A DNA stretch of 64,000 bases from an uncultured Methanomicrobiales archaeon (GCA_963758915.1 CAVWXH010000003.1:377906-441905), one strand, 5' to 3'. Counted from the first letter of the stretch, positions 1-64,000 are shown. Numbers and translations: made by a program. The notes: generated from the sequence alone by a model not told the origin.

Positions 1-106
1 CACTATTAATGTTCGGGATGGGCCACCATGGATCTGAAAGCACGGTAATCCATGATCCGTCAGCGGTTTTCCATGATCAGGTGGGAGCGGAACATGAAGA
101 GAAGTT

Positions 107-215
107 CGCTATGCAAAAACATACATGAACGGGAAGTTAAAACCCGGACGATTGAAAATGCCTCTAAAATCTCAATGTTTTAGGATCCGTTCAGGCAGGT
201 TCCTGGGAAACCTGC
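107..215 (-). mobile_element. Partial, diverged copy of the MITE family (right end, inverted)
   Basis: GCTATGCAAAAACATACATGAACGGGAAG...TGAAAATGCC...TCCGTTCAGGCA...TGGGAAA aligns to the reverse complement of 28500-28613 and 42310-42416. Confidence 0.55.
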
Positions 216-357
216 ATCGGTAACAAAGGGCTCTTCGCTATTATGAGTGGGCACCTGTGAGAGTGTAAAAAAATGAATTGATGGGGCTCCGCCCCAAACC
301 CGGATTAAGAGAGTTCCGCCACCCCCTCCCTGCCGGACACCGGCTTTTTGCGGGCAG

Positions 358-948
358 TTATGCTACCTTGATCTCTTTTTCAAATTCATGAAGTGTTACC
401 GCGACATCCCCCTTGCAGAGAGATATTGTAGCCGAAACCAGGATCGTCCCTGTAACGTTCTGCACCCGTTTCTCTTTGAATTGTAGTACCGCCTTGTTCA
501 GGGTCATCGATCCTTCGACCTTGAAGTATTGTTTCATATGGCAGATATCAACAGGACCGGCCCGGAGAATGAAATCCAGATATGGGTAAAACGTCGGGAA
601 CGATATGCAGGGAAAATTGTCGCCGGGGGTGATTGAAAGTTCCTTCCTGTTGTTATCAGCCGCCTCACGACATGGTTCCACCTGGTTGATTCTGTCTAGG
701 GAACACGTGATCACCCCGTCTGTCAGGAATTTCGGAAGGACCTCGACGATCTTCCGGGTCAGGAGGTCCCATCCATCATCTTCTGTCTTGTGGGATTTTT
801 CTGCATACCTCTGGAGTAGTTCAGAAAATTCATCTCTTTCGTCCAGGAATTCCCTGCTTTCCACCATCTGTTTAATTTCTTTTGCGAAGTCGTCCTGTGC
901 CTTCTCTTCTGCCTTCGTTACAACCAAAATGTCACTCCTCCTTGTCAT
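358..948 (-). CDS. Hypothetical protein (196 aa), start overlaps the end of the PKD gene
   Basis: Clean ORF with protein-like composition; starts 17 nt inside the 3' end of 932..2353. Confidence 0.7.
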   Translation of the reverse strand: MTRRSDILVVTKAEEKAQDDFAKEIKQMVESREFLDERDEFSELLQRYAEKSHKTEDDGWDLLTRKIVEVLPKFLTDGVITCSLDRINQVEPCREAADNNRKELSITPGDNFPCISFPTFYPYLDFILRAGPVDICHMKQYFKVEGSMTLNKAVLQFKEKRVQNVTGTILVSATISLCKGDVAVTLHEFEKEIKVA

Positions 949-2353
949 GATGTTGTATCCCGGACTCGACGTCCACGTGGATATCAGGATTATTCAATTC
1001 GAGACCCCGTGGACTGATCCCCCCGCGTGCAATAATGGTGACATCAGGTGGCAGGGGGTCCTTATCTCCCATGGGATCAGGCGTTTTCGGGGGGTCCGGG
1101 GTCGGGTATCGTCGTCGTGGCCGGTGCATACGGATGTACCATATCACCAGAATCACGATGATGATGATGATAAAACTATCAATCCAGAGACAGGGAATTG
1201 TGAATAGTACGCAGGGACTGTCGCAGTTCAGGCATTCCGGGACAGTGGTCACGGGGACTGCGGTAAGGGTTGTGGCTGGCTGGACGGGGGTACCCGGTAC
1301 TGTCTGAGTCTGGCTGATTGTAGTTCCGGTCACGGGGTTCGTTATCGTCTGAAACGGCAGGACCGTTACCTGTTTTTCCTTTGAAGACGTGCCATAATCA
1401 TTCGATATCACCAGTTTGATCGTGTAGTTGCCGGGTTTTGTGAATATGCTCCGGGAGTAGGTCCGCAGCTCGGAGACCAGGGTATTGTCCACGTACCAGG
1501 CCCATGTCAAGGGTGAGCCGGTTGACTTGTCTGTTACTGAAACGGCGAAGGGATGGTTCTCATATGCCTGACCGCTTACCGGGGCTATCGAAAAGTCTGC
1601 GACCGGGGGGACGGGGGCCACAACGATAACATCATTGCGAGTCCATTCGATCTGTTCGCGGTTATCCATCACCATCAGGCCTACCGCGTACACACCTGCC
1701 GAACGGTAGGTATGGGTGGGAAGGGCGTCCGCCGGTGAACCCGAAACATTGGTCAGGGGTGTACCGTCCCCGAAATCCCATTGCCAGGTGAGTATTTTCC
1801 CGTCCTGAACGGTGGACCCCGATCCATCGAACGCCACGGGGCGGCCCACGACTGCCGGTTGGGGCGACCATATGAACATGGGCTGCGGGGGATTTCTGGT
1901 AGCGATTACCGAAACAACCGTGAATTGTCCTTCACCGGTTACGGCATTGTTGGTGGACGAGGCAAGAATACGATAGTTACCCGGCTGGAATGTGGAGAGA
2001 TCAACATCAAAACTGAGCAGGTTGTGTTTACGGTCCTGCCCGGAATACACGGTTACGGCCCCTGTTGCACCACTGAATTCCCCGGTCGGGCTTTTCCGGG
2101 TAGGAGTAACAGCTGTGGAAAGCACCTCGAACAGCACCGGACTGCCCACAGGAAGATCAGTCGTTGCGGTGATGGTAATTTTTTCACCGGACTGCCTGGT
2201 ACCGACAGGATGAATCTGGATATAACTTCCCTGCAGAACGGGTACGGAAGCGTTTTCCCTGTACAGGTTATTTGCGCAAACAGGTGCTATGAACAGAACC
2301 AGTAGCACTACGATCAGCAGTGAACGCCAGGTAACCCGGGGGCCTGGAATCAA
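932..2353 (-). CDS. Membrane-anchored surface protein with PKD domains
   Basis: Signal peptide; Methanomicrobiales-type Ig-like domain (GEFSGATGAVTV); PKD motifs WQWDFGDG/HTY; Thr/Pro linker; C-terminal TM helix and cytoplasmic tail; start codon uncertain. Confidence 0.85.
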   Translation of the reverse strand: MIPGPRVTWRSLLIVVLLVLFIAPVCANNLYRENASVPVLQGSYIQIHPVGTRQSGEKITITATTDLPVGSPVLFEVLSTAVTPTRKSPTGEFSGATGAVTVYSGQDRKHNLLSFDVDLSTFQPGNYRILASSTNNAVTGEGQFTVVSVIATRNPPQPMFIWSPQPAVVGRPVAFDGSGSTVQDGKILTWQWDFGDGTPLTNVSGSPADALPTHTYRSAGVYAVGLMVMDNREQIEWTRNDVIVVAPVPPVADFSIAPVSGQAYENHPFAVSVTDKSTGSPLTWAWYVDNTLVSELRTYSRSIFTKPGNYTIKLVISNDYGTSSKEKQVTVLPFQTITNPVTGTTISQTQTVPGTPVQPATTLTAVPVTTVPECLNCDSPCVLFTIPCLWIDSFIIIIIVILVIWYIRMHRPRRRYPTPDPPKTPDPMGDKDPLPPDVTIIARGGISPRGLELNNPDIHVDVESGIQHHDKEE

Positions 2354-2475
2354 GATGAAACCCCTGGCCCGGGATCTTCTGTTAGCATGGGATAAATTTG
2401 AAATGGGCTGACGAGATGATTAATCTTCCTGATTGAACGGCATTTAACGGGACTAGTCCGGTCCTGAGAGTGTTA

Positions 2476-2615
2476 TCATATCGTATTGGCAGCCGGGTTA
2501 CATTCGTTGCACATAACCACCGGAACAGGTCCATTTCCGCTACATGGATACGCATTGGTGCTCCACAGACGTGACACCGTACCGGTACTACCCTCAATAT
2601 ATTACCTGGTTCCAT
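2476..2615 (-). pseudogene. Small CxxC-CxxC zinc-finger protein, paralog of 6321..6461, with a 1-nt frameshift
   Basis: MEPGNILRVVPVRCHVCGAPMRIHV / GNGPVPVVMCNECNPAANTI*; 140 nt versus 141 nt for the intact paralog. Confidence 0.6.
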
Positions 2616-2802
2616 TCCATTATCACGCTGTTCGTATTCATGGCCATGCCAGGGATATATTCCCTTCAATCGTCAGGCAGTGCTTTTTTGATTCCTTCCG
2701 GTTCAGGAACCGTCTTTCTTTATACCGGTCCCCTGGCAGGTAACAATGTGCTGAACAGGTTATTCATAAATACCTGTATCTCAAAGATATGACAGTAGAA
2801 CC

Positions 2803-3984
2803 ATGAAAGGACGACCGTTACCACTCGCTTTTCTTACCGGTCTCCTCCTGATTATCGCCCTGCTGTTCTTACTGCTGTATTCCGGCCCCCGTAATACCAG
2901 TCAGCCCGGGTCAGAGGGAGAGGTTTATCTCCTGTACGCTTCCTCGGGGTCAATGGTCCAGTTGCTAAACGCCGGCCAGATTGATGCATTTATCGTATGG
3001 GAGCCGATCGTTTCAACCGCCACCCTTACCGGGACGGGAAAGATGATCGCGACCCCCGGGTGGATGCCTCCGCCAGGCGAGTGGGGAGATACCGCCTGCT
3101 GTGTTCTTGTCCTCAGGAATGACATGATCTCGAAGAATCCGGATGTATCAGCCCTTCTTTCCGGCCTGACGACCGCTGCGGTTGAGAGAGTGAACGAAAA
3201 CCAGTCCCTGGCGGAAAATATTACGGCTGACTGGGTATTTGGCAGTAAGCCCCTCCTTACCGCGTCCGGAACACTTGAACCGATCTCCGTCGAGCAGCAG
3301 GCCTTTACCAATATCAACTTCACCAGCCAGTCGGTCCCACCTGATATGAATGAGATCGGACTACCAGGCGAAGATACCGGCACAACACCCCGGATGGACA
3401 GAACGGTCGTCGGGCGGGGGAAACAGTTCCTGAATGGGACGCTGCCCCTGCCGGAGCCCGGTGGCACTATCCAGGTGAACCTGGGTTACCTTCCATCTTC
3501 AGACCACACGGCACCCCTGTATGTCATGGTAAAAGACTCAGACTACTTCCGCGAACGTTATGGGTTCTACCTGGCCCCGGATAACCCCGCACAAACGCGT
3601 CCGGAACACTGTACCCTGTACGTGAATGACACGCCTTTCGCAAACGTCAACCTCATTCCCGGCCAGTCCGGGGGAGGGATTATGACCACTATCGGGCAGG
3701 GTGCACTTGATGGAGCCTATATCGGGTCTGTCCCGATAGAGCTCCAGGTTGGCCTCGGGAACCCCTCAACAATGGTCCAGTCGATCAATTCCGGCGGGAC
3801 CGGGCTCGTGGTCGGGACCGGGGCACCTTGTTCCGACTGGGTGACCTTTACTGAATGGGCTGAGGCCCGTTCAGCTGAAGGAAAGCCACTTGTCATCGCC
3901 ACCGTGCAGAGCTCGATCCAGGAGAGTATCATCCGGAGTGCCCTGGCATATGACAATATAACGGTGATAATGTATGGTACGTAA
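2803..3984 (+). CDS. NitT/TauT (SsuA-like) ABC transporter substrate-binding protein, apparently circularly permuted
   Basis: Motifs GQIDAFIVWEP, CCVLV, GYLPSSDHTAPLYV, LDGAYIG, SIQ; N-terminal anchor; first gene of an ABC operon. Confidence 0.88.
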   Translation: MKGRPLPLAFLTGLLLIIALLFLLLYSGPRNTSQPGSEGEVYLLYASSGSMVQLLNAGQIDAFIVWEPIVSTATLTGTGKMIATPGWMPPPGEWGDTACCVLVLRNDMISKNPDVSALLSGLTTAAVERVNENQSLAENITADWVFGSKPLLTASGTLEPISVEQQAFTNINFTSQSVPPDMNEIGLPGEDTGTTPRMDRTVVGRGKQFLNGTLPLPEPGGTIQVNLGYLPSSDHTAPLYVMVKDSDYFRERYGFYLAPDNPAQTRPEHCTLYVNDTPFANVNLIPGQSGGGIMTTIGQGALDGAYIGSVPIELQVGLGNPSTMVQSINSGGTGLVVGTGAPCSDWVTFTEWAEARSAEGKPLVIATVQSSIQESIIRSALAYDNITVIMYGT

Positions 3985-4759
3985 CAACAAACAGACCGTT
4001 TCTGACATGGCAAAAGGACTGGCAGTTATTATCCTTTTCCTCGTTATCTGGGAAATTGCGGCGATTATTATCAACAATAATTATATTCTTCCAAGGCTTG
4101 GCGATATTCTGCTGGTCCTGGTCCACCCGCTGGCATCCGTCCTTGGTGGGGCCTCACTGGCACAGAATGCGGCCGTAAGCCTCAGGGAAGTACTTACCGG
4201 GTTTTTTTGTGCGGTCGCCATCGCAGTCCCCCTCGGGCTCCTGATCGGGACTTCAAAAGAGGTTGATTCCTATTTGAACGCCTTTATCCAGATGATCCGC
4301 CCTGTTCCGCCCATTGCCTGGATGCCGTTTGCGATCGCATGGTTCGGGCTGGGGTTCACCTCAATTATTTTCATTATTTTCATGGGTGCATTCTTCCCGG
4401 TCCTGATCAACACGATAGACGGGGTGCACGGGGTCAGAACGCAGTGGACCGATGTGGCCCGGATGTTCCGGGCGACCTCGTTTGAAAAAGTCCGGACCGT
4501 GATAGTCCCGGGTGCAATGCCCGTCATCTGGACAGGACTCCGTGTAGCATTTGCCGTTGCCTGGATGTGCGTCGTTGCGGCCGAGATGTTACCGGGGACG
4601 AGTGCGGGGCTTGGGTTTATGATCATGTATGCCTATAACCTGGGCCAGCTCCAGGTGATCGGTGCCGGGATGGTCGTTATCGGCATCATCGGTCTTGGTG
4701 CCGATCTTCTCTTCCGTGCCGGACAGGCCAGGTTCTTTCACTGGCAGGGGAGGGGATGA
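3974..4759 (+). CDS. NitT/TauT ABC transporter permease
   Basis: RPVPPIAWMP, FFPVLINT, VVAAEM, GLGFMI motifs; multiple TM helices; start may be 4007. Confidence 0.93.
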   Translation: MVRNNKQTVSDMAKGLAVIILFLVIWEIAAIIINNNYILPRLGDILLVLVHPLASVLGGASLAQNAAVSLREVLTGFFCAVAIAVPLGLLIGTSKEVDSYLNAFIQMIRPVPPIAWMPFAIAWFGLGFTSIIFIIFMGAFFPVLINTIDGVHGVRTQWTDVARMFRATSFEKVRTVIVPGAMPVIWTGLRVAFAVAWMCVVAAEMLPGTSAGLGFMIMYAYNLGQLQVIGAGMVVIGIIGLGADLLFRAGQARFFHWQGRG

Positions 4760-5523
4760 TGGACCCCGTACTTACGGTCAGGGACCTCGCAAAGACCTTT
4801 GTCGAGGACGAACAGGAGTGCAGGGTGCTCCAGGGGTTATCATTCGAAGCATTTCCGGGTGAAATACTCTGCATCATGGGGACTTCGGGGTGCGGGAAGT
4901 CCACACTGCTCAGGATGATCGCAGGTCTTGAAACAATTGATACCGGCTCGGCCAGCATCCACGGGGACCGGGGGGCAGGTCAGGTCAGGGCTGCAATGGT
5001 ATTCCAGGACGACGCCCTCTTTCCCTGGCTTACTGTCCGCGATAATATCTCCTATGGTCTGATGCTCGGTGACCGGGGAGCAGCTGGTGAGGGGGCTTCG
5101 AAACGGGTGGAAGCACTGCTTGACCTTGTCAGGCTGACCCCGTTCTCCACGTATTACCCGTACCAGCTCTCGGGGGGCATGAAACAGCGGGCTGCCGTTG
5201 CACGGGCACTTGCCGTCCAGCCCGGGATCCTCCTGATGGATGAACCGTTCAGTGCCCTCGACCCGTTCACCCGCCGGGAACTGCAGGATGAGATCATCAG
5301 GATACGGGATGCTGCATCGGCTGACGGGCATCCTGTCGCAATCCTGCTCGTCACCCATAACCCGGAAGAGGCAGTCTACCTTGCCGACCGGATTATCGTC
5401 CTTTCAGACAGACCGGCAACAATCCATGGATTGATCGATGTCAGGCTCCCTCGTCCGCGAAGTCTTTCAGACATTGGTTTTTTAGCGATCCGTGAAGAGG
5501 TAACCGGTCTTGTCAAACGGTGA
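4756..5523 (+). CDS. NitT/TauT ABC transporter ATP-binding protein
   Basis: Walker A GTSGCGKS, LSGGMKQR, Walker B LLMDEPFSALD, H-loop VTH; ATGA overlap with permease. Confidence 0.95.
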   Translation: MMDPVLTVRDLAKTFVEDEQECRVLQGLSFEAFPGEILCIMGTSGCGKSTLLRMIAGLETIDTGSASIHGDRGAGQVRAAMVFQDDALFPWLTVRDNISYGLMLGDRGAAGEGASKRVEALLDLVRLTPFSTYYPYQLSGGMKQRAAVARALAVQPGILLMDEPFSALDPFTRRELQDEIIRIRDAASADGHPVAILLVTHNPEEAVYLADRIIVLSDRPATIHGLIDVRLPRPRSLSDIGFLAIREEVTGLVKR

Positions 5524-5870
5524 CCTCAATGCATTTACGTTACAGAGGTATCATGAATCAGAAATTCTGATGCCACTATGTCAGGTCCCTGGCAGGTAGT
5601 CATCATTTTTTTTGGATTTATTAAAAACCAACGGTGATGCCTGATATCTTCAAATCAACCTGTCAAAATCTTATAAGCGGCCTTCTACAGTGAATTGTAC
5701 GGCTCATCCGTGTTTCCCGCCATCAGGTAGGATTTTTTTTCCAGGCGTTTTCCCTATCAATTTCTACCTCCAACACGTTTCCTGGGCACCCGATGTATCC
5801 GGAATTCATCTCATTACATTGGTCACCAATTCGTAAAATAGCCCCATTAAGTAAGATATCGCCAAAGACT

Positions 5871-5926
5871 ATTTATATGATAAGGTATTAATCCTCATTA
5901 TCTCACCCGGATTAGGGTTTGAGGTG
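5871..5926 (+). promoter_or_regulatory. TATA-like box and SD for the small basic protein
   Basis: ATTTATAT at 5871-5878; GAGGTG at 5921-5926, 4 nt before ATG 5931. Confidence 0.5.
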
Positions 5927-5930
5927 CTTT

Positions 5931-6146
5931 ATGGGTACTAAAATCGGAAAAGAAAAGATTGAGCGTGATAATGGTTTTCTCTATTATCTTGGTAAGGACG
6001 GATATGTCTGGGCAGCCCCGATGAAACACAACAAAACCGGGAAGAAGAAAAAAATTGGTACTGAAAAAATTGTAAGAGAAAAGGGCTTCATGTATTACCT
6101 GGGAAAGGATGGATTCGTGGGAAAAGCCAAAATGAAGAACGCATAA
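5931..6146 (+). CDS. Small Lys-rich internally duplicated protein (71 aa), candidate nucleoid-associated protein
   Basis: Repeats KIGKEKIERDNGFLYYLGKDGYV / KIGTEKIVREKGFMYYLGKDGFV; own TATA, SD and downstream T-run. Confidence 0.85.
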   Translation: MGTKIGKEKIERDNGFLYYLGKDGYVWAAPMKHNKTGKKKKIGTEKIVREKGFMYYLGKDGFVGKAKMKNA

Positions 6147-6320
6147 CAATTCCCCCTTTTTTTACCACAACCAGTCTTATTAAAAGGCTTGACATTCTGA
6201 AGCCAGCCGGACTACCTGACGGAGCCCTAAAATCCGTTATTCTTCTTTTCGCACAGAACCGATCTGCAAAAAAAAGGCCGCAGAAACGAAATAATTTTGT
6301 CCTGCCTCAACGCAGTAAGG

Positions 6321-6461
6321 TCACATCATATTGTTGACCAGTTGACATTCGTTGCACACATATGCCGGAACAGGTTCATTTCCACGAACACGGATCAGCA
6401 CCGGGGCTCCACAGACGTGGCAATATATTTGAACCCCCCTGTATTCGTTTTCTGATTCCAT
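6321..6461 (-). CDS. Zinc-finger micro-protein (46 aa), absent from the ORF track
   Basis: MESENEYRGVQIYCHVCGAPVLIRVRGNEPVPAYVCNECQLVNNMM*; two further homologous copies in the window. Confidence 0.75.
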   Translation of the reverse strand: MESENEYRGVQIYCHVCGAPVLIRVRGNEPVPAYVCNECQLVNNMM

Positions 6462-6532
6462 TCAATATCACTCTATTCTTATCCTTGCCCGGATATGAGT
6501 TATATTCTCCTGATTCACAGGAGATTGCTGAT

Positions 6533-7351
6533 TTACCGGTCCTCTGCCAGGAAACTGATTATTGCGCTGCCAAGAACCCTCGGGCACTGGTACTGCAGCC
6601 CGTGTCCGGCACCCGGGACCCGGACGAGTCGTGCTCCGGGGATTCGTTCAGCTAGCAGCCCGGCATTCTTCGCGGGGATGATGACATCCTCAGTTCCGGT
6701 AATAGCCAGTACCGGGCACCGGATCCCGGGCAACCGGTCATATGATCCCTGCCACCCGGTGAATGCCTCTGCCTGACGGGCTGCACTCTCTTCACTTGTT
6801 ATCTCGTGTACTTCAGGGCAGTACTGCCATGGATCATGCGTTGCAAGCCACTCTCCTGGAAAGAGCACGGAAAACATCCGGTCCGCCAGATCGACGGGAC
6901 TTCCGCTCTTGTCGGCGAGTGTTTCCCATGTTTCCTGCAGCATCTGTTCTGCCTTGTCTCCCCCGGAGGTCCCGGCAACGAGGATGAGCCGGTCAACCAC
7001 ACCCGGCCTCGCAAGCACGAGTTCCTGTGCAATGGACGCACCCATGGAGAGGCCGAATACATGTGCGCGGGAAATCCCGAGTGCGTCCATCAGGGCAACC
7101 GTGTCGTCTGCAAAGAGGGGAATGGAGAACGGCTCGTCTGATGTGGAAGAGTACCCGGTACCCCGGTTATCAAAGATGATGACCTGGAAATGCGCAGCAA
7201 GCATCGTAAGCAGCGGGGGGTTCCATGTGTCCATCGTCGAGGCAAACCCGTTGATCATGAGAAGCGGGTACCCGGACCCGATCTCCCTGTACGCGAGCGT
7301 GACGCCGTTCACTTCAACGGTTTTCACACCCTCTTCCGGCAATCCTGCCAT
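6533..7351 (-). CDS. Alpha/beta fold hydrolase
   Basis: FDNRGTGYS, nucleophile elbow GLSMG, GTEDVIIP, GAGHG. Confidence 0.93.
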   Translation of the reverse strand: MAGLPEEGVKTVEVNGVTLAYREIGSGYPLLMINGFASTMDTWNPPLLTMLAAHFQVIIFDNRGTGYSSTSDEPFSIPLFADDTVALMDALGISRAHVFGLSMGASIAQELVLARPGVVDRLILVAGTSGGDKAEQMLQETWETLADKSGSPVDLADRMFSVLFPGEWLATHDPWQYCPEVHEITSEESAARQAEAFTGWQGSYDRLPGIRCPVLAITGTEDVIIPAKNAGLLAERIPGARLVRVPGAGHGLQYQCPRVLGSAIISFLAEDR

Positions 7352-7719
7352 GCCTTCACCACCTGGAATCCTGTCCTGCTCCCAACGATCCTGCTTACCA
7401 TGCAGGGAGATATCCGGTCGATTGTCATTTCTTCTTTTCGATTGCTCAGATATCTGTCGTCACGGCTCCTTCATCCCCCGGAAGGTCAGGAGATCAGAGG
7501 CGGGACGAGCCACCAGGTAATCACACATACTGCATTCAGTTACATTCAAGAGTTGGAGGACGGATAGTCTGATCAGTGAAGACCTATGTGCTGGTGGTGG
7601 AAGAAAGTCAAAACTGGACCTGAAAGGAAACGAACCCGGCAGGAAACCGAAGAGGAAGAAGAGGAACGGAAGACTGAAGAGCTGATTGCCCTCGATCTCA
7701 TCTGAATACATACAACTGA

Positions 7720-9165
7720 TTATTTCTGCACCATTTCATGCAGTTTTTCATGCAGCCTGACCATCGCCAGCGTATCAAGTTTGCAGTATTCCCGCAATTC
7801 CACTCTTTTTTGTTGCGTTTCTTCTGCTGAATAGAGGCCCATAATCATCGAAGCAAACGTGATCATCGCATTCCCACCGTTGCTGATGGCCAGGCCATCA
7901 TAGGAGAGATCAGGGACCAGGGCCGGAAGGACCACTTTAATTGAGGTTCTTCCCCTGAACTGCGGATGCTGTATACACTTTATACAAGGCTCCAGGTCTA
8001 CAATCCGGTCCAGTAATGAATTCAAAGGGCCTTCCAGATCAGGGAATAGCCTGGATAGTCCGGTGATCATGGTCTTTTCATAACTGCTATAGGTGATGAT
8101 CGAGCCATCTCCAGCCAGGTCGGTGATCAACTGCCCGGCAAGTTCACGCCGGCAGTCACGTTGTGGATCTGCCAGGTAATCCCGGTGCAAAATGATATTC
8201 CCGCAGCAGTCACAGAGGTGAATTGAATACTGGGTCGGGAATGAATCGTATGGTCCGAGATCCGGGTAACAGGGTATGGCCAGCTGGGCGGTCTCGAAAT
8301 CAAGGTAGTATGACGGCCAGACCACGTGATCCAGTTTTTCTGCGAGGACGGGGTCAACAGAGATTTCCCCGCATTGTACGCACCGGACGGTTTTTGCCTG
8401 GCCAGGTGTCAGCCTGAACCCTTCAGGGATATCATGGATCGAGATATACCCTGAGGATACCAGCTCCAGAAAGGTCTTTTCACTGAGTCTTGGGATATTG
8501 AAAATATGCTCACGTACTTCCGATCCGATGCAGGTATCAAAATGATCACATTTTTTACAATTCATCGTGAGCGTCGGAACGGGTTCTTCCGGGGAATGGA
8601 GGGTTGTATCGATGCGGTCCAGGAGCGATTCAAATTGTTCTACGCATTTTTGGACCTCCTCTGTGCAATCCACCGTTACAAATAGTTGCTGCAGTGGCAT
8701 CCCCAGCCGGTATTCCCTGCTGATGAGCTGTAACCGGATGTGGGCCGGAACAAAACCGGAATTCTTTGCAATCGTCATGGTATAGGCCATGTCTTCGATA
8801 TATTCCTGCTTCTGCTGCACTCCTGATTTTACTTCAACAAGGTCCCAGGAATCCCCATTCCGGATTAGGATGTCAGCTTTTGCCACATAATTACCAGTGA
8901 TAAAGGTCCCTTCAAAAATGATAGTGATACAGGGGTCTTCCATGAGTTCACGGGTCAGTGAAGCAGCGGTTTTGTTATCGGATGCAGAGACAAATACACC
9001 GTCAGGATGTAATTCGCGGGCTAATGTTCCGATCTTTTTTCCCTGTTCCATCCGGAATAACACGTCAGGAGTGGGTATTTCCCTGATTTTTCCATGATGG
9101 AGACGCCAGCCGAGTGTTGGGCATTTAATCGTATTGAGGAAAATATGTTTGGAAAGCCCGGGCAT
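7720..9165 (-). CDS. DUF2779-type protein: Cas4-like PD-(D/E)xK nuclease fused to an RNase H-like/DEDD domain
   Basis: ADIL...VEVKS nuclease motif; early Cys plus CKKCDHFDTC; YLDFET and YCKLDTLAM; start ATG 9165 supported by the paralog at 45453. Confidence 0.85.
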   Translation of the reverse strand: MPGLSKHIFLNTIKCPTLGWRLHHGKIREIPTPDVLFRMEQGKKIGTLARELHPDGVFVSASDNKTAASLTRELMEDPCITIIFEGTFITGNYVAKADILIRNGDSWDLVEVKSGVQQKQEYIEDMAYTMTIAKNSGFVPAHIRLQLISREYRLGMPLQQLFVTVDCTEEVQKCVEQFESLLDRIDTTLHSPEEPVPTLTMNCKKCDHFDTCIGSEVREHIFNIPRLSEKTFLELVSSGYISIHDIPEGFRLTPGQAKTVRCVQCGEISVDPVLAEKLDHVVWPSYYLDFETAQLAIPCYPDLGPYDSFPTQYSIHLCDCCGNIILHRDYLADPQRDCRRELAGQLITDLAGDGSIITYSSYEKTMITGLSRLFPDLEGPLNSLLDRIVDLEPCIKCIQHPQFRGRTSIKVVLPALVPDLSYDGLAISNGGNAMITFASMIMGLYSAEETQQKRVELREYCKLDTLAMVRLHEKLHEMVQK

Positions 9166-9515
9166 TGCATTGAAAATTGTGGGGTAAGGGGGATAAGGGT
9201 TATGGGGGATACTAAAAAGTAATTCAGCTATGGAATTGTGATGTCTAAACAACGTTTTGGAACCGGAAGATTTCCAATCGCTGGTCGCGGAACGGATGAA
9301 TTCGTGGGCGTTAATGGTTGCCCTGATTGGCGAAGTTCAGGAGATTTGTCATTGTGGGGGGAAGGGGTGGCACAATGGAATGACGCGTTATCGGTGATGC
9401 AGGAACCATGGACGGTGCATTGTCCGGAGAAGATTACCGATGTTTTTACGAAGGCCGGGGAATTGGAGAAGAGGCAATTTTTAATCTAAAATCCAACATG
9501 AAAAAAATTGAGTGA

Positions 9516-10808
9516 TCATTTCTCCTGACGGTTCCCCTTTCTCGTATACGGGAGGGAATACCGGTAGCTCACGATAAAGCCCATCACCAGTGCGATGGCC
9601 ATCGCAGGGATGAGTGCACTCTCAAAAACGATGGCGATGATCAGGGCAATGGCAATAGGACTCCGGAGGAGTGCGACACTGATACCGGCAATGACGCAGA
9701 CGAGGCAGACCGAGAGAGGAATGAAGGGAAAGAGCCGGAATACCAGGATCCCGACCGTACCCCCGATAAAGAAGCTCGGGAAGATGTATCCTCCCGCAAA
9801 TCCGGTGGAAAAGGAGAAGGTTACGAGGACGACCTTTATCACGACAAGGACGAAGAGCAGGAGGATGCTCACCTCGAGGTAGTTATTAATGAGGACCTGG
9901 AGCTGTTCATTACCCATGAAAAGGGCGAGAGGGAGGAGCATCCCGGCAATCCCTAATCCAAGACCTCCAATCAGCCCGAGGAGCACCGGCCGGTGCTCAA
10001 GCGGTTCGAATATTCCCCGCATTTTCTTGTACATAAGGATAAAAAATATCCCGCATGCCCCGCCAAGCACGCCAAGACCGACCGCATAGAGCAGATCGAT
10101 GTTCCGGAACTCCGCGTAGGCTGGCAACGTAAACACGTTGCCGAGGAATGAGCCGGATAGCAGGAAATAAGCCGCAAATCCTGCCGTGGCCGCAACGATG
10201 GATGGGAGGACCGCTTTCCAGGTCATGACACCTTTCTCGAGGGTGGTCTCGATGAAAATGAGGGGGCCGGCGAACGGTGATGTCAGGAATGCACCAAAGA
10301 ACCCACTGATGGCGGAGAGCGATGAGAGGGTGACGACCGGAGGGGGCATCCGGGCTTTCTCGGCAATCGTGGTACCTACCGAACCGGTAGAGACGGTCAG
10401 TGGCCCCTCCGGCCCGAGGGGCGCCCCGCAGACAAGGGAGACCAGTCCCCGGATAAAGAGTTCGATCCCCCGTTTCAGGTCAAACCGGCCTTTCTCGGTA
10501 AACTCGATAAGGTCCTCTGCCATGATGGCAATCTCACTGTTACAATAATGCCGTATCAGCCCGACACCAAGCCCCCCGAGGATACAGATCACCAGGATCA
10601 ATGGATTGAAGACCGGGGAGAGGGAGTACACTGGAATCCCGCTCCACAGGAACCCGGTGATGAGATCCTCCAGGAAGAAGAAGGCGACCATCAGGAGGGC
10701 GCCGATCACCCCGACAATGGAGACAAATACAAGCAGGAGATAGAACTTCCTGGTGTTTAACGAGTCCATTTCTTCATCGATCTCTCTACTGCTGACACTA
10801 TCAGGCAT
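9516..10808 (-). CDS. ClC/EriC-family chloride channel protein
   Basis: GPEGP (gating Glu), GFAGGYIFP, many TM segments. Confidence 0.88.
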   Translation of the reverse strand: MPDSVSSREIDEEMDSLNTRKFYLLLVFVSIVGVIGALLMVAFFFLEDLITGFLWSGIPVYSLSPVFNPLILVICILGGLGVGLIRHYCNSEIAIMAEDLIEFTEKGRFDLKRGIELFIRGLVSLVCGAPLGPEGPLTVSTGSVGTTIAEKARMPPPVVTLSSLSAISGFFGAFLTSPFAGPLIFIETTLEKGVMTWKAVLPSIVAATAGFAAYFLLSGSFLGNVFTLPAYAEFRNIDLLYAVGLGVLGGACGIFFILMYKKMRGIFEPLEHRPVLLGLIGGLGLGIAGMLLPLALFMGNEQLQVLINNYLEVSILLLFVLVVIKVVLVTFSFSTGFAGGYIFPSFFIGGTVGILVFRLFPFIPLSVCLVCVIAGISVALLRSPIAIALIIAIVFESALIPAMAIALVMGFIVSYRYSLPYTRKGNRQEK

Positions 10809-11046
10809 CGCTGTCTCCTTTACAGAATTAAAAACCGGGGAGTATTAAATGCCACCGCATTTACTTCGTGCCTTGTGCAGGGGAGGAGACACAGGGATGA
10901 GTATTCGTATTTTGACTGCCGGGGGTTTCTGGCGGTGACGTGATGGCAGGGACCGGATGGGGTGTTGTCCGGTGGGGAGGCAGCGGCAGAAACAGGAAAA
11001 GAGTAATACCTGTAACAACACCAGTCCTGTAAAGGGACAGGGCATA

Positions 11047-11670
11047 ATGGTAATTTCCGAACCCATCAGCAAGGTGAATTTAGAACGTATTACGAGCGGC
11101 ATCTTTGCATTCACCATGACGCTGCTCGCACGCGACATCGTGACAGCGAACCAGTATGCGAACGCTTCGTTCATAACCGTCGACCAGTTTTTTAACCACA
11201 CAATCTCATCAGTCATTGATTTTGTTGGCGTATTCATCCTTCTCGCGATGTTCTGGATGCTTTTTTTCCAGATGTTCCGCCGTATGACAACCTATGATTA
11301 CCACTTTCTCCATGTCTTTATGCTCGCGTTGATGGCCATTGTATTAATTCCATTCTCCTCTTCATTCAGCAATTTAAGTGAGAATATCACATTTGCGGAC
11401 CTTTTTTTCCAGGTCAATTATTTTGTGCTGGGGATAATTCTCGTGTATTTGTGGCACTATGCGAGATCGAAACCTGCTTTGCTTGACGAAGGGCTCACCA
11501 GAACAGACGCGACATTCCTCTCCTATAAGCTAGTGGTCCCTCCTTCCGTGGCACTGGCCGGGATCATACTGGCATTGACCGGCTTCAAATACCTGGATTT
11601 GCTGTATTTCGTACCGTTTATCATTTTAGGCCTGTTTTTCAGGAGCCCTCCTGCTGAGCCAGCCGATTAA
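11047..11670 (+). CDS. TMEM175 (DUF1211) family channel protein
   Basis: LERITSGIFAFTMTLL resembles the helix-1 motif; FW..., LIPFSS, LWHYA; about 6 TM. Confidence 0.8.
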   Translation: MVISEPISKVNLERITSGIFAFTMTLLARDIVTANQYANASFITVDQFFNHTISSVIDFVGVFILLAMFWMLFFQMFRRMTTYDYHFLHVFMLALMAIVLIPFSSSFSNLSENITFADLFFQVNYFVLGIILVYLWHYARSKPALLDEGLTRTDATFLSYKLVVPPSVALAGIILALTGFKYLDLLYFVPFIILGLFFRSPPAEPAD

Positions 11671-11933
11671 AACCAAAATGTACGTGGGAGACGGTTCAGC
11701 ATGATCCGGAACCGCTTGCAACGGTGATACCATCGCTGCTTCGGGAATATGCCCGGGTTGTTCACCAGGAGCCGTACATATGCTTTCGTCGATATCAAAA
11801 AAGTGAGAGAGTCAGCTGCCAACAGGCCGAGGACCCCTGGTAAGAAGATGATTAACGTCGGAACATTTTTTGTTATCAGGACAGTGAGGGGCGGTGTTGA
11901 TAGGCAGTAACAACAAATGCAGAATACCGCAGT

Positions 11934-12485
11934 ATGAGTGGGAGGATGAAAAAAATGGAAAAGAATGGAATTTCTACCGGTAATCCGCAGGCATTGAGAT
12001 CACTCATTGTTGTTTTCTCCTACCATCATAAGAACACGGAGAAGATCGCAAAAGCCTGTGCCGAAGTGCTTGGTGCAACGGTAACAACGCCGCAGCAGGT
12101 TACGCCCGAAGAGATACATGAGTACGACCTGGTAGGCTTCGGCTCGGGGATCTACAGCGCTACATTCCATAAATCCGTCCTTGACCTTGCCGACAGGCTG
12201 CCACAGGCGGATAACACGAACGTATTCCTCTTCTCAACCTACGGGGCCCCGGCCTTCATCGCGAACAGGGAATTCGTGGAAAAAAACCACGGGCAGATCC
12301 GGGAAAAACTGCGGGCGAAAGGGTATACGGTCATTGGTGAGTTCGGGTGTGCGGGATGGAACACGAACAGTTTCTTACAATATTTCGGAGGCCTCAATAA
12401 AGGCAGGCCAGATGCCGAAGACCTGAAGAATGCGGGAACGTTTGCCCGGCAGATGAGGGAGAACGCTGAAGGAAAGACGTCATAA
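11934..12485 (+). CDS. Flavodoxin family protein
   Basis: SYHHKNTEKIA, YDLVGFGSGIY, FSTYG, GGLNKGRPD; true start may be a downstream Met. Confidence 0.9.
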   Translation: MSGRMKKMEKNGISTGNPQALRSLIVVFSYHHKNTEKIAKACAEVLGATVTTPQQVTPEEIHEYDLVGFGSGIYSATFHKSVLDLADRLPQADNTNVFLFSTYGAPAFIANREFVEKNHGQIREKLRAKGYTVIGEFGCAGWNTNSFLQYFGGLNKGRPDAEDLKNAGTFARQMRENAEGKTS

Positions 12486-12704
12486 CGATGGATCAGGGTA
12501 ACAGCACCAGGCAGACCCTGGGAAACTAAAAAATGACAACCCGTCAGCATTGTGATTGTCACCCACTACACCATTCTTACCGTCAACTATGTATTTTTTA
12601 AAATAAGACACACTTCACTGTGATAATAAAAAAAATAACCGATATCTTAAATTTTGATAGTTAATAAGAGTTAAATCACGAATAATCGATTAAGAGGATC
12701 GTTT

Positions 12705-13580
12705 ATGGACAAGGCACATAGTTCAACCCTGGTAATCGCTGTAATGATCTGCCTCCTCGTGACGGCAGGGTGTATAACTGCCCCCGGTACCCCCGGCACA
12801 CCCGCACCGGTGACCTGCCCACCTGCAGGTCAGGCAGTCAGACAACCTCAACCCGTTTCGTTCAATGCAACACCCGTCCAGTATGCACAAGTCAACGGCG
12901 TTACGCTTGGATACCGGGAATTCGGGTCCGGAGAACCGCTCCTGATGGTCCAGGGATTCGGGGATACCATTAATTACTGGAATGAGACGTTCATTGGCAT
13001 CCTTGCATCGAAATACCATGTCTATACCTATGACCACCGGGGGATGGGATATAGCAGCGAATTTAATGAGACACCCACTATTGCTCTCTATGCAGATGAT
13101 GCCGCCAAACTGATGCCAGCCCTTGGTTATGACAGCATGAACGTGTACGGAGTCTCGATGGGTTCAACGGTTTCCCAGCAGCTGGTTATCGATCACCCTG
13201 AACGCGTCCGAAAACTTGTGCTGGATTCTGTGACCTACAGCATCCGGATCCCGGAGACTAAACTGCTGTACGATATTATTGTAGTGTCTGGTATCGATCC
13301 CAATATGACTAAGGGTGTCCACCAGGAGTCACAGGCCAACCTCGCGTGGAGCGGGTCCTGGGACCATCTTTCCGGCATTAATAAGAGTGTCATGCTCGTC
13401 GTGGGTACCGCAGACGTACTGACACCACCGCCGGTTACGTACCAGATCGCCGGGCAGATCAACGGATCGTGGCTCGTGCGGTTCAAGGATCTCCCGCATT
13501 TCGGATCCAACTATGCACCTGTCGAGTATGGAGCGAATGCACTTGCATTCCTTGGCAATAATGAATCGCCACCATATTAA
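12705..13580 (+). CDS. Lipoprotein alpha/beta hydrolase
   Basis: Lipobox TAGC; DHRGMGYS, GVSMG, GTADVLTP, C-terminal His. Confidence 0.9.
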   Translation: MDKAHSSTLVIAVMICLLVTAGCITAPGTPGTPAPVTCPPAGQAVRQPQPVSFNATPVQYAQVNGVTLGYREFGSGEPLLMVQGFGDTINYWNETFIGILASKYHVYTYDHRGMGYSSEFNETPTIALYADDAAKLMPALGYDSMNVYGVSMGSTVSQQLVIDHPERVRKLVLDSVTYSIRIPETKLLYDIIVVSGIDPNMTKGVHQESQANLAWSGSWDHLSGINKSVMLVVGTADVLTPPPVTYQIAGQINGSWLVRFKDLPHFGSNYAPVEYGANALAFLGNNESPPY

Positions 13581-13954
13581 CATAAATTCTTTTTCCGGGA
13601 AATGACCGGAATATAATTTCCCCCTTGGCAATTCTTCGATAAAATTCCATTTACTCAGGCAGGGCAGGTATTTTTATTCTTCAACGATAAGAACCTCAAT
13701 CACAACATGTCCCACGGGGATATTGGCCGGGAAGGGAAAAGACGATTACATGAAATTCGTCACCGGACCAATAGATCCTTTGGTGCCGTGTCATATACCG
13801 GTAGTTGTTCCGGGGAATCAAAACCGGTAACCCCGGTTTTATATCAATATTTGCAACACCGGGGAAATGGTATATACTCCCCTGCTCCATGCTGGTTATC
13901 TCTGGTAAATAACATAATATCTAAATTATTCCGGGGAATGGAGAAAACGATATC

Positions 13955-14167
13955 ATGACTGATAATTTAAAAGTAGAGGCCAACAAGGCCGCAGATGATG
14001 TCCGTGTTGCGGCACATGCCACATACGATGATATAAAAGTAGCGACCCATAACGCCCTCAAAGATGCAGGGGATATATCAGATGATGCAAAAATCAGCGT
14101 TCATAAAACCGTATCTGATGTAAAAATTGCGGCACACGAAGCCGGTTCAGAATTAAAGAAGAGATAA
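13955..14167 (+). CDS. Small hydrophilic 11-mer repeat protein (LEA/CsbD-like)
   Basis: DDVRVAAHATY / DDIKVATHNAL / DDAKISVHKTV / SDVKIAAHEAG. Confidence 0.7.
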   Translation: MTDNLKVEANKAADDVRVAAHATYDDIKVATHNALKDAGDISDDAKISVHKTVSDVKIAAHEAGSELKKR

Positions 14168-14186
14168 ACGTGGGAGGTGAAACAAT

Positions 14187-14348
14187 ATGGATTTAATCTG
14201 GCTGGCCGTCGTATTCCTCATACTGGCATTAGTGTTCTACATTTTTGGTGCAAGAGGGATCGCCGGGTTCACAATGGAAATAGCGAAGATCCTTGTAATT
14301 ATCTTCATTATCATCGCGGTCATAACATTCCTCTTTGGCCGCTTCTGA
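14187..14348 (+). CDS. DUF1328/UPF0391 small membrane protein (53 aa), absent from the ORF track
   Basis: MDLIWLAVVFLILALVFYIFGARGIAGFTMEIAKILVIIFIIIAVITFLFGRF*; SD GGAGGTGA at 14173-14180. Confidence 0.88.
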   Translation: MDLIWLAVVFLILALVFYIFGARGIAGFTMEIAKILVIIFIIIAVITFLFGRF

Positions 14349-14459
14349 ATCTTTTTACAAAGATTCATGTTATCCTACATTTTAAAAACATCACAGAAAA
14401 AACAAGAGGGATTTTCCCCCGCAATCGGGGGAATTGGAAGTCCTTCCTGTTTTTTTATC

Positions 14460-15281
14460 TCAGAGTAGCCTTGCCCCTGACTGGTAGGTCATGGTCTTGG
14501 TGAATGAATTGATGTACCCATTTGCTGTGGATTTTTCTTCGCCCGAGAGATCTGACGCCTTTGTCAGGCTGCTGCCACTTCCACCCTGCAGATGCAGTTT
14601 CATGTACGCTGCGACAAGCCCGTAACCCGGAATAGTCCCGCTTGCGGTATTAACGCCGTGAGCATTGATGCTGTAGGCTAATGCCACCGGTATGTCCTGG
14701 GTTGCAACGACTGTCCGGCTGGATGCCTGGGTTGAGAGCGAGATAATGTTACTGTCAACGTGGCTCCCGGCCTGCGCAATATTACAGTATGCAGGGAGTG
14801 TGCTGGTGCTGGACGGTCCGAACGGACAGAGGAACTGGCCCGCAGCTGATGTCGGCATGCCTACCGTATTAATAAGCAAGCTCTCATCAGAGACCATGTT
14901 TCCGCCATTAAGCCCCTCAAATGTTATCTGACGTAATGATTCGACATTACTCTGGGCGATGTTCTTGTTCCCGGTATCGAGGCTGAAGTCCTTTACATAC
15001 ACGGTGTGCCCGTTCATCGCATTAGTGTTTTCAGAGTATACGGTGGTCTGGACAACTTCACTGTCGGATAACGGGGGGTTGTCCTGCATTGATCCGCTGC
15101 TGGAAGTCCATGCAAGATCAACTACGTTACTCGCAGACCCAACGACATCGATATACGTGGTCGTTGTGATACCCTGGATTTCAGGTGTCTGGTTCACGCC
15201 ATCTGCTGATACGCTGATGCTGAGCGCTACGAGCACCAGGAATACAGATAGAATCCAAATTATTCCTTTTCCAATTTCCAT
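14460..15281 (-). CDS. Secreted MspA/sheath-protein-like paralog lacking the variable insert
   Basis: Signal peptide; PEIQ, DTGNK, GGNMVSDE, LCPF...LPAYCNI, C-terminal FTKTMTYQSGARLL shared with the 21.7-28 kb paralogs. Confidence 0.75.
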   Translation of the reverse strand: MEIGKGIIWILSVFLVLVALSISVSADGVNQTPEIQGITTTTYIDVVGSASNVVDLAWTSSSGSMQDNPPLSDSEVVQTTVYSENTNAMNGHTVYVKDFSLDTGNKNIAQSNVESLRQITFEGLNGGNMVSDESLLINTVGMPTSAAGQFLCPFGPSSTSTLPAYCNIAQAGSHVDSNIISLSTQASSRTVVATQDIPVALAYSINAHGVNTASGTIPGYGLVAAYMKLHLQGGSGSSLTKASDLSGEEKSTANGYINSFTKTMTYQSGARLL

Positions 15282-16090
15282 TAACGCCTCCTGTTTGTTG
15301 CTGATCAGCCCGGTACGCTTTGAGAGGTGGGATTAATAGGTTTCTAGTCGTGACATAGTTTTTTCTCCTGGATTTCGTTCCGGAAAATGAAAATTCCAGG
15401 TTTCGCAAAATAAATTCCTGAATCTATCATATGTTGAAAAAATCCAAGTCCCGCTAATTAATTTCGTTATTGCTACAACACGCCATCATTTGAATGGAGT
15501 AGATTCGAAGATCGCAACACATTCGAATGGAGAGGAGAAATATCAAAAAAATTACAATCCTACCATAACAACAGAAGTATCTCAATATTCCCCTCAGGCG
15601 ACCTTTCCTAAAGCATTTTCCAGATTCTTCCGGCGTCCCGGTTTTCATACATTAAGTGCAGGCGGTGCCGGATGGCGGTAACAGAACGTGGGGGTTGTGG
15701 AAATATGCGAAAATCCCGGCATTGCAGGTCCATAAACCGCATAAAGCTATACGATGTAGTACGTTGTTCATCCCGGGATGAACCTACATGAGATCAATCA
15801 CACCCCCCTGCACACGCCCTGAGTTCATACGATCCCATACCCCAAACAGGGCATGAATTTCGATCGGCCCGATACCGCTCTGCCCCTGTTGTAAACGGCC
15901 AGTTCTCTGCCGTCCCACGCATTCCCGGACTGCATCCAAGTGTTCGTAATACCACGCGGTCCTGCCGGGGTTGTATATTGTGGATTACCTCGCCGTTCGT
16001 TGATGAGAACAGGCATCAGGTAGTCTGTTGTAACCGGGAACACGAACACTGCAAAAACCTTTTATTCCCCAGCTTTCACAGTATGACGGT

Positions 16091-16558
16091 ATGGGAATGA
16101 AAGAAAACTTTACCGCAGACGAGTGGAAGAACCTGGTATCTCTGCCGTACGCGATCTCAATGGCGGTAATCGCTGCAGCCCCGAACATTATGGGGCTCTG
16201 GAGTGAGACGAAGTCCATGATGCAGGAGCCCCAGAACCTGGCCGCTTCGAGCGGCAGTGCCCTTGCCGGGCTTATCATTGCAGAGGCACAGGCACAGCTC
16301 AAGGAACTGGTATCCGGGCAGCAGCACCAGTGGAAAGAGGACCAGGCCGGATATCGGACCAGGGTCGTCACCGCCTGCAAATCCGCTGCGGCTGCCCTCG
16401 GCAAGGTCCCCCCGGAAGAGGCCCTGGCCTACAAAAAATGGGTGCTTGCCGTCGGCCTGAAGGTTGCCGAGGCCTCAAAGGAGGACGGGAATGCGGTAAG
16501 TGCCCCGGAGAAGACGGCTCTGGATGAGATCTCCGCCGCACTTGGCGCCAGTATGTAG
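16091..16558 (+). CDS. Conserved hypothetical helical protein
   Basis: Clean 155-aa ORF with high coding GC; YKKWVLAVGLKVAEASKE...VSAPEK motif of a widespread uncharacterised family. Confidence 0.8.
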   Translation: MGMKENFTADEWKNLVSLPYAISMAVIAAAPNIMGLWSETKSMMQEPQNLAASSGSALAGLIIAEAQAQLKELVSGQQHQWKEDQAGYRTRVVTACKSAAAALGKVPPEEALAYKKWVLAVGLKVAEASKEDGNAVSAPEKTALDEISAALGASM

Positions 16559-16818
16559 AGGCCCCGGGGTTTTTTTCAACCGGCCTTTCAGGCTACAATA
16601 TTTTCCAGCCAGGTTGCAGGGATGAATCCCGAAATAATGATATCATCTCGTACTGTCAGTCCCCCTTATTCACGGGGCTAGGGTGGATATATATGTCATA
16701 TGACCAACATTGCCCGTATCAAGGGCATCTGGACGGGGTGGCTGGGAATACTTATTTGATAAGTAACTATTTATTCCTGAAAATGGTGTTTTATTTATAT
16801 CAAGGGGGTTAAAAGCAC

Positions 16819-17004
16819 ATGACTGGTGAAGAAAAGCGGGAATATATATCATTTAAACATGGTCCCTGCCAAACAACTTACTCAATTGATGTCACGTTCA
16901 TAGAAGTACCTCATAGCATTAGCAGTACAAATAAATACCAGACCTCATTCCAATGTCCAAAATGTAAGGGTAGTAGGGAGACACTTACTATACGAGGAAG
17001 GTGA
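16819..17004 (+). CDS. Small zinc-ribbon-like protein (61 aa)
   Basis: HGPC...CPKC; TTTATAT box at about 16794; 36 nt upstream of the next ORF. Confidence 0.55.
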   Translation: MTGEEKREYISFKHGPCQTTYSIDVTFIEVPHSISSTNKYQTSFQCPKCKGSRETLTIRGR

Positions 17005-17040
17005 CGTGAAAGATAAACCCGAAGGAGAGGTGTTAAACTC

Positions 17041-17745
17041 ATGACCGTCATTGCACGACCCGAGTTTCCAGAGGAAAAAGAGTGGATCACCTGGCAGGAT
17101 ACCGAACAGAAGACATTTTCTACAAATATTATTACCGCTACGGACAAATCTGAAACTATTTTTACCGCCCTTAACGGGGTATATATGGCATTACTTGCTT
17201 TTTTTGGACTATCCAGCAATAGCGTTTTAACAAATTTTAAGCCCCCTGTTGTTTTTCTATTCTTAATCCCACCCGTCTTCTGGTTAATTGGAATGTATTG
17301 TTTCATGCAGGTAAAAAAGCCATATATCGCAAAACAACGTCCAAATGACGCAAGTGCAATCAGGAGAGACCTCTATAAATCAAACATAATAAAAGCAAAC
17401 AGTTATAAATGGGGAATAACGTTTTTCTCAATTGGGGTGCTCTCAATCATTTTTGCAGTGGTTGGGGGGTTGTATTTCACAAGCATACCTGTCCAGCCAA
17501 CGACATTTACTGAGTCAAATATTCAACTGGTTTTCATGGATGACCAGGCATCATGGCTCTCACAAATTCCGATGGAGTTTGTCCCGGGTACTAACACAAC
17601 AACCAATGTCACGCTCGTGAATATGACTGAGACTGGATATCGTGTTATGTTGGCGAATGGAGATAGTGTGGACGTCCAGAAGGCCTGGGTGAAGACAGTT
17701 ATCTGGAAACCGAAACCCCCAGAACCAGCTCTCCAACCTGGTTAA
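17041..17745 (+). CDS. Hypothetical 3-TM membrane protein with a C-terminal beta domain
   Basis: Three hydrophobic segments; SD GGAGAGGTG; AT-rich. Confidence 0.75.
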   Translation: MTVIARPEFPEEKEWITWQDTEQKTFSTNIITATDKSETIFTALNGVYMALLAFFGLSSNSVLTNFKPPVVFLFLIPPVFWLIGMYCFMQVKKPYIAKQRPNDASAIRRDLYKSNIIKANSYKWGITFFSIGVLSIIFAVVGGLYFTSIPVQPTTFTESNIQLVFMDDQASWLSQIPMEFVPGTNTTTNVTLVNMTETGYRVMLANGDSVDVQKAWVKTVIWKPKPPEPALQPG

Positions 17746-18105
17746 ATTACCAATACCATTTTTAACAGCGCCCTTAGTGTTGCATTGGTGCATAATTTTA
17801 TTGATGAATTTCTACAAATTGCTAATATAATACAGAATTCTCTCCAATATGCGACATAAATACAAAACGCCTGAGTCTTTCCTTCACAAAATTCTAAAAT
17901 TTTTCAACACCGTTGATACAGACTTTTCCCGCTTGAATTTTAACGGGTAGTCATCCCCCTGCCCCCTCAAACACCCCTTCCAATCCCTCAAAAAAACGCA
18001 CTAATATATAGGCTCCATACGATCACCCCTCCGGAAAGAATCCCGACCACAAACCACTTGGCACCTTGCGTACCACCTTTTCTGCAATACGTTCAGGTTT
18101 TTAAA

Positions 18106-19203
18106 ATGAACAAGTCTGATTCCGAATGCGGAGAGGCGCATTCCTATACCCTGAAGCAACTCGGCTGGACAGAAGAACATACCCTGGCCTTTTCAAAATA
18201 TTCCGGACCCTATGTACCCGGCCGCGTGGCCTGCCGGCAGAAAACCATCTGGGATGTTTTTATAGACGGGGGATCTGTTGCCGCTGGGATCTCCGGAGCC
18301 CTGCGAAAACTGGGCCGCTTTCCCGCAGTGGGCGATTTTGTCGTGCTGCTTCACCAGCCGGAAGCCGGCTCCTCCACGATCGTTGATATCCTGCCGCAGA
18401 AATCTGTATTCACACGGGGAACTTCCGGGAAAGAAGGCACAGACCAGGTCATTGCAGCCAACATCGATATCGTGTTTATTGTCACGGCAGCCGGTCATGA
18501 CCTCAACGCAAGGAGGATCGAACGGTACCTCACAATCGCCCATGCATCTGGTGCAAAACCGGTAATCGTGATTAATAAATCCGATCTTGCGGATGACCCT
18601 GCTGTGCTCACGGATGAAATTATCCCGGTCGCATCCGGTATTCCGGTTATTCCCGTGAGTGCCATCAGTGGTTATGGGATCAACCGGCTCGAACCGTTCC
18701 TTACATCCGGCACAACGGTCGTACTCATCGGTTCATCCGGTGTCGGCAAGTCCACGCTGATCAACCGTCTGCTGGACCGGCCTGTCCAGGAAACCTCCGT
18801 TATCCGCGACTATGACGGGAAAGGCCGGCATACAACAACCGTACGGCAGCTCTTCGTTATGAAGAGCGGGGCACTCATGATCGATAATCCCGGGCTCCGT
18901 GAGGTTGGCATTGGTACGGCATCCGCCGGCATTGCCGAAACATTTCCGGATATTCTAAAATTTGCATCCGGGTGCCGGTTCTCGGACTGCCAGCACGAAC
19001 AGGAGCCGGGATGTGCCGTGCTGGAAGCAGTGGGGAGCGGGACACTTTCTTCATCACGGCTGGAAAATTATCACCGGCTCGTGCGGGAACTTGCATTCGA
19101 GCAGGAGAAAGCCGAGATAGGGCTCGCACGGTCTGAACGAAAGCGGTGGAAGGGAATCACGAAACTCGCAAAGGAGATCAAAAAGGGGAACGGGGATTTT
19201 TAA
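18106..19203 (+). CDS. rsgA: Ribosome small subunit-dependent GTPase A
   Basis: Permuted GTPase order INKSD (G4), GSSGVGKS (G1), GRHTTT (G2), DNPG (G3); Zn site CRFSDCQHEQEPGC. Confidence 0.95.
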   Translation: MNKSDSECGEAHSYTLKQLGWTEEHTLAFSKYSGPYVPGRVACRQKTIWDVFIDGGSVAAGISGALRKLGRFPAVGDFVVLLHQPEAGSSTIVDILPQKSVFTRGTSGKEGTDQVIAANIDIVFIVTAAGHDLNARRIERYLTIAHASGAKPVIVINKSDLADDPAVLTDEIIPVASGIPVIPVSAISGYGINRLEPFLTSGTTVVLIGSSGVGKSTLINRLLDRPVQETSVIRDYDGKGRHTTTVRQLFVMKSGALMIDNPGLREVGIGTASAGIAETFPDILKFASGCRFSDCQHEQEPGCAVLEAVGSGTLSSSRLENYHRLVRELAFEQEKAEIGLARSERKRWKGITKLAKEIKKGNGDF

Positions 19204-19293
19204 AGGAACTAAGTATGTTCGATTTTTGATTATAATCGCAGCCGGTTGTGGGTTATGTTAAAAAACGTATTGAAAATTATTACCCTTACAACC

Positions 19294-20157
19294 CTACAAC
19301 CCGCCCTCGGGTTTCGGCATCTTTGGGAGCATGTACCGGAGGTACCAGAAGACAAGCCCGAGAACGATGCTTATGAGCACCACATACCAGCCGAACTCGC
19401 CGAGCATCGCCCCCCCGGCCCCGGTTGTTGCTGTTAACACGGGGTAGAATTCCTGGGTGAAGTAGTTATCGAACCCATGAAGGAGGACTGCCGGCCAGAT
19501 GCTCCCGGACCGGAGCCGGATCCATGCAAAGAGGGTGGAGCCGCCAATCATGGCGAGGAAGAACATGACCATCGAGTACCCAAGGCCGCCTGCTCCGGAA
19601 TATCCCCCGGCGAGCATGACCGGAACGTGCCAGCAAAACCAGATGAATGCGGAGATGATCGCAATCCAGGTAAACGTGGTGAACCTGCCGAGCTCGGGGA
19701 CAAGCAGCCCCCGCCACCCGAGCTCCTCGCCCGTTGCCGATACGAGACTGTAGCCAATCGCAATCACGATTCCCTGCAGGAACGGCAGCGCAAGCATGGC
19801 TGCCGCCTTGTCCGGCAGGAACGGCGCAATGCCGGAAACCCACGCGGTGCCGAACATCACGAGCCCGACCGCAATGGGGATGACGATCGCAAGGAGCCAC
19901 CACCGGAGCTCGCCGATCTTAAACCCGAATCCCTCAAGGTTACCCTGGAAGGCGAGACGGGTCACGATAGCCGCAACCGCGGGACACCACATGAGGAGAA
20001 ACACCGAGTTTCTGAGTATGCCGGTATCTATTGCAAACTGCGGTTTTGCTGCGATGATGTACCAGAAGATCGACGAAAGTGCGAAAACGAGCACGAGGTA
20101 GGCTGCAACAACATGTTTCGGGTTGGTCAGCCGGGGTGCATCTGCCGGTTCTGCCAT
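19294..20157 (-). CDS. CPBP (CAAX/Abi) intramembrane metalloprotease
   Basis: GEELGWRG, WH, LLHGFDN motifs; multiple TM. Confidence 0.92.
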   Translation of the reverse strand: MAEPADAPRLTNPKHVVAAYLVLVFALSSIFWYIIAAKPQFAIDTGILRNSVFLLMWCPAVAAIVTRLAFQGNLEGFGFKIGELRWWLLAIVIPIAVGLVMFGTAWVSGIAPFLPDKAAAMLALPFLQGIVIAIGYSLVSATGEELGWRGLLVPELGRFTTFTWIAIISAFIWFCWHVPVMLAGGYSGAGGLGYSMVMFFLAMIGGSTLFAWIRLRSGSIWPAVLLHGFDNYFTQEFYPVLTATTGAGGAMLGEFGWYVVLISIVLGLVFWYLRYMLPKMPKPEGGL

Positions 20158-20299
20158 ATCATGAGCTGGGTAGCCGGACGCTATTACGGTATTGGTTTTA
20201 TTAGAATCCGGACCCTGAAACAGTCCCCCGTCAACAAAACCTCCATGCGGTCATTTTTTGCTCCCGCGTATTCGTGACGCTGCCTTTGACAACACAAGC

Positions 20300-20723
20300 C
20301 GGGTGCATTCTTCCGGGCCAAAACTCTACGAAGAGAGCATGATGCTCAATTCGGCCGGTGCTGCTGCTTCCGGTGTAACCTGTGGCGCAGAATCACCCGA
20401 TGCAGAGGGTGCGAACTTCACCGCTACGCCCTACTGCGAGACGGTGATCACGAGATCACTGTTCATGGCTGACGACCTGGCGTATCGATCGGTTGGATCT
20501 ATTAACCAGGCAGATCTGGAGGTCCCGGACACGTTTACCTTCACGGCAATAGGTTCAGGTGCGGGAATGGGATCGATGAGCTTCGGTTCGGGGAGTCTGT
20601 CGGGAATTGGTACTACGAGTGAGCCCGGTTATATGAACTGCTATCGGTAAGGACCTCATGGCCAGCGGCCGGTTCAACATCGGTGAGGACGTGCGGTGGA
20701 CGTCGTTCTCGAAGACCGATTGA
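20300..20723 (+). pseudogene. 5'-truncated remnant of a secreted beta-rich protein, possibly a distant Msp relative
   Basis: YEESMMLNSAG...VTCG...PYCETV...; internal stop at 20648, then DLMASGRFNIGEDVRWTSFSKTD*; no start or signal peptide. Confidence 0.5.
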
Positions 20724-20802
20724 TAGGGGGGAATAAACCCGGATTTTTATACCAGCTCTCTTTTTTTGGAGTAGTGCTGAATATCTACCAAAGTGAACGA
20801 TA

Positions 20803-20983
20803 ATGGCCGAAAAAAAGAAATGCGAGTACCTGTGAAAAAGACGCCATCGGGTACCAGGGATACGGGTGTTGCGCTGCCTATGTATGCCTGGACCATGCCG
20901 ACAGGTTTGTTCTTGACCTTAAACCCGGGGAAAAACTGATATCCGGCGAATGTTACTTCGAGCGGTTCGATAACCCGGATTAA
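20803..20983 (+). CDS. Cys-rich micro-protein (about 59 aa) with a 1-nt frameshift
   Basis: MAEKKKCEY/CEKDAIGYQGYGCCAAYVCLDHADRFVLDLKPGEKLISGECYFERFDNPD*; one extra C near 20830. Confidence 0.65.
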
Positions 20984-21075
20984 ACCGTATTACAATAATC
21001 ACCGGTATTGCTGCGATATGGGCATATAATTCAAAAGAGTATACATTTTTAACCGTTGGGAGATACTGACTCACC

Positions 21076-21543
21076 ATGAAGAACTACCTGGTACTTCCTG
21101 TCACTGTTGCCCTTGTCGCGGCAATAGTGGCTGGCTGTATCAGTCCGGTAAAACAGGAACAGTCCATCGTTACGCCGACGCATACCCCGCAAGTGTCTGC
21201 GACTACCGCACTACCAACCCCTGGAACCGTTATTACTCCGGCAGATCCCCACGAACCGATAATTGGTACCTGGCGATACAACGATTCATCCGGTATTGAC
21301 GATCGGTATGAGTTTGATTCACATTTTCGCTATAAAGAAAGTGTATATTCACCGAGAGCACAACGGACGCAGGTACAATATGGGTCCTGGTACCCTAATT
21401 CCTACAATTCATACGAACTAAGTTCTACCTATTACGGAATCCACACGATATTACTCTACGACCGGGAAAAAGATGTCATTTACGATACGAAATATCCATC
21501 GGCACTCTTTTCCCGCTACCAGGGAGGTGCAGTTCCGAAATAG
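21076..21543 (+). CDS. Lipoprotein with a small beta domain
   Basis: Lipobox VAGC; Thr/Pro linker; PIIGTW...YGSW. Confidence 0.82.
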   Translation: MKNYLVLPVTVALVAAIVAGCISPVKQEQSIVTPTHTPQVSATTALPTPGTVITPADPHEPIIGTWRYNDSSGIDDRYEFDSHFRYKESVYSPRAQRTQVQYGSWYPNSYNSYELSSTYYGIHTILLYDREKDVIYDTKYPSALFSRYQGGAVPK

Positions 21544-21637
21544 CCAATGGACACAATTTCTGATTTTCTAAATAATCAAATTACCCGGACACCCTTGTAA
21601 GGTCTTGGATTGTTGCGATTTGATGATTGCATAATAA

Positions 21638-21726
21638 CAGATATATTTATTTGATCAATATAACTCAAAGGCAGATTATCGGGGGGTACTTTAGAGCATC
21701 CTCCTATATCTAACGGAGTGAGTGAT
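21638..21726 (+). promoter_or_regulatory. Conserved msp leader: TATA, hairpin and SD (copy A)
   Basis: ATATATTTAT; GGGGGGTAC...GCATCCTCC at 21681-21704; CGGAGTGA before TTG. Confidence 0.6.
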
Positions 21727-22816
21727 TTGAAGCTTAGTAAATTAGGGGTTATTACGCTCTTATTATTCGGAATGGTCATTGCATTGACCGGTATCGTGTG
21801 CGCAGATCAGCCGGTCCCGGCAGTACCGGAAACACAAACTCTTGTCGACGGTAACTACTGCGGATGTTGTCGGACTCGCCATGGAGACTGATGCGGGGGC
21901 ATGGACGTTGACGAATGATCCCTGGGTCACGGTATACCATACACTGTCCACCCGGCTGGGTCACGAAACACCTGATGCTTAGCTAATGCAGATCGACGAT
22001 TATAATGCCGGAGGATTAATCGCGGCTAGGCGGAAGGCTCATCAATGAGGTATTCAAATTATTATTCCATCAATCGCTGCTAAACGTTGCAACAGTTGCA
22101 TGATCCAGACTCGTATACATGGGGGGATTTTGTCTCTAATCTTGTAGGACTGGGAGTCGACCCGACTTATTTACGGTGAAGGCATCCACACAGGCGCCCT
22201 CGACCCCGGGCAGGTCCAGTACACCACCGCCTATGACGCAGATATCGTCGCACAGGCAGGACACACCGTATTCACAAAAAGCATGAACATCGACACCCGG
22301 AACAAGGTCATTTCCCAGTCCAACCTGGATGCAAAGACCGGATTAACCTTTGCTGCAACCGCTGACGGGGGAAATGTGGTCGGTTCAGAGAACATCATGA
22401 TCGACGGTGCAGGCATACTACCACCGCAGCAAGTGACCGGATGCTCTGTCCGTTCTCAGCCTACCCCGTCGATATAATTCCGGCATACTGTAACATCGTC
22501 CAGGCTGGCAGCAAGTACGACCTGACGATTGGATCGGTGACAACCAATGCGAACGACCCGGTTCGTCGGCACTGATGCAACCAACCCGGTTGTCCTGAAC
22601 TATGATATCAGTGTCAAACCATACGGCACGTCACAGGGACAGATCCTGGCAAGCGGCTCGGCAATGGCTTACATCAAAGCACACATCCAGGAAGCCCGGG
22701 TAAACGGAACAGCAAAGGCTGAAGACATGGTATACAATGAGCAGTCAAGTGCACAGGGTACCATCACCGCCTTCACCAAGGTGATCGCGTACCAGTCAGG
22801 CAAGTCATTGCTCTGA
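21727..22816 (+). pseudogene. MspA/sheath-like paralog A (multiple frameshifts)
   Basis: LKLSKLGVITLLLFGMV..CADQPVPAVPETQ; GIHTGALDPGQVQYTT; ends YQSGKSLL*; indels concentrated in the variable insert. Confidence 0.75.
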
Positions 22817-22924
22817 TTTATACTCTCAAAAAATACTTTTTTTTAGCAGATTCTTTAAGGAGAGAACAAGATAAGGTACCATGTTAAAAGCAGGTATTGT
22901 TGCGATACAACAATTCCGATAAAA

Positions 22925-23006
22925 GATACTTTTATTATCCGACAACTAAAAGGCAGATTATTTGGGGGGTACTTAATGCATCCTCCTGTTATACGGAGTG
23001 AACGAT
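22925..23006 (+). promoter_or_regulatory. Conserved msp leader (copy B)
   Basis: TTTTATT; GGGGGGTAC-TTAAT-GCATCCTCC at 22964-22986; CGGAGTGA before ATG 23007. Confidence 0.55.
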
Positions 23007-23861
23007 ATGAAGCATAGTAAATTTGGGGTTATTACGCTCTTATTATTCGGAATGGTCATTGTATTGACCGGTATCGTGTGCGCAGATCAGCCAGTCCCGG
23101 CTAGTTCCGGAAACACAGGTGCTAGCGACGGTAACAACTGCGGATGTTGTCGGACTCGCCATGGAGACTGATGCAGGGGATGGACGATGACGAACAGCGG
23201 GGAAATATGATACCGTGAGTGGAACAGCGGCCTGTGTTAGAAATTTTAACGTGATGAAAGGCAAGTACTCGGCGAAGTTAATTGCACTCGTCAACTCGAC
23301 CGGAATTATGAGTAGTCTTGCAGTGCCAAATTGATGCTGAATCAGGAGTTTAGGATTGAAGACAAGCAGGTTATTCAAGTGCAGAGGTCTGACCAAATGA
23401 TGCATTAGACTATAGCAAAGGGATCGCAATGAGGCATCAGTATGCGAAGTCCACTATACAACCGCATATGATGCAAATATAGTTGCACAGGGTGGACATA
23501 CTGATTACAAGAGATGAAATCGAACCGGAACAAGGTGATTTCACAGTCCAACCTGATGCAAAGACGCTTAACCTTCGCTGCAACTGCTGACGGGGTAATG
23601 TGTCGGATCAGAAAACCTGATGATTGACGGTGCAGGTAATCACACCAGCATCAGAAGATGCTCTGTCCATTTAGTAGCCGTGATGTATTCTGTATTGAAA
23701 TGTAGGAAGAGATGATGAATGTTAGTAAAATGAAATGAAGTTATAGTTCTGATGAAAATGGTCTGAATAATATAGTGTAAAATACGACTTACAAAATGAA
23801 GGTGAATGGATATAAAGAAATAGAAGGTTATAAAACAGTCTACAAGCAATCACTCCTGTGA
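23007..23861 (+). pseudogene. MspA/sheath-like paralog B, heavily garbled
   Basis: Intact N-terminus MKHSKFGVITLLLFGMV..ADQPVP; recognisable YTTAYDANIVAQGGH and ENLMIDGAG; ends CAATCACTCCTGTGA like the E stop context. Confidence 0.65.
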
Positions 23862-24043
23862 GAAAAACACCTGCAATTCTATTTTTTAACGATTCAATCA
23901 AAAGGAGAAATGAATACCCGGCACCCTTAGTATTACGAAAAGGATCCTAAAAACCTTACATTGCCCCTAAAAAGAGACGGTAAGTTAAGGCGAATAGCCT
24001 CCTTTATTTGTTTATCCGTTATTAGACAGGGTTGTCACAAAGG

Positions 24044-24457
24044 ATGATGGAAGAGATAGTAATTGCACCATGCGGGATGAACTGTGCACTATGCATGGCA
24101 TATCTTCGGGATAACAATAAATGTCCTGGTTGCAGGGAAGAGAGTCTGAATAAATCAAAAAGTCGCTCAAATTGTATGATTAAAAACTGTGACGAATTAA
24201 AAAATAACAATTATAACTACTGTTTTTCATGTGCACAATTTCCCTGTGCCAGAATAAAACATCTGGATAAACGATATCGCACAAAATACCTGATGAGTAT
24301 GATTGAAAATCTTGAACATATCAATAAATCGGGCATTCGGGATTTTATCGAAAATGAACAGGTAAGATGGACTTGTTCTGAATGTGGAGGCACTATCTGC
24401 GTGCATCAAGGGTATTGCTATTCCTGCGGTACAAAGAAACAGGTGCTCGGTTTATAG
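24044..24457 (+). CDS. DUF3795-type Cys-rich protein
   Basis: IAPCGMNCALC, CPGC, CMIKNC, CFSCAQFPC, CSECGG...CYSC. Confidence 0.88.
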   Translation: MMEEIVIAPCGMNCALCMAYLRDNNKCPGCREESLNKSKSRSNCMIKNCDELKNNNYNYCFSCAQFPCARIKHLDKRYRTKYLMSMIENLEHINKSGIRDFIENEQVRWTCSECGGTICVHQGYCYSCGTKKQVLGL

Positions 24458-24515
24458 GGTAAATAACCTGGTTGAACCAATGAAAAAGACCACGGGAGAG
24501 GGCTGGAAACATCAC

Positions 24516-24884
24516 ATGAAACGATATTCTCATTGTTGTCTGCTGGTAATCCTGCTGATGGTTACTATCACGGTGTCTGCGGGTTGCATCTCGAACACAT
24601 CGTCGTATGATTTTACCATGAAACGGGTTGTTGCGGTAGAAAAAGGCGGGTACTTTGAAGATATTCCCATGAGGCTTGATTTAAAAGGGAATAATATTGC
24701 CTGTGTATACGAAAAAAATCAGCCATCCGGTTCGGAAAAGTGTGGGACCTATACCATTACGGGTAACGAATTACGCTTTGACATACCAGGTAACCAGATG
24801 TACGGAGGGTATATTCTTGAAAACGGAGATATTTCGTTACTGGACTGGAGTACGCAGGAATATATCGTCATGAAAAAAGTCTGA
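24516..24884 (+). CDS. Lipoprotein with a small beta domain
   Basis: MKRYSHCCLLVILLMVTITVSAGC lipobox; GTYTITGNELRF. Confidence 0.78.
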   Translation: MKRYSHCCLLVILLMVTITVSAGCISNTSSYDFTMKRVVAVEKGGYFEDIPMRLDLKGNNIACVYEKNQPSGSEKCGTYTITGNELRFDIPGNQMYGGYILENGDISLLDWSTQEYIVMKKV

Positions 24885-24954
24885 AAAACAGCCAGGGATT
24901 ATCCGGCTGTATGGTTAGGTCTTCCGGGATTGTTTTGATACAGTTGCATAAATA

Positions 24955-25043
24955 GAGATATATTTATTAATCAATATGACCCAAAAGTCAAATTACTGGG
25001 GGCTGTTTTTTGGGTATCCTCCACATCTGACGGAGTGAGTGAT
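24955..25043 (+). promoter_or_regulatory. Conserved msp leader (copy C)
   Basis: ATATATTTATT; TGGGGG...TCCTCCA at 24997-25023; CGGAGTGA before TTG 25044. Confidence 0.55.
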
Positions 25044-25927
25044 TTGAAGATTAGTAAATTCGGGGTTATTGCGCTCTTACTATTCGGAATGGTCATTGTA
25101 TTGACTGGTATCGTGTGCGCAGATCAGCCGGTCCCGGCAGTCCCGGAGACACAAACGCTTTCGACGACAACGACTGCGGATGTTGTCGGGATTACCATGG
25201 AAACCGATGCCGGGGCATGGACGACCACATCCAGCGGGCAGGCAATGTACATACTCACAATGCCCGCAGGTGGAGCACCTGCCCCCTTCACTCAGGGTAT
25301 GTTAAACCAGTTAGTGGCTGGTGGAGGTCACTATATACTTTATCCCGGACTGACGCCCCCATGGGTAACAAGCGTATCCATTCCCCAATCTCTGTTAAAT
25401 CAACAGATTGTTGATAATCCTTCGGGAACAACATGGCAGGATCTGGTTGAACTCTATGAAGTTATTGGATGGAGTGAGGCCTTCGCCAAAGGTGGATTAC
25501 ATACCGGAGCATTGGACCCGGGCGAAGTCCGTTACACCACCGCCTATGATGCAAATATCGTCGCACAGGCAGGACACACCGTATTGACAAAAAGTATGAA
25601 CATCGACACCCGGAACAAGGTCATTGCGCAGTCCAACCTGAATGCAAAGACCGGACTTAACCTTTGCTGCAACCGCTGACGGCGGTAACGTCGTTGGTTC
25701 AGAAAACCTCATGATCGACGGTGCAGGTAACTGGACTACACCAGCATCAGATCGTATGCTCTGTCCGTTCTCCGCATACCCGGTCGATGTAATTCCGGCG
25801 TACTGCAACATCGTCCAGGCGGCAGCAAGTATGACCTGACCATGGATCAGTGACCACCAATGCAAACGATCGGTTCGTCGGGAGTGAGCAACCAACCCGT
25901 GTCCTGAAGTATGCGATCAATGTCAAG
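25044..25927 (+). pseudogene. MspA/sheath-like paralog C, interrupted at its 3' end by an inverted segment
   Basis: Open for about 205 codons with a complete variable insert; frameshifts near 25660 and 25820; homology stops at ...INVK (25927). Confidence 0.8.
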
Positions 25928-26212
25928 TTACGTTGCAGATCGAGCGGAACCTGGAAATAAAAGGGGGTCATTGCTGACCTCATGGCTCCTTTCCCTGGGC
26001 CCGGTCAAGGGGCACTGTACTATGTTGATGAGGACAGGGTTATAGGATGGGACCCGATCACCCTCCAAAAATAGTGTATTTTTGAGTATTCAGAGGAGCG
26101 ATTTCCCTGACGGGTACGCGATCACCTTGGTGAAGGCGGTTATGGTTCCCTGTGCACTTGACTGCTCGTAATAGACTAAGTCCTCATCCTTTGCCGTTCC
26201 GTTCACCCGGGG
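25928..26212 (-). other. Inverted msp 3' end plus its downstream region
   Basis: Reverse complement reads RVNGTAKDEDLVYYEQSSAQGTITAFTKVIAYPSGKSLL*, then about 165 nt homologous but not identical to 28032-28194. Confidence 0.85.
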
Positions 26213-26213
26213 T

Positions 26214-26696
26214 TGCAAAGACCGGATTAACCTTTGCTGCAACCTCCGATGGGGGCAATGTCGTGGGATCAGAGAACATCATGATTGACGGTGCAGGAAC
26301 AAACACAACTGCATCCGATCGGATGCTCTGTCGTTTTCAGCATACCCAGTCGATATAATTCCTGCATACTGTAACATCGTCCAGGCTGGAAGTAAGTACG
26401 ACCTGACGATTGGATCGGTGACAACCAATGCGAACACCCGGTTCGTCGGCACTGATGCAACCAACCCGGTTGTCCTGAACTACGATATAAGCGTCAAGCC
26501 ATACGGCACGTCACAGGGACAGATCCTGGCAAGCGGCTCTGCAATGGCATACCTCAAAGCACACATCCAGGAAGCCCGTGGAAACGGAACGGCAAAGGCT
26601 GAAGACCTGGTATACAATGAGCAGTCAAGTGCACAGGGTACGATAACGGCCTTCACCAAGGTGATTGCGTACCAGTCAGGGAAGGCACTGCTCTGA
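26214..26696 (+). pseudogene. MspA/sheath-like paralog D, 5'-truncated C-terminal half
   Basis: AKTGLTFAATSDGGNVVGSEN...YQSGKALL*; near-identical to the 3' part of copy A. Confidence 0.8.
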
Positions 26697-26803
26697 TTTT
26701 ATACTCTCAAAAAATACTTTTTTCGCGATTTTTTAAAGGGGAAACGAAATCCGGCCCCATTCTTGAAAGTCAGGTATTGTAACGAAACCGCGATCCTGAT
26801 AGA

Positions 26804-26888
26804 GAAACCTTTATTGTCCGACACTCCCAAAAGCCAAATTATTTGGGGGGTACTGAATGCATCCTCCAATTCTAACGGAGTGAGTGAT
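26804..26888 (+). promoter_or_regulatory. Conserved msp leader (copy E)
   Basis: TTTATT; TTGGGGGGTAC-TGAAT-GCATCCTCCAA at 26843-26869; CGGAGTGA before TTG 26889. Confidence 0.6.
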
Positions 26889-28031
26889 TTGAAGCTTGGT
26901 AAACTAGGGGTTATTACGCTCTTATTATTCGGAATGGTCATTGGATTAACAGGTATCATGTGCGCAGACCAGCCGGTACCGGCAGTCCCGGAGACACAAA
27001 CGCTAGGGACAGTAACTACTGCGGATGTTGTCGGAATTGCCATGGAAACTGATGCTGGGGCATGGACATTGACGAACAGCGGTGAAACGATGTATACCGT
27101 GACTGCGACTTCGACTAGTGATGTGGTAAAAATCCTTAATGATGATGAAATAACTCAGCTCCTCGCTGCGGGAGGAAGTGTTATCCTCGTACCGGGATCC
27201 GATCGCACCGCTAGTATTTCAGTGCCAGAATCGCTTTTAAACCAGCTTTTGGTTGGTAGTAGTTGGCAGACTTGGGCATATATTCTTGCCATAGCAGTCA
27301 GTGATGGAGGTTATGTATTGACAACTGCCCCGGGTGGGATCCATAACGGGGTCCTGAGTCCCGCCCAGATCCAGTACACCACCGCGTATGATGCCAATAT
27401 TGTGGCACAAGCGGGGCACACAGTCCTTACTAAGAGCATGAACATCAACACGGGTAACAAGGTGCTCACCCAGTCCAACCTGAAAGCCCAGACTGGATTA
27501 ACCTATATTGCTACTTCCGATGGAGGTAATGTAGTCGGTTCAGAAAACCTGATGATTGACGGTGCGGGAAATACAACCAAGGCATCTGATCGGATGCTCT
27601 GTCCATTTAGTTCCCAGCCGGTTGATGTCATCCCTGCCTATTGCAATATTATCCAGACCGGCAATACATACGACCTGACAGTCGGATCTGTTACCTCAAC
27701 GATGAGCGAGCGTTTTGTCAGCTCCGATGCCACCAACCCGGTGCAGCTTGACCAGGTATTCAATGTTAAGCCATACGGTACCACCGAAAGGGCAATTCCG
27801 GCGATGGGTGCAACATCTGTGTACATTAAAGCCCATTTCCAGGAAGCACGAAATTACAACAATATAACCGTGGTCGTGCTTCCTGATGGTAGTCCTGGAG
27901 CAACTTTTGCAATCCCCGGCACACCGCTTAAGAGCGAAGACCTCACCTACTCTGAAACATCAAGTGCACAGGGTACCATTCTGGCCTTTACCAAGGTTAT
28001 AGCGTACCAGTCTGGGAAATCACTCCTCTGA
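26889..28031 (+). CDS. MspA/sheath-like paralog E (intact, 380 aa)
   Basis: Signal peptide; variable insert; LCPF...IPAYCNI Cys pair; QEAR; FTKVIAYQSGKSLL*; pattern matches my recollection of Methanospirillum sheath proteins. Confidence 0.82.
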   Translation: MKLGKLGVITLLLFGMVIGLTGIMCADQPVPAVPETQTLGTVTTADVVGIAMETDAGAWTLTNSGETMYTVTATSTSDVVKILNDDEITQLLAAGGSVILVPGSDRTASISVPESLLNQLLVGSSWQTWAYILAIAVSDGGYVLTTAPGGIHNGVLSPAQIQYTTAYDANIVAQAGHTVLTKSMNINTGNKVLTQSNLKAQTGLTYIATSDGGNVVGSENLMIDGAGNTTKASDRMLCPFSSQPVDVIPAYCNIIQTGNTYDLTVGSVTSTMSERFVSSDATNPVQLDQVFNVKPYGTTERAIPAMGATSVYIKAHFQEARNYNNITVVVLPDGSPGATFAIPGTPLKSEDLTYSETSSAQGTILAFTKVIAYQSGKSLL

Positions 28032-28397
28032 ATCACTCAAGAATGCACTATTTTTTTTAGGGTGGCTTTGCTCCATCCTATAACCTTGTCCTCATCAACA
28101 TAGTACATGCCCCTTCACCGGGGCCAGGGAAAGGAGCCATGGGGTCAGCAATGACCCCCTTTTATTTTCAGGTTCCGCTGGATCTGCAACGTAATGATTG
28201 CATACTGGAATGAATTTTTTTACCACCAGAACAGATACACCGTAGTTCCCCGGTCATATCGGACTCGAAGGAAAGATCCTCTGCCAGGAGGCAAACTGTG
28301 CAGCCGCCTACCCGGTGCCGGAAAACGGCAATGCAGCCCGGGCATGTTCGTTCATTGACAAGGCATTTTTAAAGGGTCCAGGTGTAAACCTCCGTTG

Positions 28398-28614
28398 AGT
28401 GTCTGGGGATAGTTAAACCCAACCGGGGTCGCCACAGCGGCGGGCCATGAGCCCCGGGAGCGTTGGAAAATTAAGGAATAGTCCGAAACCGGTAAGAGCA
28501 TAGAAGAGGATTTCCCATGTAAATGCCTGAACGGACACCAATATGAAGAGATTTTGAATGTGGCATTTTCATTGTTCGGGTGTGGAAGTCCCGTTCATGT
28601 GTGTTTCTACAGAA
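28398..28614 (+). mobile_element. Partial MITE copy (right part)
   Basis: CAACCGGGGTCGCCACAGCGGCGGGCCATGAGCCCCGGGAGCGT core shared with 29722-29765; ends GTGTTTCTACAGAA like 42402-42415. Confidence 0.65.
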
Positions 28615-28675
28615 TAAAAAACCGGTTTGCTGGATGGTCTGATATGGTATGGTAACCTTAAAAGAGTTCGATTTT

Positions 28676-29296
28676 TCAATGTTTTCTTTTATCCCCCTTA
28701 ATTCGCCCGAGTTTAACGAGTGTCATATTTTTGTTATGTAATATATCTGAATTATTTGGATCCAACAGAAGTCCTTTCTCATACGATACAAGCGCTTCCT
28801 GATAATTCCCCTCTTTGAATAAATTATTTCCACTCTCTTTGCAGGAAATGGCTTCTGTTTTACATTCTTCTGAGATCCTGCTTTTTGGTACAATAAAATT
28901 ACGGCGTCCTATTTGAAGAAGGGCAAGTTCCAGGGCCCTGGCAAGTTTTTTCGGCGACGCGTTTTTTTCCCCTTCAATGGTGTATACCGAACGGTTGGAT
29001 GGCGTGAACCATGAAATAATAATGATATTTTCACCACCCGTTATCCGGGCCATTTGTGTTATTAAATCCAGGGAGTGCAGTCCTCCCGTTTCAATGTCGA
29101 CGATAAAATCAATGTAAAATGCGTCGGCAGCTGCCTGAGTCGGGTTGAGAATAATGTTATGACCCGCACACGACGATGTTGTGCAAATACCGGGTAAGGA
29201 GTTGAAGACATTTACCAGGAGTTTTATCCTGGGCTCAACCCCCTCTCTGGCGCATTCATCCTTCGCTTTTTTCTTCATGGAGTTGAATGATCGCAT
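28676..29296 (-). CDS. TYW3-like N-terminal domain fused to a TPR
   Basis: VEPRIKLLVNVFNSLPGICTTSSCAGH; KESGNNLFKEGNYQEALVSYEKGLLLDPNNSDILHNK. Confidence 0.75.
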   Translation of the reverse strand: MRSFNSMKKKAKDECAREGVEPRIKLLVNVFNSLPGICTTSSCAGHNIILNPTQAAADAFYIDFIVDIETGGLHSLDLITQMARITGGENIIIISWFTPSNRSVYTIEGEKNASPKKLARALELALLQIGRRNFIVPKSRISEECKTEAISCKESGNNLFKEGNYQEALVSYEKGLLLDPNNSDILHNKNMTLVKLGRIKGDKRKH

Positions 29297-29560
29297 GTGG
29301 TCATCACCTGTTTACAGGTATACTTAGATTCCTTCTTAACTGCTGCGATGGTTTGGAGAACCTGGTGCAATCACCTGCCTGTGGCATGATACAGAGATAA
29401 AAAGAATGAGGATGGTATTCTGAACCCGGAATGTCTTTTTTCACTTCTCTGGTTCATACTGAAAATCTGTCGGGGTATGAACCACCGGAGGGTGAAAACC
29501 CTTATCCCTGGTGTTTTTTCTTCAAGATATTCGAAATAATTGCGGTTTTCCCAATATTTC

Positions 29561-29823
29561 GGCTTTGTTGAAACTTTTTCGGTGTCATAACAAATAAGAG
29601 GGAAATACGAAGACAGGAGGGGTTTCACCCCCTCCCTGCCCGACCCCCATTGAGATATTCTTCGGGCAGGGTTTCCCGAAGGCTCATTAAAATTCAGAGT
29701 ATTGGGGGAGGGTCTCTATCTCAACCGGGGTCGCCAAAGCGGCGGGCCATGAGCCCCGGGAGCGTGATGAAATTATGGAATTCCCAATCTTCAAAATAGA
29801 TTTGAGAGGATTTGTACAGAGCC
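29561..29823 (+). mobile_element. 263-bp MITE with terminal inverted repeats and an 8-bp target-site duplication
   Basis: Ends GGCTTTGTTGAAA / TTTGTACAGAGCC; AATATTTC at both 29553-29560 and 29824-29831; no ORF. Confidence 0.85.
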
Positions 29824-29902
29824 AATATTTCGACTCATATCGGGAAGGGGGTCCTTACAAAAATATTTTTAAAATCATGTATGCTCTAATTGCCAAAATA
29901 AC

Positions 29903-29937
29903 GCTGAAATAGTAAACCGAGCTGAAATAGTAAACCG
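29903..29937. repeat. 18-bp-period tandem duplication
   Basis: GCTGAAATAGTAAACCG at 29903-29919 and 29921-29937. Confidence 0.9.
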
Positions 29938-29948
29938 GGCCTTCATCC

Positions 29949-29977
29949 GCGATGTACGACACAGATGTTCAAATCAC
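29949..29977 (+). repeat. Degenerate copy of the GTGATTTG-N13-CAAATCAC hairpin repeat
   Basis: GCGATGTACGACACAGATGTTCAAATCAC. Confidence 0.65.
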
Positions 29978-30204
29978 CATTGTTCTGTTGGATCTTCAGG
30001 GAGCAGGAACTGGCACGAACAGGAGTCTTCGGAATAACAAAAAACCCGGAGCGGGTGTGAGATAACTTCACAGGCTGTCGCCGTATAGTTCGCGTTTTTT
30101 CTGCTCACTTCCATGAACCCACACCATTCCAACAACTCCGTTCTGGCACAATGCAAAACAGGCAGATTGATTAGACTGGCTGTGTAAAAATCCAACAGAG
30201 AGCC

Positions 30205-31147
30205 ATGCGGTCGTTTGTTCTCCCGGTACGGTATTTCCTGTTCCTGCTCCTGATCATGGTGGCGATGGTCCTTGCAGAATTCTTCGCTACGGCAACGGCC
30301 TCCGAGAGGCTCATTCTTGTCGTAACCAGCCCGTTTGCCAATACAATATTCGGAAAAATCTTTAATACTCTTTTTTTTGCGATTTTAATTCTCATTTGTT
30401 ACACAGCCGGGGCGTATTTCATCGTCAGGAAAATGCCGGATGAAGCATCCCGTTTCACAGCCACCAGGATTTTTACGGTACTACTGCTTGGCCTTGGCCT
30501 GTTGCTTGTCCTCATGGAATGGGTGGAAGACCCTTCACAGATCGTGCTTTTCCTTGGCATCATATGGGCTGCCATGGTTGTTGCACTCCGTGATCTCATA
30601 CAGAACATGGTCGGGAGCCTGACCCTCCTTGTTACCCGGATGTACCGGATCGGGGACAGGATACAGATCAAGGGAGTATATGGACTTGTTATGGATATCG
30701 GGTTCTTCAGGACGACCATGATGCAGCTGGACAGGGAGTCCGGTGACCATCCGAGCGGGCAGATTGTGACCGTCCCGAACGGTATTCTGTTCCGGGAGGT
30801 GGTCATGAATACCAGCCGTGACCTCTCTGTTGCAGGGGACGAGATACGGATCACCCTGCCCTTTTCTGCCGATTTACCCCATGCCCGGGCAGTCCTTCTC
30901 GAGGTAGTCCACCGGCATACCCGTGAGATCCAGGTGCAGGCAGCAAAGGAAATCGAGCAGCCTCGGGGATAAAAAATTCCTGCCCTCGTACGAGACGAGC
31001 CCGGGTGTCTACCTTCATATCGACGATTACCAGGTCCTCATGGTACTGAAGTATTTCACGTCATCCACCAGGCGGTCTGAGATCAAGGGCCTGATTATCG
31101 AAGAAATATCCCGTCTTATCCCGGAGATTACGAAAATTGACCAGTAG
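30205..31147 (+). CDS. MscS small-conductance mechanosensitive channel (frameshift near 30960)
   Basis: ALRDLIQNMVG, YRIGDRIQI, VMDIGFFRT, VTVPNG; C-terminus continues in the 30923..31147 frame. Confidence 0.9.
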
Positions 31148-31290
31148 GGATTGAAATGACCGAAAAATGGGACAATACAGACCGGGAGAGTTTTTAACAA
31201 AACCGGACTATTCCTTAACAAAAAAATAACCCGGTTTAACAACCACATCTCTTTATTTCCTGGGACACCAACGATCGGAATGTAACCCTC

Positions 31291-32725
31291 ATGTCAGCGA
31301 AACAATTTCTCCTCATCATCATTATCGGAATTGCCATGATCCTTGCTGCGGGATGCACCCAGCCTGCTGTTCAGCATCAAAAGGCACAGGAAACCCCACT
31401 TGTGACGGTGACCGTTCAGGTCCCGCCGCTCACCGGCACTGATGCGGCGATATCCCGGAAACTCGATGCCTATATGACAGCGCTTACCGACGCCGGGAGG
31501 TTCAGCGGGACGGTACTGGTGGCACGGGGCGATACCGTGATCCTCTCGAAAGGGTACGGCATGGCGAACTACGAGTTCTCCATCCCCAATACACCCGGGA
31601 CCGTATTCCCTGTCGGCTCGAATACCAAGCAGCTTACCGCGGCCGCCATTATGAAGCTGCAGGAGCAGGGGAAGCTGAATGTCACCGACCCGGTCACGAT
31701 GGTATATCCCCAATGCCACGAAATGGGAGGAGATCCGGATCTATCACCTGCTGAACCACACCGCGGGGATCCCGTCTGACGGGGCGTTCTCCCTCACCGA
31801 CCGGGCAGATCTTACACTCCCCGAAACAATGGAACGGATAACCGCCCTGCCCCTCGCCTTTGAACCGGGATCGGGTTACACGTATTCCAATAACGGGTAT
31901 ATCGCGCTGAGTTACATCATTGAGCAGGCTTCGGGCATGTCGTACGATGAGTACCTGAAAACGGACATCTTCCGGCCAATCGGCATGAACAGCACCGGGC
32001 AGGACAATGCCCGGGATGTCTTTCCCAGCCGTGCGTCCGGGTACACCACCATGAACGGAAAACAGGTCCACTACGACCTCCAGAACATCCATAACTCCTG
32101 GGGCGCCGGGTCCATCCATTCCACGACCGGAGACATGTTCCGGTGGGTGCGTGCCTTCCATACGCCGGGAACGATCCTTTCTCCGCAGTCAACCGCTGCC
32201 ATGGTGGAACACCATTACGGGATTGAGAGCGGGAAATTGAAGAACCGCACCTTCATCGGCTTTAGCGGGCGTAACTTCGGGTTCATCTCGCAGACACTGT
32301 ATTATCCTGACGAGGACGTGAGCATCATGTTCCTGACAAACCATGACAGGACCCCGGTGCTGACCCTGGTAAACGACCTCCCGGCGATAGTCTTTAATGG
32401 GACGTATTCCCAGCCGCAGAAGATCAACCGGAGCGTGGTGCCGCTGAACGCAGGAGCACTCGTGGAATACACCGGGACGTATGCACCGGCATGGGAGAAA
32501 TCATGGACGATCACCGTATATAGTGAAGGCAACCGCCTGTTTTACGATGCGGTCATGCCCGGCGATAAGAAGGTCGAACTCTTCTCCGAGGGCAATGATA
32601 CGTTCTTCGTGACACCGGAGTCGGACGATGCATACATATTCACCCGTAACGCAGCCGGAAAGGTCAACGGACTGAAGATGTATACCATGGAAGGCTCGTA
32701 TGACGAGTCAGAAAAGGTGTCGTGA
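31291..32725 (+). CDS. Serine hydrolase (AmpC/beta-lactamase fold) lipoprotein (frameshift near 31700)
   Basis: Lipobox AAGC; SNTK (SxxK), LLNHTAG, YSN. Confidence 0.9.
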
Positions 32726-32828
32726 AGGCCGGTATATTTTTTTTGAAATTGGTGACCCGAAGACCAGACGTTACTTTTCACCCCGGTCAGGCACGTACTC
32801 TTTCATGAGTGAGCCGTTGACACAGCCT

Positions 32829-34013
32829 TTAGTCTGAACTGACTTGAGAATCGACACTCTCTGCCACCTCATGGACCGCTTCTGCCGCGACCCTGCATTC
32901 ATCGCGGGTATTGAAATACGAGAAACTTGCCCGGATACACCCTTTCCCACCATCAATGCGTTCATGGACGAGCGGGGCACAGTGGAGCCCGGTTCTCGTG
33001 ATCACATGGTAAGCCCGGGCAAGGATGAATCCCGCTTCATGGTTGTCAATACCGGCGATGTCAAACGATACAACCGGGAGATCGGGATTTTCGTTATAGA
33101 TGGTGACGCCCCTGATAGCCTTCAGTTCGCGTATGAAAAAGCGGATCAGGTCAGTGTTCCTCTTCTCAATTTCTTCCTGGCCGATCGATGTTATGAACCG
33201 TATCCCTGCATAGAGCGATGCGATTCCGGGATAATTCGGCGTCCCTGCCTCGAACCGCATCGGCATCCCAAAGGGATGGGTGAGTTCCCGTGAATCCGTA
33301 CCTGTGCCACCCTGCCGGGTGATCGCGATTGCGTCCGGTTCTGATATAAAGAGTCCACCAATGCCCGTGATGCCGAAGAGTGCCTTGTGACCGGTGAATA
33401 CGAACGCACCGACCGGAATGTCCGAAAGATCGATCGGGATGTGGCCTGCGGTCTGGGCCCCGTCCACGATGAAGAAGATATCATTGGCGTGGAGGTATTC
33501 CGCTATGGTTTTAATGTCCTGCACAGAGCCGAGAACGTTGCTCCCGTGTGTCATCACTATGAGCCGGGTTTCCGGGCAGATCGCTTTTTTAATTGCCGCG
33601 AGACTGACGGTACTGCCAGAGAAAGGCAAGACCGAGAGACTGATCGCCCTATCCTGCTTCAGCGTCATGAGCGGGCGGAGTACGGAGTTGTGTTCAAGTT
33701 CTGTGGTGATCGCATGAAACGGCGTTCGGGTTTTTTTAACAAATCCGTGAATCAGCAGGTTAAGTGAGTCGGTGGCATTCTGGGTAAAGATGAAGTGTTC
33801 AGCAGGGCCGGCATGGAAAAAGTCTGAAAGGACCTCACGTACGGCAGAGGGATAATCAGTGGACCCGTTTCCCGTTGTCCTCCCCGGTTCATGCAGCGGC
33901 TCTCGCAGGCATTTTTCAACCTCCATAAGGACTTCTGCCGGCTTTGGCCATGTTGTTGCAGCGTTGTTAAGGTAGATAAGCGGTGATTGTATTTCCTGCG
34001 ATTCGGGATTCAT
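32829..34013 (-). CDS. Class V aminotransferase / cysteine desulfurase family protein
   Basis: YLNNAATT, EHNSV, DGAQ, TGHK (PLP Lys), RTGLHCAP. Confidence 0.92.
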   Translation of the reverse strand: MNPESQEIQSPLIYLNNAATTWPKPAEVLMEVEKCLREPLHEPGRTTGNGSTDYPSAVREVLSDFFHAGPAEHFIFTQNATDSLNLLIHGFVKKTRTPFHAITTELEHNSVLRPLMTLKQDRAISLSVLPFSGSTVSLAAIKKAICPETRLIVMTHGSNVLGSVQDIKTIAEYLHANDIFFIVDGAQTAGHIPIDLSDIPVGAFVFTGHKALFGITGIGGLFISEPDAIAITRQGGTGTDSRELTHPFGMPMRFEAGTPNYPGIASLYAGIRFITSIGQEEIEKRNTDLIRFFIRELKAIRGVTIYNENPDLPVVSFDIAGIDNHEAGFILARAYHVITRTGLHCAPLVHERIDGGKGCIRASFSYFNTRDECRVAAEAVHEVAESVDSQVSSD

Positions 34014-34047
34014 CGGTATACCTGCTCTTTTCTTTTCGTTATTGGTT

Positions 34048-34373
34048 TTACCCGAAGGTAAGAATTTTGTCCGATTCTTCAACCATTTTTTAGAAGATCA
34101 TCCAACGTATGCAGGGGACAAACGGCAGTCCCCTCTTTGTGGCGGGATTTCAGACACGTGCCACATGCGAGTATTTCCCCGTTTTTCTGGGTGAACAGAA
34201 TTACCCTGCTCCTCCACGTTGAATTTCTTATCATGGATCTCTTCGGGTTCAACCCCGCTGTTCATAAGGAAGACTTTCACCGTATGATTTGCGGTAAGTG
34301 CCTTGACGCCGAAACGGAATGCATTCCACACAATTTCCGGGTCATGGGTCCCTAAAACAACCCCTATTTTCAT
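34048..34373 (-). CDS. DsrE family protein (frameshifted)
   Basis: MKIGVVLGTHDPEIVWNAFRFG...VFLMNSGVE; other frames give ACGTC and CPLHTLDDLL..VEESDKILTFG*. Confidence 0.82.
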
Positions 34374-34539
34374 AAACTCTCCTCAATACAAGTGTTCTCC
34401 TGACGCTATTGTATAAACAGCTTTCCTTATCAGAACAGGGAATTACAAAAATAACTCCTTACCAATTTTATTTCCGGTACAAACGTTCCCGGATATTGTT
34501 CAGCAATCCTTATCGCTGTGGAATGTATAGTCTTGTGTT

Positions 34540-34794
34540 ATGGCTGCGATTACTGCCGTATTGTTAAGAAGGGCAGCAGAAACACTTGGAATCCGGGAAC
34601 GAGCCAGCCCTAACGAGATTCGCCCCCATTATAAAGAGAGGATCAAGGAATGGCACCCCGGTGTCTCGCAGAAAGATCAGGTTGTGTCCCATGAGATGAC
34701 CATCCGTGTGAAAGATGCCTATGATCTCCTGGTTGATTCTTGCATGGACCTGTATTTTCCCGCTCGAACGGTATCCAGTCAGTCCAAGGTATAG
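34540..34794 (+). pseudogene. Degenerate small J-domain (DnaJ-like) protein
   Basis: AAETLGI...EI...IKEWHPG...KDAYDLL; HPD changed to HPG and C-terminus diverges. Confidence 0.6.
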
Positions 34795-34936
34795 GACACT
34801 GTTGCAGGGACAGATGCCGGAAATCCGCCCAAAGATAAAAATGCCGGGGATTGAAGGCCCAAAGGTTGCCATTCCATACCTGTCAACGCGATAACAAAAT
34901 CATAAGATTTTTCGTTTTGTAATCTCAACCCCCTGC

Positions 34937-36442
34937 ATGAGCAACCCTTTCCTGCGATATGTATTCATCTTCATTGCTGCATTCCTTCTGACCGGGATGG
35001 TCTTTTTTTCCGGTTGCACGAGTACACCACCGGCAACCGGAAACCGCGATGGCTTCGATAATTTTGTCACCGCGAAAATGGCGGAATATGAAGTACCGGG
35101 TGCCGTTGTCGGGATTGTCGAGAACGATACCGTCGTATACCTGAAAGGGTTCGGTGTACGGGAATTAGGGAAACCAGAAAAGGTTGATCCCGACACCCGC
35201 TTCCAGATCGCCTCGGTATCCAAGTATGTCACTGCCGGTGCGGTCGGCTCCCTCGTCGACGAGGGGAAACTGGACTGGGACACACCGGTTGTCACGTATT
35301 TGCCAGGCTTTGCGTTAAAAGACACCTACGCCGGTGAGCATGCGACCCTTCGCGACCTGCTCGCCCACCGCACGGGGTTCCGGGCCTACGATGGCGACCT
35401 GCTGGGCAGGCTCGGGTATTCCAACGACGATATGCTGGAGCGGATGCGCTACCTGGAACCTGGCACCAGTTTCCGGGAGAAGTACGTCTACTCGAATGCA
35501 GGGTTCTTCATCGCCGGGGAAGCTGCGGCTGCCGTGGACAACCGGAGCTGGGAGGACCTGACCGATGCCCGCATCATCCGGCCGCTCGGCATGACGCGGT
35601 CAGGTGCTCACCCGGAAACCCTGTACCTCGATGAGAACCACGTCTCCGGCCATGCCGGCTCAGGTGGGGACGTCCACACTATACCCCTCGAAGAAGCAGG
35701 GTTCCCCGCTGCCGGCCAGGTGGTCTCTACCGGCCGGGACATGACGCAATGGCTGCGGATGATGCTGAACAACGGCTCGGTTGACGGAACGCAGGTCCTC
35801 ACACCGAAGACGGTCAGAGAGATCCATGCCGCGAGCCTGGTTGCAGGGCATGGAGGGCCTCTTTCCGACCCGAACGGGGCAGTCGGGCTTGGCAGCGACT
35901 CGTACAACTTCCTTGGCGAACGGGTCATCGAGAAGAACGGCGCCCTTGACGGGGTCCGCTCGATCGTGATCCTTATCCCGGGAACGAAGACCGGCCTTGT
36001 CGTCATTGCCAATAAGCAGCTGACGGTCTTCCCGGAAGCGGTCCGGGACGAGTTCCTCGAACGGTACATCGGGAAGAGCGGGGTTGACCTGCAGGCACGG
36101 GAGAAGGCTAACCAGGCAGGGTGGAACTCGCTCATCAAATCCATCGAACGGCCCGCAGATGCAGGCCCGGCAACGATCAGCCCGTCAGCGATCGCGGGAA
36201 TGTACAGGAGCGACCTGTACGGGACCATGCAGGTTAACCAGGGATCGGATACCGGGAATATGACCTTCGGGATCGGGCCGGGCCAGTACCCCGGGACCCT
36301 CATGCACGTGACAAATAACACCTGGTACCTGTCATTCCCGAACCCGGACGACCAGGTAGGCTATCTCACCTTTGCAGCGGATCCGCGAGGTTCTGTCACC
36401 GGGTTTACCTCTACAGAGTTGGGCCCGTTTGCACGGGTGTGA
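34937..36442 (+). CDS. Serine hydrolase (AmpC/beta-lactamase fold) lipoprotein
   Basis: Lipobox FSGC; FQIASVSK, DLLAHRTG, YSN, KNG. Confidence 0.93.
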   Translation: MSNPFLRYVFIFIAAFLLTGMVFFSGCTSTPPATGNRDGFDNFVTAKMAEYEVPGAVVGIVENDTVVYLKGFGVRELGKPEKVDPDTRFQIASVSKYVTAGAVGSLVDEGKLDWDTPVVTYLPGFALKDTYAGEHATLRDLLAHRTGFRAYDGDLLGRLGYSNDDMLERMRYLEPGTSFREKYVYSNAGFFIAGEAAAAVDNRSWEDLTDARIIRPLGMTRSGAHPETLYLDENHVSGHAGSGGDVHTIPLEEAGFPAAGQVVSTGRDMTQWLRMMLNNGSVDGTQVLTPKTVREIHAASLVAGHGGPLSDPNGAVGLGSDSYNFLGERVIEKNGALDGVRSIVILIPGTKTGLVVIANKQLTVFPEAVRDEFLERYIGKSGVDLQAREKANQAGWNSLIKSIERPADAGPATISPSAIAGMYRSDLYGTMQVNQGSDTGNMTFGIGPGQYPGTLMHVTNNTWYLSFPNPDDQVGYLTFAADPRGSVTGFTSTELGPFARV

Positions 36443-36542
36443 CCGGGTGGGCCCCGGGGTCCCCAACTTTTTTTCCTGTAGCGGGTTGCCTGGCATTTGC
36501 ATCCGGGGTCCGAAGGAAACTATTTGGGTCACGGGAGGGAAA

Positions 36543-37184
36543 TCACGGACGCCTGTACTCTGATTCCCAGCTCCCGTCAGCCCACACCTTAAGAATATCA
36601 TAATCCCGCATCCGTGTTGCCTTGCTCATCGCCTGTTTCCGGCTCAGCATCCTCTTCTGGATGAAATCATATTCGCAGACAATTTTTCTGTTCCGGAGCA
36701 ATGTTACCCGGATCGGGTGGTGCCGGTACAGGACTTTTTCCAATCCCCGGACATACCATTTTATTCTCTGGAAGGTGAGCCAGTCAAGTTTCATGGCGAG
36801 AGTGGAGTGGAACATGAAGCCTTCGGCAGAATCCAGGTCATAATTTCGTAATGAACAGTAGGGGGAGATTACCCGGGACAGCTGGTACCTGAATTGCCTT
36901 AAGGTGTCGTCAGGAGTAATCGAAACATAAACAACCCTTGTATTGTCAAAAAAACCGTAACCCCCGACCTCGTATTTCGGGATCTTCTCCTGGTCCATAC
37001 AAATTCGTGTGAAATCTTCAACGAGTTTTTCTTCATGCTGGGTTGAAAAAGGCCCTGCAAGGGTGATATGCGGGATTACACATTTGTCCCTGATATTAAA
37101 TTTCCCTGATAACTGGTTGCTTAACGTGCTAATCTGGTGCTTCACGGAACCCATCTGGCGGATATCTATCAGATAGTGAGCCAT
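36543..37184 (-). CDS. 2H phosphoesterase / 2'-5' RNA ligase family protein
   Basis: Two HxT motifs: PHITL and FHSTL. Confidence 0.85.
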   Translation of the reverse strand: MAHYLIDIRQMGSVKHQISTLSNQLSGKFNIRDKCVIPHITLAGPFSTQHEEKLVEDFTRICMDQEKIPKYEVGGYGFFDNTRVVYVSITPDDTLRQFRYQLSRVISPYCSLRNYDLDSAEGFMFHSTLAMKLDWLTFQRIKWYVRGLEKVLYRHHPIRVTLLRNRKIVCEYDFIQKRMLSRKQAMSKATRMRDYDILKVWADGSWESEYRRP

Positions 37185-37199
37185 TTTTCACACCCTCAT

Positions 37200-37290
37200 A
37201 CAAGTGGCAACCCGATATATTATAATTACGACTTTGGTGATGGTCAATCTCCATGGCCCAGGTCATACCCCGCCGTCCATATAACCGGGA
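37200..37290 (+). pseudogene. Orphan PKD-domain remnant
   Basis: TSGNPIYYNYDFGDG matches the twin-PKD tail of the 37505 and 53472 genes; no start. Confidence 0.5.
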
Positions 37291-37504
37291 CCAGGATCAA
37301 CCATACGCTATGCCGATCGGTGAATCCTGTCAAAAAGGGAAAATAACCGCGTTATCATTGTTTTTTGTTAGATCTTCGTAGCTGGAATTTGCACGGGCAC
37401 GGGTCTCTTATCTAAGCCAGAAGACTTATCTTAAACGTATACAGATTTTGATCACTGGCAGCGGGGGCGAAATATTCACTCTATGCCCGGAGATTTGGAT
37501 TTTC

Positions 37505-40500
37505 ATGGCATTACTACAGATTATACCCGGTAATCCGGAACGAAGCACAACAGGAACACCGTTCAGGAAGCCTCCTTTAATCCGGTGGCTCCTCCTGCTC
37601 CTCCTGATTGTTACCCTGGTCGCTGCACCCGTGGCAGCCGCCCCGGGATGGAAGTTCCATGCAGACAACCAGAACACCGGTGTGTACGATGACGGGGGGA
37701 AGAGGCCGGCAGGGGACCTCATCTGGGAATTCGGTACGGGTCATGTGGTGAGGTCCAGCCCCGCGGTGGTGGACGGTACGGTCTACATCGGGGGCAATGA
37801 TGGATACCTCTACGCACTCGACGCATCCACCGGGGCGCTCCTCTGGAAGTTCGCGGCTGAACACGGGATACAGACCGGCCCGGCGGTAGCAAACGGTGTC
37901 GTCTATGCGGGGGGATGGAACGGCAACATCTACGCAGTTGACACAGGCAGCGGAGCACTCCTCTGGAACTATACGACGGGTGACAGCGTTATATCAAGCC
38001 CGGCGGTGGCGGACGGTATCGTCTACACCGGAAGCCGGGATGACAATCTCTACGCACTCAACGCGTCCACCGGGACACTCCTCTGGAATTACGCGACAGG
38101 GGACGATGTGACGTCCAGCCCGGCGGTAACAAACGGTACCGTCTGTTTCGGCAGCTGGGATGGCAACCTCTATGCCCTTGATGCAGCCACTGGGGCTCTC
38201 CTCTGGAACTACACGACGGGGGGCGAAATAAAGTCCAGCCCCGCGGTCGCGAACGGCATTGTCTACATTGGCAGCGATGACGACAGCCTCTACGCACTCA
38301 ACGCGTCCACCGGGGCACTTCTCTGGAATTACGCGACCGGGGACGATGTGACTTCAAGCCCTGCGGTCGCCAACGGTGTCGTTTACATTGGCAGCAATGA
38401 CGCGAACCTGTACGCACTCAACGCGTCCACCGGGGCACTTCTCTGGAATTACGCGACCGGGAACGATGTGACTTCAAGCCCTGCGGTCGCCAACGGTGTC
38501 GTCTATGTCGGTAGTTTAAATTATGGGTATGGAAAGAGCGTCCACGCACTGGACGCGTCGAGCGGTGCGCTCCTCTGGGATTACCAGACAGGGGAAGACT
38601 CCGTTTATTCCAGCCCTGCAGTCGCTGATGGGATGGTCTATATCGGAAGCGATGACGGCAACATCTACGCGTTCGGATCATACCCTGACGAGCCGCCGGA
38701 GAGCGTGACCGATCTCCATACCACCACCACGCAGCAGCTCCGGATCACCTGGGCCTGGACCGATCCCGCATCGATCGGCTTCTCCCATGTCATGGTATAC
38801 CTCAACGGGGTGTTCCAGGCTAACGTGACAAAAGGAACCGGGACCTTTACTGCCACGGGGCTCTCTCCGTCTACACCTTACACGATCGCGACGAGGACGG
38901 TCGCGACGAAGGGGCAGGTCAACCAGACCTGGGTGAACCAGACGGCAACCACCAGCACTCTTTCGCTATCGCAGATCGATCCGGCGGTGGTAATGGAGGG
39001 CAGCCCGGGCTTTATCCTCGATATCTACGGTACAGGATTTACCCCGACCAGCACAATCCTCTGGAATGGCGAGGCCCAGGTGACCCAGTACCTCCAGCCG
39101 GACCACCTGGCCATGGAGGTCCCCGCTGAGAAGGTTGCATACCCGCGGCATGTAAGAATCACCGTCTATGACAGTTCCTCCGGGGAATCGTCCAACTCGT
39201 TATTCCTGTCGGTCACCGACAACCCCTCCGATACAAAGGCCTGGAAGTTCCGGTCAGACATCTACAATTCCGGCCAGTACGATGACGGGGGAATCAGGCC
39301 GGACGGGACACTCCTCTGGAACTACACGACCGGTGACGGGGTGAGTTCCAGCCCGGTAATTGTGAACGGGACCATCTATGTCGGAAGCCGTGACCACAAC
39401 CTCTATGCCATTGATGCAGCAACCGGGGCTCGCATCTGGAATTTCACGGACTTCGACAATAACTGGGTAAGTTCCACCCCGGCAGTGGCAGACGGTATCG
39501 TCTATTTCGGGGGTTACCGGAACAAGGTCTACGCGCTCGACGCTATTACCGGAGCGCTACTCTGGAACTATACGGTACCATCACGCTATATGACAAGGAT
39601 TGACATAAGTTCCAGCCCGGCGGTGGCGAATGGTATCGTCTATATCGGCAATTTTGACGGCAACCTGTATGCGGTCAACGCGGCCACGGGGATACTGGTC
39701 TGGAACTATACCATGAATAACTATCCCGGCGATCCCGGGGTGTATTCCAGTCCTGCGGTGGCAAACGGTATTGTCTATATCGGGAACGCCAACAGGAACC
39801 TCTACGCCCTCAATGCAGAAACCGGGGACCTCATCTGGAATTATACAACTGGAAACCAGATACATTCCAGCCCCGCAATTGCAAACGGGGTCGTCTACTT
39901 CGGGAGCAGCGATAAGAACCTCTACGCCCTCAACGCAGAAACCGGGGCGTTCCTCTGGAGTTATGCGACCGGCGGATCGGTGACGTCCAGCCCGGCTGTC
40001 GTAAACGGTGTCGTCTACTTCGGGAGTCGTGACAACAATACCTATGCTCTCAACGCAGCAACCGGTTCTTTGCTCTGGAGTTACACGACCGGAAACCGGG
40101 TATCTTCCAGCCCCGCGGTAGCAAACGGCGTTGTCTATGTGGGGAGCTCAGACAATAACCTCTATGTACTCAATGCAGAAACCGGTGCGTTCCTGTGGAA
40201 TTATACGACCGGTGGAGCGGTGACTTCCAGCCCCGCAATCGATAACGGTGTCGTCTACTTCGGGAGTCAAGATAAAAACCTCTATGCACTCGGCTCTACT
40301 CCCGTCATTGTCGGTGGCGGTAAGGGATATTACCTGGTCCATTCGAACGTGGAAGGGGCAGAGGTATATTTCAACGACTGGTATGAGGGTATTACCACCG
40401 GGAATGGTACCCTGCTCGTCCAGACGTGTGTCCCATGCCCGCCCGTCCGGACATTCACCGTCAAAAAATGCGGGTACATTGCCCTGACGCAGAATAACAC

Positions 40501-41363
40501 CCGGTACCCACACCAGAACGAGACCATTGACCTGTATGCCAACCTTACCCACCCGAAGGAGCCACTGATTACCGATTTCACCAGCAATATTACCGCAGGC
40601 CCTGCCCCGCTTTCAGTCGGGTTCACCAGGCATTCAATTGGCATTGCAGAGACCTGGAACTGGAGTTTCGGGGATGGGACCTATTCAGAGGAGAAGAACC
40701 CGGTCCATACCTACACCACTGACGGCGTGTATACGGTCAGCCTTTCGGAAAGCAACAGTGCCTGCCAGAACAGCACCAAGGTAAAGCCGAATTATATCAC
40801 GGTTGGCACCAAACCCCCCTTATTAGCAGATTTCACGGTAAGTCCTGTTTATGGGACCGCCCCGCTGACCGTGAAATGCACGGATCAATCAGTCGGTAAC
40901 CCATCCCGTTACAACTATGATTTCGGGGATGGTGCTAATGTCACAGGGCCAAACCCGTCCCATACGTACAGGTTCCCAGGTACCTTTACCATCACCCTGA
41001 CAATAACGAAAGTTTGACAAGACATACGGTTCTGTGATCAGTAGCAGCAATTACAAAAACGAATGCAGTCACGGTCAGCAGTGTCCCGTTCACACTCCCG
41101 GTCGCGAACTTCACCGCAGCCCCGGTGAACGGAACAGCACCGCTTAGAGGTCATTTTCACTGACCAGTCCACCGGGAACCCAACATCGTACAATTATGAT
41201 TTCGGTGACGGGGTTAACATGACCAGACCAGAACCCTATCCATACCTACCGCTATCCTGGCAATTATACGGTCACGTTAACGGTGTTAAAAAGCGATGCG
41301 GTAAACGGCACAATGGTGAGTAATTCGTCCGTCCGGACGGATTTGATCATTGTACAGGGCTGA
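37505..41363 (+). CDS. Large secreted PQQ-like (BamB) beta-propeller repeat protein with FN3, IPT/TIG, PEGA-like and PKD domains (3' frameshifts)
   Basis: Two blocks of SSPAVANGVVYIGS.D.NLYALNA.TG.LLWNY repeats; PKD WSFGDG/YDFGDG; homology continues past 41017 to TGA at 41361-41363. Confidence 0.92.
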
Positions 41364-41435
41364 TAATTACCCCAATTTTTCTATGGGATGTTGTTTTGCA
41401 AATTTCCAGATATTTCCGGTTTTTAAGACCTGCGT

Positions 41436-42005
41436 TCACCCCTTCATCAATGTTGCCGCCCGGTTCACGAAAAAGAAAGAATGGTCAACCTGCCGGAACC
41501 CTGCCTCCTCAGCCACCGCAAGGTTCTCCCGGAACTCTTTTCCGGAGACAATGAACGGGGGCTCGGTATAGAAGAGCGTCCCACCGGGCTTGAGGAGCTG
41601 GGCAATCTCCCGGAACAGTTTTATCGGGTCGGGCACTTCATGGACAACAAAGATAGTGAAGGCGGCGTCAAAGGTCCCGTTCAGGTCGACGGGGAGGTTG
41701 AGGGAGTCCGGCTCGCACCGGTGTGTCCGGATTCGTGGCAGCAGACCTTCCGACTCCATCTTCCCCCGCAGTATATTGAGCATCTCCTCCTGCAGGTCGA
41801 CGGAGAAGACCTGCCCGTTCTCCCCGACACGCTTTGCAAACTCGCGGGTGAAGAAGCCAGGCCCGCAGCCGAAATCAAGGATACGGTTCCCGGGTTGCAC
41901 GTACCGCTCTGCAAGGCGGTCGGGCCGGTAGAGAAACCGCCGAAAGCGGGTATCCAGGTGCCCGGCTCTGGAAGCAGAGAAGACTTCGTGTTGATGAGAG
42001 GTCAT
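41436..42005 (-). CDS. Class I SAM-dependent methyltransferase
   Basis: ILDFGCGPG, VDLQEEM, VVHEV, LLKPGG. Confidence 0.92.
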   Translation of the reverse strand: MTSHQHEVFSASRAGHLDTRFRRFLYRPDRLAERYVQPGNRILDFGCGPGFFTREFAKRVGENGQVFSVDLQEEMLNILRGKMESEGLLPRIRTHRCEPDSLNLPVDLNGTFDAAFTIFVVHEVPDPIKLFREIAQLLKPGGTLFYTEPPFIVSGKEFRENLAVAEEAGFRQVDHSFFFVNRAATLMKG

Positions 42006-42064
42006 TGGGAAAAGTTTGGGGAACGTTGCATATATAAGAATCAGTCAGGAAAAAAGATTTTTTT

Positions 42065-42417
42065 GGCTTTGTTGAAACCCTTCGGTGTCATAAAAAATCA
42101 GAGGGAAATACGAAGACAGGAGGGGGTTTCACCCCATCCCTGCCCCACCCCCATTAAGATATTCTTCGGGCAGGGTTTCCCGAAGGTTCATTAAATTCAG
42201 AGTATTTTTGGGTAGTCTCTATCCCAACCAGGATCACCAAGGCGGCGGGGCGGAGCCCCGGGAGCGTGACGAAATTTTGGAATTCCCAATCTATAAGATA
42301 GATTTGAGAGGATTTCCCATGAAAATATCAAAACGGACCCCAATATATAGAATTTTGAACAAGTTATTTTCATAAACCGGGTGCGAACTTCCCGTTCATG
42401 AGTGTTTCTACAGAGCG
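42065..42417 (+). mobile_element. About 350-bp MITE (long variant)
   Basis: Ends GGCTTTGTTGAAAC / GTTTCTACAGAGC; first ~250 nt closely match 29561-29812; no TSD visible. Confidence 0.8.
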
Positions 42418-42640
42418 TGCTATGAGCCTCTGGCTCATAGATGGGCATGAAAAAGGTGGCCTTTCAGATTGTTTTGCCGGAGTTTTTCATACCAGCCGAT
42501 TTTTTTAAAACAATATTCAGATCCACATTGGTTATCTGTGACAATGATAATTGTTGTCCCGGTTACAAGATACCCCCAATAGGCATTAAACCTATAAATA
42601 GGCTTATTTTATGGTTAAAATGGTAATCGACGTCTCACCC

Positions 42641-42669
42641 GTGATTTGTGGCACAGATGTTCAAATCAC
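42641..42669 (+). repeat. GTGATTTG-N13-CAAATCAC hairpin repeat
   Basis: GTGATTTGTGGCACAGATGTTCAAATCAC. Confidence 0.8.
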
Positions 42670-42711
42670 TTAAAATATTGAAATCAGGGTCTCCCTGCCC
42701 TTACCTTGGAT

Positions 42712-43287
42712 TCAGGCCAGGATATATCGCCCCACCCGGTTCCGATAATCCGAATATTCCTGTCCAAATACCTTCTCCATATGGTTCTCCTCCGCGAGTA
42801 CTATGGAATGATGGATAGCAATCACAAATACTGCAAGAAAAATAACAGCCGGGTTCAATGTATAGAGGCTGGGTGCAACCATCGTTGCATACATACCGAC
42901 ATACATCGGGTTTCTGCTCAACCTGAATAATCCGTCGACCTTGAGGCTGGTGTGTTCCTTTGGTTTCCCCAGGCGGAATGAACCCCCCATTTCGAACCTT
43001 CCGATGTATAGAAGTGCAAATCCGAAAAACCATAATGTCAGGCCGGTTACCTGGAGGACGGGGGGTGCTTCAAAAAACGACAGGCTGATCCCCCAGACTG
43101 AAAGGACCATCACCCCCCAAATGGCAAGAATCGAGTATTTACTGAAGTAAAACAGCGTCCTGTTTATCGGGGCCACCCCGTCCTGTTCAATATTGTTACG
43201 CAGAAATAACGCCCCTCCGCCGAATAAAACTACCAGGAAGCCAAGGGGAAGGATAGTTACTGCAAGAGCCGCAATCATGTCAGTCAC
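42712..43287 (-). CDS. Isoprenylcysteine carboxyl methyltransferase / PEMT family membrane protein
   Basis: GLFRLSRNPMYVG, EENHMEKVFGQEYSDY..RVGRY. Confidence 0.9.
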   Translation of the reverse strand: MTDMIAALAVTILPLGFLVVLFGGGALFLRNNIEQDGVAPINRTLFYFSKYSILAIWGVMVLSVWGISLSFFEAPPVLQVTGLTLWFFGFALLYIGRFEMGGSFRLGKPKEHTSLKVDGLFRLSRNPMYVGMYATMVAPSLYTLNPAVIFLAVFVIAIHHSIVLAEENHMEKVFGQEYSDYRNRVGRYILA

Positions 43288-43318
43288 ACCAGAATTTGTC
43301 CTGCTCTTTTTTCATCCT

Positions 43319-43732
43319 TCAGGAAATCCTGTAGAATCCCTGGACCAGGAGCCAGATGCCGATGAGAATTAAAAATCCGGCAATGGCATACGGCCAGATT
43401 GCAGCAGGCGCATAGACAAAGCCAATCCCGATAAATACCAGGAAGGCCCCGATAAGAAGCATTGTCACATCAGTTCTTCCCGGTTGCGTGTACTCACTCC
43501 CCAGCGGTTTCCGGACGAGGGGGACCAGTCCTGAACCGAGAAATCCGAGCCCAAGCCCGACAAGGAAGCCCGAACCCACGTTATCCACGAGCAGGCCCAC
43601 GCCGAGTCCGATAAGGATACCGGCAGGAATAATGAATCCGTATGGCGGGTGTTCTTTCCCGGGTTCCGTCAACCCGTTTGTTAATTCTCTACTCTTCGTG
43701 TCTGTAATTTCAGCACAACTGTTTGTTTTCAT
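43319..43732 (-). CDS. Small 4-TM Gly-rich membrane protein
   Basis: IIPAGILIGLGVGLL...GLGLG; the upstream extension to 44203 is antisense to the HTH gene. Confidence 0.75.
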   Translation of the reverse strand: MKTNSCAEITDTKSRELTNGLTEPGKEHPPYGFIIPAGILIGLGVGLLVDNVGSGFLVGLGLGFLGSGLVPLVRKPLGSEYTQPGRTDVTMLLIGAFLVFIGIGFVYAPAAIWPYAIAGFLILIGIWLLVQGFYRIS

Positions 43733-43843
43733 CGAATCATTCCTCATGGAACTGATTAAAGAAAAGGCAGGGAATGATGTTATGAATTGAGCCGTACATG
43801 TATGGTCATATTTATATCCCATCCATGCACCAGATCGGGTTGT

Positions 43844-44479
43844 ATGAAGAAAATGACGGTCCGGCTTTCCGGGGATCTTTTCGATTACTGTAAATCGTAC
43901 GGCCAGGTTATCGAAAGATTCGAGGTGATCTCCCTCTTCAATATGGTTGACGATATACACAGCGAGGTGTGTAAGTTTACCATCAGGGAAGGGATCCCTG
44001 TCGATCAGATTCAGTGCAATTATGTGTCGAATCTCCTGGTGCTTCAGAACAAGGGTCGTGAATATACCTGCCTCGTGAAGGGAACATTTTCTGAAGATAT
44101 TACACGGTTCCTCCAGACATATGGTTCGAAGTTTGAGCCCCCTGTTGTCTTCGAGAACGATTGCCTGACATTCAATATGGTCGGGACTCCCGAGGACTTC
44201 CATACGTTCGTTTCCGATGCCACAGAGAAAGGATGGGGTCTTGAGATCCTGTCAGTCTGCGATTATAGTCCCGGGGTCAGCGGGGTCTTTGATGTCCTCA
44301 CACCCCGGCAAAAGAAGATCCTGATCGAGTCCTACCGCCTGGGGTATTTCGACCACCCCCGCCGGCTCAACGCGGGCGAGCTCGCAGAAAAGATGGGAAT
44401 TAACAAGAGCACGCTGCTGGAGCACATTCACAAAGCGGAGAAACGACTCATCGGGCAAATTATTGCACAGGTCGCATGA
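43844..44479 (+). CDS. Bat-type (HTH_10) transcriptional regulator
   Basis: LTPRQKKIL...GYFDHPR...ELAEKMGINKSTLLEHIHKAEKRL. Confidence 0.9.
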   Translation: MKKMTVRLSGDLFDYCKSYGQVIERFEVISLFNMVDDIHSEVCKFTIREGIPVDQIQCNYVSNLLVLQNKGREYTCLVKGTFSEDITRFLQTYGSKFEPPVVFENDCLTFNMVGTPEDFHTFVSDATEKGWGLEILSVCDYSPGVSGVFDVLTPRQKKILIESYRLGYFDHPRRLNAGELAEKMGINKSTLLEHIHKAEKRLIGQIIAQVA

Positions 44480-44721
44480 GGGATACTTCGACCTGGAACA
44501 CTTGCAGATTCTTTCAAAAATTATTATTTTTTTAACATGAATACCCAATATTAGGCCTTAAATACTAAAATTACGTCTTTTTATCGCTAAAATAGTAAAT
44601 GGGCCTCATCCAGACTGCCCGACTGAGCCCTATAATTCATTATTTTTCTATTCGCTTAAAACTGGTTGCAACAAACGGCATTAAAACGAAATAATTTTGC
44701 TCTTGCCGCAGAACAGCCGGG

Positions 44722-45453
44722 TCACATCATATTATTGACCAGCTGGCATTCGTTGCACACGTCAGGGATATCATGGATCGAGATATACCCCGATGACACG
44801 AGTGCCTGGAAGGTCTTTTCACTGAGTCTCGGGATATTGAAAATATGCTCATCGACCTCCGATCCCATGCACGTCTCGAAATAATCACATTTTTTGCAAT
44901 TCATGGTGAGCATTGGGCAGGGCTCTTCCGGGGAATGAAGGGTAGCATCAACACTGTCCAGTTTTGATTCAAATTGTTCTCTGAACTTCACGACTTCCTC
45001 CGTGCAATCCACCGTTGTAAGCAGATGGGGGCCGGGGTAAAACCGGAATTCCTGGCAATCACCGGGGTATAAGCCATGTCTTCGAGGTAGTCCTGCTTCT
45101 GCTGCACATCGGATTTTACTTCAACGAGGTCCCAGGAGTCCCCGTTCCGGATGAGGATATCGGCCCTTGCCACGTAATTCCCGGTGATGAACGTCCCTTC
45201 AAAAATGACATTGATACGGGGGTCTTCCATGAGTTCACGGGTCAGTGAGGCGGCCGTTTTAGAGTCGGATGCATAAACAAATACACCGCCGGGATATAAC
45301 TGCTGGGCCAGTGCCCCGATCTTTTTTTCCCTGTTCCATCCGGAACAGCACGTCAGGAGTGAGATTCTCCCTGGTTTTTCCATTATGGAGCCACCAGCCG
45401 AGCTTGGGGCAGAATATTGTTTTCAGGAAGACGTGTTTGGAAAGCCCGGGCAT
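44722..45453 (-). pseudogene. Truncated DUF2779 paralog fused to the 3' end of the zinc-finger micro-gene
   Basis: Three fragments homologous to 9165-8424, then a junction at 44760/44761 into VCNECQLVNNMM*, identical to the end of 6321..6461. Confidence 0.88.
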
Positions 45454-45749
45454 TGCATTGAGAATTGGCAGGTAAGGAGGTTAATGGTTATGGGGATTGA
45501 TAAGAGCGGGTTACAACTGGGACATCCTTGGTCTGTAATAAGGCACAAGGGCCCAGGGGATTGCCAAACGGGGGAATGGGAAGCATGGAAATTAGATTGT
45601 TCGAACAGGAGGGTTACCTTCGCCTTCGCGGAGCGGATGAATTCCCGGGTGTTAAAACCCGGAGACCACGGGTGAGAAGAACTTATATCGTCACGTTCAG
45701 GAGAATAGTGTATAGCTTGCATCCCAATCAACCCGGGAGGAGGACTGAC

Positions 45750-46220
45750 ATGGACGTAACGATTCTCTGGCTGGTTCCAATTTCCTACGGTATCCACATG
45801 ATCGAGGAGGCCCCACGGTTTGTCCCGTGGGCAAAGCGATATTTTTCTGCACCGACCTCATTCGCCCAGTTCGTTCTTGGAAACGCAATTTTCATGGCAT
45901 ATGTGCTTATTTCAGTATCTCTTGCAATATTTTATCCAGGTGAATGGACGCTTGTCCTCGGGTTGGCCACCGCTGCATGGATATTTTCCAATTTCTTAAT
46001 CCATGCGTCCTTAACCCTCTATACCGGGGAATATTCTCCCGGTGTGGTAACGGCAAGTGCGATATATGCCCCTGTTGCCGTGTATATTTACTCTGGCTTT
46101 ATTTCGTCCGGAATACTCAGCACGGTAGATATCATCGTGTCCATTATCATCGGTTTTGGTGTCATGTATGTTCCAACGCTGATACAGGTATGGAGAGGGA
46201 AGAAAAACCACCTTATTTGA
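45750..46220 (+). CDS. HXXEE domain membrane protein
   Basis: HMIEE, N..IH, YSPGVVT; SD GGAGG. Confidence 0.9.
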   Translation: MDVTILWLVPISYGIHMIEEAPRFVPWAKRYFSAPTSFAQFVLGNAIFMAYVLISVSLAIFYPGEWTLVLGLATAAWIFSNFLIHASLTLYTGEYSPGVVTASAIYAPVAVYIYSGFISSGILSTVDIIVSIIIGFGVMYVPTLIQVWRGKKNHLI

Positions 46221-46481
46221 TTTCGCTCCCGGAATAGGTTGCATGGACCTGCCGTGTTACCGGGGGAACATCATTTCAGACGTTAAGAAGCCTCTTTGTC
46301 AAACCTGGCGTTTTAATCTGGGTGATTCGAAAAGTGGGGACTGGAAACAGAATACATTTTCGATATCTGGCGGGATATCATGCATGGATGATTGAAACCC
46401 TCCTCTGCAGGGATGCCGGTGAACAGCCCCGGCCGGATTAAATCAATGGGCATATGAACCTGAATTGCTGAATCAATTCAT

Positions 46482-47060
46482 ATGAGATCCATTATTCTGA
46501 CATTAGCCATCCTTGCACTGGTCCTTGCTATCGCCGGGGCCGGATGTACCACGACGAATCCCCCGGCCACCACACCAGCCGCAACACCTACGCTGTCTCC
46601 GACTGCCATCCCGACATCCACCGTGACGGTGAAGCCCACGGCAAACCTTTCTGCCGATGAGCAGCGGTTGTTCGCGTTTGTCTCCGAGGGGGTCGTATAC
46701 AGCCGTGAACACGGGAAGCAGGCCTCGCTCGCAGAATTCAATAACCCGAACGGCTCGTTCGTCCGGGGAGACCTGTACATATTCGCAGCCGATTACAACG
46801 GGACATCCCTCGCATCCATTGCCCTGCCCCAGCGGGTGAATACGTCTTTCTACAACGATGTCGATGTGACCGGCCAGTATTACATGCGGAACAAGATCAA
46901 CATCTCACGGAGCGGCGGCGGGTTTATCGTCATCCATTTCCCGAATCCCGCCCATAACTTAACGCCAGAACCGAAGCTCTGCTACGTGCACGATGTTGAC
47001 GGGACCTACTGGATTGGGGCAGGCATGTATAACCAGTCAAACGTGACGGCCCGACCGTGA
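46482..47060 (+). CDS. Lipoprotein with a stand-alone single Cache domain
   Basis: Lipobox GAGC; Thr/Pro linker; FNNPNGSFVRGDLYIFA, D..G, SGGGF, PKLCYV..VDGTYWIGAGMY. Confidence 0.88.
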   Translation: MRSIILTLAILALVLAIAGAGCTTTNPPATTPAATPTLSPTAIPTSTVTVKPTANLSADEQRLFAFVSEGVVYSREHGKQASLAEFNNPNGSFVRGDLYIFAADYNGTSLASIALPQRVNTSFYNDVDVTGQYYMRNKINISRSGGGFIVIHFPNPAHNLTPEPKLCYVHDVDGTYWIGAGMYNQSNVTARP

Positions 47061-47729
47061 GACCTGCTAACTGATGCTCCGCCTTGAGACCTGGAAGAAT
47101 TGCCTGGAAGCAGGAAGACCGGCAGGTGTGGCCATCTGCCCGGCATTCCCCCTGCCACAAAGAAACCATCAGGGAGGAATATACAATATCCGGCAATTTA
47201 AGCCATTTTTTTAAAAAATACCAGAATGCACCCGGGTAACATAGCAACAGGATAGTAACCGATGTGAAAACCCTCCGCCCTGACAAAAAAGTCGATCAGG
47301 GAGGATTTCCAGAGGGACCTGTATTGCCCTGGGGTCCGGGGAAATGTTCGGGAAGATACCGGTTAAGGTCTCGCTGTTTTATTTAAAAAGACAATACGAT
47401 GGTGGATTATATTCCGGATGCCGAGTCGGTTAATGCTTTTACTGAGTGGATGAGCAGATTGATCAAGTCCATCCATGCTGAGCAGTTTGTGGCCTGTCCC
47501 GGACAGAACTGCAGATATTGTGAGGTTCCCTTTGTGAGGCACAGGAGAGGGATTTGGAAGTGACAGGGCTGTCTTGTGATGGACTAGTCGCTTCATTACT
47601 TTTTTACTATGCGACTATTATAACAACCCGTTCCAAGATTATACCATTGATGAATCCTAAAAGCCGCTCACGAATGACCCAAAAGCATATTATTCGTATC
47701 GAATGATCGGATAATGGGGGATAGATGCG

Positions 47730-48641
47730 ATGCCACGATTAGTGCCACTTTATCTCGAATGTATCAGAACAGGAAGTGAAGGGTTAACAGAGGAACCATA
47801 TTTATGCATTTATCTTAACGAGGAACGTGTCATGGTCTGGGAACCTCGTAATATGCAAAGTGGTGACACTGAGGACCTTGATATACCCTATACTCTGGAG
47901 GGATGGCAGATCGGGATTATTCTTCGTGAAGATGACCCTGCTGATGGCCAGACGAAGTACGATGACAATCTTGGAGGTATTCAGGTGAGGGGTCCCTGGC
48001 CAGGGAATCCGGGAGAATTGAGTTATTATCCAGATAGACCCCGTATGTCCGATACATCGGACCTCTTGGGAATGAGTCGAACAGAAGAATTAAGGGAACT
48101 CGACTTGACCAGGTGTAATCGATCTCTCTACTCGGGACTTCACTATATCACGTTACCGAACCATGAAGGGAGTTATGATCATGACGAGAGACGGTACAGG
48201 TTATACTTCTATTTATTTTCGTATCGGGAGGACCCATATCTCCAACAACCGTATTGCCTGGAACTTATCTCTCTTGAATGTGAGAATGCCCAGGAATGGA
48301 AAGATTATCCCTATATCAAGGTAAATGGCCGCAAGGTATGGGGGCCATACCGGATGAGGGATGTCGGGGGGGATAATAATTTCCGACGCATAGATATCAA
48401 CCAGATTATTATCTATGAAGTCACCTCCGTCATGTTATGGGAACAGGATACGTCCAGCAGGGATGATCTATTTGGCGAATTTGAGATCCGGATAGGATCG
48501 GAATTTGACTTTACCAGGGAACACCAACACACGTTTACCTATAGCAGCAAGGGGACTGCCCGCTACACCCTCACCTATAGAGTGAGGCACCGGGTGGGGC
48601 CGGACATCGATGGGAATTATTGGGAGTGTCCTGACACATGA
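47730..48641 (+). CDS. Hypothetical protein with two repeated C2-like beta-sandwich units
   Basis: LEC..EEPYL...LREDD...DDNLG and LEC..KDYPYI...LWEQD..DDLFG, each followed by xYxLxY/F. Confidence 0.75.
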   Translation: MPRLVPLYLECIRTGSEGLTEEPYLCIYLNEERVMVWEPRNMQSGDTEDLDIPYTLEGWQIGIILREDDPADGQTKYDDNLGGIQVRGPWPGNPGELSYYPDRPRMSDTSDLLGMSRTEELRELDLTRCNRSLYSGLHYITLPNHEGSYDHDERRYRLYFYLFSYREDPYLQQPYCLELISLECENAQEWKDYPYIKVNGRKVWGPYRMRDVGGDNNFRRIDINQIIIYEVTSVMLWEQDTSSRDDLFGEFEIRIGSEFDFTREHQHTFTYSSKGTARYTLTYRVRHRVGPDIDGNYWECPDT

Positions 48642-48701
48642 GTCAACGGGGGGCTTCCAATTATGAATGTCACTCCTACGAGTGCAATAGCAGTGACCCT
48701 G

Positions 48702-49446
48702 ATATCTCAATCACGCCCTATTATCTATAACGGTGAATCATGCGCACACTCTTTCTCTATATCCTCGATACCATGGCCGACTGGGAGCCGGGCCATGTTA
48801 TGGCCGAGCTCCGTTCCGGACGGTACTGAAAGATCCGACACTCAGGTATTCGGTTGTATGTTGCGGTAATACCTTAGACCCCGTCACCACCATGGGTGGG
48901 CTGTATTTGACACCCGAAGTCCTCATAACAGATATCTGCCCCGTCCCCGGCGACGTGCTCGTACTGCCGGGAGCAGATACCTGGCTTGATCCGGCACAGG
49001 CGCCCGCTCTCCGGGTGGCAGGCCGGTTGCTTGATGAAGGAATACTTGTCGCTGCGACCTGCGGTGCGACGCTTGGCCTCGCAAACGCCGGCCTGCTGGA
49101 CAAACGCCCGCACACCAGCAACGATCCTGCTGCCCTGAAAATGTTCTGCCCGAACTACCAGGGCGAGAATCATTATGTGAACGAACCCGCAGTGACTGAC
49201 GGCAATCTCATCACCGCAAGTGGACTTGCACCCGCAGAGTTCGCGTACCATGTATTCCGGAGCATGGACGTCATGGCACCTGCAACGCTCGAAGCCTGGC
49301 ACGGGCTTTTCACCACCCGGAAGCCCGAATATTTCTATGCCCTGATGGGATCCCTGCCTCGCCGGTAGGGATTCATGGGCATACATGGGGGGCAAACCTC
49401 GTCCTCTCAGTGATTGATGGACACGGGACCGGGATGATACCGGACC
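48702..49446 (+). repeat. About 745-bp direct repeat, copy 1
   Basis: Near-identical to 50635-51380, from ATATCTCAATCACGCCC to GATACCGGACC. Confidence 0.95.
48740..49368 (+). CDS. DJ-1/PfpI family protein, copy 1 (1-nt deletion near 48826)
   Basis: GGTACTGAAAG versus GGTACCTGAAAG in copy 2; AATCG, HTSN. Confidence 0.85.
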
Positions 49447-49624
49447 CAATAGTCAATTGCCGGAACTGATGGCACTAAGGTGCGCCGGTACTGATGTATT
49501 ACAACGAAACATTGTTGCACGGGTTTTCCGTAAGTAAACATGAACTTACACTTCGACGAGCCACCGGGCGTAGCTCAGCCGCCCCAGCCGTTGATAATCC
49601 GCCGAATATCCCGGCTGCCACACA

Positions 49625-50371
49625 TCATCGCGCCATCAGCGCGAACACACCCCATCCAAGGTATTCACGCGTGTACGTGGCGTAGCGTTTTGGTTCCAAC
49701 GTCAGTCTGGCTCTCACATCTTTCGCGAAGTCGTCGTCGGGATTCGCTTCGAGCCATCGGCGCATGGTGAGCCACTTGGCCGCTTCGTACCTGTCCCAGC
49801 CTTTCTGGTCAGCCAGAACCATTTCCACGACGTCGTAGTTGAGGTCGCCGAAAGACGCGATCAGTTCCGGGAGCATGAGAAAGTCGGAGATAGAACTGGC
49901 ATCGCATCCCCTGGCAACGTCTTCCGTCGGGGGTAACCGCTGCCAGTATGGCTCGCCGATGAGGATGATCCCTCCGGAGCAAAGACTCTTCGCCAGAAGC
50001 CCGATGGTGCCGGCGACTCCCCCACCGATCCACGTGGCACCGAGACAGGCTGCCACACCCACCTTTTCGTCGGCGACGTAGCCGGCAGCGTCGCCGTGGA
50101 TGAACTTGACCCGATCGGCGACTCCGAGTTCTTCAGCGCGGAGTTTCGCCTGCCCGGTGAACAACTGACTCATGTCGATGCCGACACCGGTGATCCCGTG
50201 ATCGCGTGCCCATGTGCACAGCATCTCGCCCGAACCGCTGCCGAGGTCGAGCACCCGGGTCCCCGGTTCCAGGCGCAACGCTGCACCGAGAGTGGCGAGA
50301 TTTTCTGGTGTGAACGGGTTATGGATGCGGTGAGCACTTTCGGTAATGTTGAAGATACGTGGAATGTCCAA
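49625..50371 (-). CDS. yjhP: YjhP-like class I SAM-dependent methyltransferase
   Basis: MDIPRIF..ES.HRIHNPFT, LDLGSGSGEMLCTWARDHG, WDRYEAAKWLTMRRWLEANPDD, GWGVFAL match bacterial YjhP as I recall it. Confidence 0.9.
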   Translation of the reverse strand: MDIPRIFNITESAHRIHNPFTPENLATLGAALRLEPGTRVLDLGSGSGEMLCTWARDHGITGVGIDMSQLFTGQAKLRAEELGVADRVKFIHGDAAGYVADEKVGVAACLGATWIGGGVAGTIGLLAKSLCSGGIILIGEPYWQRLPPTEDVARGCDASSISDFLMLPELIASFGDLNYDVVEMVLADQKGWDRYEAAKWLTMRRWLEANPDDDFAKDVRARLTLEPKRYATYTREYLGWGVFALMAR

Positions 50372-50634
50372 TTGTACAAACTCCTTTTACTAAATTGTGT
50401 AATAACTGGAATATATCCTTCGTGACGGTAGCAGATAACGGTTTTAAGTATCAGACCACAGGCTCACCGTTTTGAGTTGTTGCTTTAGCGTAAACCGGCG
50501 CGAGCAATTGGCCCGGGAAATTTTCTGCTACAACCGGAACCCGGCCAAAATTTTTTCCGGTTCATACCGGCCCCGTCGTCAATTTCCATAATTAAAGGCA
50601 CTGACAAGCGGATGGAGCATGAAAAAAAGTAGGT

Positions 50635-51380
50635 ATATCTCAATCACGCCCTATTATCTATAACGGTGAATCATGCGCACACTCTTTCTCTATATCCTCG
50701 ATACCATGGCCGACTGGGAGCCGGGCCATGTTCTGGCCGAGCTCCGTTCCGGACGGTACCTGAAAGATCCGACACTCAGGTATTCGGTTGTACTTTGCGG
50801 TAATACTTTAGACCCCGTCACCACCATGGGTGGGCTGTATTTGACACCCGAAGTCCTCATAACAGATATCTGCCCCGTCCCCGGCGACGTGCTCGTACTG
50901 CCGGGAGCAGATACCTGGCTTGATCCGGCACAGGCGCCCGCTCTCCGGGTGGCAGGCCGGTTGCTTGATGAAGGAGTACTTGTCGCTGCGATCTGCGGTG
51001 CGACGCTTGGCCTCGCAAACGCCGGCCTGCTGGACAAACGCCCGCACACCAGCAACGATCCTGCTGCCCTGAAAATGTTCTGCCCGAACTACCAGGGTGA
51101 GAATCATTATGTGAACGAACCCGCAGTGACTGACGGCAATCTCATCACCGCAAGTGGACTTGCACCCGCAGAGTTCGCGTACCATGTATTCCGGAGCCTG
51201 GACGTCATGGCACCTGCAACGCTCGAGGCCTGGCACGGGCTTTTCACCACCCGGAAGCCCGAATATTTCTATGCCCTGATGGGGTCCCTGCCTCGCCGGT
51301 AGGGATTCATGGGCATGCGTGGGGGGCAAACCTCGTCCTCTCAGTGATTGACGGACACGGAACCGGGATGATACCGGACC
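50635..51380 (+). repeat. About 745-bp direct repeat, copy 2
   Basis: See 48702-49446; differs by scattered substitutions. Confidence 0.95.
50673..51302 (+). CDS. DJ-1/PfpI family protein, copy 2 (intact)
   Basis: MADWE, VTTMGG, LPGADTW, AAICG, HTSN, DGNLITA. Confidence 0.93.
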   Translation: MRTLFLYILDTMADWEPGHVLAELRSGRYLKDPTLRYSVVLCGNTLDPVTTMGGLYLTPEVLITDICPVPGDVLVLPGADTWLDPAQAPALRVAGRLLDEGVLVAAICGATLGLANAGLLDKRPHTSNDPAALKMFCPNYQGENHYVNEPAVTDGNLITASGLAPAEFAYHVFRSLDVMAPATLEAWHGLFTTRKPEYFYALMGSLPRR

Positions 51381-51561
51381 TCTAGATTTACAAACACGGG
51401 CGAATCTCCCTCCGGAACACCAAGATAGTCTGCCCTCCACTGGCTCACATATCCTTTAAACGCAATGACGGGCACATACCAGGGAATATTAGTCTTTACA
51501 TTGACCAGGAGGAACTAATTATTTCTTTTTTCTCCGTACCGGCATAGGTTCTGCCCTCATT

Positions 51562-51955
51562 TCACAACATACTGCATTCATCTGTCTGCAGCAGTCCTGG
51601 ATACCAGCCGGAGTCGGCCTCAACCCTGACCACATTATTGCTGGCAATCCCGATCTTTCCGGCATCCTCAAACGCTTTCGGGTCTGCTGACAGGTAGACA
51701 AAGTTCCACTGGTCCTTTTCAATCTGATTCTTTATCATCGATTCAATCTGGGAGAGGTTGAATTCCGTGCTCGCATTTTCCTCCCCGTCGGTAAGGATGG
51801 CGACAATGACGTTGTCCGGCATTTCCCCCTTGTCTTCTGTCCGGCTGATCCGGCTTTTCACGTCGTTGATGGTCCTGCCGATTGCATCGAAGAGGGCGGT
51901 TGACCTACGAGGAACATAGGTCTTTGTTGTCAGTGGAGGGACGTATCCGATCCGT
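51562..51955 (-). pseudogene. 5'-truncated von Willebrand factor A domain gene
   Basis: YVPRRSTALFDAIG, ILTDGEENAS, WNFVYL; the N-terminal DxSxS part is missing. Confidence 0.75.
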
Positions 51956-52068
51956 GATCAGACCACAGGCTCAGGCATTGCCATGCCAACCTGAATTATT
52001 CATCGTTTCAACCTGAAGGGAATTCTCGTATCGTCATTGATAAATATTTGAGAAATGCAGAGAAATGT

Positions 52069-53185
52069 ATGAGACTGGGTCACATTGTAATTCTTTTGCT
52101 ATTCATGATGATCATCATAACTGCCGGGTGCGTGCAACCGTCACCCACCCAGATCAACCGTACACCCATCCCCGTCGTTTCTCCGGTATCTCCAACCCCC
52201 TCCGGGACATGGACTTTTGTGGTCTTTGGAGATTCCCGTGACAATACCAGGGACACGTTGACCGGAGTCAGCCCTTACCTGGACCCGATTGCCGTTGCGG
52301 TTGCGGCTGAGAAACCTGACCTGGTTATCTATAACGGCGACCTCGTGAGCGGATGGATGATCTCAAATTCGTCTCCTGTGGCTACGGATTACCAGGCCCA
52401 GTTCAAAAACTGGATGGATGCAGTCGCACCAATCTATAATTACACTTCGGGTAGCGGGATACCGATCTATGTGGTCAGGGGAAACCACGAGGACGGTCCT
52501 GACCAGACAGCGATGCCCCTCCTGGATGCCTATCGTAATTCGGTCGCTGCCGGGATGCCACTCAATGGCCCTCCGGGTGAAGAACGGCTTACCTATTCAT
52601 TCACCTGGAAGGGAGCGAAATTCATTGCAATAGATGAGTATTACCCCCACAATGGCCTGAAGGAAACGGTGAACCAGAACCTGGGTGGACCATGAGCTTA
52701 CTTCCGATACACGACCGTTTATCTTCGTATTCGGCCATACCCCGGCATATCTCCTGGAGGATGATCCGGAGGATATAGGGTATGACCTTGCTGTTCACCC
52801 TGCCCTGCGGGATATCTTCTGGAATAGTCTTGTGAAAAATAATGCGACTGCATATTTCAGCGGCCATACCCACCTCTATGCCAGGGGTGTAAAAGACGGC
52901 CTTCAGCAGGTTGTTTCCGGTAATGGCGGTGCGATGGGCCATACCTTGAACCTGTCCGGGGTAGACCCCTCACTTACGATCGAGTACCCGGTCACTAACG
53001 CAGATAATGTAGGAAACGATGTTGGTTATTTGGTGGTAACAGTGAATGAAACTGCAGGGACAATGAGTGCGGTCCAGAAAGTGTACGCCACTGACACAAA
53101 GACATGGCGGACTGGCGACCAGTTCACGCTTTCCAACTCCGGGGCAGTTATTTCCAATACCACAGTACCGGTAACCAGGGGATGA
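52069..53185 (+). CDS. Calcineurin-like metallophosphoesterase lipoprotein (frameshift near 52680)
   Basis: Lipobox TAGC; FGDS, NGD, GNHE, FGH, GHTH. Confidence 0.9.
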
Positions 53186-53368
53186 CCCCTTTTTTGGTCC
53201 ATTTTTAAAGAGAATTCTGGTTTTCTGACCAGGTCAACCTGGTTCAACTCTGAGTTCGGGGTGGAGTCCTTAATAATAATTTATTAATTGGATATATGAA
53301 ATTATCACGCTCTTATTACCAAAATAGCGTAAAATTAACGTCAATATCATAATCCAATTCAATCAGCC

Positions 53369-53398
53369 GTGATTTGTGGCACGGATGTTTCAAATCAC
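53369..53398 (+). repeat. GTGATTTG-N14-CAAATCAC hairpin repeat followed by a T-run
   Basis: GTGATTTGTGGCACGGATGTTTCAAATCAC then T9. Confidence 0.78.
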
Positions 53399-53471
53399 TT
53401 TTTTTTACTGTTACAGCCGGGGGGGAAATATTGGAAACAAATTGTATCATGGAAAAATATATGGAAAAATA

Positions 53472-55330
53472 TTATTTTCCGTTGACCCGGATCAGGCCGT
53501 TCTGAACAGATGTATTACTTACAACCGAACCATTGGTTACATCATTTTTCAGGACCGTCAGGGTGACATTGTAGACCCCGGGGAACCTGTATGTATGAAC
53601 AGGGTTGGGCCCGGTCATATTAACACCATCTCCAAAGTCATAATTATAAATGGTCGGGGTTCACCAGTCGGACTGGTCAGTAAATTTAACGGTCAGGGGT
53701 ACAGTTCCATTGATCGGGGATGCGGTGAATTTTGCGATCGGAATAACAAAAGGAACCCTGCTAACCGTAATTACATTAGTTTTCGTTGTACTGCTGCTGA
53801 TTAAGGAACCCGTTGCCTTATCGAATTTTGTTATTGTCAGGGTAATGGTAAAGGTACCTGGGTACCGGTACGTATGACTTGGGTTTGGCCCCGACACGTT
53901 AGACACCATCACCGAAATCATAATTAGTACCGGGTCGGGCCCCCCGTTGACATATCGGTGCATTTTACGGTCAGCGGAGCATTTCCGCCCAGGGGCTCCG
54001 CAGTGAAATCAGCATGGAGGCCAGCCGGGATTTGTATATGGACTACCCAGAAGTCTGCAAGGCCATGGTTCCCGGAAACATCCCCTCCATTTGCGTACGA
54101 GTATCCTGTCAACGAGAACATGCCTTTTCCCAACAGGTCAGGCTTGATGCACTGACCCTGGTCGAGACCCGGACCACCGAAGGATTTCTGCCAGAGGGCA
54201 GAACCGTTCTGATCAAATTCCATAACCCAGTAATCCCCGTCTCCATGGTTACCCGTGACGTCCCCGTCTTTTGAATACGATACCCCGAACGCGACATAGT
54301 TCCCGTCAGGGGTACGTTCAAGGTCGTATGCGTTGTCATAATCTGATCCGCCGAAACATTTCTGGTTGATGATACTCCCGTTCGTGGAGATCTTTACCCA
54401 CCAGTAGTCGAACGATCCATGATTCCCGCTGACGTCCCCGTCTTTGGAGTTAGTGAATCCCATTACAGCATACTCTCCTTCCGGGGTGACAACAATCTCC
54501 CTCCCTTCATCGTAGAGGCTCCCGCCAAGACATTTCTGCCAGAGAAGTGTACCGGCATCATCGAGCCTGAATAACCAGGCATCGTATGAGCCATGGTTCC
54601 CGCTGACATCCCCGTCATTGGAATTCGTATACCCGATGGCGATGTACCCGCCTCCAGGGACTGGCAGGATGTTGTCACCAAAATCATCGCCTGTCCCGCC
54701 GAGTAATTTCTCCCATATTATAGAACCGTTCATATCAGATTTGACGACCAGCACATCATAGCCCCCATGGTAATCAGGGATTGCAGGATCGGTGTATGCC
54801 TGACCAATCATGATCATTCCGCCATCCGGGGTCTCTTTTCCATCATTGACAAAGCTCGAACTTCTCCCGGGGTAGCACCGTTTCCAGAGTATATGCCCGG
54901 AAGCATCGATCTGGATATTCCAGATCGCATAAGGCTTCGTGTTATCGGAAAAGTCCCCGTCATGTGACCATGTGTATCCTGATAACAGGAACGTCCCGTC
55001 ACTCAGCCGCTCGATACAGGTTACATCATCATCCATCGAGCCGCCGATGGCTTTTTGCCATTCCATCCCCCCGGTGGCATTAAGCTTTACCACCCATACA
55101 TCCCTCATACCGTGTGAATTTGTGACATCCCCGTTACTGGACATTGTGTCACCGACGACAAGATATCCCCCGTCACCTGTAGGCTGGATGGAGATTGCAT
55201 TATCTTCACCGGAGCCTCCGAGGGACTTCTGCCATAATAACCCGGGATTGTCGGCAAACCCCGGCATTACGAACAGACAGAGCACAAGGGTAAGGGCAAC
55301 GATCACAGCATTAATGGATAGAATTTTCAT
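53472..55330 (-). CDS. Secreted beta-propeller repeat protein with a twin-PKD C-terminus (frameshifts in the PKD part)
   Basis: Repeats WQK.LGGS..D...T.S.DGDVSGNHG..D.W; PKD homology continues to TAA at 53472. Confidence 0.88.
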
Positions 55331-58300
55331 TTCTTCACCACCGTCGTCAGGGAGCCTTCCCCGGTAATATATTTATTCGGGACCGCACCGCCGCCACCGG
55401 CTGTATCGATAATACTCCCTGAAGCGGTGGGGCTTACCCTGATAGTTACATTGATCGTCATCGTGCTTCCGATCGGAAGTGAGCCTCCGGCCGGCAATGT
55501 GCTGGGAGTCCAGACATAACGGCTCGGTGCGATATTCTGCGGAGGATAATTCGAACTGATAAAGGTCGAACCCTGTGGAGGCACATCATAGGCAGCCACA
55601 CCGACGAGGTCCTGCGTTCCGTTGTTGTTGATGAGTATGCTGTACGTGAGGAGTCCCCCTGGTGCAACTGTTGTCCTGTTGGCAGTAACGGTAAAATTGA
55701 TCGACGGACCTCCCGCGACCTGGATGGGCAGGATACGGTTGCCTTTTACTGATACATTATTTGTTGCGGATCCGGTAGCTTCGGCAACATCGGTGTATAC
55801 GCCGTTTGCCGTGGCAGGGAATGTCCCTGTCACCTGGTAACTGCGTGTTTCCCCTGGTGAGAGCGTCCCGGTATTCCAGCTCACCGCATTTCCTGAAACA
55901 ATCCCTGCAGGACTACTCGAAAGGTATGTCATCGTGTATGGCAGGTAATCGGAAACGACCACCCCGGAAACCGGGCCTGAGCCGGTAGCAGAAACGTTGA
56001 CATTAAATGTTACCGTGCTGCCGGGCCCTGTTTTTGCCGGTGCGTCCACGTTCACGACAAGCGCTGCATCGGTCGGTGGCGCCGTCCCTGCCTTTGCATA
56101 CCATCCGGGTGGTACGACGAGGTCCTGTGCAAGGGCCCCCCCTGCCGATCCGGCCTGTGTGCCAACCTTCCACCAGTTCACGGTCACCGGTTCCTGGTGG
56201 GGGTTCCATGCAACGAAGGTCTCCTGGTTATCAGGCGAGATGAACGCTGCACAGAGCGGCTGCGAAAGCCCCCTTGATGCAGCATCGGTAGAATACCCGA
56301 AATATGAAAAGTCAGGTGTACCGTATGCATCGATCGCCCAGAACCAGTTCAGGACTTCCGACGGGCTCGTGGAATCATCGATCTGGTTCTTCATAGTATT
56401 CCACCATGTCCCGAGGTCATACGGATACTGACCAGGGTTGGTGTTCCGCGAGGACTGGATGGTATTCCAGTACCACCGTGAAGGGGAAACGGGTATATTC
56501 TGTGCCGACCTGTCCCTGATCCCGACAAGTGCACGCTGCTGGTTGACCACCGTCAGGTAGGGTACTCCTGCCGGATCTGAAATATTGCAAAACCCGCCAT
56601 TCGGGGCGTAATCAAGGGCTCGTTCAGAGAGTTCGACATATTTAGGGTCCCTCCCGAATGACAGGGTATAACCTGCCATCGGGAGCCACATGTTGTACAT
56701 CGAGGAGGTGGGTGAGATCCCGAACTGCGAGGCGGTCTGCACCACCGACTGGGGCATTTTTGGGGCAAATGATGTCGCTTTCGGGTAACCTGAGGGCATG
56801 ACCGGCCAGCTTGAGGATACTTTCGGGTTCCCCCAGTTGAACCAGCGGTCCCACATGGTCTCTCCGGGTGAGAAGGCAGTCGGATCGGAGGGAGTACTTG
56901 CTGCAGCAATGTAATCGCCATGTTTAGACCATTTCGCCGCAGTAGGATTCGTAATACCGGTCTGGTCCGGGACATAGGCGAGTTTTTTATCGAACCAGTA
57001 GGCATCCGCGTTGTAGAGGTTCGTGGTATAGAGGTAAATCCCGGTATCGGCAATATCCTGCCGGTTTGTTACCGTTCCCCACATGACGATGCCTGCCCAG
57101 GCCTGCATCGTCTCACCGAGTGAGTTGTCGTCCTTGCCGTCCTCAAGGAGAGAGCCGGAACCGATTCCTCCGCCTGGTGCCGTCTGCGGAAGTCCCTGGG
57201 TCCATGCCTGGCCGGCCCACTGGTCAAAGAAGTTCATCTTCGAATATTTCAGTTCAGGGTTTTCATAGTATGCAGAATCCCGGTCAGGGTCGTAGGCGAT
57301 TGCCATAACGAGCTGGTCGATGAATGTACCATAGTTCTCACGGCTGGCCCACTGGGGATCGAACCATGCTGCCTGTGCAGCAGCGGTAATCAGGTACCCG
57401 TGGAGGTAGTGAATATCGTTCCATTCCGTTGTGCTCCCGAAACCGTCCTCGCCCCACGCTCTCGGGTACGTGACATTCATATCTGCCATCGGCCAGTACC
57501 CGTACGCAGGCTCACTGTCGTCGGTGTCCGGCCCCTGGGATGGGAACATATGGAGGGTCCCGAGGGTTTTGTCCGCAAGGAAATAATAGGGGGAGTACTG
57601 GTTTGGTGATCCGGGCGTAGTCTTATTGGTCCTGAATGCCTTTTCCTGGGTAAAGAGGGCGAAAAAGTCCTCGACGCCCTGCACATTCCGGGACTTTGCA
57701 GAGCTTCGGGTCATAGGGGCTGTTATAATAATTACTATACCATTGGGTGCCCTTCCACCCGGCGCTTGGGTTCCATGGAGTTACATTATACTCGGTAATC
57801 CCGGTTATCTCCGGGTTCGTGGTGGCAATAACACCTAAATCATTCAGAATGGCAAGTTTTGCCGACATGTACCGGACCATTTTTGCGAGGTTGTAGGCTG
57901 CGTTCTGGTCCCCACCGTCAAGCATGGTAAACAACGGGGGATAGGTCCCCAGGCTCTTTGCGGTATAGTCCTGTTCATCGTTGTTGACGATGTACCAGAG
58001 CGGAACCCCGTCTATGGTTGCATTCATATCCATCGGTGGCATGAATGGCAAAAGGTTGTTGGTGACATAGGTCGTCGAAAATGAGCTCACACCGACGGGA
58101 AGGAGTTTTCCTTTGGCGATCCAGTACTGGTAATGGCCATTATTTACCGTGGGCATGGAAGAGAGCCACTGGCCGGGACCTGATGGTCCAATCATGTCCT
58201 TTGAGAGGTCCCCGTCGTAGACCGGCAGGTTCCGGCCGTCATTGAATGTTTCATACTGGTGCCTCTGGAGGAGCATGACGGTTTTCCCCCATGTTCCGGC

Positions 58301-59617
58301 TCCGATTGGGCCGTGGTTAGCGGTCGTCGCCGTGTAGGTTGTATGAAGGAGACCGGATGTCCGGTCCACCTGGTATTTCACGGCGGTATCCGTGACATAG
58401 TTAAAGGCATAGGGAGCGATTGACCCGGCCCAGGCCGTGGACTCGCTTATGGACTGGTTAAGGGTCGGCATGTAGGGGTCCGGGTTCACCGATCCCCGTG
58501 GATAAGCAACGACAGGCAGGCCCGCTATGACAAAGTGATGGGAGCCTCCTGCCGATAAAGGCGTGAGTGATATCCCGTGACCCGGGAAGACGGTCGCATT
58601 GAACGAAGAGGTATCGTAATACACCGCGAAGAAATTCCAGTTCGTGATGGTTTTTGACGTAACATCGCCGAGAAACAGCATGTCCTGGTTAGTCCCGACC
58701 AGGTAACAACCAAGCCCGGGGATCCCCGTGTCTGTTGGCAGGACATAGACCTGCCCCCGCTCCACGTTATTGGTATTGAATGGCGGACCGGTATAGAACT
58801 GGAAGGCCATTGACTCGTTGTCCGGGACCCCGTCCCAGGTGAACCACGCAAACGGGGACCCTTTGGCCATCGTGAGTTTCATCTGCTCATCCGAACCTTT
58901 CTTGTTAAGGAGGAAATCGATGTCCCAGTCCCCCATCCGGTCGGTCACGAGGTTATCGGGAAATGCGGTTCCCCAGCCGGGCTCGGTATCGGTCAGGTTT
59001 GCCGCGGGAAATACCCGGAGCCCCGACACCCACTGGCCTTTCTGGCTGATTTCCCTCGTTTTTCCATCAGGGGAGAACGTAGTGGATCCCGGCGTGCAGG
59101 AATTGGGGCCATACTCCGCCCCATCAGCTGCAGCAGGAATTGGCATGGAGAAGACAAGCCCTTTTACCCGGCCCTGCCCATCGACATTGGCATAGGTACT
59201 CCGGAACGTGAGACTCATGGGGTCTGCATAGAGGGTGGACTGGACGAACGGGGTCCAGCACTTCACAAACGGTTCGCTGTCAGATGCCTTGTAAGACCCG
59301 ACATACTCAAGTGAGTTATTCCCCCACATGGTATAGCCGGCCCACGAATGCAGGCCATTGATGAGCTGCCCGTCTTTCATGTTTTCCGTTACCGGGGCCT
59401 GATCGGCAAGGATAGGTGTCGGGTTTAAGCACCAGTTGCAGGTGAAGGGGGCGCTTCCCCGCCACTGGCAGTTATCAGGCCGCTCGGTCTGGACATACGC
59501 CTTCCCAAGCTGGATTGATCCGGCGGTGACCACACCGGAAAATGCAAGATTTATTATTAATATTATGGCAAGAAGAGAAACAAGTTGTATTCCCGGTTTT
59601 GGATGCGATGCAGGCAT
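55327..59617 (-). CDS. Glycoside hydrolase family 81-like secreted protein with two DUF11-type domains (frameshift near 57690)
   Basis: GSPF, KGKL, WNDIHYLHGYLITAAA...DPQW, FDQWAGQAW, GETMQAWAGIVMWG; C-terminal VVVSDYLP/AYDVPP Ig-like repeats. Confidence 0.82.
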
Positions 59618-59744
59618 AATATGGTAAAAATGTATTAAACCTATATAAAAAAGATGGATTTGAACTCCGGTAATAACTGATGAAGAATAATCAACCCGTA
59701 TATTCTCCCGGAACGGACCATGCGGATTCGCGAGATCAACCCAA

Positions 59745-59780
59745 CTAATTGACAACCTAATTGACAACCTAATTGACAAC
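59745..59780. repeat. Three perfect 12-bp tandem repeats
   Basis: (CTAATTGACAAC)x3, 2 nt from the Fic stop codon. Confidence 0.95.
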
Positions 59781-59782
59781 CA

Positions 59783-60823
59783 CTATTTGACGATATATCT
59801 GGTGTTTCTCCCCAGGCCCTCACGTACGAGGAGATTCTGATCTACCATCCCCGTCAATTCATGTAATGCGGCCTGCCGGGATATGTGAAACATTTCAACA
59901 ATATTACCTGATTTTACCGATCCCGTTTTATGAACGAATTCGATGATCCTCATCTGCCGTTCGGTTAAAGCGACCTGCCCGCTGGTGGCTTTCCTGTACC
60001 CATCCCCTGAAAGACGCAGGACCCGTTCTTTTACCCGGTTCAGGGATATCTCCACCCCTTCAGTGAAATAATTAAGCCAGATTGTGCAATCCGGATAGGT
60101 TTTGTTAACCTCGCGGAGTATGGTGTAGTAGGCCTGACGATCGCTGTCGTAAAAATCATCAAGAGCAAAGAACCGCTTGATATCAAATTCCCTCATGGCA
60201 AGGATTAAGGTTGCAAGTGCCCGTGCAACCCGGCCGTTGCCGTCCACAAAGGGATGGATCCTCACGAGTTCATAATGGGCAATTCCGGCAACAATAACAG
60301 GGTGCAGTCCATGGGCTTCGTCAGAGTTAAGCCATTCAACAAAGTCTTCCATTAAAGGGATTACATCAGCCGGCGGGGGTGCAGAGTATACGATTTCCCG
60401 GGTTACCCTGTTACCGACGACCACACGAACATTTCGGAACTCCCCTTCTGTTCCAGGGTCCAGAAGGGTTCCCCGGCTGACATCAAGATGAAGTGAAAGG
60501 ATTGCTTGGATTGATATTTTGCCATTCTTCTGATAGGTTGTAATATTTTCGAGTACTTTGAGATAATTAAGGACTTCTGCCTTTGCTTTTCGGGCCGCCA
60601 TGATATCCCGGCCTTCGGCAAGCTGGCTTACTTCTTCAAGGGTCAGGGGATTTCCCTCTATGGCCGTTGAGGCATGGGCTGCACGGACGAGTTGTTCCCG
60701 CCGAAGCGACAACTCCCATTTTGGCACAAGATGTGCATGGAGAATTACTTCCCTGGATGCGGTGATATGGGTAAGCCGGTTTACAATTTCATTGCTATAC
60801 GAGAAAGTGGGTGAGAAGCTCAT
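59783..60823 (-). CDS. Fic family protein with an N-terminal inhibitory motif and a C-terminal HTH
   Basis: STAIEGN; HPFVDGNGRVAR; LTERQ...ISRQAALHEL. Confidence 0.95.
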   Translation of the reverse strand: MSFSPTFSYSNEIVNRLTHITASREVILHAHLVPKWELSLRREQLVRAAHASTAIEGNPLTLEEVSQLAEGRDIMAARKAKAEVLNYLKVLENITTYQKNGKISIQAILSLHLDVSRGTLLDPGTEGEFRNVRVVVGNRVTREIVYSAPPPADVIPLMEDFVEWLNSDEAHGLHPVIVAGIAHYELVRIHPFVDGNGRVARALATLILAMREFDIKRFFALDDFYDSDRQAYYTILREVNKTYPDCTIWLNYFTEGVEISLNRVKERVLRLSGDGYRKATSGQVALTERQMRIIEFVHKTGSVKSGNIVEMFHISRQAALHELTGMVDQNLLVREGLGRNTRYIVK

Positions 60824-61301
60824 CGGGTCCTGCCTAGTTCTGATCCGTTGTTGATACTTGGTATGGGAATGTAATCAGTATTCTGATCTGGTTACTATTG
60901 GTAACAACTGCAAATCGTGTGCCCTGTTGCTCCCGGTCCCTTTGAAGCCTCATAATCAACGGGCCAATAGTTCTCTTGTTTTCGTACATGAAGGCCTTTT
61001 TACTGCAATGCCCCAGGTGCCAGCGTCCAGGAAAATGGTACGTTTGCTGACATTTGTGGAAAAGGTCAGTAGAAAAGGTCTGATAGGGGCTATACGAAAT
61101 TTTGTTAGAAGATTTGAGTTGGCGTTCTGAAGCATTCAGCCGAGCGGCGGAACGTGATGTTCGATTCTGTAGTTTTTTTCCAGGAGAAGCGATGTGATCC
61201 GGAAAACTATCTGAAAGCAGGGTGCATCATGACCGTGATCTTCCTTGCATAATAGCCGTAACCCTCATTTATCTCCTCATCAGATAGAAGGATGAAAACA
61301 T

Positions 61302-62669
61302 ATGATAATCCACCAGTTTTTCATACCGGGGCTTTCTCACAGCTCGTATATCGTCGCGGGAGACCGGACCTGTGCGGTAATCGATCCGGAACGCGATGCC
61401 GGACGGTATATCGCTGCCGCACAGGATATGGGACTCCGGATCACCCATGTCCTTGAGACGCACCTGCATGCAGACTTCGTATCAGGACACCTCGACCTGG
61501 CCGATGCCACCGGCGCAGGTATCTATATGTCCGGGTCCGCACACTGCAGATTTCCCCATACCCCTCTCGCTGAAGGTGATGAGGTGCATCTTGAAGACAT
61601 CCGTTTTTCAGTCATCGGGACTGCCGGACATACTCCCGAACATATCTGTTATATTGCAACGGATACCACACGCGGCCAGACACCGGTCGCCCTCTTTTCC
61701 GGTGACACCCTCTTTGTTGGCGATGTCGGGCGCCCTGACCTCTTTCCGGGGAGAGCAACAGAGCTTGCATCATCCCTCTATGACAATCTGCATACCAAGA
61801 TCATGACCCTCCCGGACGAGTGTGAGGTCTATCCTGCACACGGAATGGGATCTCTCTGCGGACGGGCGATGGCAGCAAAGCGGACAAGCACAATAGGGTA
61901 TGAGAAGAAGTACAACTACGCCCTCCGGATCAGGAGTCGCGAGGAGTTCATCAGTGCACTCACTTCCGATATGCCTGCCGCCCCGGATCACTTCCTCCGC
62001 TGTTCTGAGATCAACAGGGCAGGCCCTGCACTGATGCGGGACCTCATCCTGCCAGTACCCGTCAAGCCCAGGTCGCTTGCAGACCGTATCAAGGCAGATG
62101 ATGTAATCGTCCTCGATGTCAGAAGTTACCTTGCTTTCTCTGGCATGCACATCCCCGGAGCCTGGCATATCGATCTCTCGGGGAACTTTGCCACGCAGGC
62201 GGGCTGGATCCTCCCTCCCGATAAGGAGATCCTCCTTATTGTTGAGGATCGAAGACAGGCAGAAGAAGCGACACTCCAGCTCCACCGGGTCGGATTTGAC
62301 CGGGTCACGGGGTATGCTGAAGGAGGAATGCTTCTCTGGGGAACAGCTGCGCTGCCCATCAGCCGTGTCCCGGTCATCTCCCCTGAGGAAGCACATGCCC
62401 TGATTCGATCAGACGAGGCGGTCTTAATCGATGTCCGCTCACGGGAGGAGTGGCAGGATGCCCGTGTAGAGGGATCGATCCACATTCCCTGGCACGATCT
62501 CAGAACCCGGTACACCGAACTTGATCCTGGACAGCAGTATATTGTCATGTGCCGGGGGGGACAGCGTGCGAGCATCGCGGTAAGTATCCTGAAAATGCAC
62601 GGGTTCAGCCGCATTTTAAATCTTGGTGGCGGATACACCGCCTACCAGAGGGCAGGATCGGTACCATGA
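61302..62669 (+). CDS. MBL-fold hydrolase fused to two rhodanese domains (CstB/Blh-like)
   Basis: ETHLHADF, GHTPEH, GDTLF..DVGRPDL, PAHG.GS.CG; DVR, HIPGA, CRGGQR. Confidence 0.93.
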   Translation: MIIHQFFIPGLSHSSYIVAGDRTCAVIDPERDAGRYIAAAQDMGLRITHVLETHLHADFVSGHLDLADATGAGIYMSGSAHCRFPHTPLAEGDEVHLEDIRFSVIGTAGHTPEHICYIATDTTRGQTPVALFSGDTLFVGDVGRPDLFPGRATELASSLYDNLHTKIMTLPDECEVYPAHGMGSLCGRAMAAKRTSTIGYEKKYNYALRIRSREEFISALTSDMPAAPDHFLRCSEINRAGPALMRDLILPVPVKPRSLADRIKADDVIVLDVRSYLAFSGMHIPGAWHIDLSGNFATQAGWILPPDKEILLIVEDRRQAEEATLQLHRVGFDRVTGYAEGGMLLWGTAALPISRVPVISPEEAHALIRSDEAVLIDVRSREEWQDARVEGSIHIPWHDLRTRYTELDPGQQYIVMCRGGQRASIAVSILKMHGFSRILNLGGGYTAYQRAGSVP

Positions 62670-62721
62670 TGCGAAACCTGCTATCCGTGGAAAGCAATTC
62701 CCATACTTGTGGAGGATATTG

Positions 62722-63246
62722 ATGACAGAATGGTTCATGATGGCGTCCTGGCCCCCCTACATTGTCGGTGCCGGGATCGGCATGCTCATCTGGCTGGCGT
62801 TCCTGCTCTCTGACCGCCCGCTTGGTTGTTCGACAGCATATGCCAAAACGGCCGGTATGGTTGAGTCTGCAATCTCCCGTAAGAAGAGCGAAGTGATGCC
62901 GTACTATCAGAAGTTTACGCCGACAATCGATTGGCAGTGGATGATCATCATCGGGGTGCTGATCGGGGCGTTCCTGTCTGTGTACCTCTCCGGCACATTT
63001 ACGCTCCTGATCGTGCCTCCTGTCTTTGCTGCGGAGTTCGGGACGGACCCGATCTTCCGGTCCATTGTTGCCCTCCTTGGTGGCATTGTGATGGGGATTG
63101 GAGCCCGCTGGGCCGGGGGGTGTACCTCAGGGCATGGGATATCCGGGACACTGCAGCTCTCGCTTGCGAGCTGGGTTGCCTCAATCTGCTTCTTTGCCGG
63201 CGGAATTCTGACCGCAGGACTCATCTATGGTTTCTCGTTCGTATGA
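62722..63246 (+). CDS. YeeE/YedE sulfur-compound transporter family protein
   Basis: LGCST, GARWAGGCTSGHG. Confidence 0.92.
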   Translation: MTEWFMMASWPPYIVGAGIGMLIWLAFLLSDRPLGCSTAYAKTAGMVESAISRKKSEVMPYYQKFTPTIDWQWMIIIGVLIGAFLSVYLSGTFTLLIVPPVFAAEFGTDPIFRSIVALLGGIVMGIGARWAGGCTSGHGISGTLQLSLASWVASICFFAGGILTAGLIYGFSFV

Positions 63247-63254
63247 GGGGGGAA

Positions 63255-63815
63255 ATGATGGTATTTGAGCAGATCAGAATGGACAACCGGGTCCAGATTG
63301 TTCTCGGACTTCTTACCGGCATCGTCTTTGGGGTCCTCCTGCAGAAAGGAGGGGTGACCGATTACGGGGTGATCATCGGCCAGCTCCTGCTCACCGACTT
63401 TACCGTCATAAAGATAATGCTCTCTGCTGTCCTGATCGGTATGATCGGTGTCTATGCGATGAAGTCAGCCGGGCTGGTCAGGCTTCACTGCAGGGTGGGA
63501 TCGGTCGGTGCAACTATAATAGGGGGGCTTATCTTCGGAGTGGGATTTGCGATCCTCGGGTACTGCCCCGGGACCGCTGCCGGTGCGGTTGGATCGGGTG
63601 CGCTTGATGCAGCAATCGGAATGGTCGGCATCGCTCTTGGTGCCGGCATCTTCGCCCGGCTGTACCCGCGTCTTAACCGGACCGTCCTCAACTACGGGAC
63701 CTTTCCGGCAGATACAATTCCGGAACTGTTAGGGATCCGTGCGGGGATTGTCGTGATCGTTGTCGCGATTCTGATCGCTGGTTTCCTGTATATGCTCACC
63801 GTTTTGGGATTCTGA
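63255..63815 (+). CDS. YeeE/YedE family partner protein
   Basis: GIVFGVLLQKGG, GGLIFGVG..LGYCPGT. Confidence 0.92.
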   Translation: MMVFEQIRMDNRVQIVLGLLTGIVFGVLLQKGGVTDYGVIIGQLLLTDFTVIKIMLSAVLIGMIGVYAMKSAGLVRLHCRVGSVGATIIGGLIFGVGFAILGYCPGTAAGAVGSGALDAAIGMVGIALGAGIFARLYPRLNRTVLNYGTFPADTIPELLGIRAGIVVIVVAILIAGFLYMLTVLGF

Positions 63816-64000
63816 TTGGTTCAGTTCATGAGTGGACGGGAGACCCCGGAATAAGCGATCCAATCCTTCTCATTTTTTTAGCTGTTTCGAAGATCGGGAA
63901 CGCATCTCTTCTTGGACACTGATGAACAGGACCGCAGCACTGACGAATTCCCTGGGGACCCCGGTTTGTTCTGCAAGCCGGATCCTGGTTTGAAGGGCAC

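What the first reader, a model, noticed from the sequence alone, without database searches (positions are those of the whole stretch)
21638..28031. Array of sheath-protein (MspA/SH)-like genes with a constant framework and a hypervariable inserted domain: candidate surface-diversification locus
Seen in sequence: five same-strand copies (A 21727, B 23007, C 25044, fragment D 26214, E 26889). Where present, the signal peptide plus ADQPVPAVPETQ...METDAGAW and the C-terminal region (YTTAYDANIVAQ...LCPF...PAYCNI...YQSGKSLL) are highly similar. They flank an ~85-aa segment that keeps only a skeleton (QL.A.GG...S.P.SLLNQ...TW). Only E is intact. Established knowledge, from memory: the Methanospirillum sheath protein has an amyloid-like beta core with an inserted outward-facing cap, and a similar Cys pair and YxSG terminus. 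Inference: interchangeable caps on a constant amyloid core, with partial copies serving as recombination donors, would give a variable cell sheath, for example for virus evasion. I know of no such variation system described in methanogens.
Basis: partly seen in the sequence, partly recalled or inferred. Interest (0 to 1): 0.82.

Follow-up and report, generated by a model that had tools for sequence, protein, structure and literature searches.

The report
Sheath-protein gene cluster, mostly decayed
This is a tandem cluster of archaeal cell-sheath protein genes in an uncultured methanogen, with one intact gene and four broken copies; it belongs to a family already described, and its variable outer "cap" domains are reshuffled by recombination over evolutionary time, not by any demonstrated switching system.

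Summary
Window 21718-28031 holds five same-strand copies of one gene family plus an inverted 3' fragment, and only copy E (26880-28031) is intact as assembled.

The family is the archaeal sheath protein SH. E aligns over its full length with Mhun_2271, the major sheath protein of Methanospirillum hungatei (hhalign probability 99.7%, E 4e-27). The Cys-x13-Cys pair is aligned. A confident AlphaFold2 model (pLDDT 94) shows about 12 long core strands and an inserted alpha/beta cap.

Multi-copy, clustered SH genes with diverse caps were already described by Medvedeva et al. (ISME J 2024), so the kind is known.

- A, B and C keep their own promoter-like regions and signal peptides.
- The caps of A and B carry stop codons.
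- Identity to E 3' of the cap is only 64-70%.
- E's cap is the same in contigs of three public runs.

Recombination between paralogs is real on evolutionary time. Between E and its counterpart in a sister genome, dS is 0.19 in the cap (genome baseline 0.10-0.16), 0.70 in the N-terminal part, and saturated in the core.

Caveat: three of the frameshifts are absent from other samples' contigs, so some of the decay may be strain-specific or an assembly error.

The parts
21544..21717 (+). Promoter-like upstream region of copy A. It contains an AT-rich TATA-like box, a conserved GGATTGTTGCGAT block and a CCTCC...GGAG pair before the start codon.
   Evidence: Alignment A3 of the four upstream regions: 69% mean column identity, with conserved blocks shared by A, B, C and E.
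21718..22816 (+). Copy A: a full-length SH pseudogene. It has at least 3 frameshifts (near 21840, 22417 and 22555) and 3 in-frame stops in the cap. It lacks the second insert.
   Evidence: The +1 base at 22555 is absent from contigs of runs X2 and X3.
22998..23696 (+). Copy B: a heavily decayed SH pseudogene, truncated near residue 251.
   Evidence: Contigs of X2 and X3 join across it (22804 to 23850, and 23024 to 24005).
23700..25034 (+). Low-GC (0.40-0.42) insert that interrupts the array. It holds a DUF3795 Cys-rich ORF (24032-24457) and an ORF with a signal-peptide-like N-terminus and no family match (24384-24884).
   Evidence: Composition, ORFs, Pfam PF12675 at E 5e-9.
25035..25930 (+). 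Copy C: the signal peptide, its own cap and the start of the core are open for 207 residues. After that it is frameshifted (25656 and further on) and it is truncated near residue 300.
   Evidence: The +1 base at 25656 is absent from an X3 contig. Its cap region 25158-25384 is present in an RNA-library contig with 4 differences in 227 nt.
26090..26242 (-). Inverted remnant of an SH C-terminus (about the last 50 residues, ending ...YPSGKSLL).
   Evidence: 81.8% amino-acid identity to E residues 351-383, on the minus strand.
26215..26696 (+). Fragment D: the 3' half of an SH gene (residues 203-383) with one frameshift at 26331. It is 90-92% identical in DNA to the same part of A.
   Evidence: An X1 contig carries the missing C at 26331. 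Protein P0035 from another assembly matches D at 98% and is full length there, with its own cap.
26697..26879 (+). Promoter-like upstream region of E.
26880..28031 (+). Copy E: the intact SH-family sheath protein gene. It encodes 383 aa from GTG 26880, or 380 aa from TTG 26889, which has a better-spaced GGAG.
26880..26966 (+). Sec-type signal peptide of E (residues 1-29, likely cleaved after ...MCA).
Evidence: No signal-peptide predictor was available.
27075..27335 (+). Cap domain of E (residues about 66-152), with secondary-structure order beta-alpha-beta-beta-alpha-beta.
   Evidence: AF2 model m7b730ccb913e. It aligns with the Mhun_2271 cap region, which contains T86, S144 and N157.
27600..27644 (+). 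Linker carrying the Cys pair, C241 and C255 (LCPF...PAYCNI).
   Evidence: Both Cys are invariant in A1. They align with C257 and C271 of Mhun_2271.
27852..27929 (+). Second variable insert (residues about 325-350), predicted as a beta-hairpin. It is absent from A, D and Mhun_2271.
14460..15281 (-). Intact capless paralog of the same family (273-290 aa). The N-terminal strands join the core directly.
   Evidence: HMM positions 4-68 and 157-379 within one ORF.
28420..28479 (.). Partial copy of a roughly 250-bp genome-wide repeat, just downstream of E. A full copy lies at 29560-29823.
   Evidence: 129 BLAST hits in the genome. Depth spike and loose ends at 28418-28463.

Best explanation
The locus is a tandem cluster of paralogous genes for the archaeal sheath protein SH, the family of Mhun_2271 of Methanospirillum hungatei. 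It lies in an uncultured member of the Methanoregulaceae.

What E probably encodes (inferred from homology, not shown here):
- A secreted subunit whose 12-strand, two-sheet amyloid-like core polymerises into the rings of the cell sheath.
- A Cys-x13-Cys linker that forms the disulfide bonds between rings.
- An inserted alpha/beta cap of about 85 residues that sits on the outer face.

How the cluster arose (shown here by sequence comparison):
- Whole-gene tandem duplication, promoters included.
- Divergence or replacement of the caps.
- Segmental gene conversion confined to the conserved framework on either side of the cap.
- Rearrangement: an inserted low-GC segment, an inverted fragment, and truncations.
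- Decay, which leaves one intact gene (E) and four broken copies in this assembly.

This is birth-and-death evolution of a surface-protein family with paralog recombination. It is not a programmed cassette-switching system.
For: Family membership:
- The A1 profile finds 452 cluster representatives at E<=1e-3 among 1.84 billion proteins. One is P0243, at E 1.6e-32 over its full length.
- P0243 is 74% identical to P0290, which its source names 'Mhun_2271 [Methanospirillum hungatei JF-1]'.
- E against P0290: BLASTP 23% identity, E 1e-19, end to end. hhalign of A1 against P0290: probability 99.7%, E 4e-27, 351 columns.
- P0290 has D43, T86, S144, N157, C257, C271 and K363, and weighs 40.5 kDa. These are the residues and mass published for SH/MspA.
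- The AF2 model built on 150 sequences has pLDDT 94.2 and pTM 0.86. It shows long strands adding up to about 12, plus a cap.
- Distribution: the family is found in 22 of 43 sampled genomes of the organism's own family, but in 0 of 15 genomes of one genus and 1 of 157 genomes of the other five families. This fits the published pattern of presence in Methanolinea and absence from Methanoregula.

Decayed whole genes, not cassettes: the upstream regions of A, B, C and E are conserved, and the copies carry stops and frameshifts.

Intact arrays exist in relatives: L022 has 6 intact tandem genes whose frameworks are 73-90% identical and whose caps are 12-47% identical.

Recombination:
Three syntenic flanking genes give a baseline of 0.10-0.16.
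- DNA identity peaks at 95-98% inside the cap and falls to 48-78% in the core.
- Among 97 capped homologs, the 35 pairs with core identity of 90% or more have a median cap identity of 41% and a minimum of 20%.

Fast turnover: the syntenic locus in the sister genome (L031, flanks 94-95.5% identical) holds three A/D-like copies and no E-like gene.
Against: - No experiment or proteome shows that this organism has a sheath or that E is part of one.
They rest on homology with M. hungatei.
- Foldseek against the PDB and against viral models gave nothing at E<=1e-3. This is expected, because SH has no PDB entry.
- The A2 profile found no convincing match in 157 sampled genomes of the other five families of the order. 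The two weak hits I inspected were spurious. The link to Methanospirillum therefore rests on the protein-library search and the pairwise and profile alignments, not on the genome scan.
- The decay may be overstated. Three frameshifts (A at 22555, C at 25656, D at 26331) are absent from short-read contigs of other samples. The window also carries +1 indels, relative to the sister genome, in two ordinary flanking genes (30961 and 31699).
Confidence: 0.8

Rival explanations
1. Programmed surface variation. E is an expression site, and A to D are silent donors whose caps are copied into E by gene conversion, as in pilE/pilS or vlsE/vls, giving switchable sheath surfaces that evade viruses.
For: - One intact gene sits beside partial copies on the same strand, with a conserved 5' block (84.5-91.8% DNA identity).
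- Cap and framework are demonstrably reassorted on evolutionary time.
- Metagenome contigs contain joints between paralogs at homologous core positions: 25729 to 22434 and 25727 to 27633, both in X1 at depth 2-6.
Against: - A, B and C have their own promoter-like regions, start codons and signal peptides.
- The caps of A and B carry stop codons.
- On the 3' side of the cap, identity to E is only 64-70%. The longest exact match with E is 39 nt, and it lies in the signal peptide.
- E's cap is the same (98% identity or more) in contigs of X1, X2 and X14, that is 3 of the 4 runs laid, and no foreign cap is joined to E's flanks.
- No recombinase or reverse transcriptase was found among the 20 neighbouring ORFs scanned.
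- In the E/L021 mosaic it is the framework that was exchanged, not the cap.
- The paralog joints come from short k-mer-based contigs at low depth and may be graph artefacts or other paralogs.
Confidence: 0.07
2. The assembly overstates the decay. In the living population several of these copies (at least C, and the parent gene of D) are intact, and the cluster is a working multi-gene array. Its products co-assemble into rings with mixed caps, as proposed for Methanothrix and Methanospirillum.
For: - All three frameshifts for which one search lists an indel at the site read without the frameshift in contigs of other samples: A at 22555 in X2 and X3, C at 25656 in X3, D at 26331 in X1.
- The window has +1 indels in two ordinary flanking genes relative to the sister genome.
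- C's cap is present in an RNA-library contig.
- Protein P0035 from another assembly is a full-length version of D.
- Relatives hold intact arrays.
- The mixed-ring model is published.
Against: - A and B carry in-frame stop codons made by substitutions, which indel errors cannot explain.
- B, C and D are truncated by rearrangements whatever the indels do.
- About 9.5 kb of long ORFs elsewhere in the window are uninterrupted, so a high uniform indel error rate is unlikely.
- The other samples hold related strains, not necessarily this one.
Confidence: 0.1
3. The family is SH-like in sequence but does not build a sheath here. It would be, for example, a secreted beta-rich adhesin or an accessory envelope protein, or a protein of viral origin.
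For: - No evidence of a sheath exists for this uncultured lineage.
- Viruses of sheathed archaea encode SH-like proteins, according to PMC11576556 (abstract and sections read).
- Only 4 of about 18 family loci in this genome are intact.
Against: - Homology to the mass-spectrometry and cryoET-identified sheath protein runs the full length and conserves the Cys pair.
- There are no virus-like genes among the neighbours scanned.
- A pattern scan of viral contigs found no relative. That scan used only two peptide patterns, so it is a weak negative.
- The family is found chromosome-wide in 22 of 43 related genomes.
Confidence: 0.03

Closest known systems
SH (sheath) protein Mhun_2271 / WP_011449234.1 of Methanospirillum hungatei JF-1 (called MspA by Christensen et al. 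2018, PMC6242892; SH by Wang et al. 2023, PMC10593813)
   Same: - Full-length homology: hhalign probability 99.7%, BLASTP E 1e-19.
- An N-terminal signal peptide followed by A-D-x-x-P...PE-x-Q.
- A Cys-x13-Cys pair at the aligned position.
- A C-terminal Y-x-S-G motif.
- Similar length: 383 aa against 377 aa.
- A variable domain inserted after the first strand pair.
   Different: - Only 23% identity.
- E's cap is shorter (about 85 residues against about 110) and is predicted as beta-alpha-beta-beta-alpha-beta. The M. hungatei cap is published as six helices plus one sheet.
- E has a second insert of about 25 residues near the C-terminus that Mhun_2271 lacks.
Multi-copy SH gene clusters of Methanolinea and Methanospirillum (Medvedeva, Borrel and Gribaldo, ISME J 2024, PMC11576556)
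   Same: - Many copies per genome: 3-31 published, about 18 loci here.
- Genes clustered in tandem, with diverse caps on a common core.
- Presence in part of the Methanoregulaceae and absence from a sister genus.
   Different: - The main text of the paper does not mention pseudogenes, recombination or gene conversion: 0 hits for six such terms. Its supplementary tables could not be opened.
- Here most copies are decayed: 4 of about 18 loci are intact.
- Here cap and framework have demonstrably different ancestries.
- The published Methanolinea cap is a 5-strand beta-sheet, whereas E's cap has 4 strands and 2 helices.
Gene-conversion antigenic variation loci (pilE/pilS of Neisseria, vlsE/vls of Borrelia). 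This comparison is recalled from general knowledge; no call tested these systems.
   Same: One intact gene lies next to partial same-strand copies that share conserved blocks flanking a variable segment.
   Different: - The partial copies here keep their promoters and signal peptides.
- Several of their variable segments are not translatable.
- The flanking identity is low.
- No within-population mosaics at the intact gene were seen.

Membership tests
Archaeal sheath protein SH (Mhun_2271 type) | Detectable sequence homology to the experimentally identified M. hungatei sheath protein | tested here: met
   - P0243 at E 1.6e-32.
- P0243 is 74% identical to Mhun_2271.
- BLASTP E 1e-19.
- hhalign probability 99.7%.
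- the identity of P0290 was checked against the published residues.
Archaeal sheath protein SH (Mhun_2271 type) | N-terminal Sec signal peptide | tested here: met
   - By inspection there are Lys residues, then a hydrophobic stretch, then ...MCA followed by DQP.
- The segment aligns with the Mhun_2271 signal peptide.
- No dedicated predictor was available.
Archaeal sheath protein SH (Mhun_2271 type) | Core of two beta-sheets of six antiparallel strands each (six beta-arches) | tested here: inconclusive
   - The AF2 model (pLDDT 94.2) has long strand runs that add up to about 12 core strands.
- No SH structure is in the PDB for comparison.
Archaeal sheath protein SH (Mhun_2271 type) | Cap domain inserted after the first strand pair, on the outer face | tested here: met
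   - The position is met. E residues 66-152 align with the Mhun_2271 region that holds T86, S144 and N157, published as exposed to the cell exterior.
- The outward orientation of E's own cap is inferred, not measured.
Archaeal sheath protein SH (Mhun_2271 type) | Two cysteines in or near the linker that make the inter-ring disulfides | tested here: met
   C241 and C255 are invariant in 41 of 41 sequences. They align with C257 and C271 at the same spacing of 14.
Archaeal sheath protein SH (Mhun_2271 type) | Polymerises into rings or hoops of a tubular sheath | not testable with these tools
   This needs microscopy or proteomics of the organism, or in vitro assembly.
Silent-cassette gene-conversion variation system (pilE/pilS-like) | Donor copies lack a promoter and 5' end, and there is a single expression site | tested here: not met
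   A, B and C have conserved promoter-like regions, start codons and signal peptides. Only D lacks a 5' end.
Silent-cassette gene-conversion variation system (pilE/pilS-like) | The variable segments of the donors remain translatable | tested here: not met
   A's cap has 3 in-frame stops and B's cap has many. Only C's cap is open.
Silent-cassette gene-conversion variation system (pilE/pilS-like) | High-identity blocks on both sides of the variable segment | tested here: not met
   The 5' side is 84.5-91.8% identical across pairs (85.6-90.3% to E). The 3' side is 64-70% identical to E. The longest exact match with E is 39 nt.
Silent-cassette gene-conversion variation system (pilE/pilS-like) | Mosaic variants at the expressed gene within a population | tested here: inconclusive
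   - Contigs of 3 of the 4 runs laid (X1, X2, X14) carry E's cap at 98% identity or more; X3 covers only E's core and 3' end.
- The only joint that involves E (25727 to 27633) has depth 2.1 and a 23-nt side.
- Contigs drop rare variants, and no raw long reads were available.
Diversity-generating retroelement | A reverse transcriptase with a template repeat near the variable region | tested here: not met
   No RT domain was found in the 20 ORFs scanned between 9.5 and 41 kb. The copies differ by far more than adenine-specific changes.

The most novel reading that the evidence does not exclude
SH arrays in this lineage work as a population-level repertoire of surface types. Segmental gene conversion, bounded by the unalignable cap, reassorts caps and frameworks. 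Decayed copies persist as sequence reservoirs. Which copy is intact differs between strains: E here, while C-like and D-like copies appear unbroken in other samples. Co-existing strains would therefore display different sheath exteriors, under pressure from viruses that bind the sheath or mimic it with their own SH-like proteins.
Probability: 0.2. Interest if true: 0.6.

Novelty: new member of a known kind. Interest (0 to 1): 0.35.

Why it matters
The sheath is the outermost layer of several abundant methanogens, so it is the first surface that viruses and syntrophic partners meet.

This locus adds an uncultured Methanoregulaceae lineage and a new cap type to the SH family. It also gives direct sequence evidence that caps and frameworks have separate histories: synonymous divergence differs at least four-fold within one gene pair. 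The published survey does not discuss this in its main text.

The locus does not reveal a new kind of variation machinery.

It is also a caution for annotation. The family has no Pfam or NCBIfam model, and every copy is labelled 'hypothetical'.

Tried and rejected
- **Pfam and NCBIfam on E:** 0 families in each.
- **PDB by sequence:** the single sequence gave only a chance ribosomal hit at E 1, and the A1 profile gave 0 matches.
- **First AF2 run, 41 sequences with the signal peptide:** pLDDT 51, core unusable. It was replaced by the 150-sequence run.
- **Foldseek against PDB and BFVD:** 0 matches at E<=1e-3 in each. There were only weak hints (E>0.2) that the cap is ferredoxin/ACT-like.
- **Complex prediction with two copies of mature E:** verdict 'no answer' (scores 0.30, 0.33, 0.01; mark 0.42). 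It says nothing either way.
- **ESM Atlas:** no usable hit.
- **The listing of cluster members on 10 distant hits:** only one useful name, 'Methanoregulaceae archaeon'.
- **Genome scan of the order at E<=1:** the weak hits in other families were spurious. The two inspected were a VWA-domain protein and a lipoprotein signal.
- **Viral contigs:** With A1, 61 pattern matches were found and 0 were confirmed. Only two peptide patterns were used, so this does not show absence.
- **Earlier findings of this scan:** nothing to show.
- **Rfam on the window:** 0 matches.
- **Concerted evolution of the 5' ends within a genome:** not clear. E is 88% identical to a copy in the sister genome and 85-90% identical to its own neighbours.
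- **Max-chi-square breakpoint test:** significant, with 0 of 1000 permutations reaching the observed value. It is partly trivial, because the caps of the 'parent' sequences are not homologous, so I rely on the dS contrast instead.
- **Parts of the array without contig cover in the four runs** are not interpreted.

Full report
**1. What is in the sequence**

Searching the window with E and aligning the copies shows five same-strand members of one family:
- A, 21718-22816
- B, 22998-23696
- C, 25035-25902
- D, 26215-26696
- E, 26880-28031

There is also an inverted C-terminal remnant at 26090-26242(-) and a distant capless paralog at 14460-15281(-).

E is the only uninterrupted gene. The three-frame translations show the state of the others:
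- A spans the whole gene but needs at least 3 frame changes, and it has 3 in-frame stops in its cap.
- B is full of stops and ends near residue 251, where a 1.3-kb low-GC segment begins. That segment carries a DUF3795 gene.
- C is open through the signal peptide, the cap and the first core strands (207 residues). It then shifts frame and stops near residue 300.
- D is a 3' half with a single frameshift.

DNA identity between copies:
- 84.5-91.8% in the first 195 nt
- 37-44% in the cap
- 64-70% between E and the others in the core
- 83-90% among A, C and D in the core

The longest exact match between any two copies is 47 nt.

**2. What family it is**

Pfam, NCBIfam and PDB sequence searches are empty. 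The protein has 365 relatives at E<=1e-3 among the 8000 candidates scored. All are unnamed or 'hypothetical', and the one taxon name given is Methanoregulaceae.

A scan of species-representative genomes returned 33 loci. Of these, 32 come from Methanomicrobiales or Methanoregulaceae MAGs. The other is a 2.8-kb contig binned as Bacteroidales.

The link to the known sheath protein runs as follows:
- A profile of 41 homologs, searched against 1.84 billion cluster representatives, gave 452 hits at E<=1e-3.
- One of them, P0243 (E 1.6e-32, aligned end to end), is 74% identical to P0290, which NCBI and UniRef name Mhun_2271 of Methanospirillum hungatei JF-1.
- P0290 has D43, T86, S144, N157, C257, C271 and K363, and a mass of 40.5 kDa. 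These are the residues and mass reported for the sheath protein by Wang et al. 2023 (sections read) and Christensen et al. 2018 (passages).
- E aligns directly with P0290 over its whole length: BLASTP 23% identity, E 1e-19; hhalign probability 99.7%, E 4e-27, 351 columns.
- The invariant Cys pair of the family (C241 and C255 in E) falls on C257 and C271 with the same spacing of 14. The C-terminal YQSG falls on YESG.
- E's variable segment falls on the M. hungatei cap, whose residues T86, S144 and N157 are published as exposed to the exterior.

The structure prediction:
- With 41 sequences AlphaFold2 failed on the core (pLDDT 51).
- With 150 sequences and the signal peptide removed it gave pLDDT 94.2 and pTM 0.86.
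- That model has long strands adding up to about twelve.
- Its cap, at mature residues 42-121, has the order beta-alpha-beta-beta-alpha-beta.
- A short helix and a loop carry the two cysteines.
- A second small hairpin insert lies at mature residues 299-317.
- I could not inspect coordinates, so the two-sheet packing and the outward orientation are inferred from homology.
- Foldseek found nothing. This is expected, because SH was only docked into EM maps and has no PDB entry.

**3. The family in this genome and its relatives**

The genome is a 2.38-Mb, 18-contig MAG, 94% complete. A six-frame HMM scan finds about 18 family loci on 9 contigs. Only 4 are single open frames:
- E
- a 396-aa capped gene on contig 5
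- two capless genes of 290 and 305 aa, one of which lies in the window at 14460-15281(-)

In the order-wide sample the family is found as follows:
- 22 of 43 genomes of the organism's own family
- 0 of 15 genomes of one genus within that family
- 1 of 157 genomes in the other five families

This matches the published statement that SH is present in Methanolinea and absent from Methanoregula. The same scan did not pick up Methanospirillum-type genes in other families. The weak hits I checked were spurious. I report this as a limit of that scan.

Relatives contain healthy versions of this kind of locus. L022 has six intact tandem genes whose frameworks are 73-90% identical in protein and whose caps are 12-47% identical.

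**4. Is it a switching system?**

The evidence is against it:
- The upstream 180 nt of A, B, C and E align with conserved blocks: a TATA-like AT box and a CCTCC...GGAG pair just before the start. The broken copies are therefore decayed whole genes.
- The caps of A and B are not translatable.
- Identity to E is low on the 3' side of the cap.
- None of the 20 neighbouring ORFs scanned encodes a recombinase, transposase or reverse transcriptase.
- In Logan contigs of four public runs from four studies, E's cap region is present at 98% identity or more in X1, X2 and the RNA-library run X14. In X14 it is a 237-nt contig with 0 differences. E's core is present in X3. No contig joins a different cap to E's flanks.
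- Contigs cannot show rare variants, so this is weak evidence, but it points the same way.

**5. Recombination does shape the family**

The closest relative genome carries an E-like gene at a different locus (L021). Along the gene, DNA identity to E is as follows:
- 77-88% in the first 180 nt
- 82-98% across the cap, reaching 95-98% in nt 361-480
- 48-78% in nt 541-1020
- 85% at the 3' end

Nei-Gojobori estimates are:
- N-terminal part: dS 0.70
- cap: dS 0.19
- core: saturated, pS 0.74
- C-terminal part: dS 0.56

Three syntenic flanking genes of the two genomes give a baseline dS of 0.10-0.16. The two caps are therefore about as old as the species split, while the frameworks around them are much older. 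One lineage has had its framework overwritten by a paralog.

The cap itself evolves under relaxed but purifying selection (dN/dS 0.45, against 0.14-0.16 in the framework).

Family-wide, 35 pairs among 97 capped homologs have cores at least 90% identical, yet their cap identity has a median of 41% and falls as low as 20%. The 97 caps fall into 76 single-linkage clusters at 50% identity.

The simplest reading is that gene conversion homogenises the alignable framework and stops at the unalignable cap. This produces new cap-framework combinations as a by-product.

**6. Turnover and data quality**

The truly syntenic locus in the sister genome (L031) has flanks 94-95.5% identical to the window. 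It holds three A/D-like copies, also broken but by different indels, and no E-like gene.

A protein from another assembly (P0035) matches D at 98% but is full length, with its own cap.

Metagenome contigs show joints that skip B (X2, X3) and one that joins 26211 to 28216 through 103 other letters (X1). All are at low depth.

The arrangement around D fits an old inversion followed by a deletion. The inverted C-terminal remnant abuts D's 5' break. This is an inference.

Three of the window's frameshifts are absent from other samples' contigs: A at 22555 in X2 and X3, C at 25656 in X3, and D at 26331 in X1. The window also has +1 indels, relative to L031, inside an MscS-type gene (30961) and a beta-lactamase-family gene (31699). 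Part of the apparent decay may therefore be strain-specific or an assembly error.

The stop codons in A and B and the truncations of B, C and D cannot be explained that way.

**7. Comparison with what is known**

Medvedeva, Borrel and Gribaldo (ISME J 2024; abstract and sections 5, 9, 10 and 12 read) already describe:
- SH homologs in Methanospirillum and Methanolinea at 3-31 copies per genome
- their arrangement in clusters
- diverse outward-facing caps
- the idea that rings mix subunits with different caps
- viruses that encode SH-like proteins

The kind of locus is therefore known.

Their main text contains none of the words pseudogene, recombination, gene conversion, receptor, variation or frameshift. 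Two full-text searches found no paper on gene conversion or antigenic variation of archaeal sheath proteins (listings only).

What this window adds:
- a further uncultured lineage
- a cap type not described in that text
- a strongly decayed array
- quantitative evidence that cap and framework have different histories

**8. Verdict**

This is a real feature and was correctly recognised as SH-like. It is a new member of a known kind. The proposed cassette-switching mechanism is unlikely (about 7%). A looser, population-level form of surface diversification remains possible (about 20%).

Noticed in passing
window 29560-29823, 42065-42316 and a partial copy at 28420-28479: A GC-rich repeat of about 250 bp, with internal inverted repeats, gives 129 BLAST hits across the genome. 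One partial copy lies right after E, another copy lies beside the SH cluster on contig 5, and one sits just upstream of the E-like gene in L021. In L031 it is in a different place relative to the same flanking genes, so it looks like a mobile MITE-like element that could mediate rearrangements. It has no Rfam match.
   Followed up: partly
window 30961 and 31699: There are single-base insertions, relative to the 95%-identical sister genome (L031), inside an MscS-type channel gene and a beta-lactamase-family gene. The second is split into ORFs 31291-31779 and 31679-32725. These are either real pseudogenes or assembly indels, and they bear on how far frameshifts in this assembly can be trusted.
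   Followed up: partly
window 14460-15281 (-): An intact capless member of the SH family (273-290 aa), in which the N-terminal strands join the core directly. Capless forms of 266-330 aa make up much of what the genome scans of relatives list. They may be the bulk structural subunit, with capped forms as accessories.
   Followed up: partly
window 21690-21720, 22970-23000, 25005-25037, 26850-26882: A conserved motif, GCATCCTCC, then 8-10 nt, then ACGGAGTGA, lies immediately upstream of every copy that has a 5' end. CCTCC can pair with the GGAG ribosome-binding site, which suggests a small 5'-UTR hairpin. It was not folded or tested.
   Followed up: no
window 23700-25034: A low-GC (0.40-0.42) segment between B and C carries a DUF3795 Cys-rich protein gene and a small ORF with a signal-peptide-like N-terminus. 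In contigs of two other samples it is joined directly to A's end or to B's start, so B is missing there.
   Followed up: partly
L052 (contig CAIYOZ010000065.1, 2793 bp): One family member sits on a short contig binned as 'uncultured Bacteroidales bacterium'. This is most likely a binning error and not a bacterial homolog.
   Followed up: no
E residues 230-236 (window about 27567-27590) and 328-330 (window about 27861-27869): The N-x-T sequons N-T-T (in the conserved G-A-G-N-x-T-x-A-S-D loop before the first Cys) and N-I-T (in the second insert) are candidate N-glycosylation sites. This is read from the sequence only.
   Followed up: no
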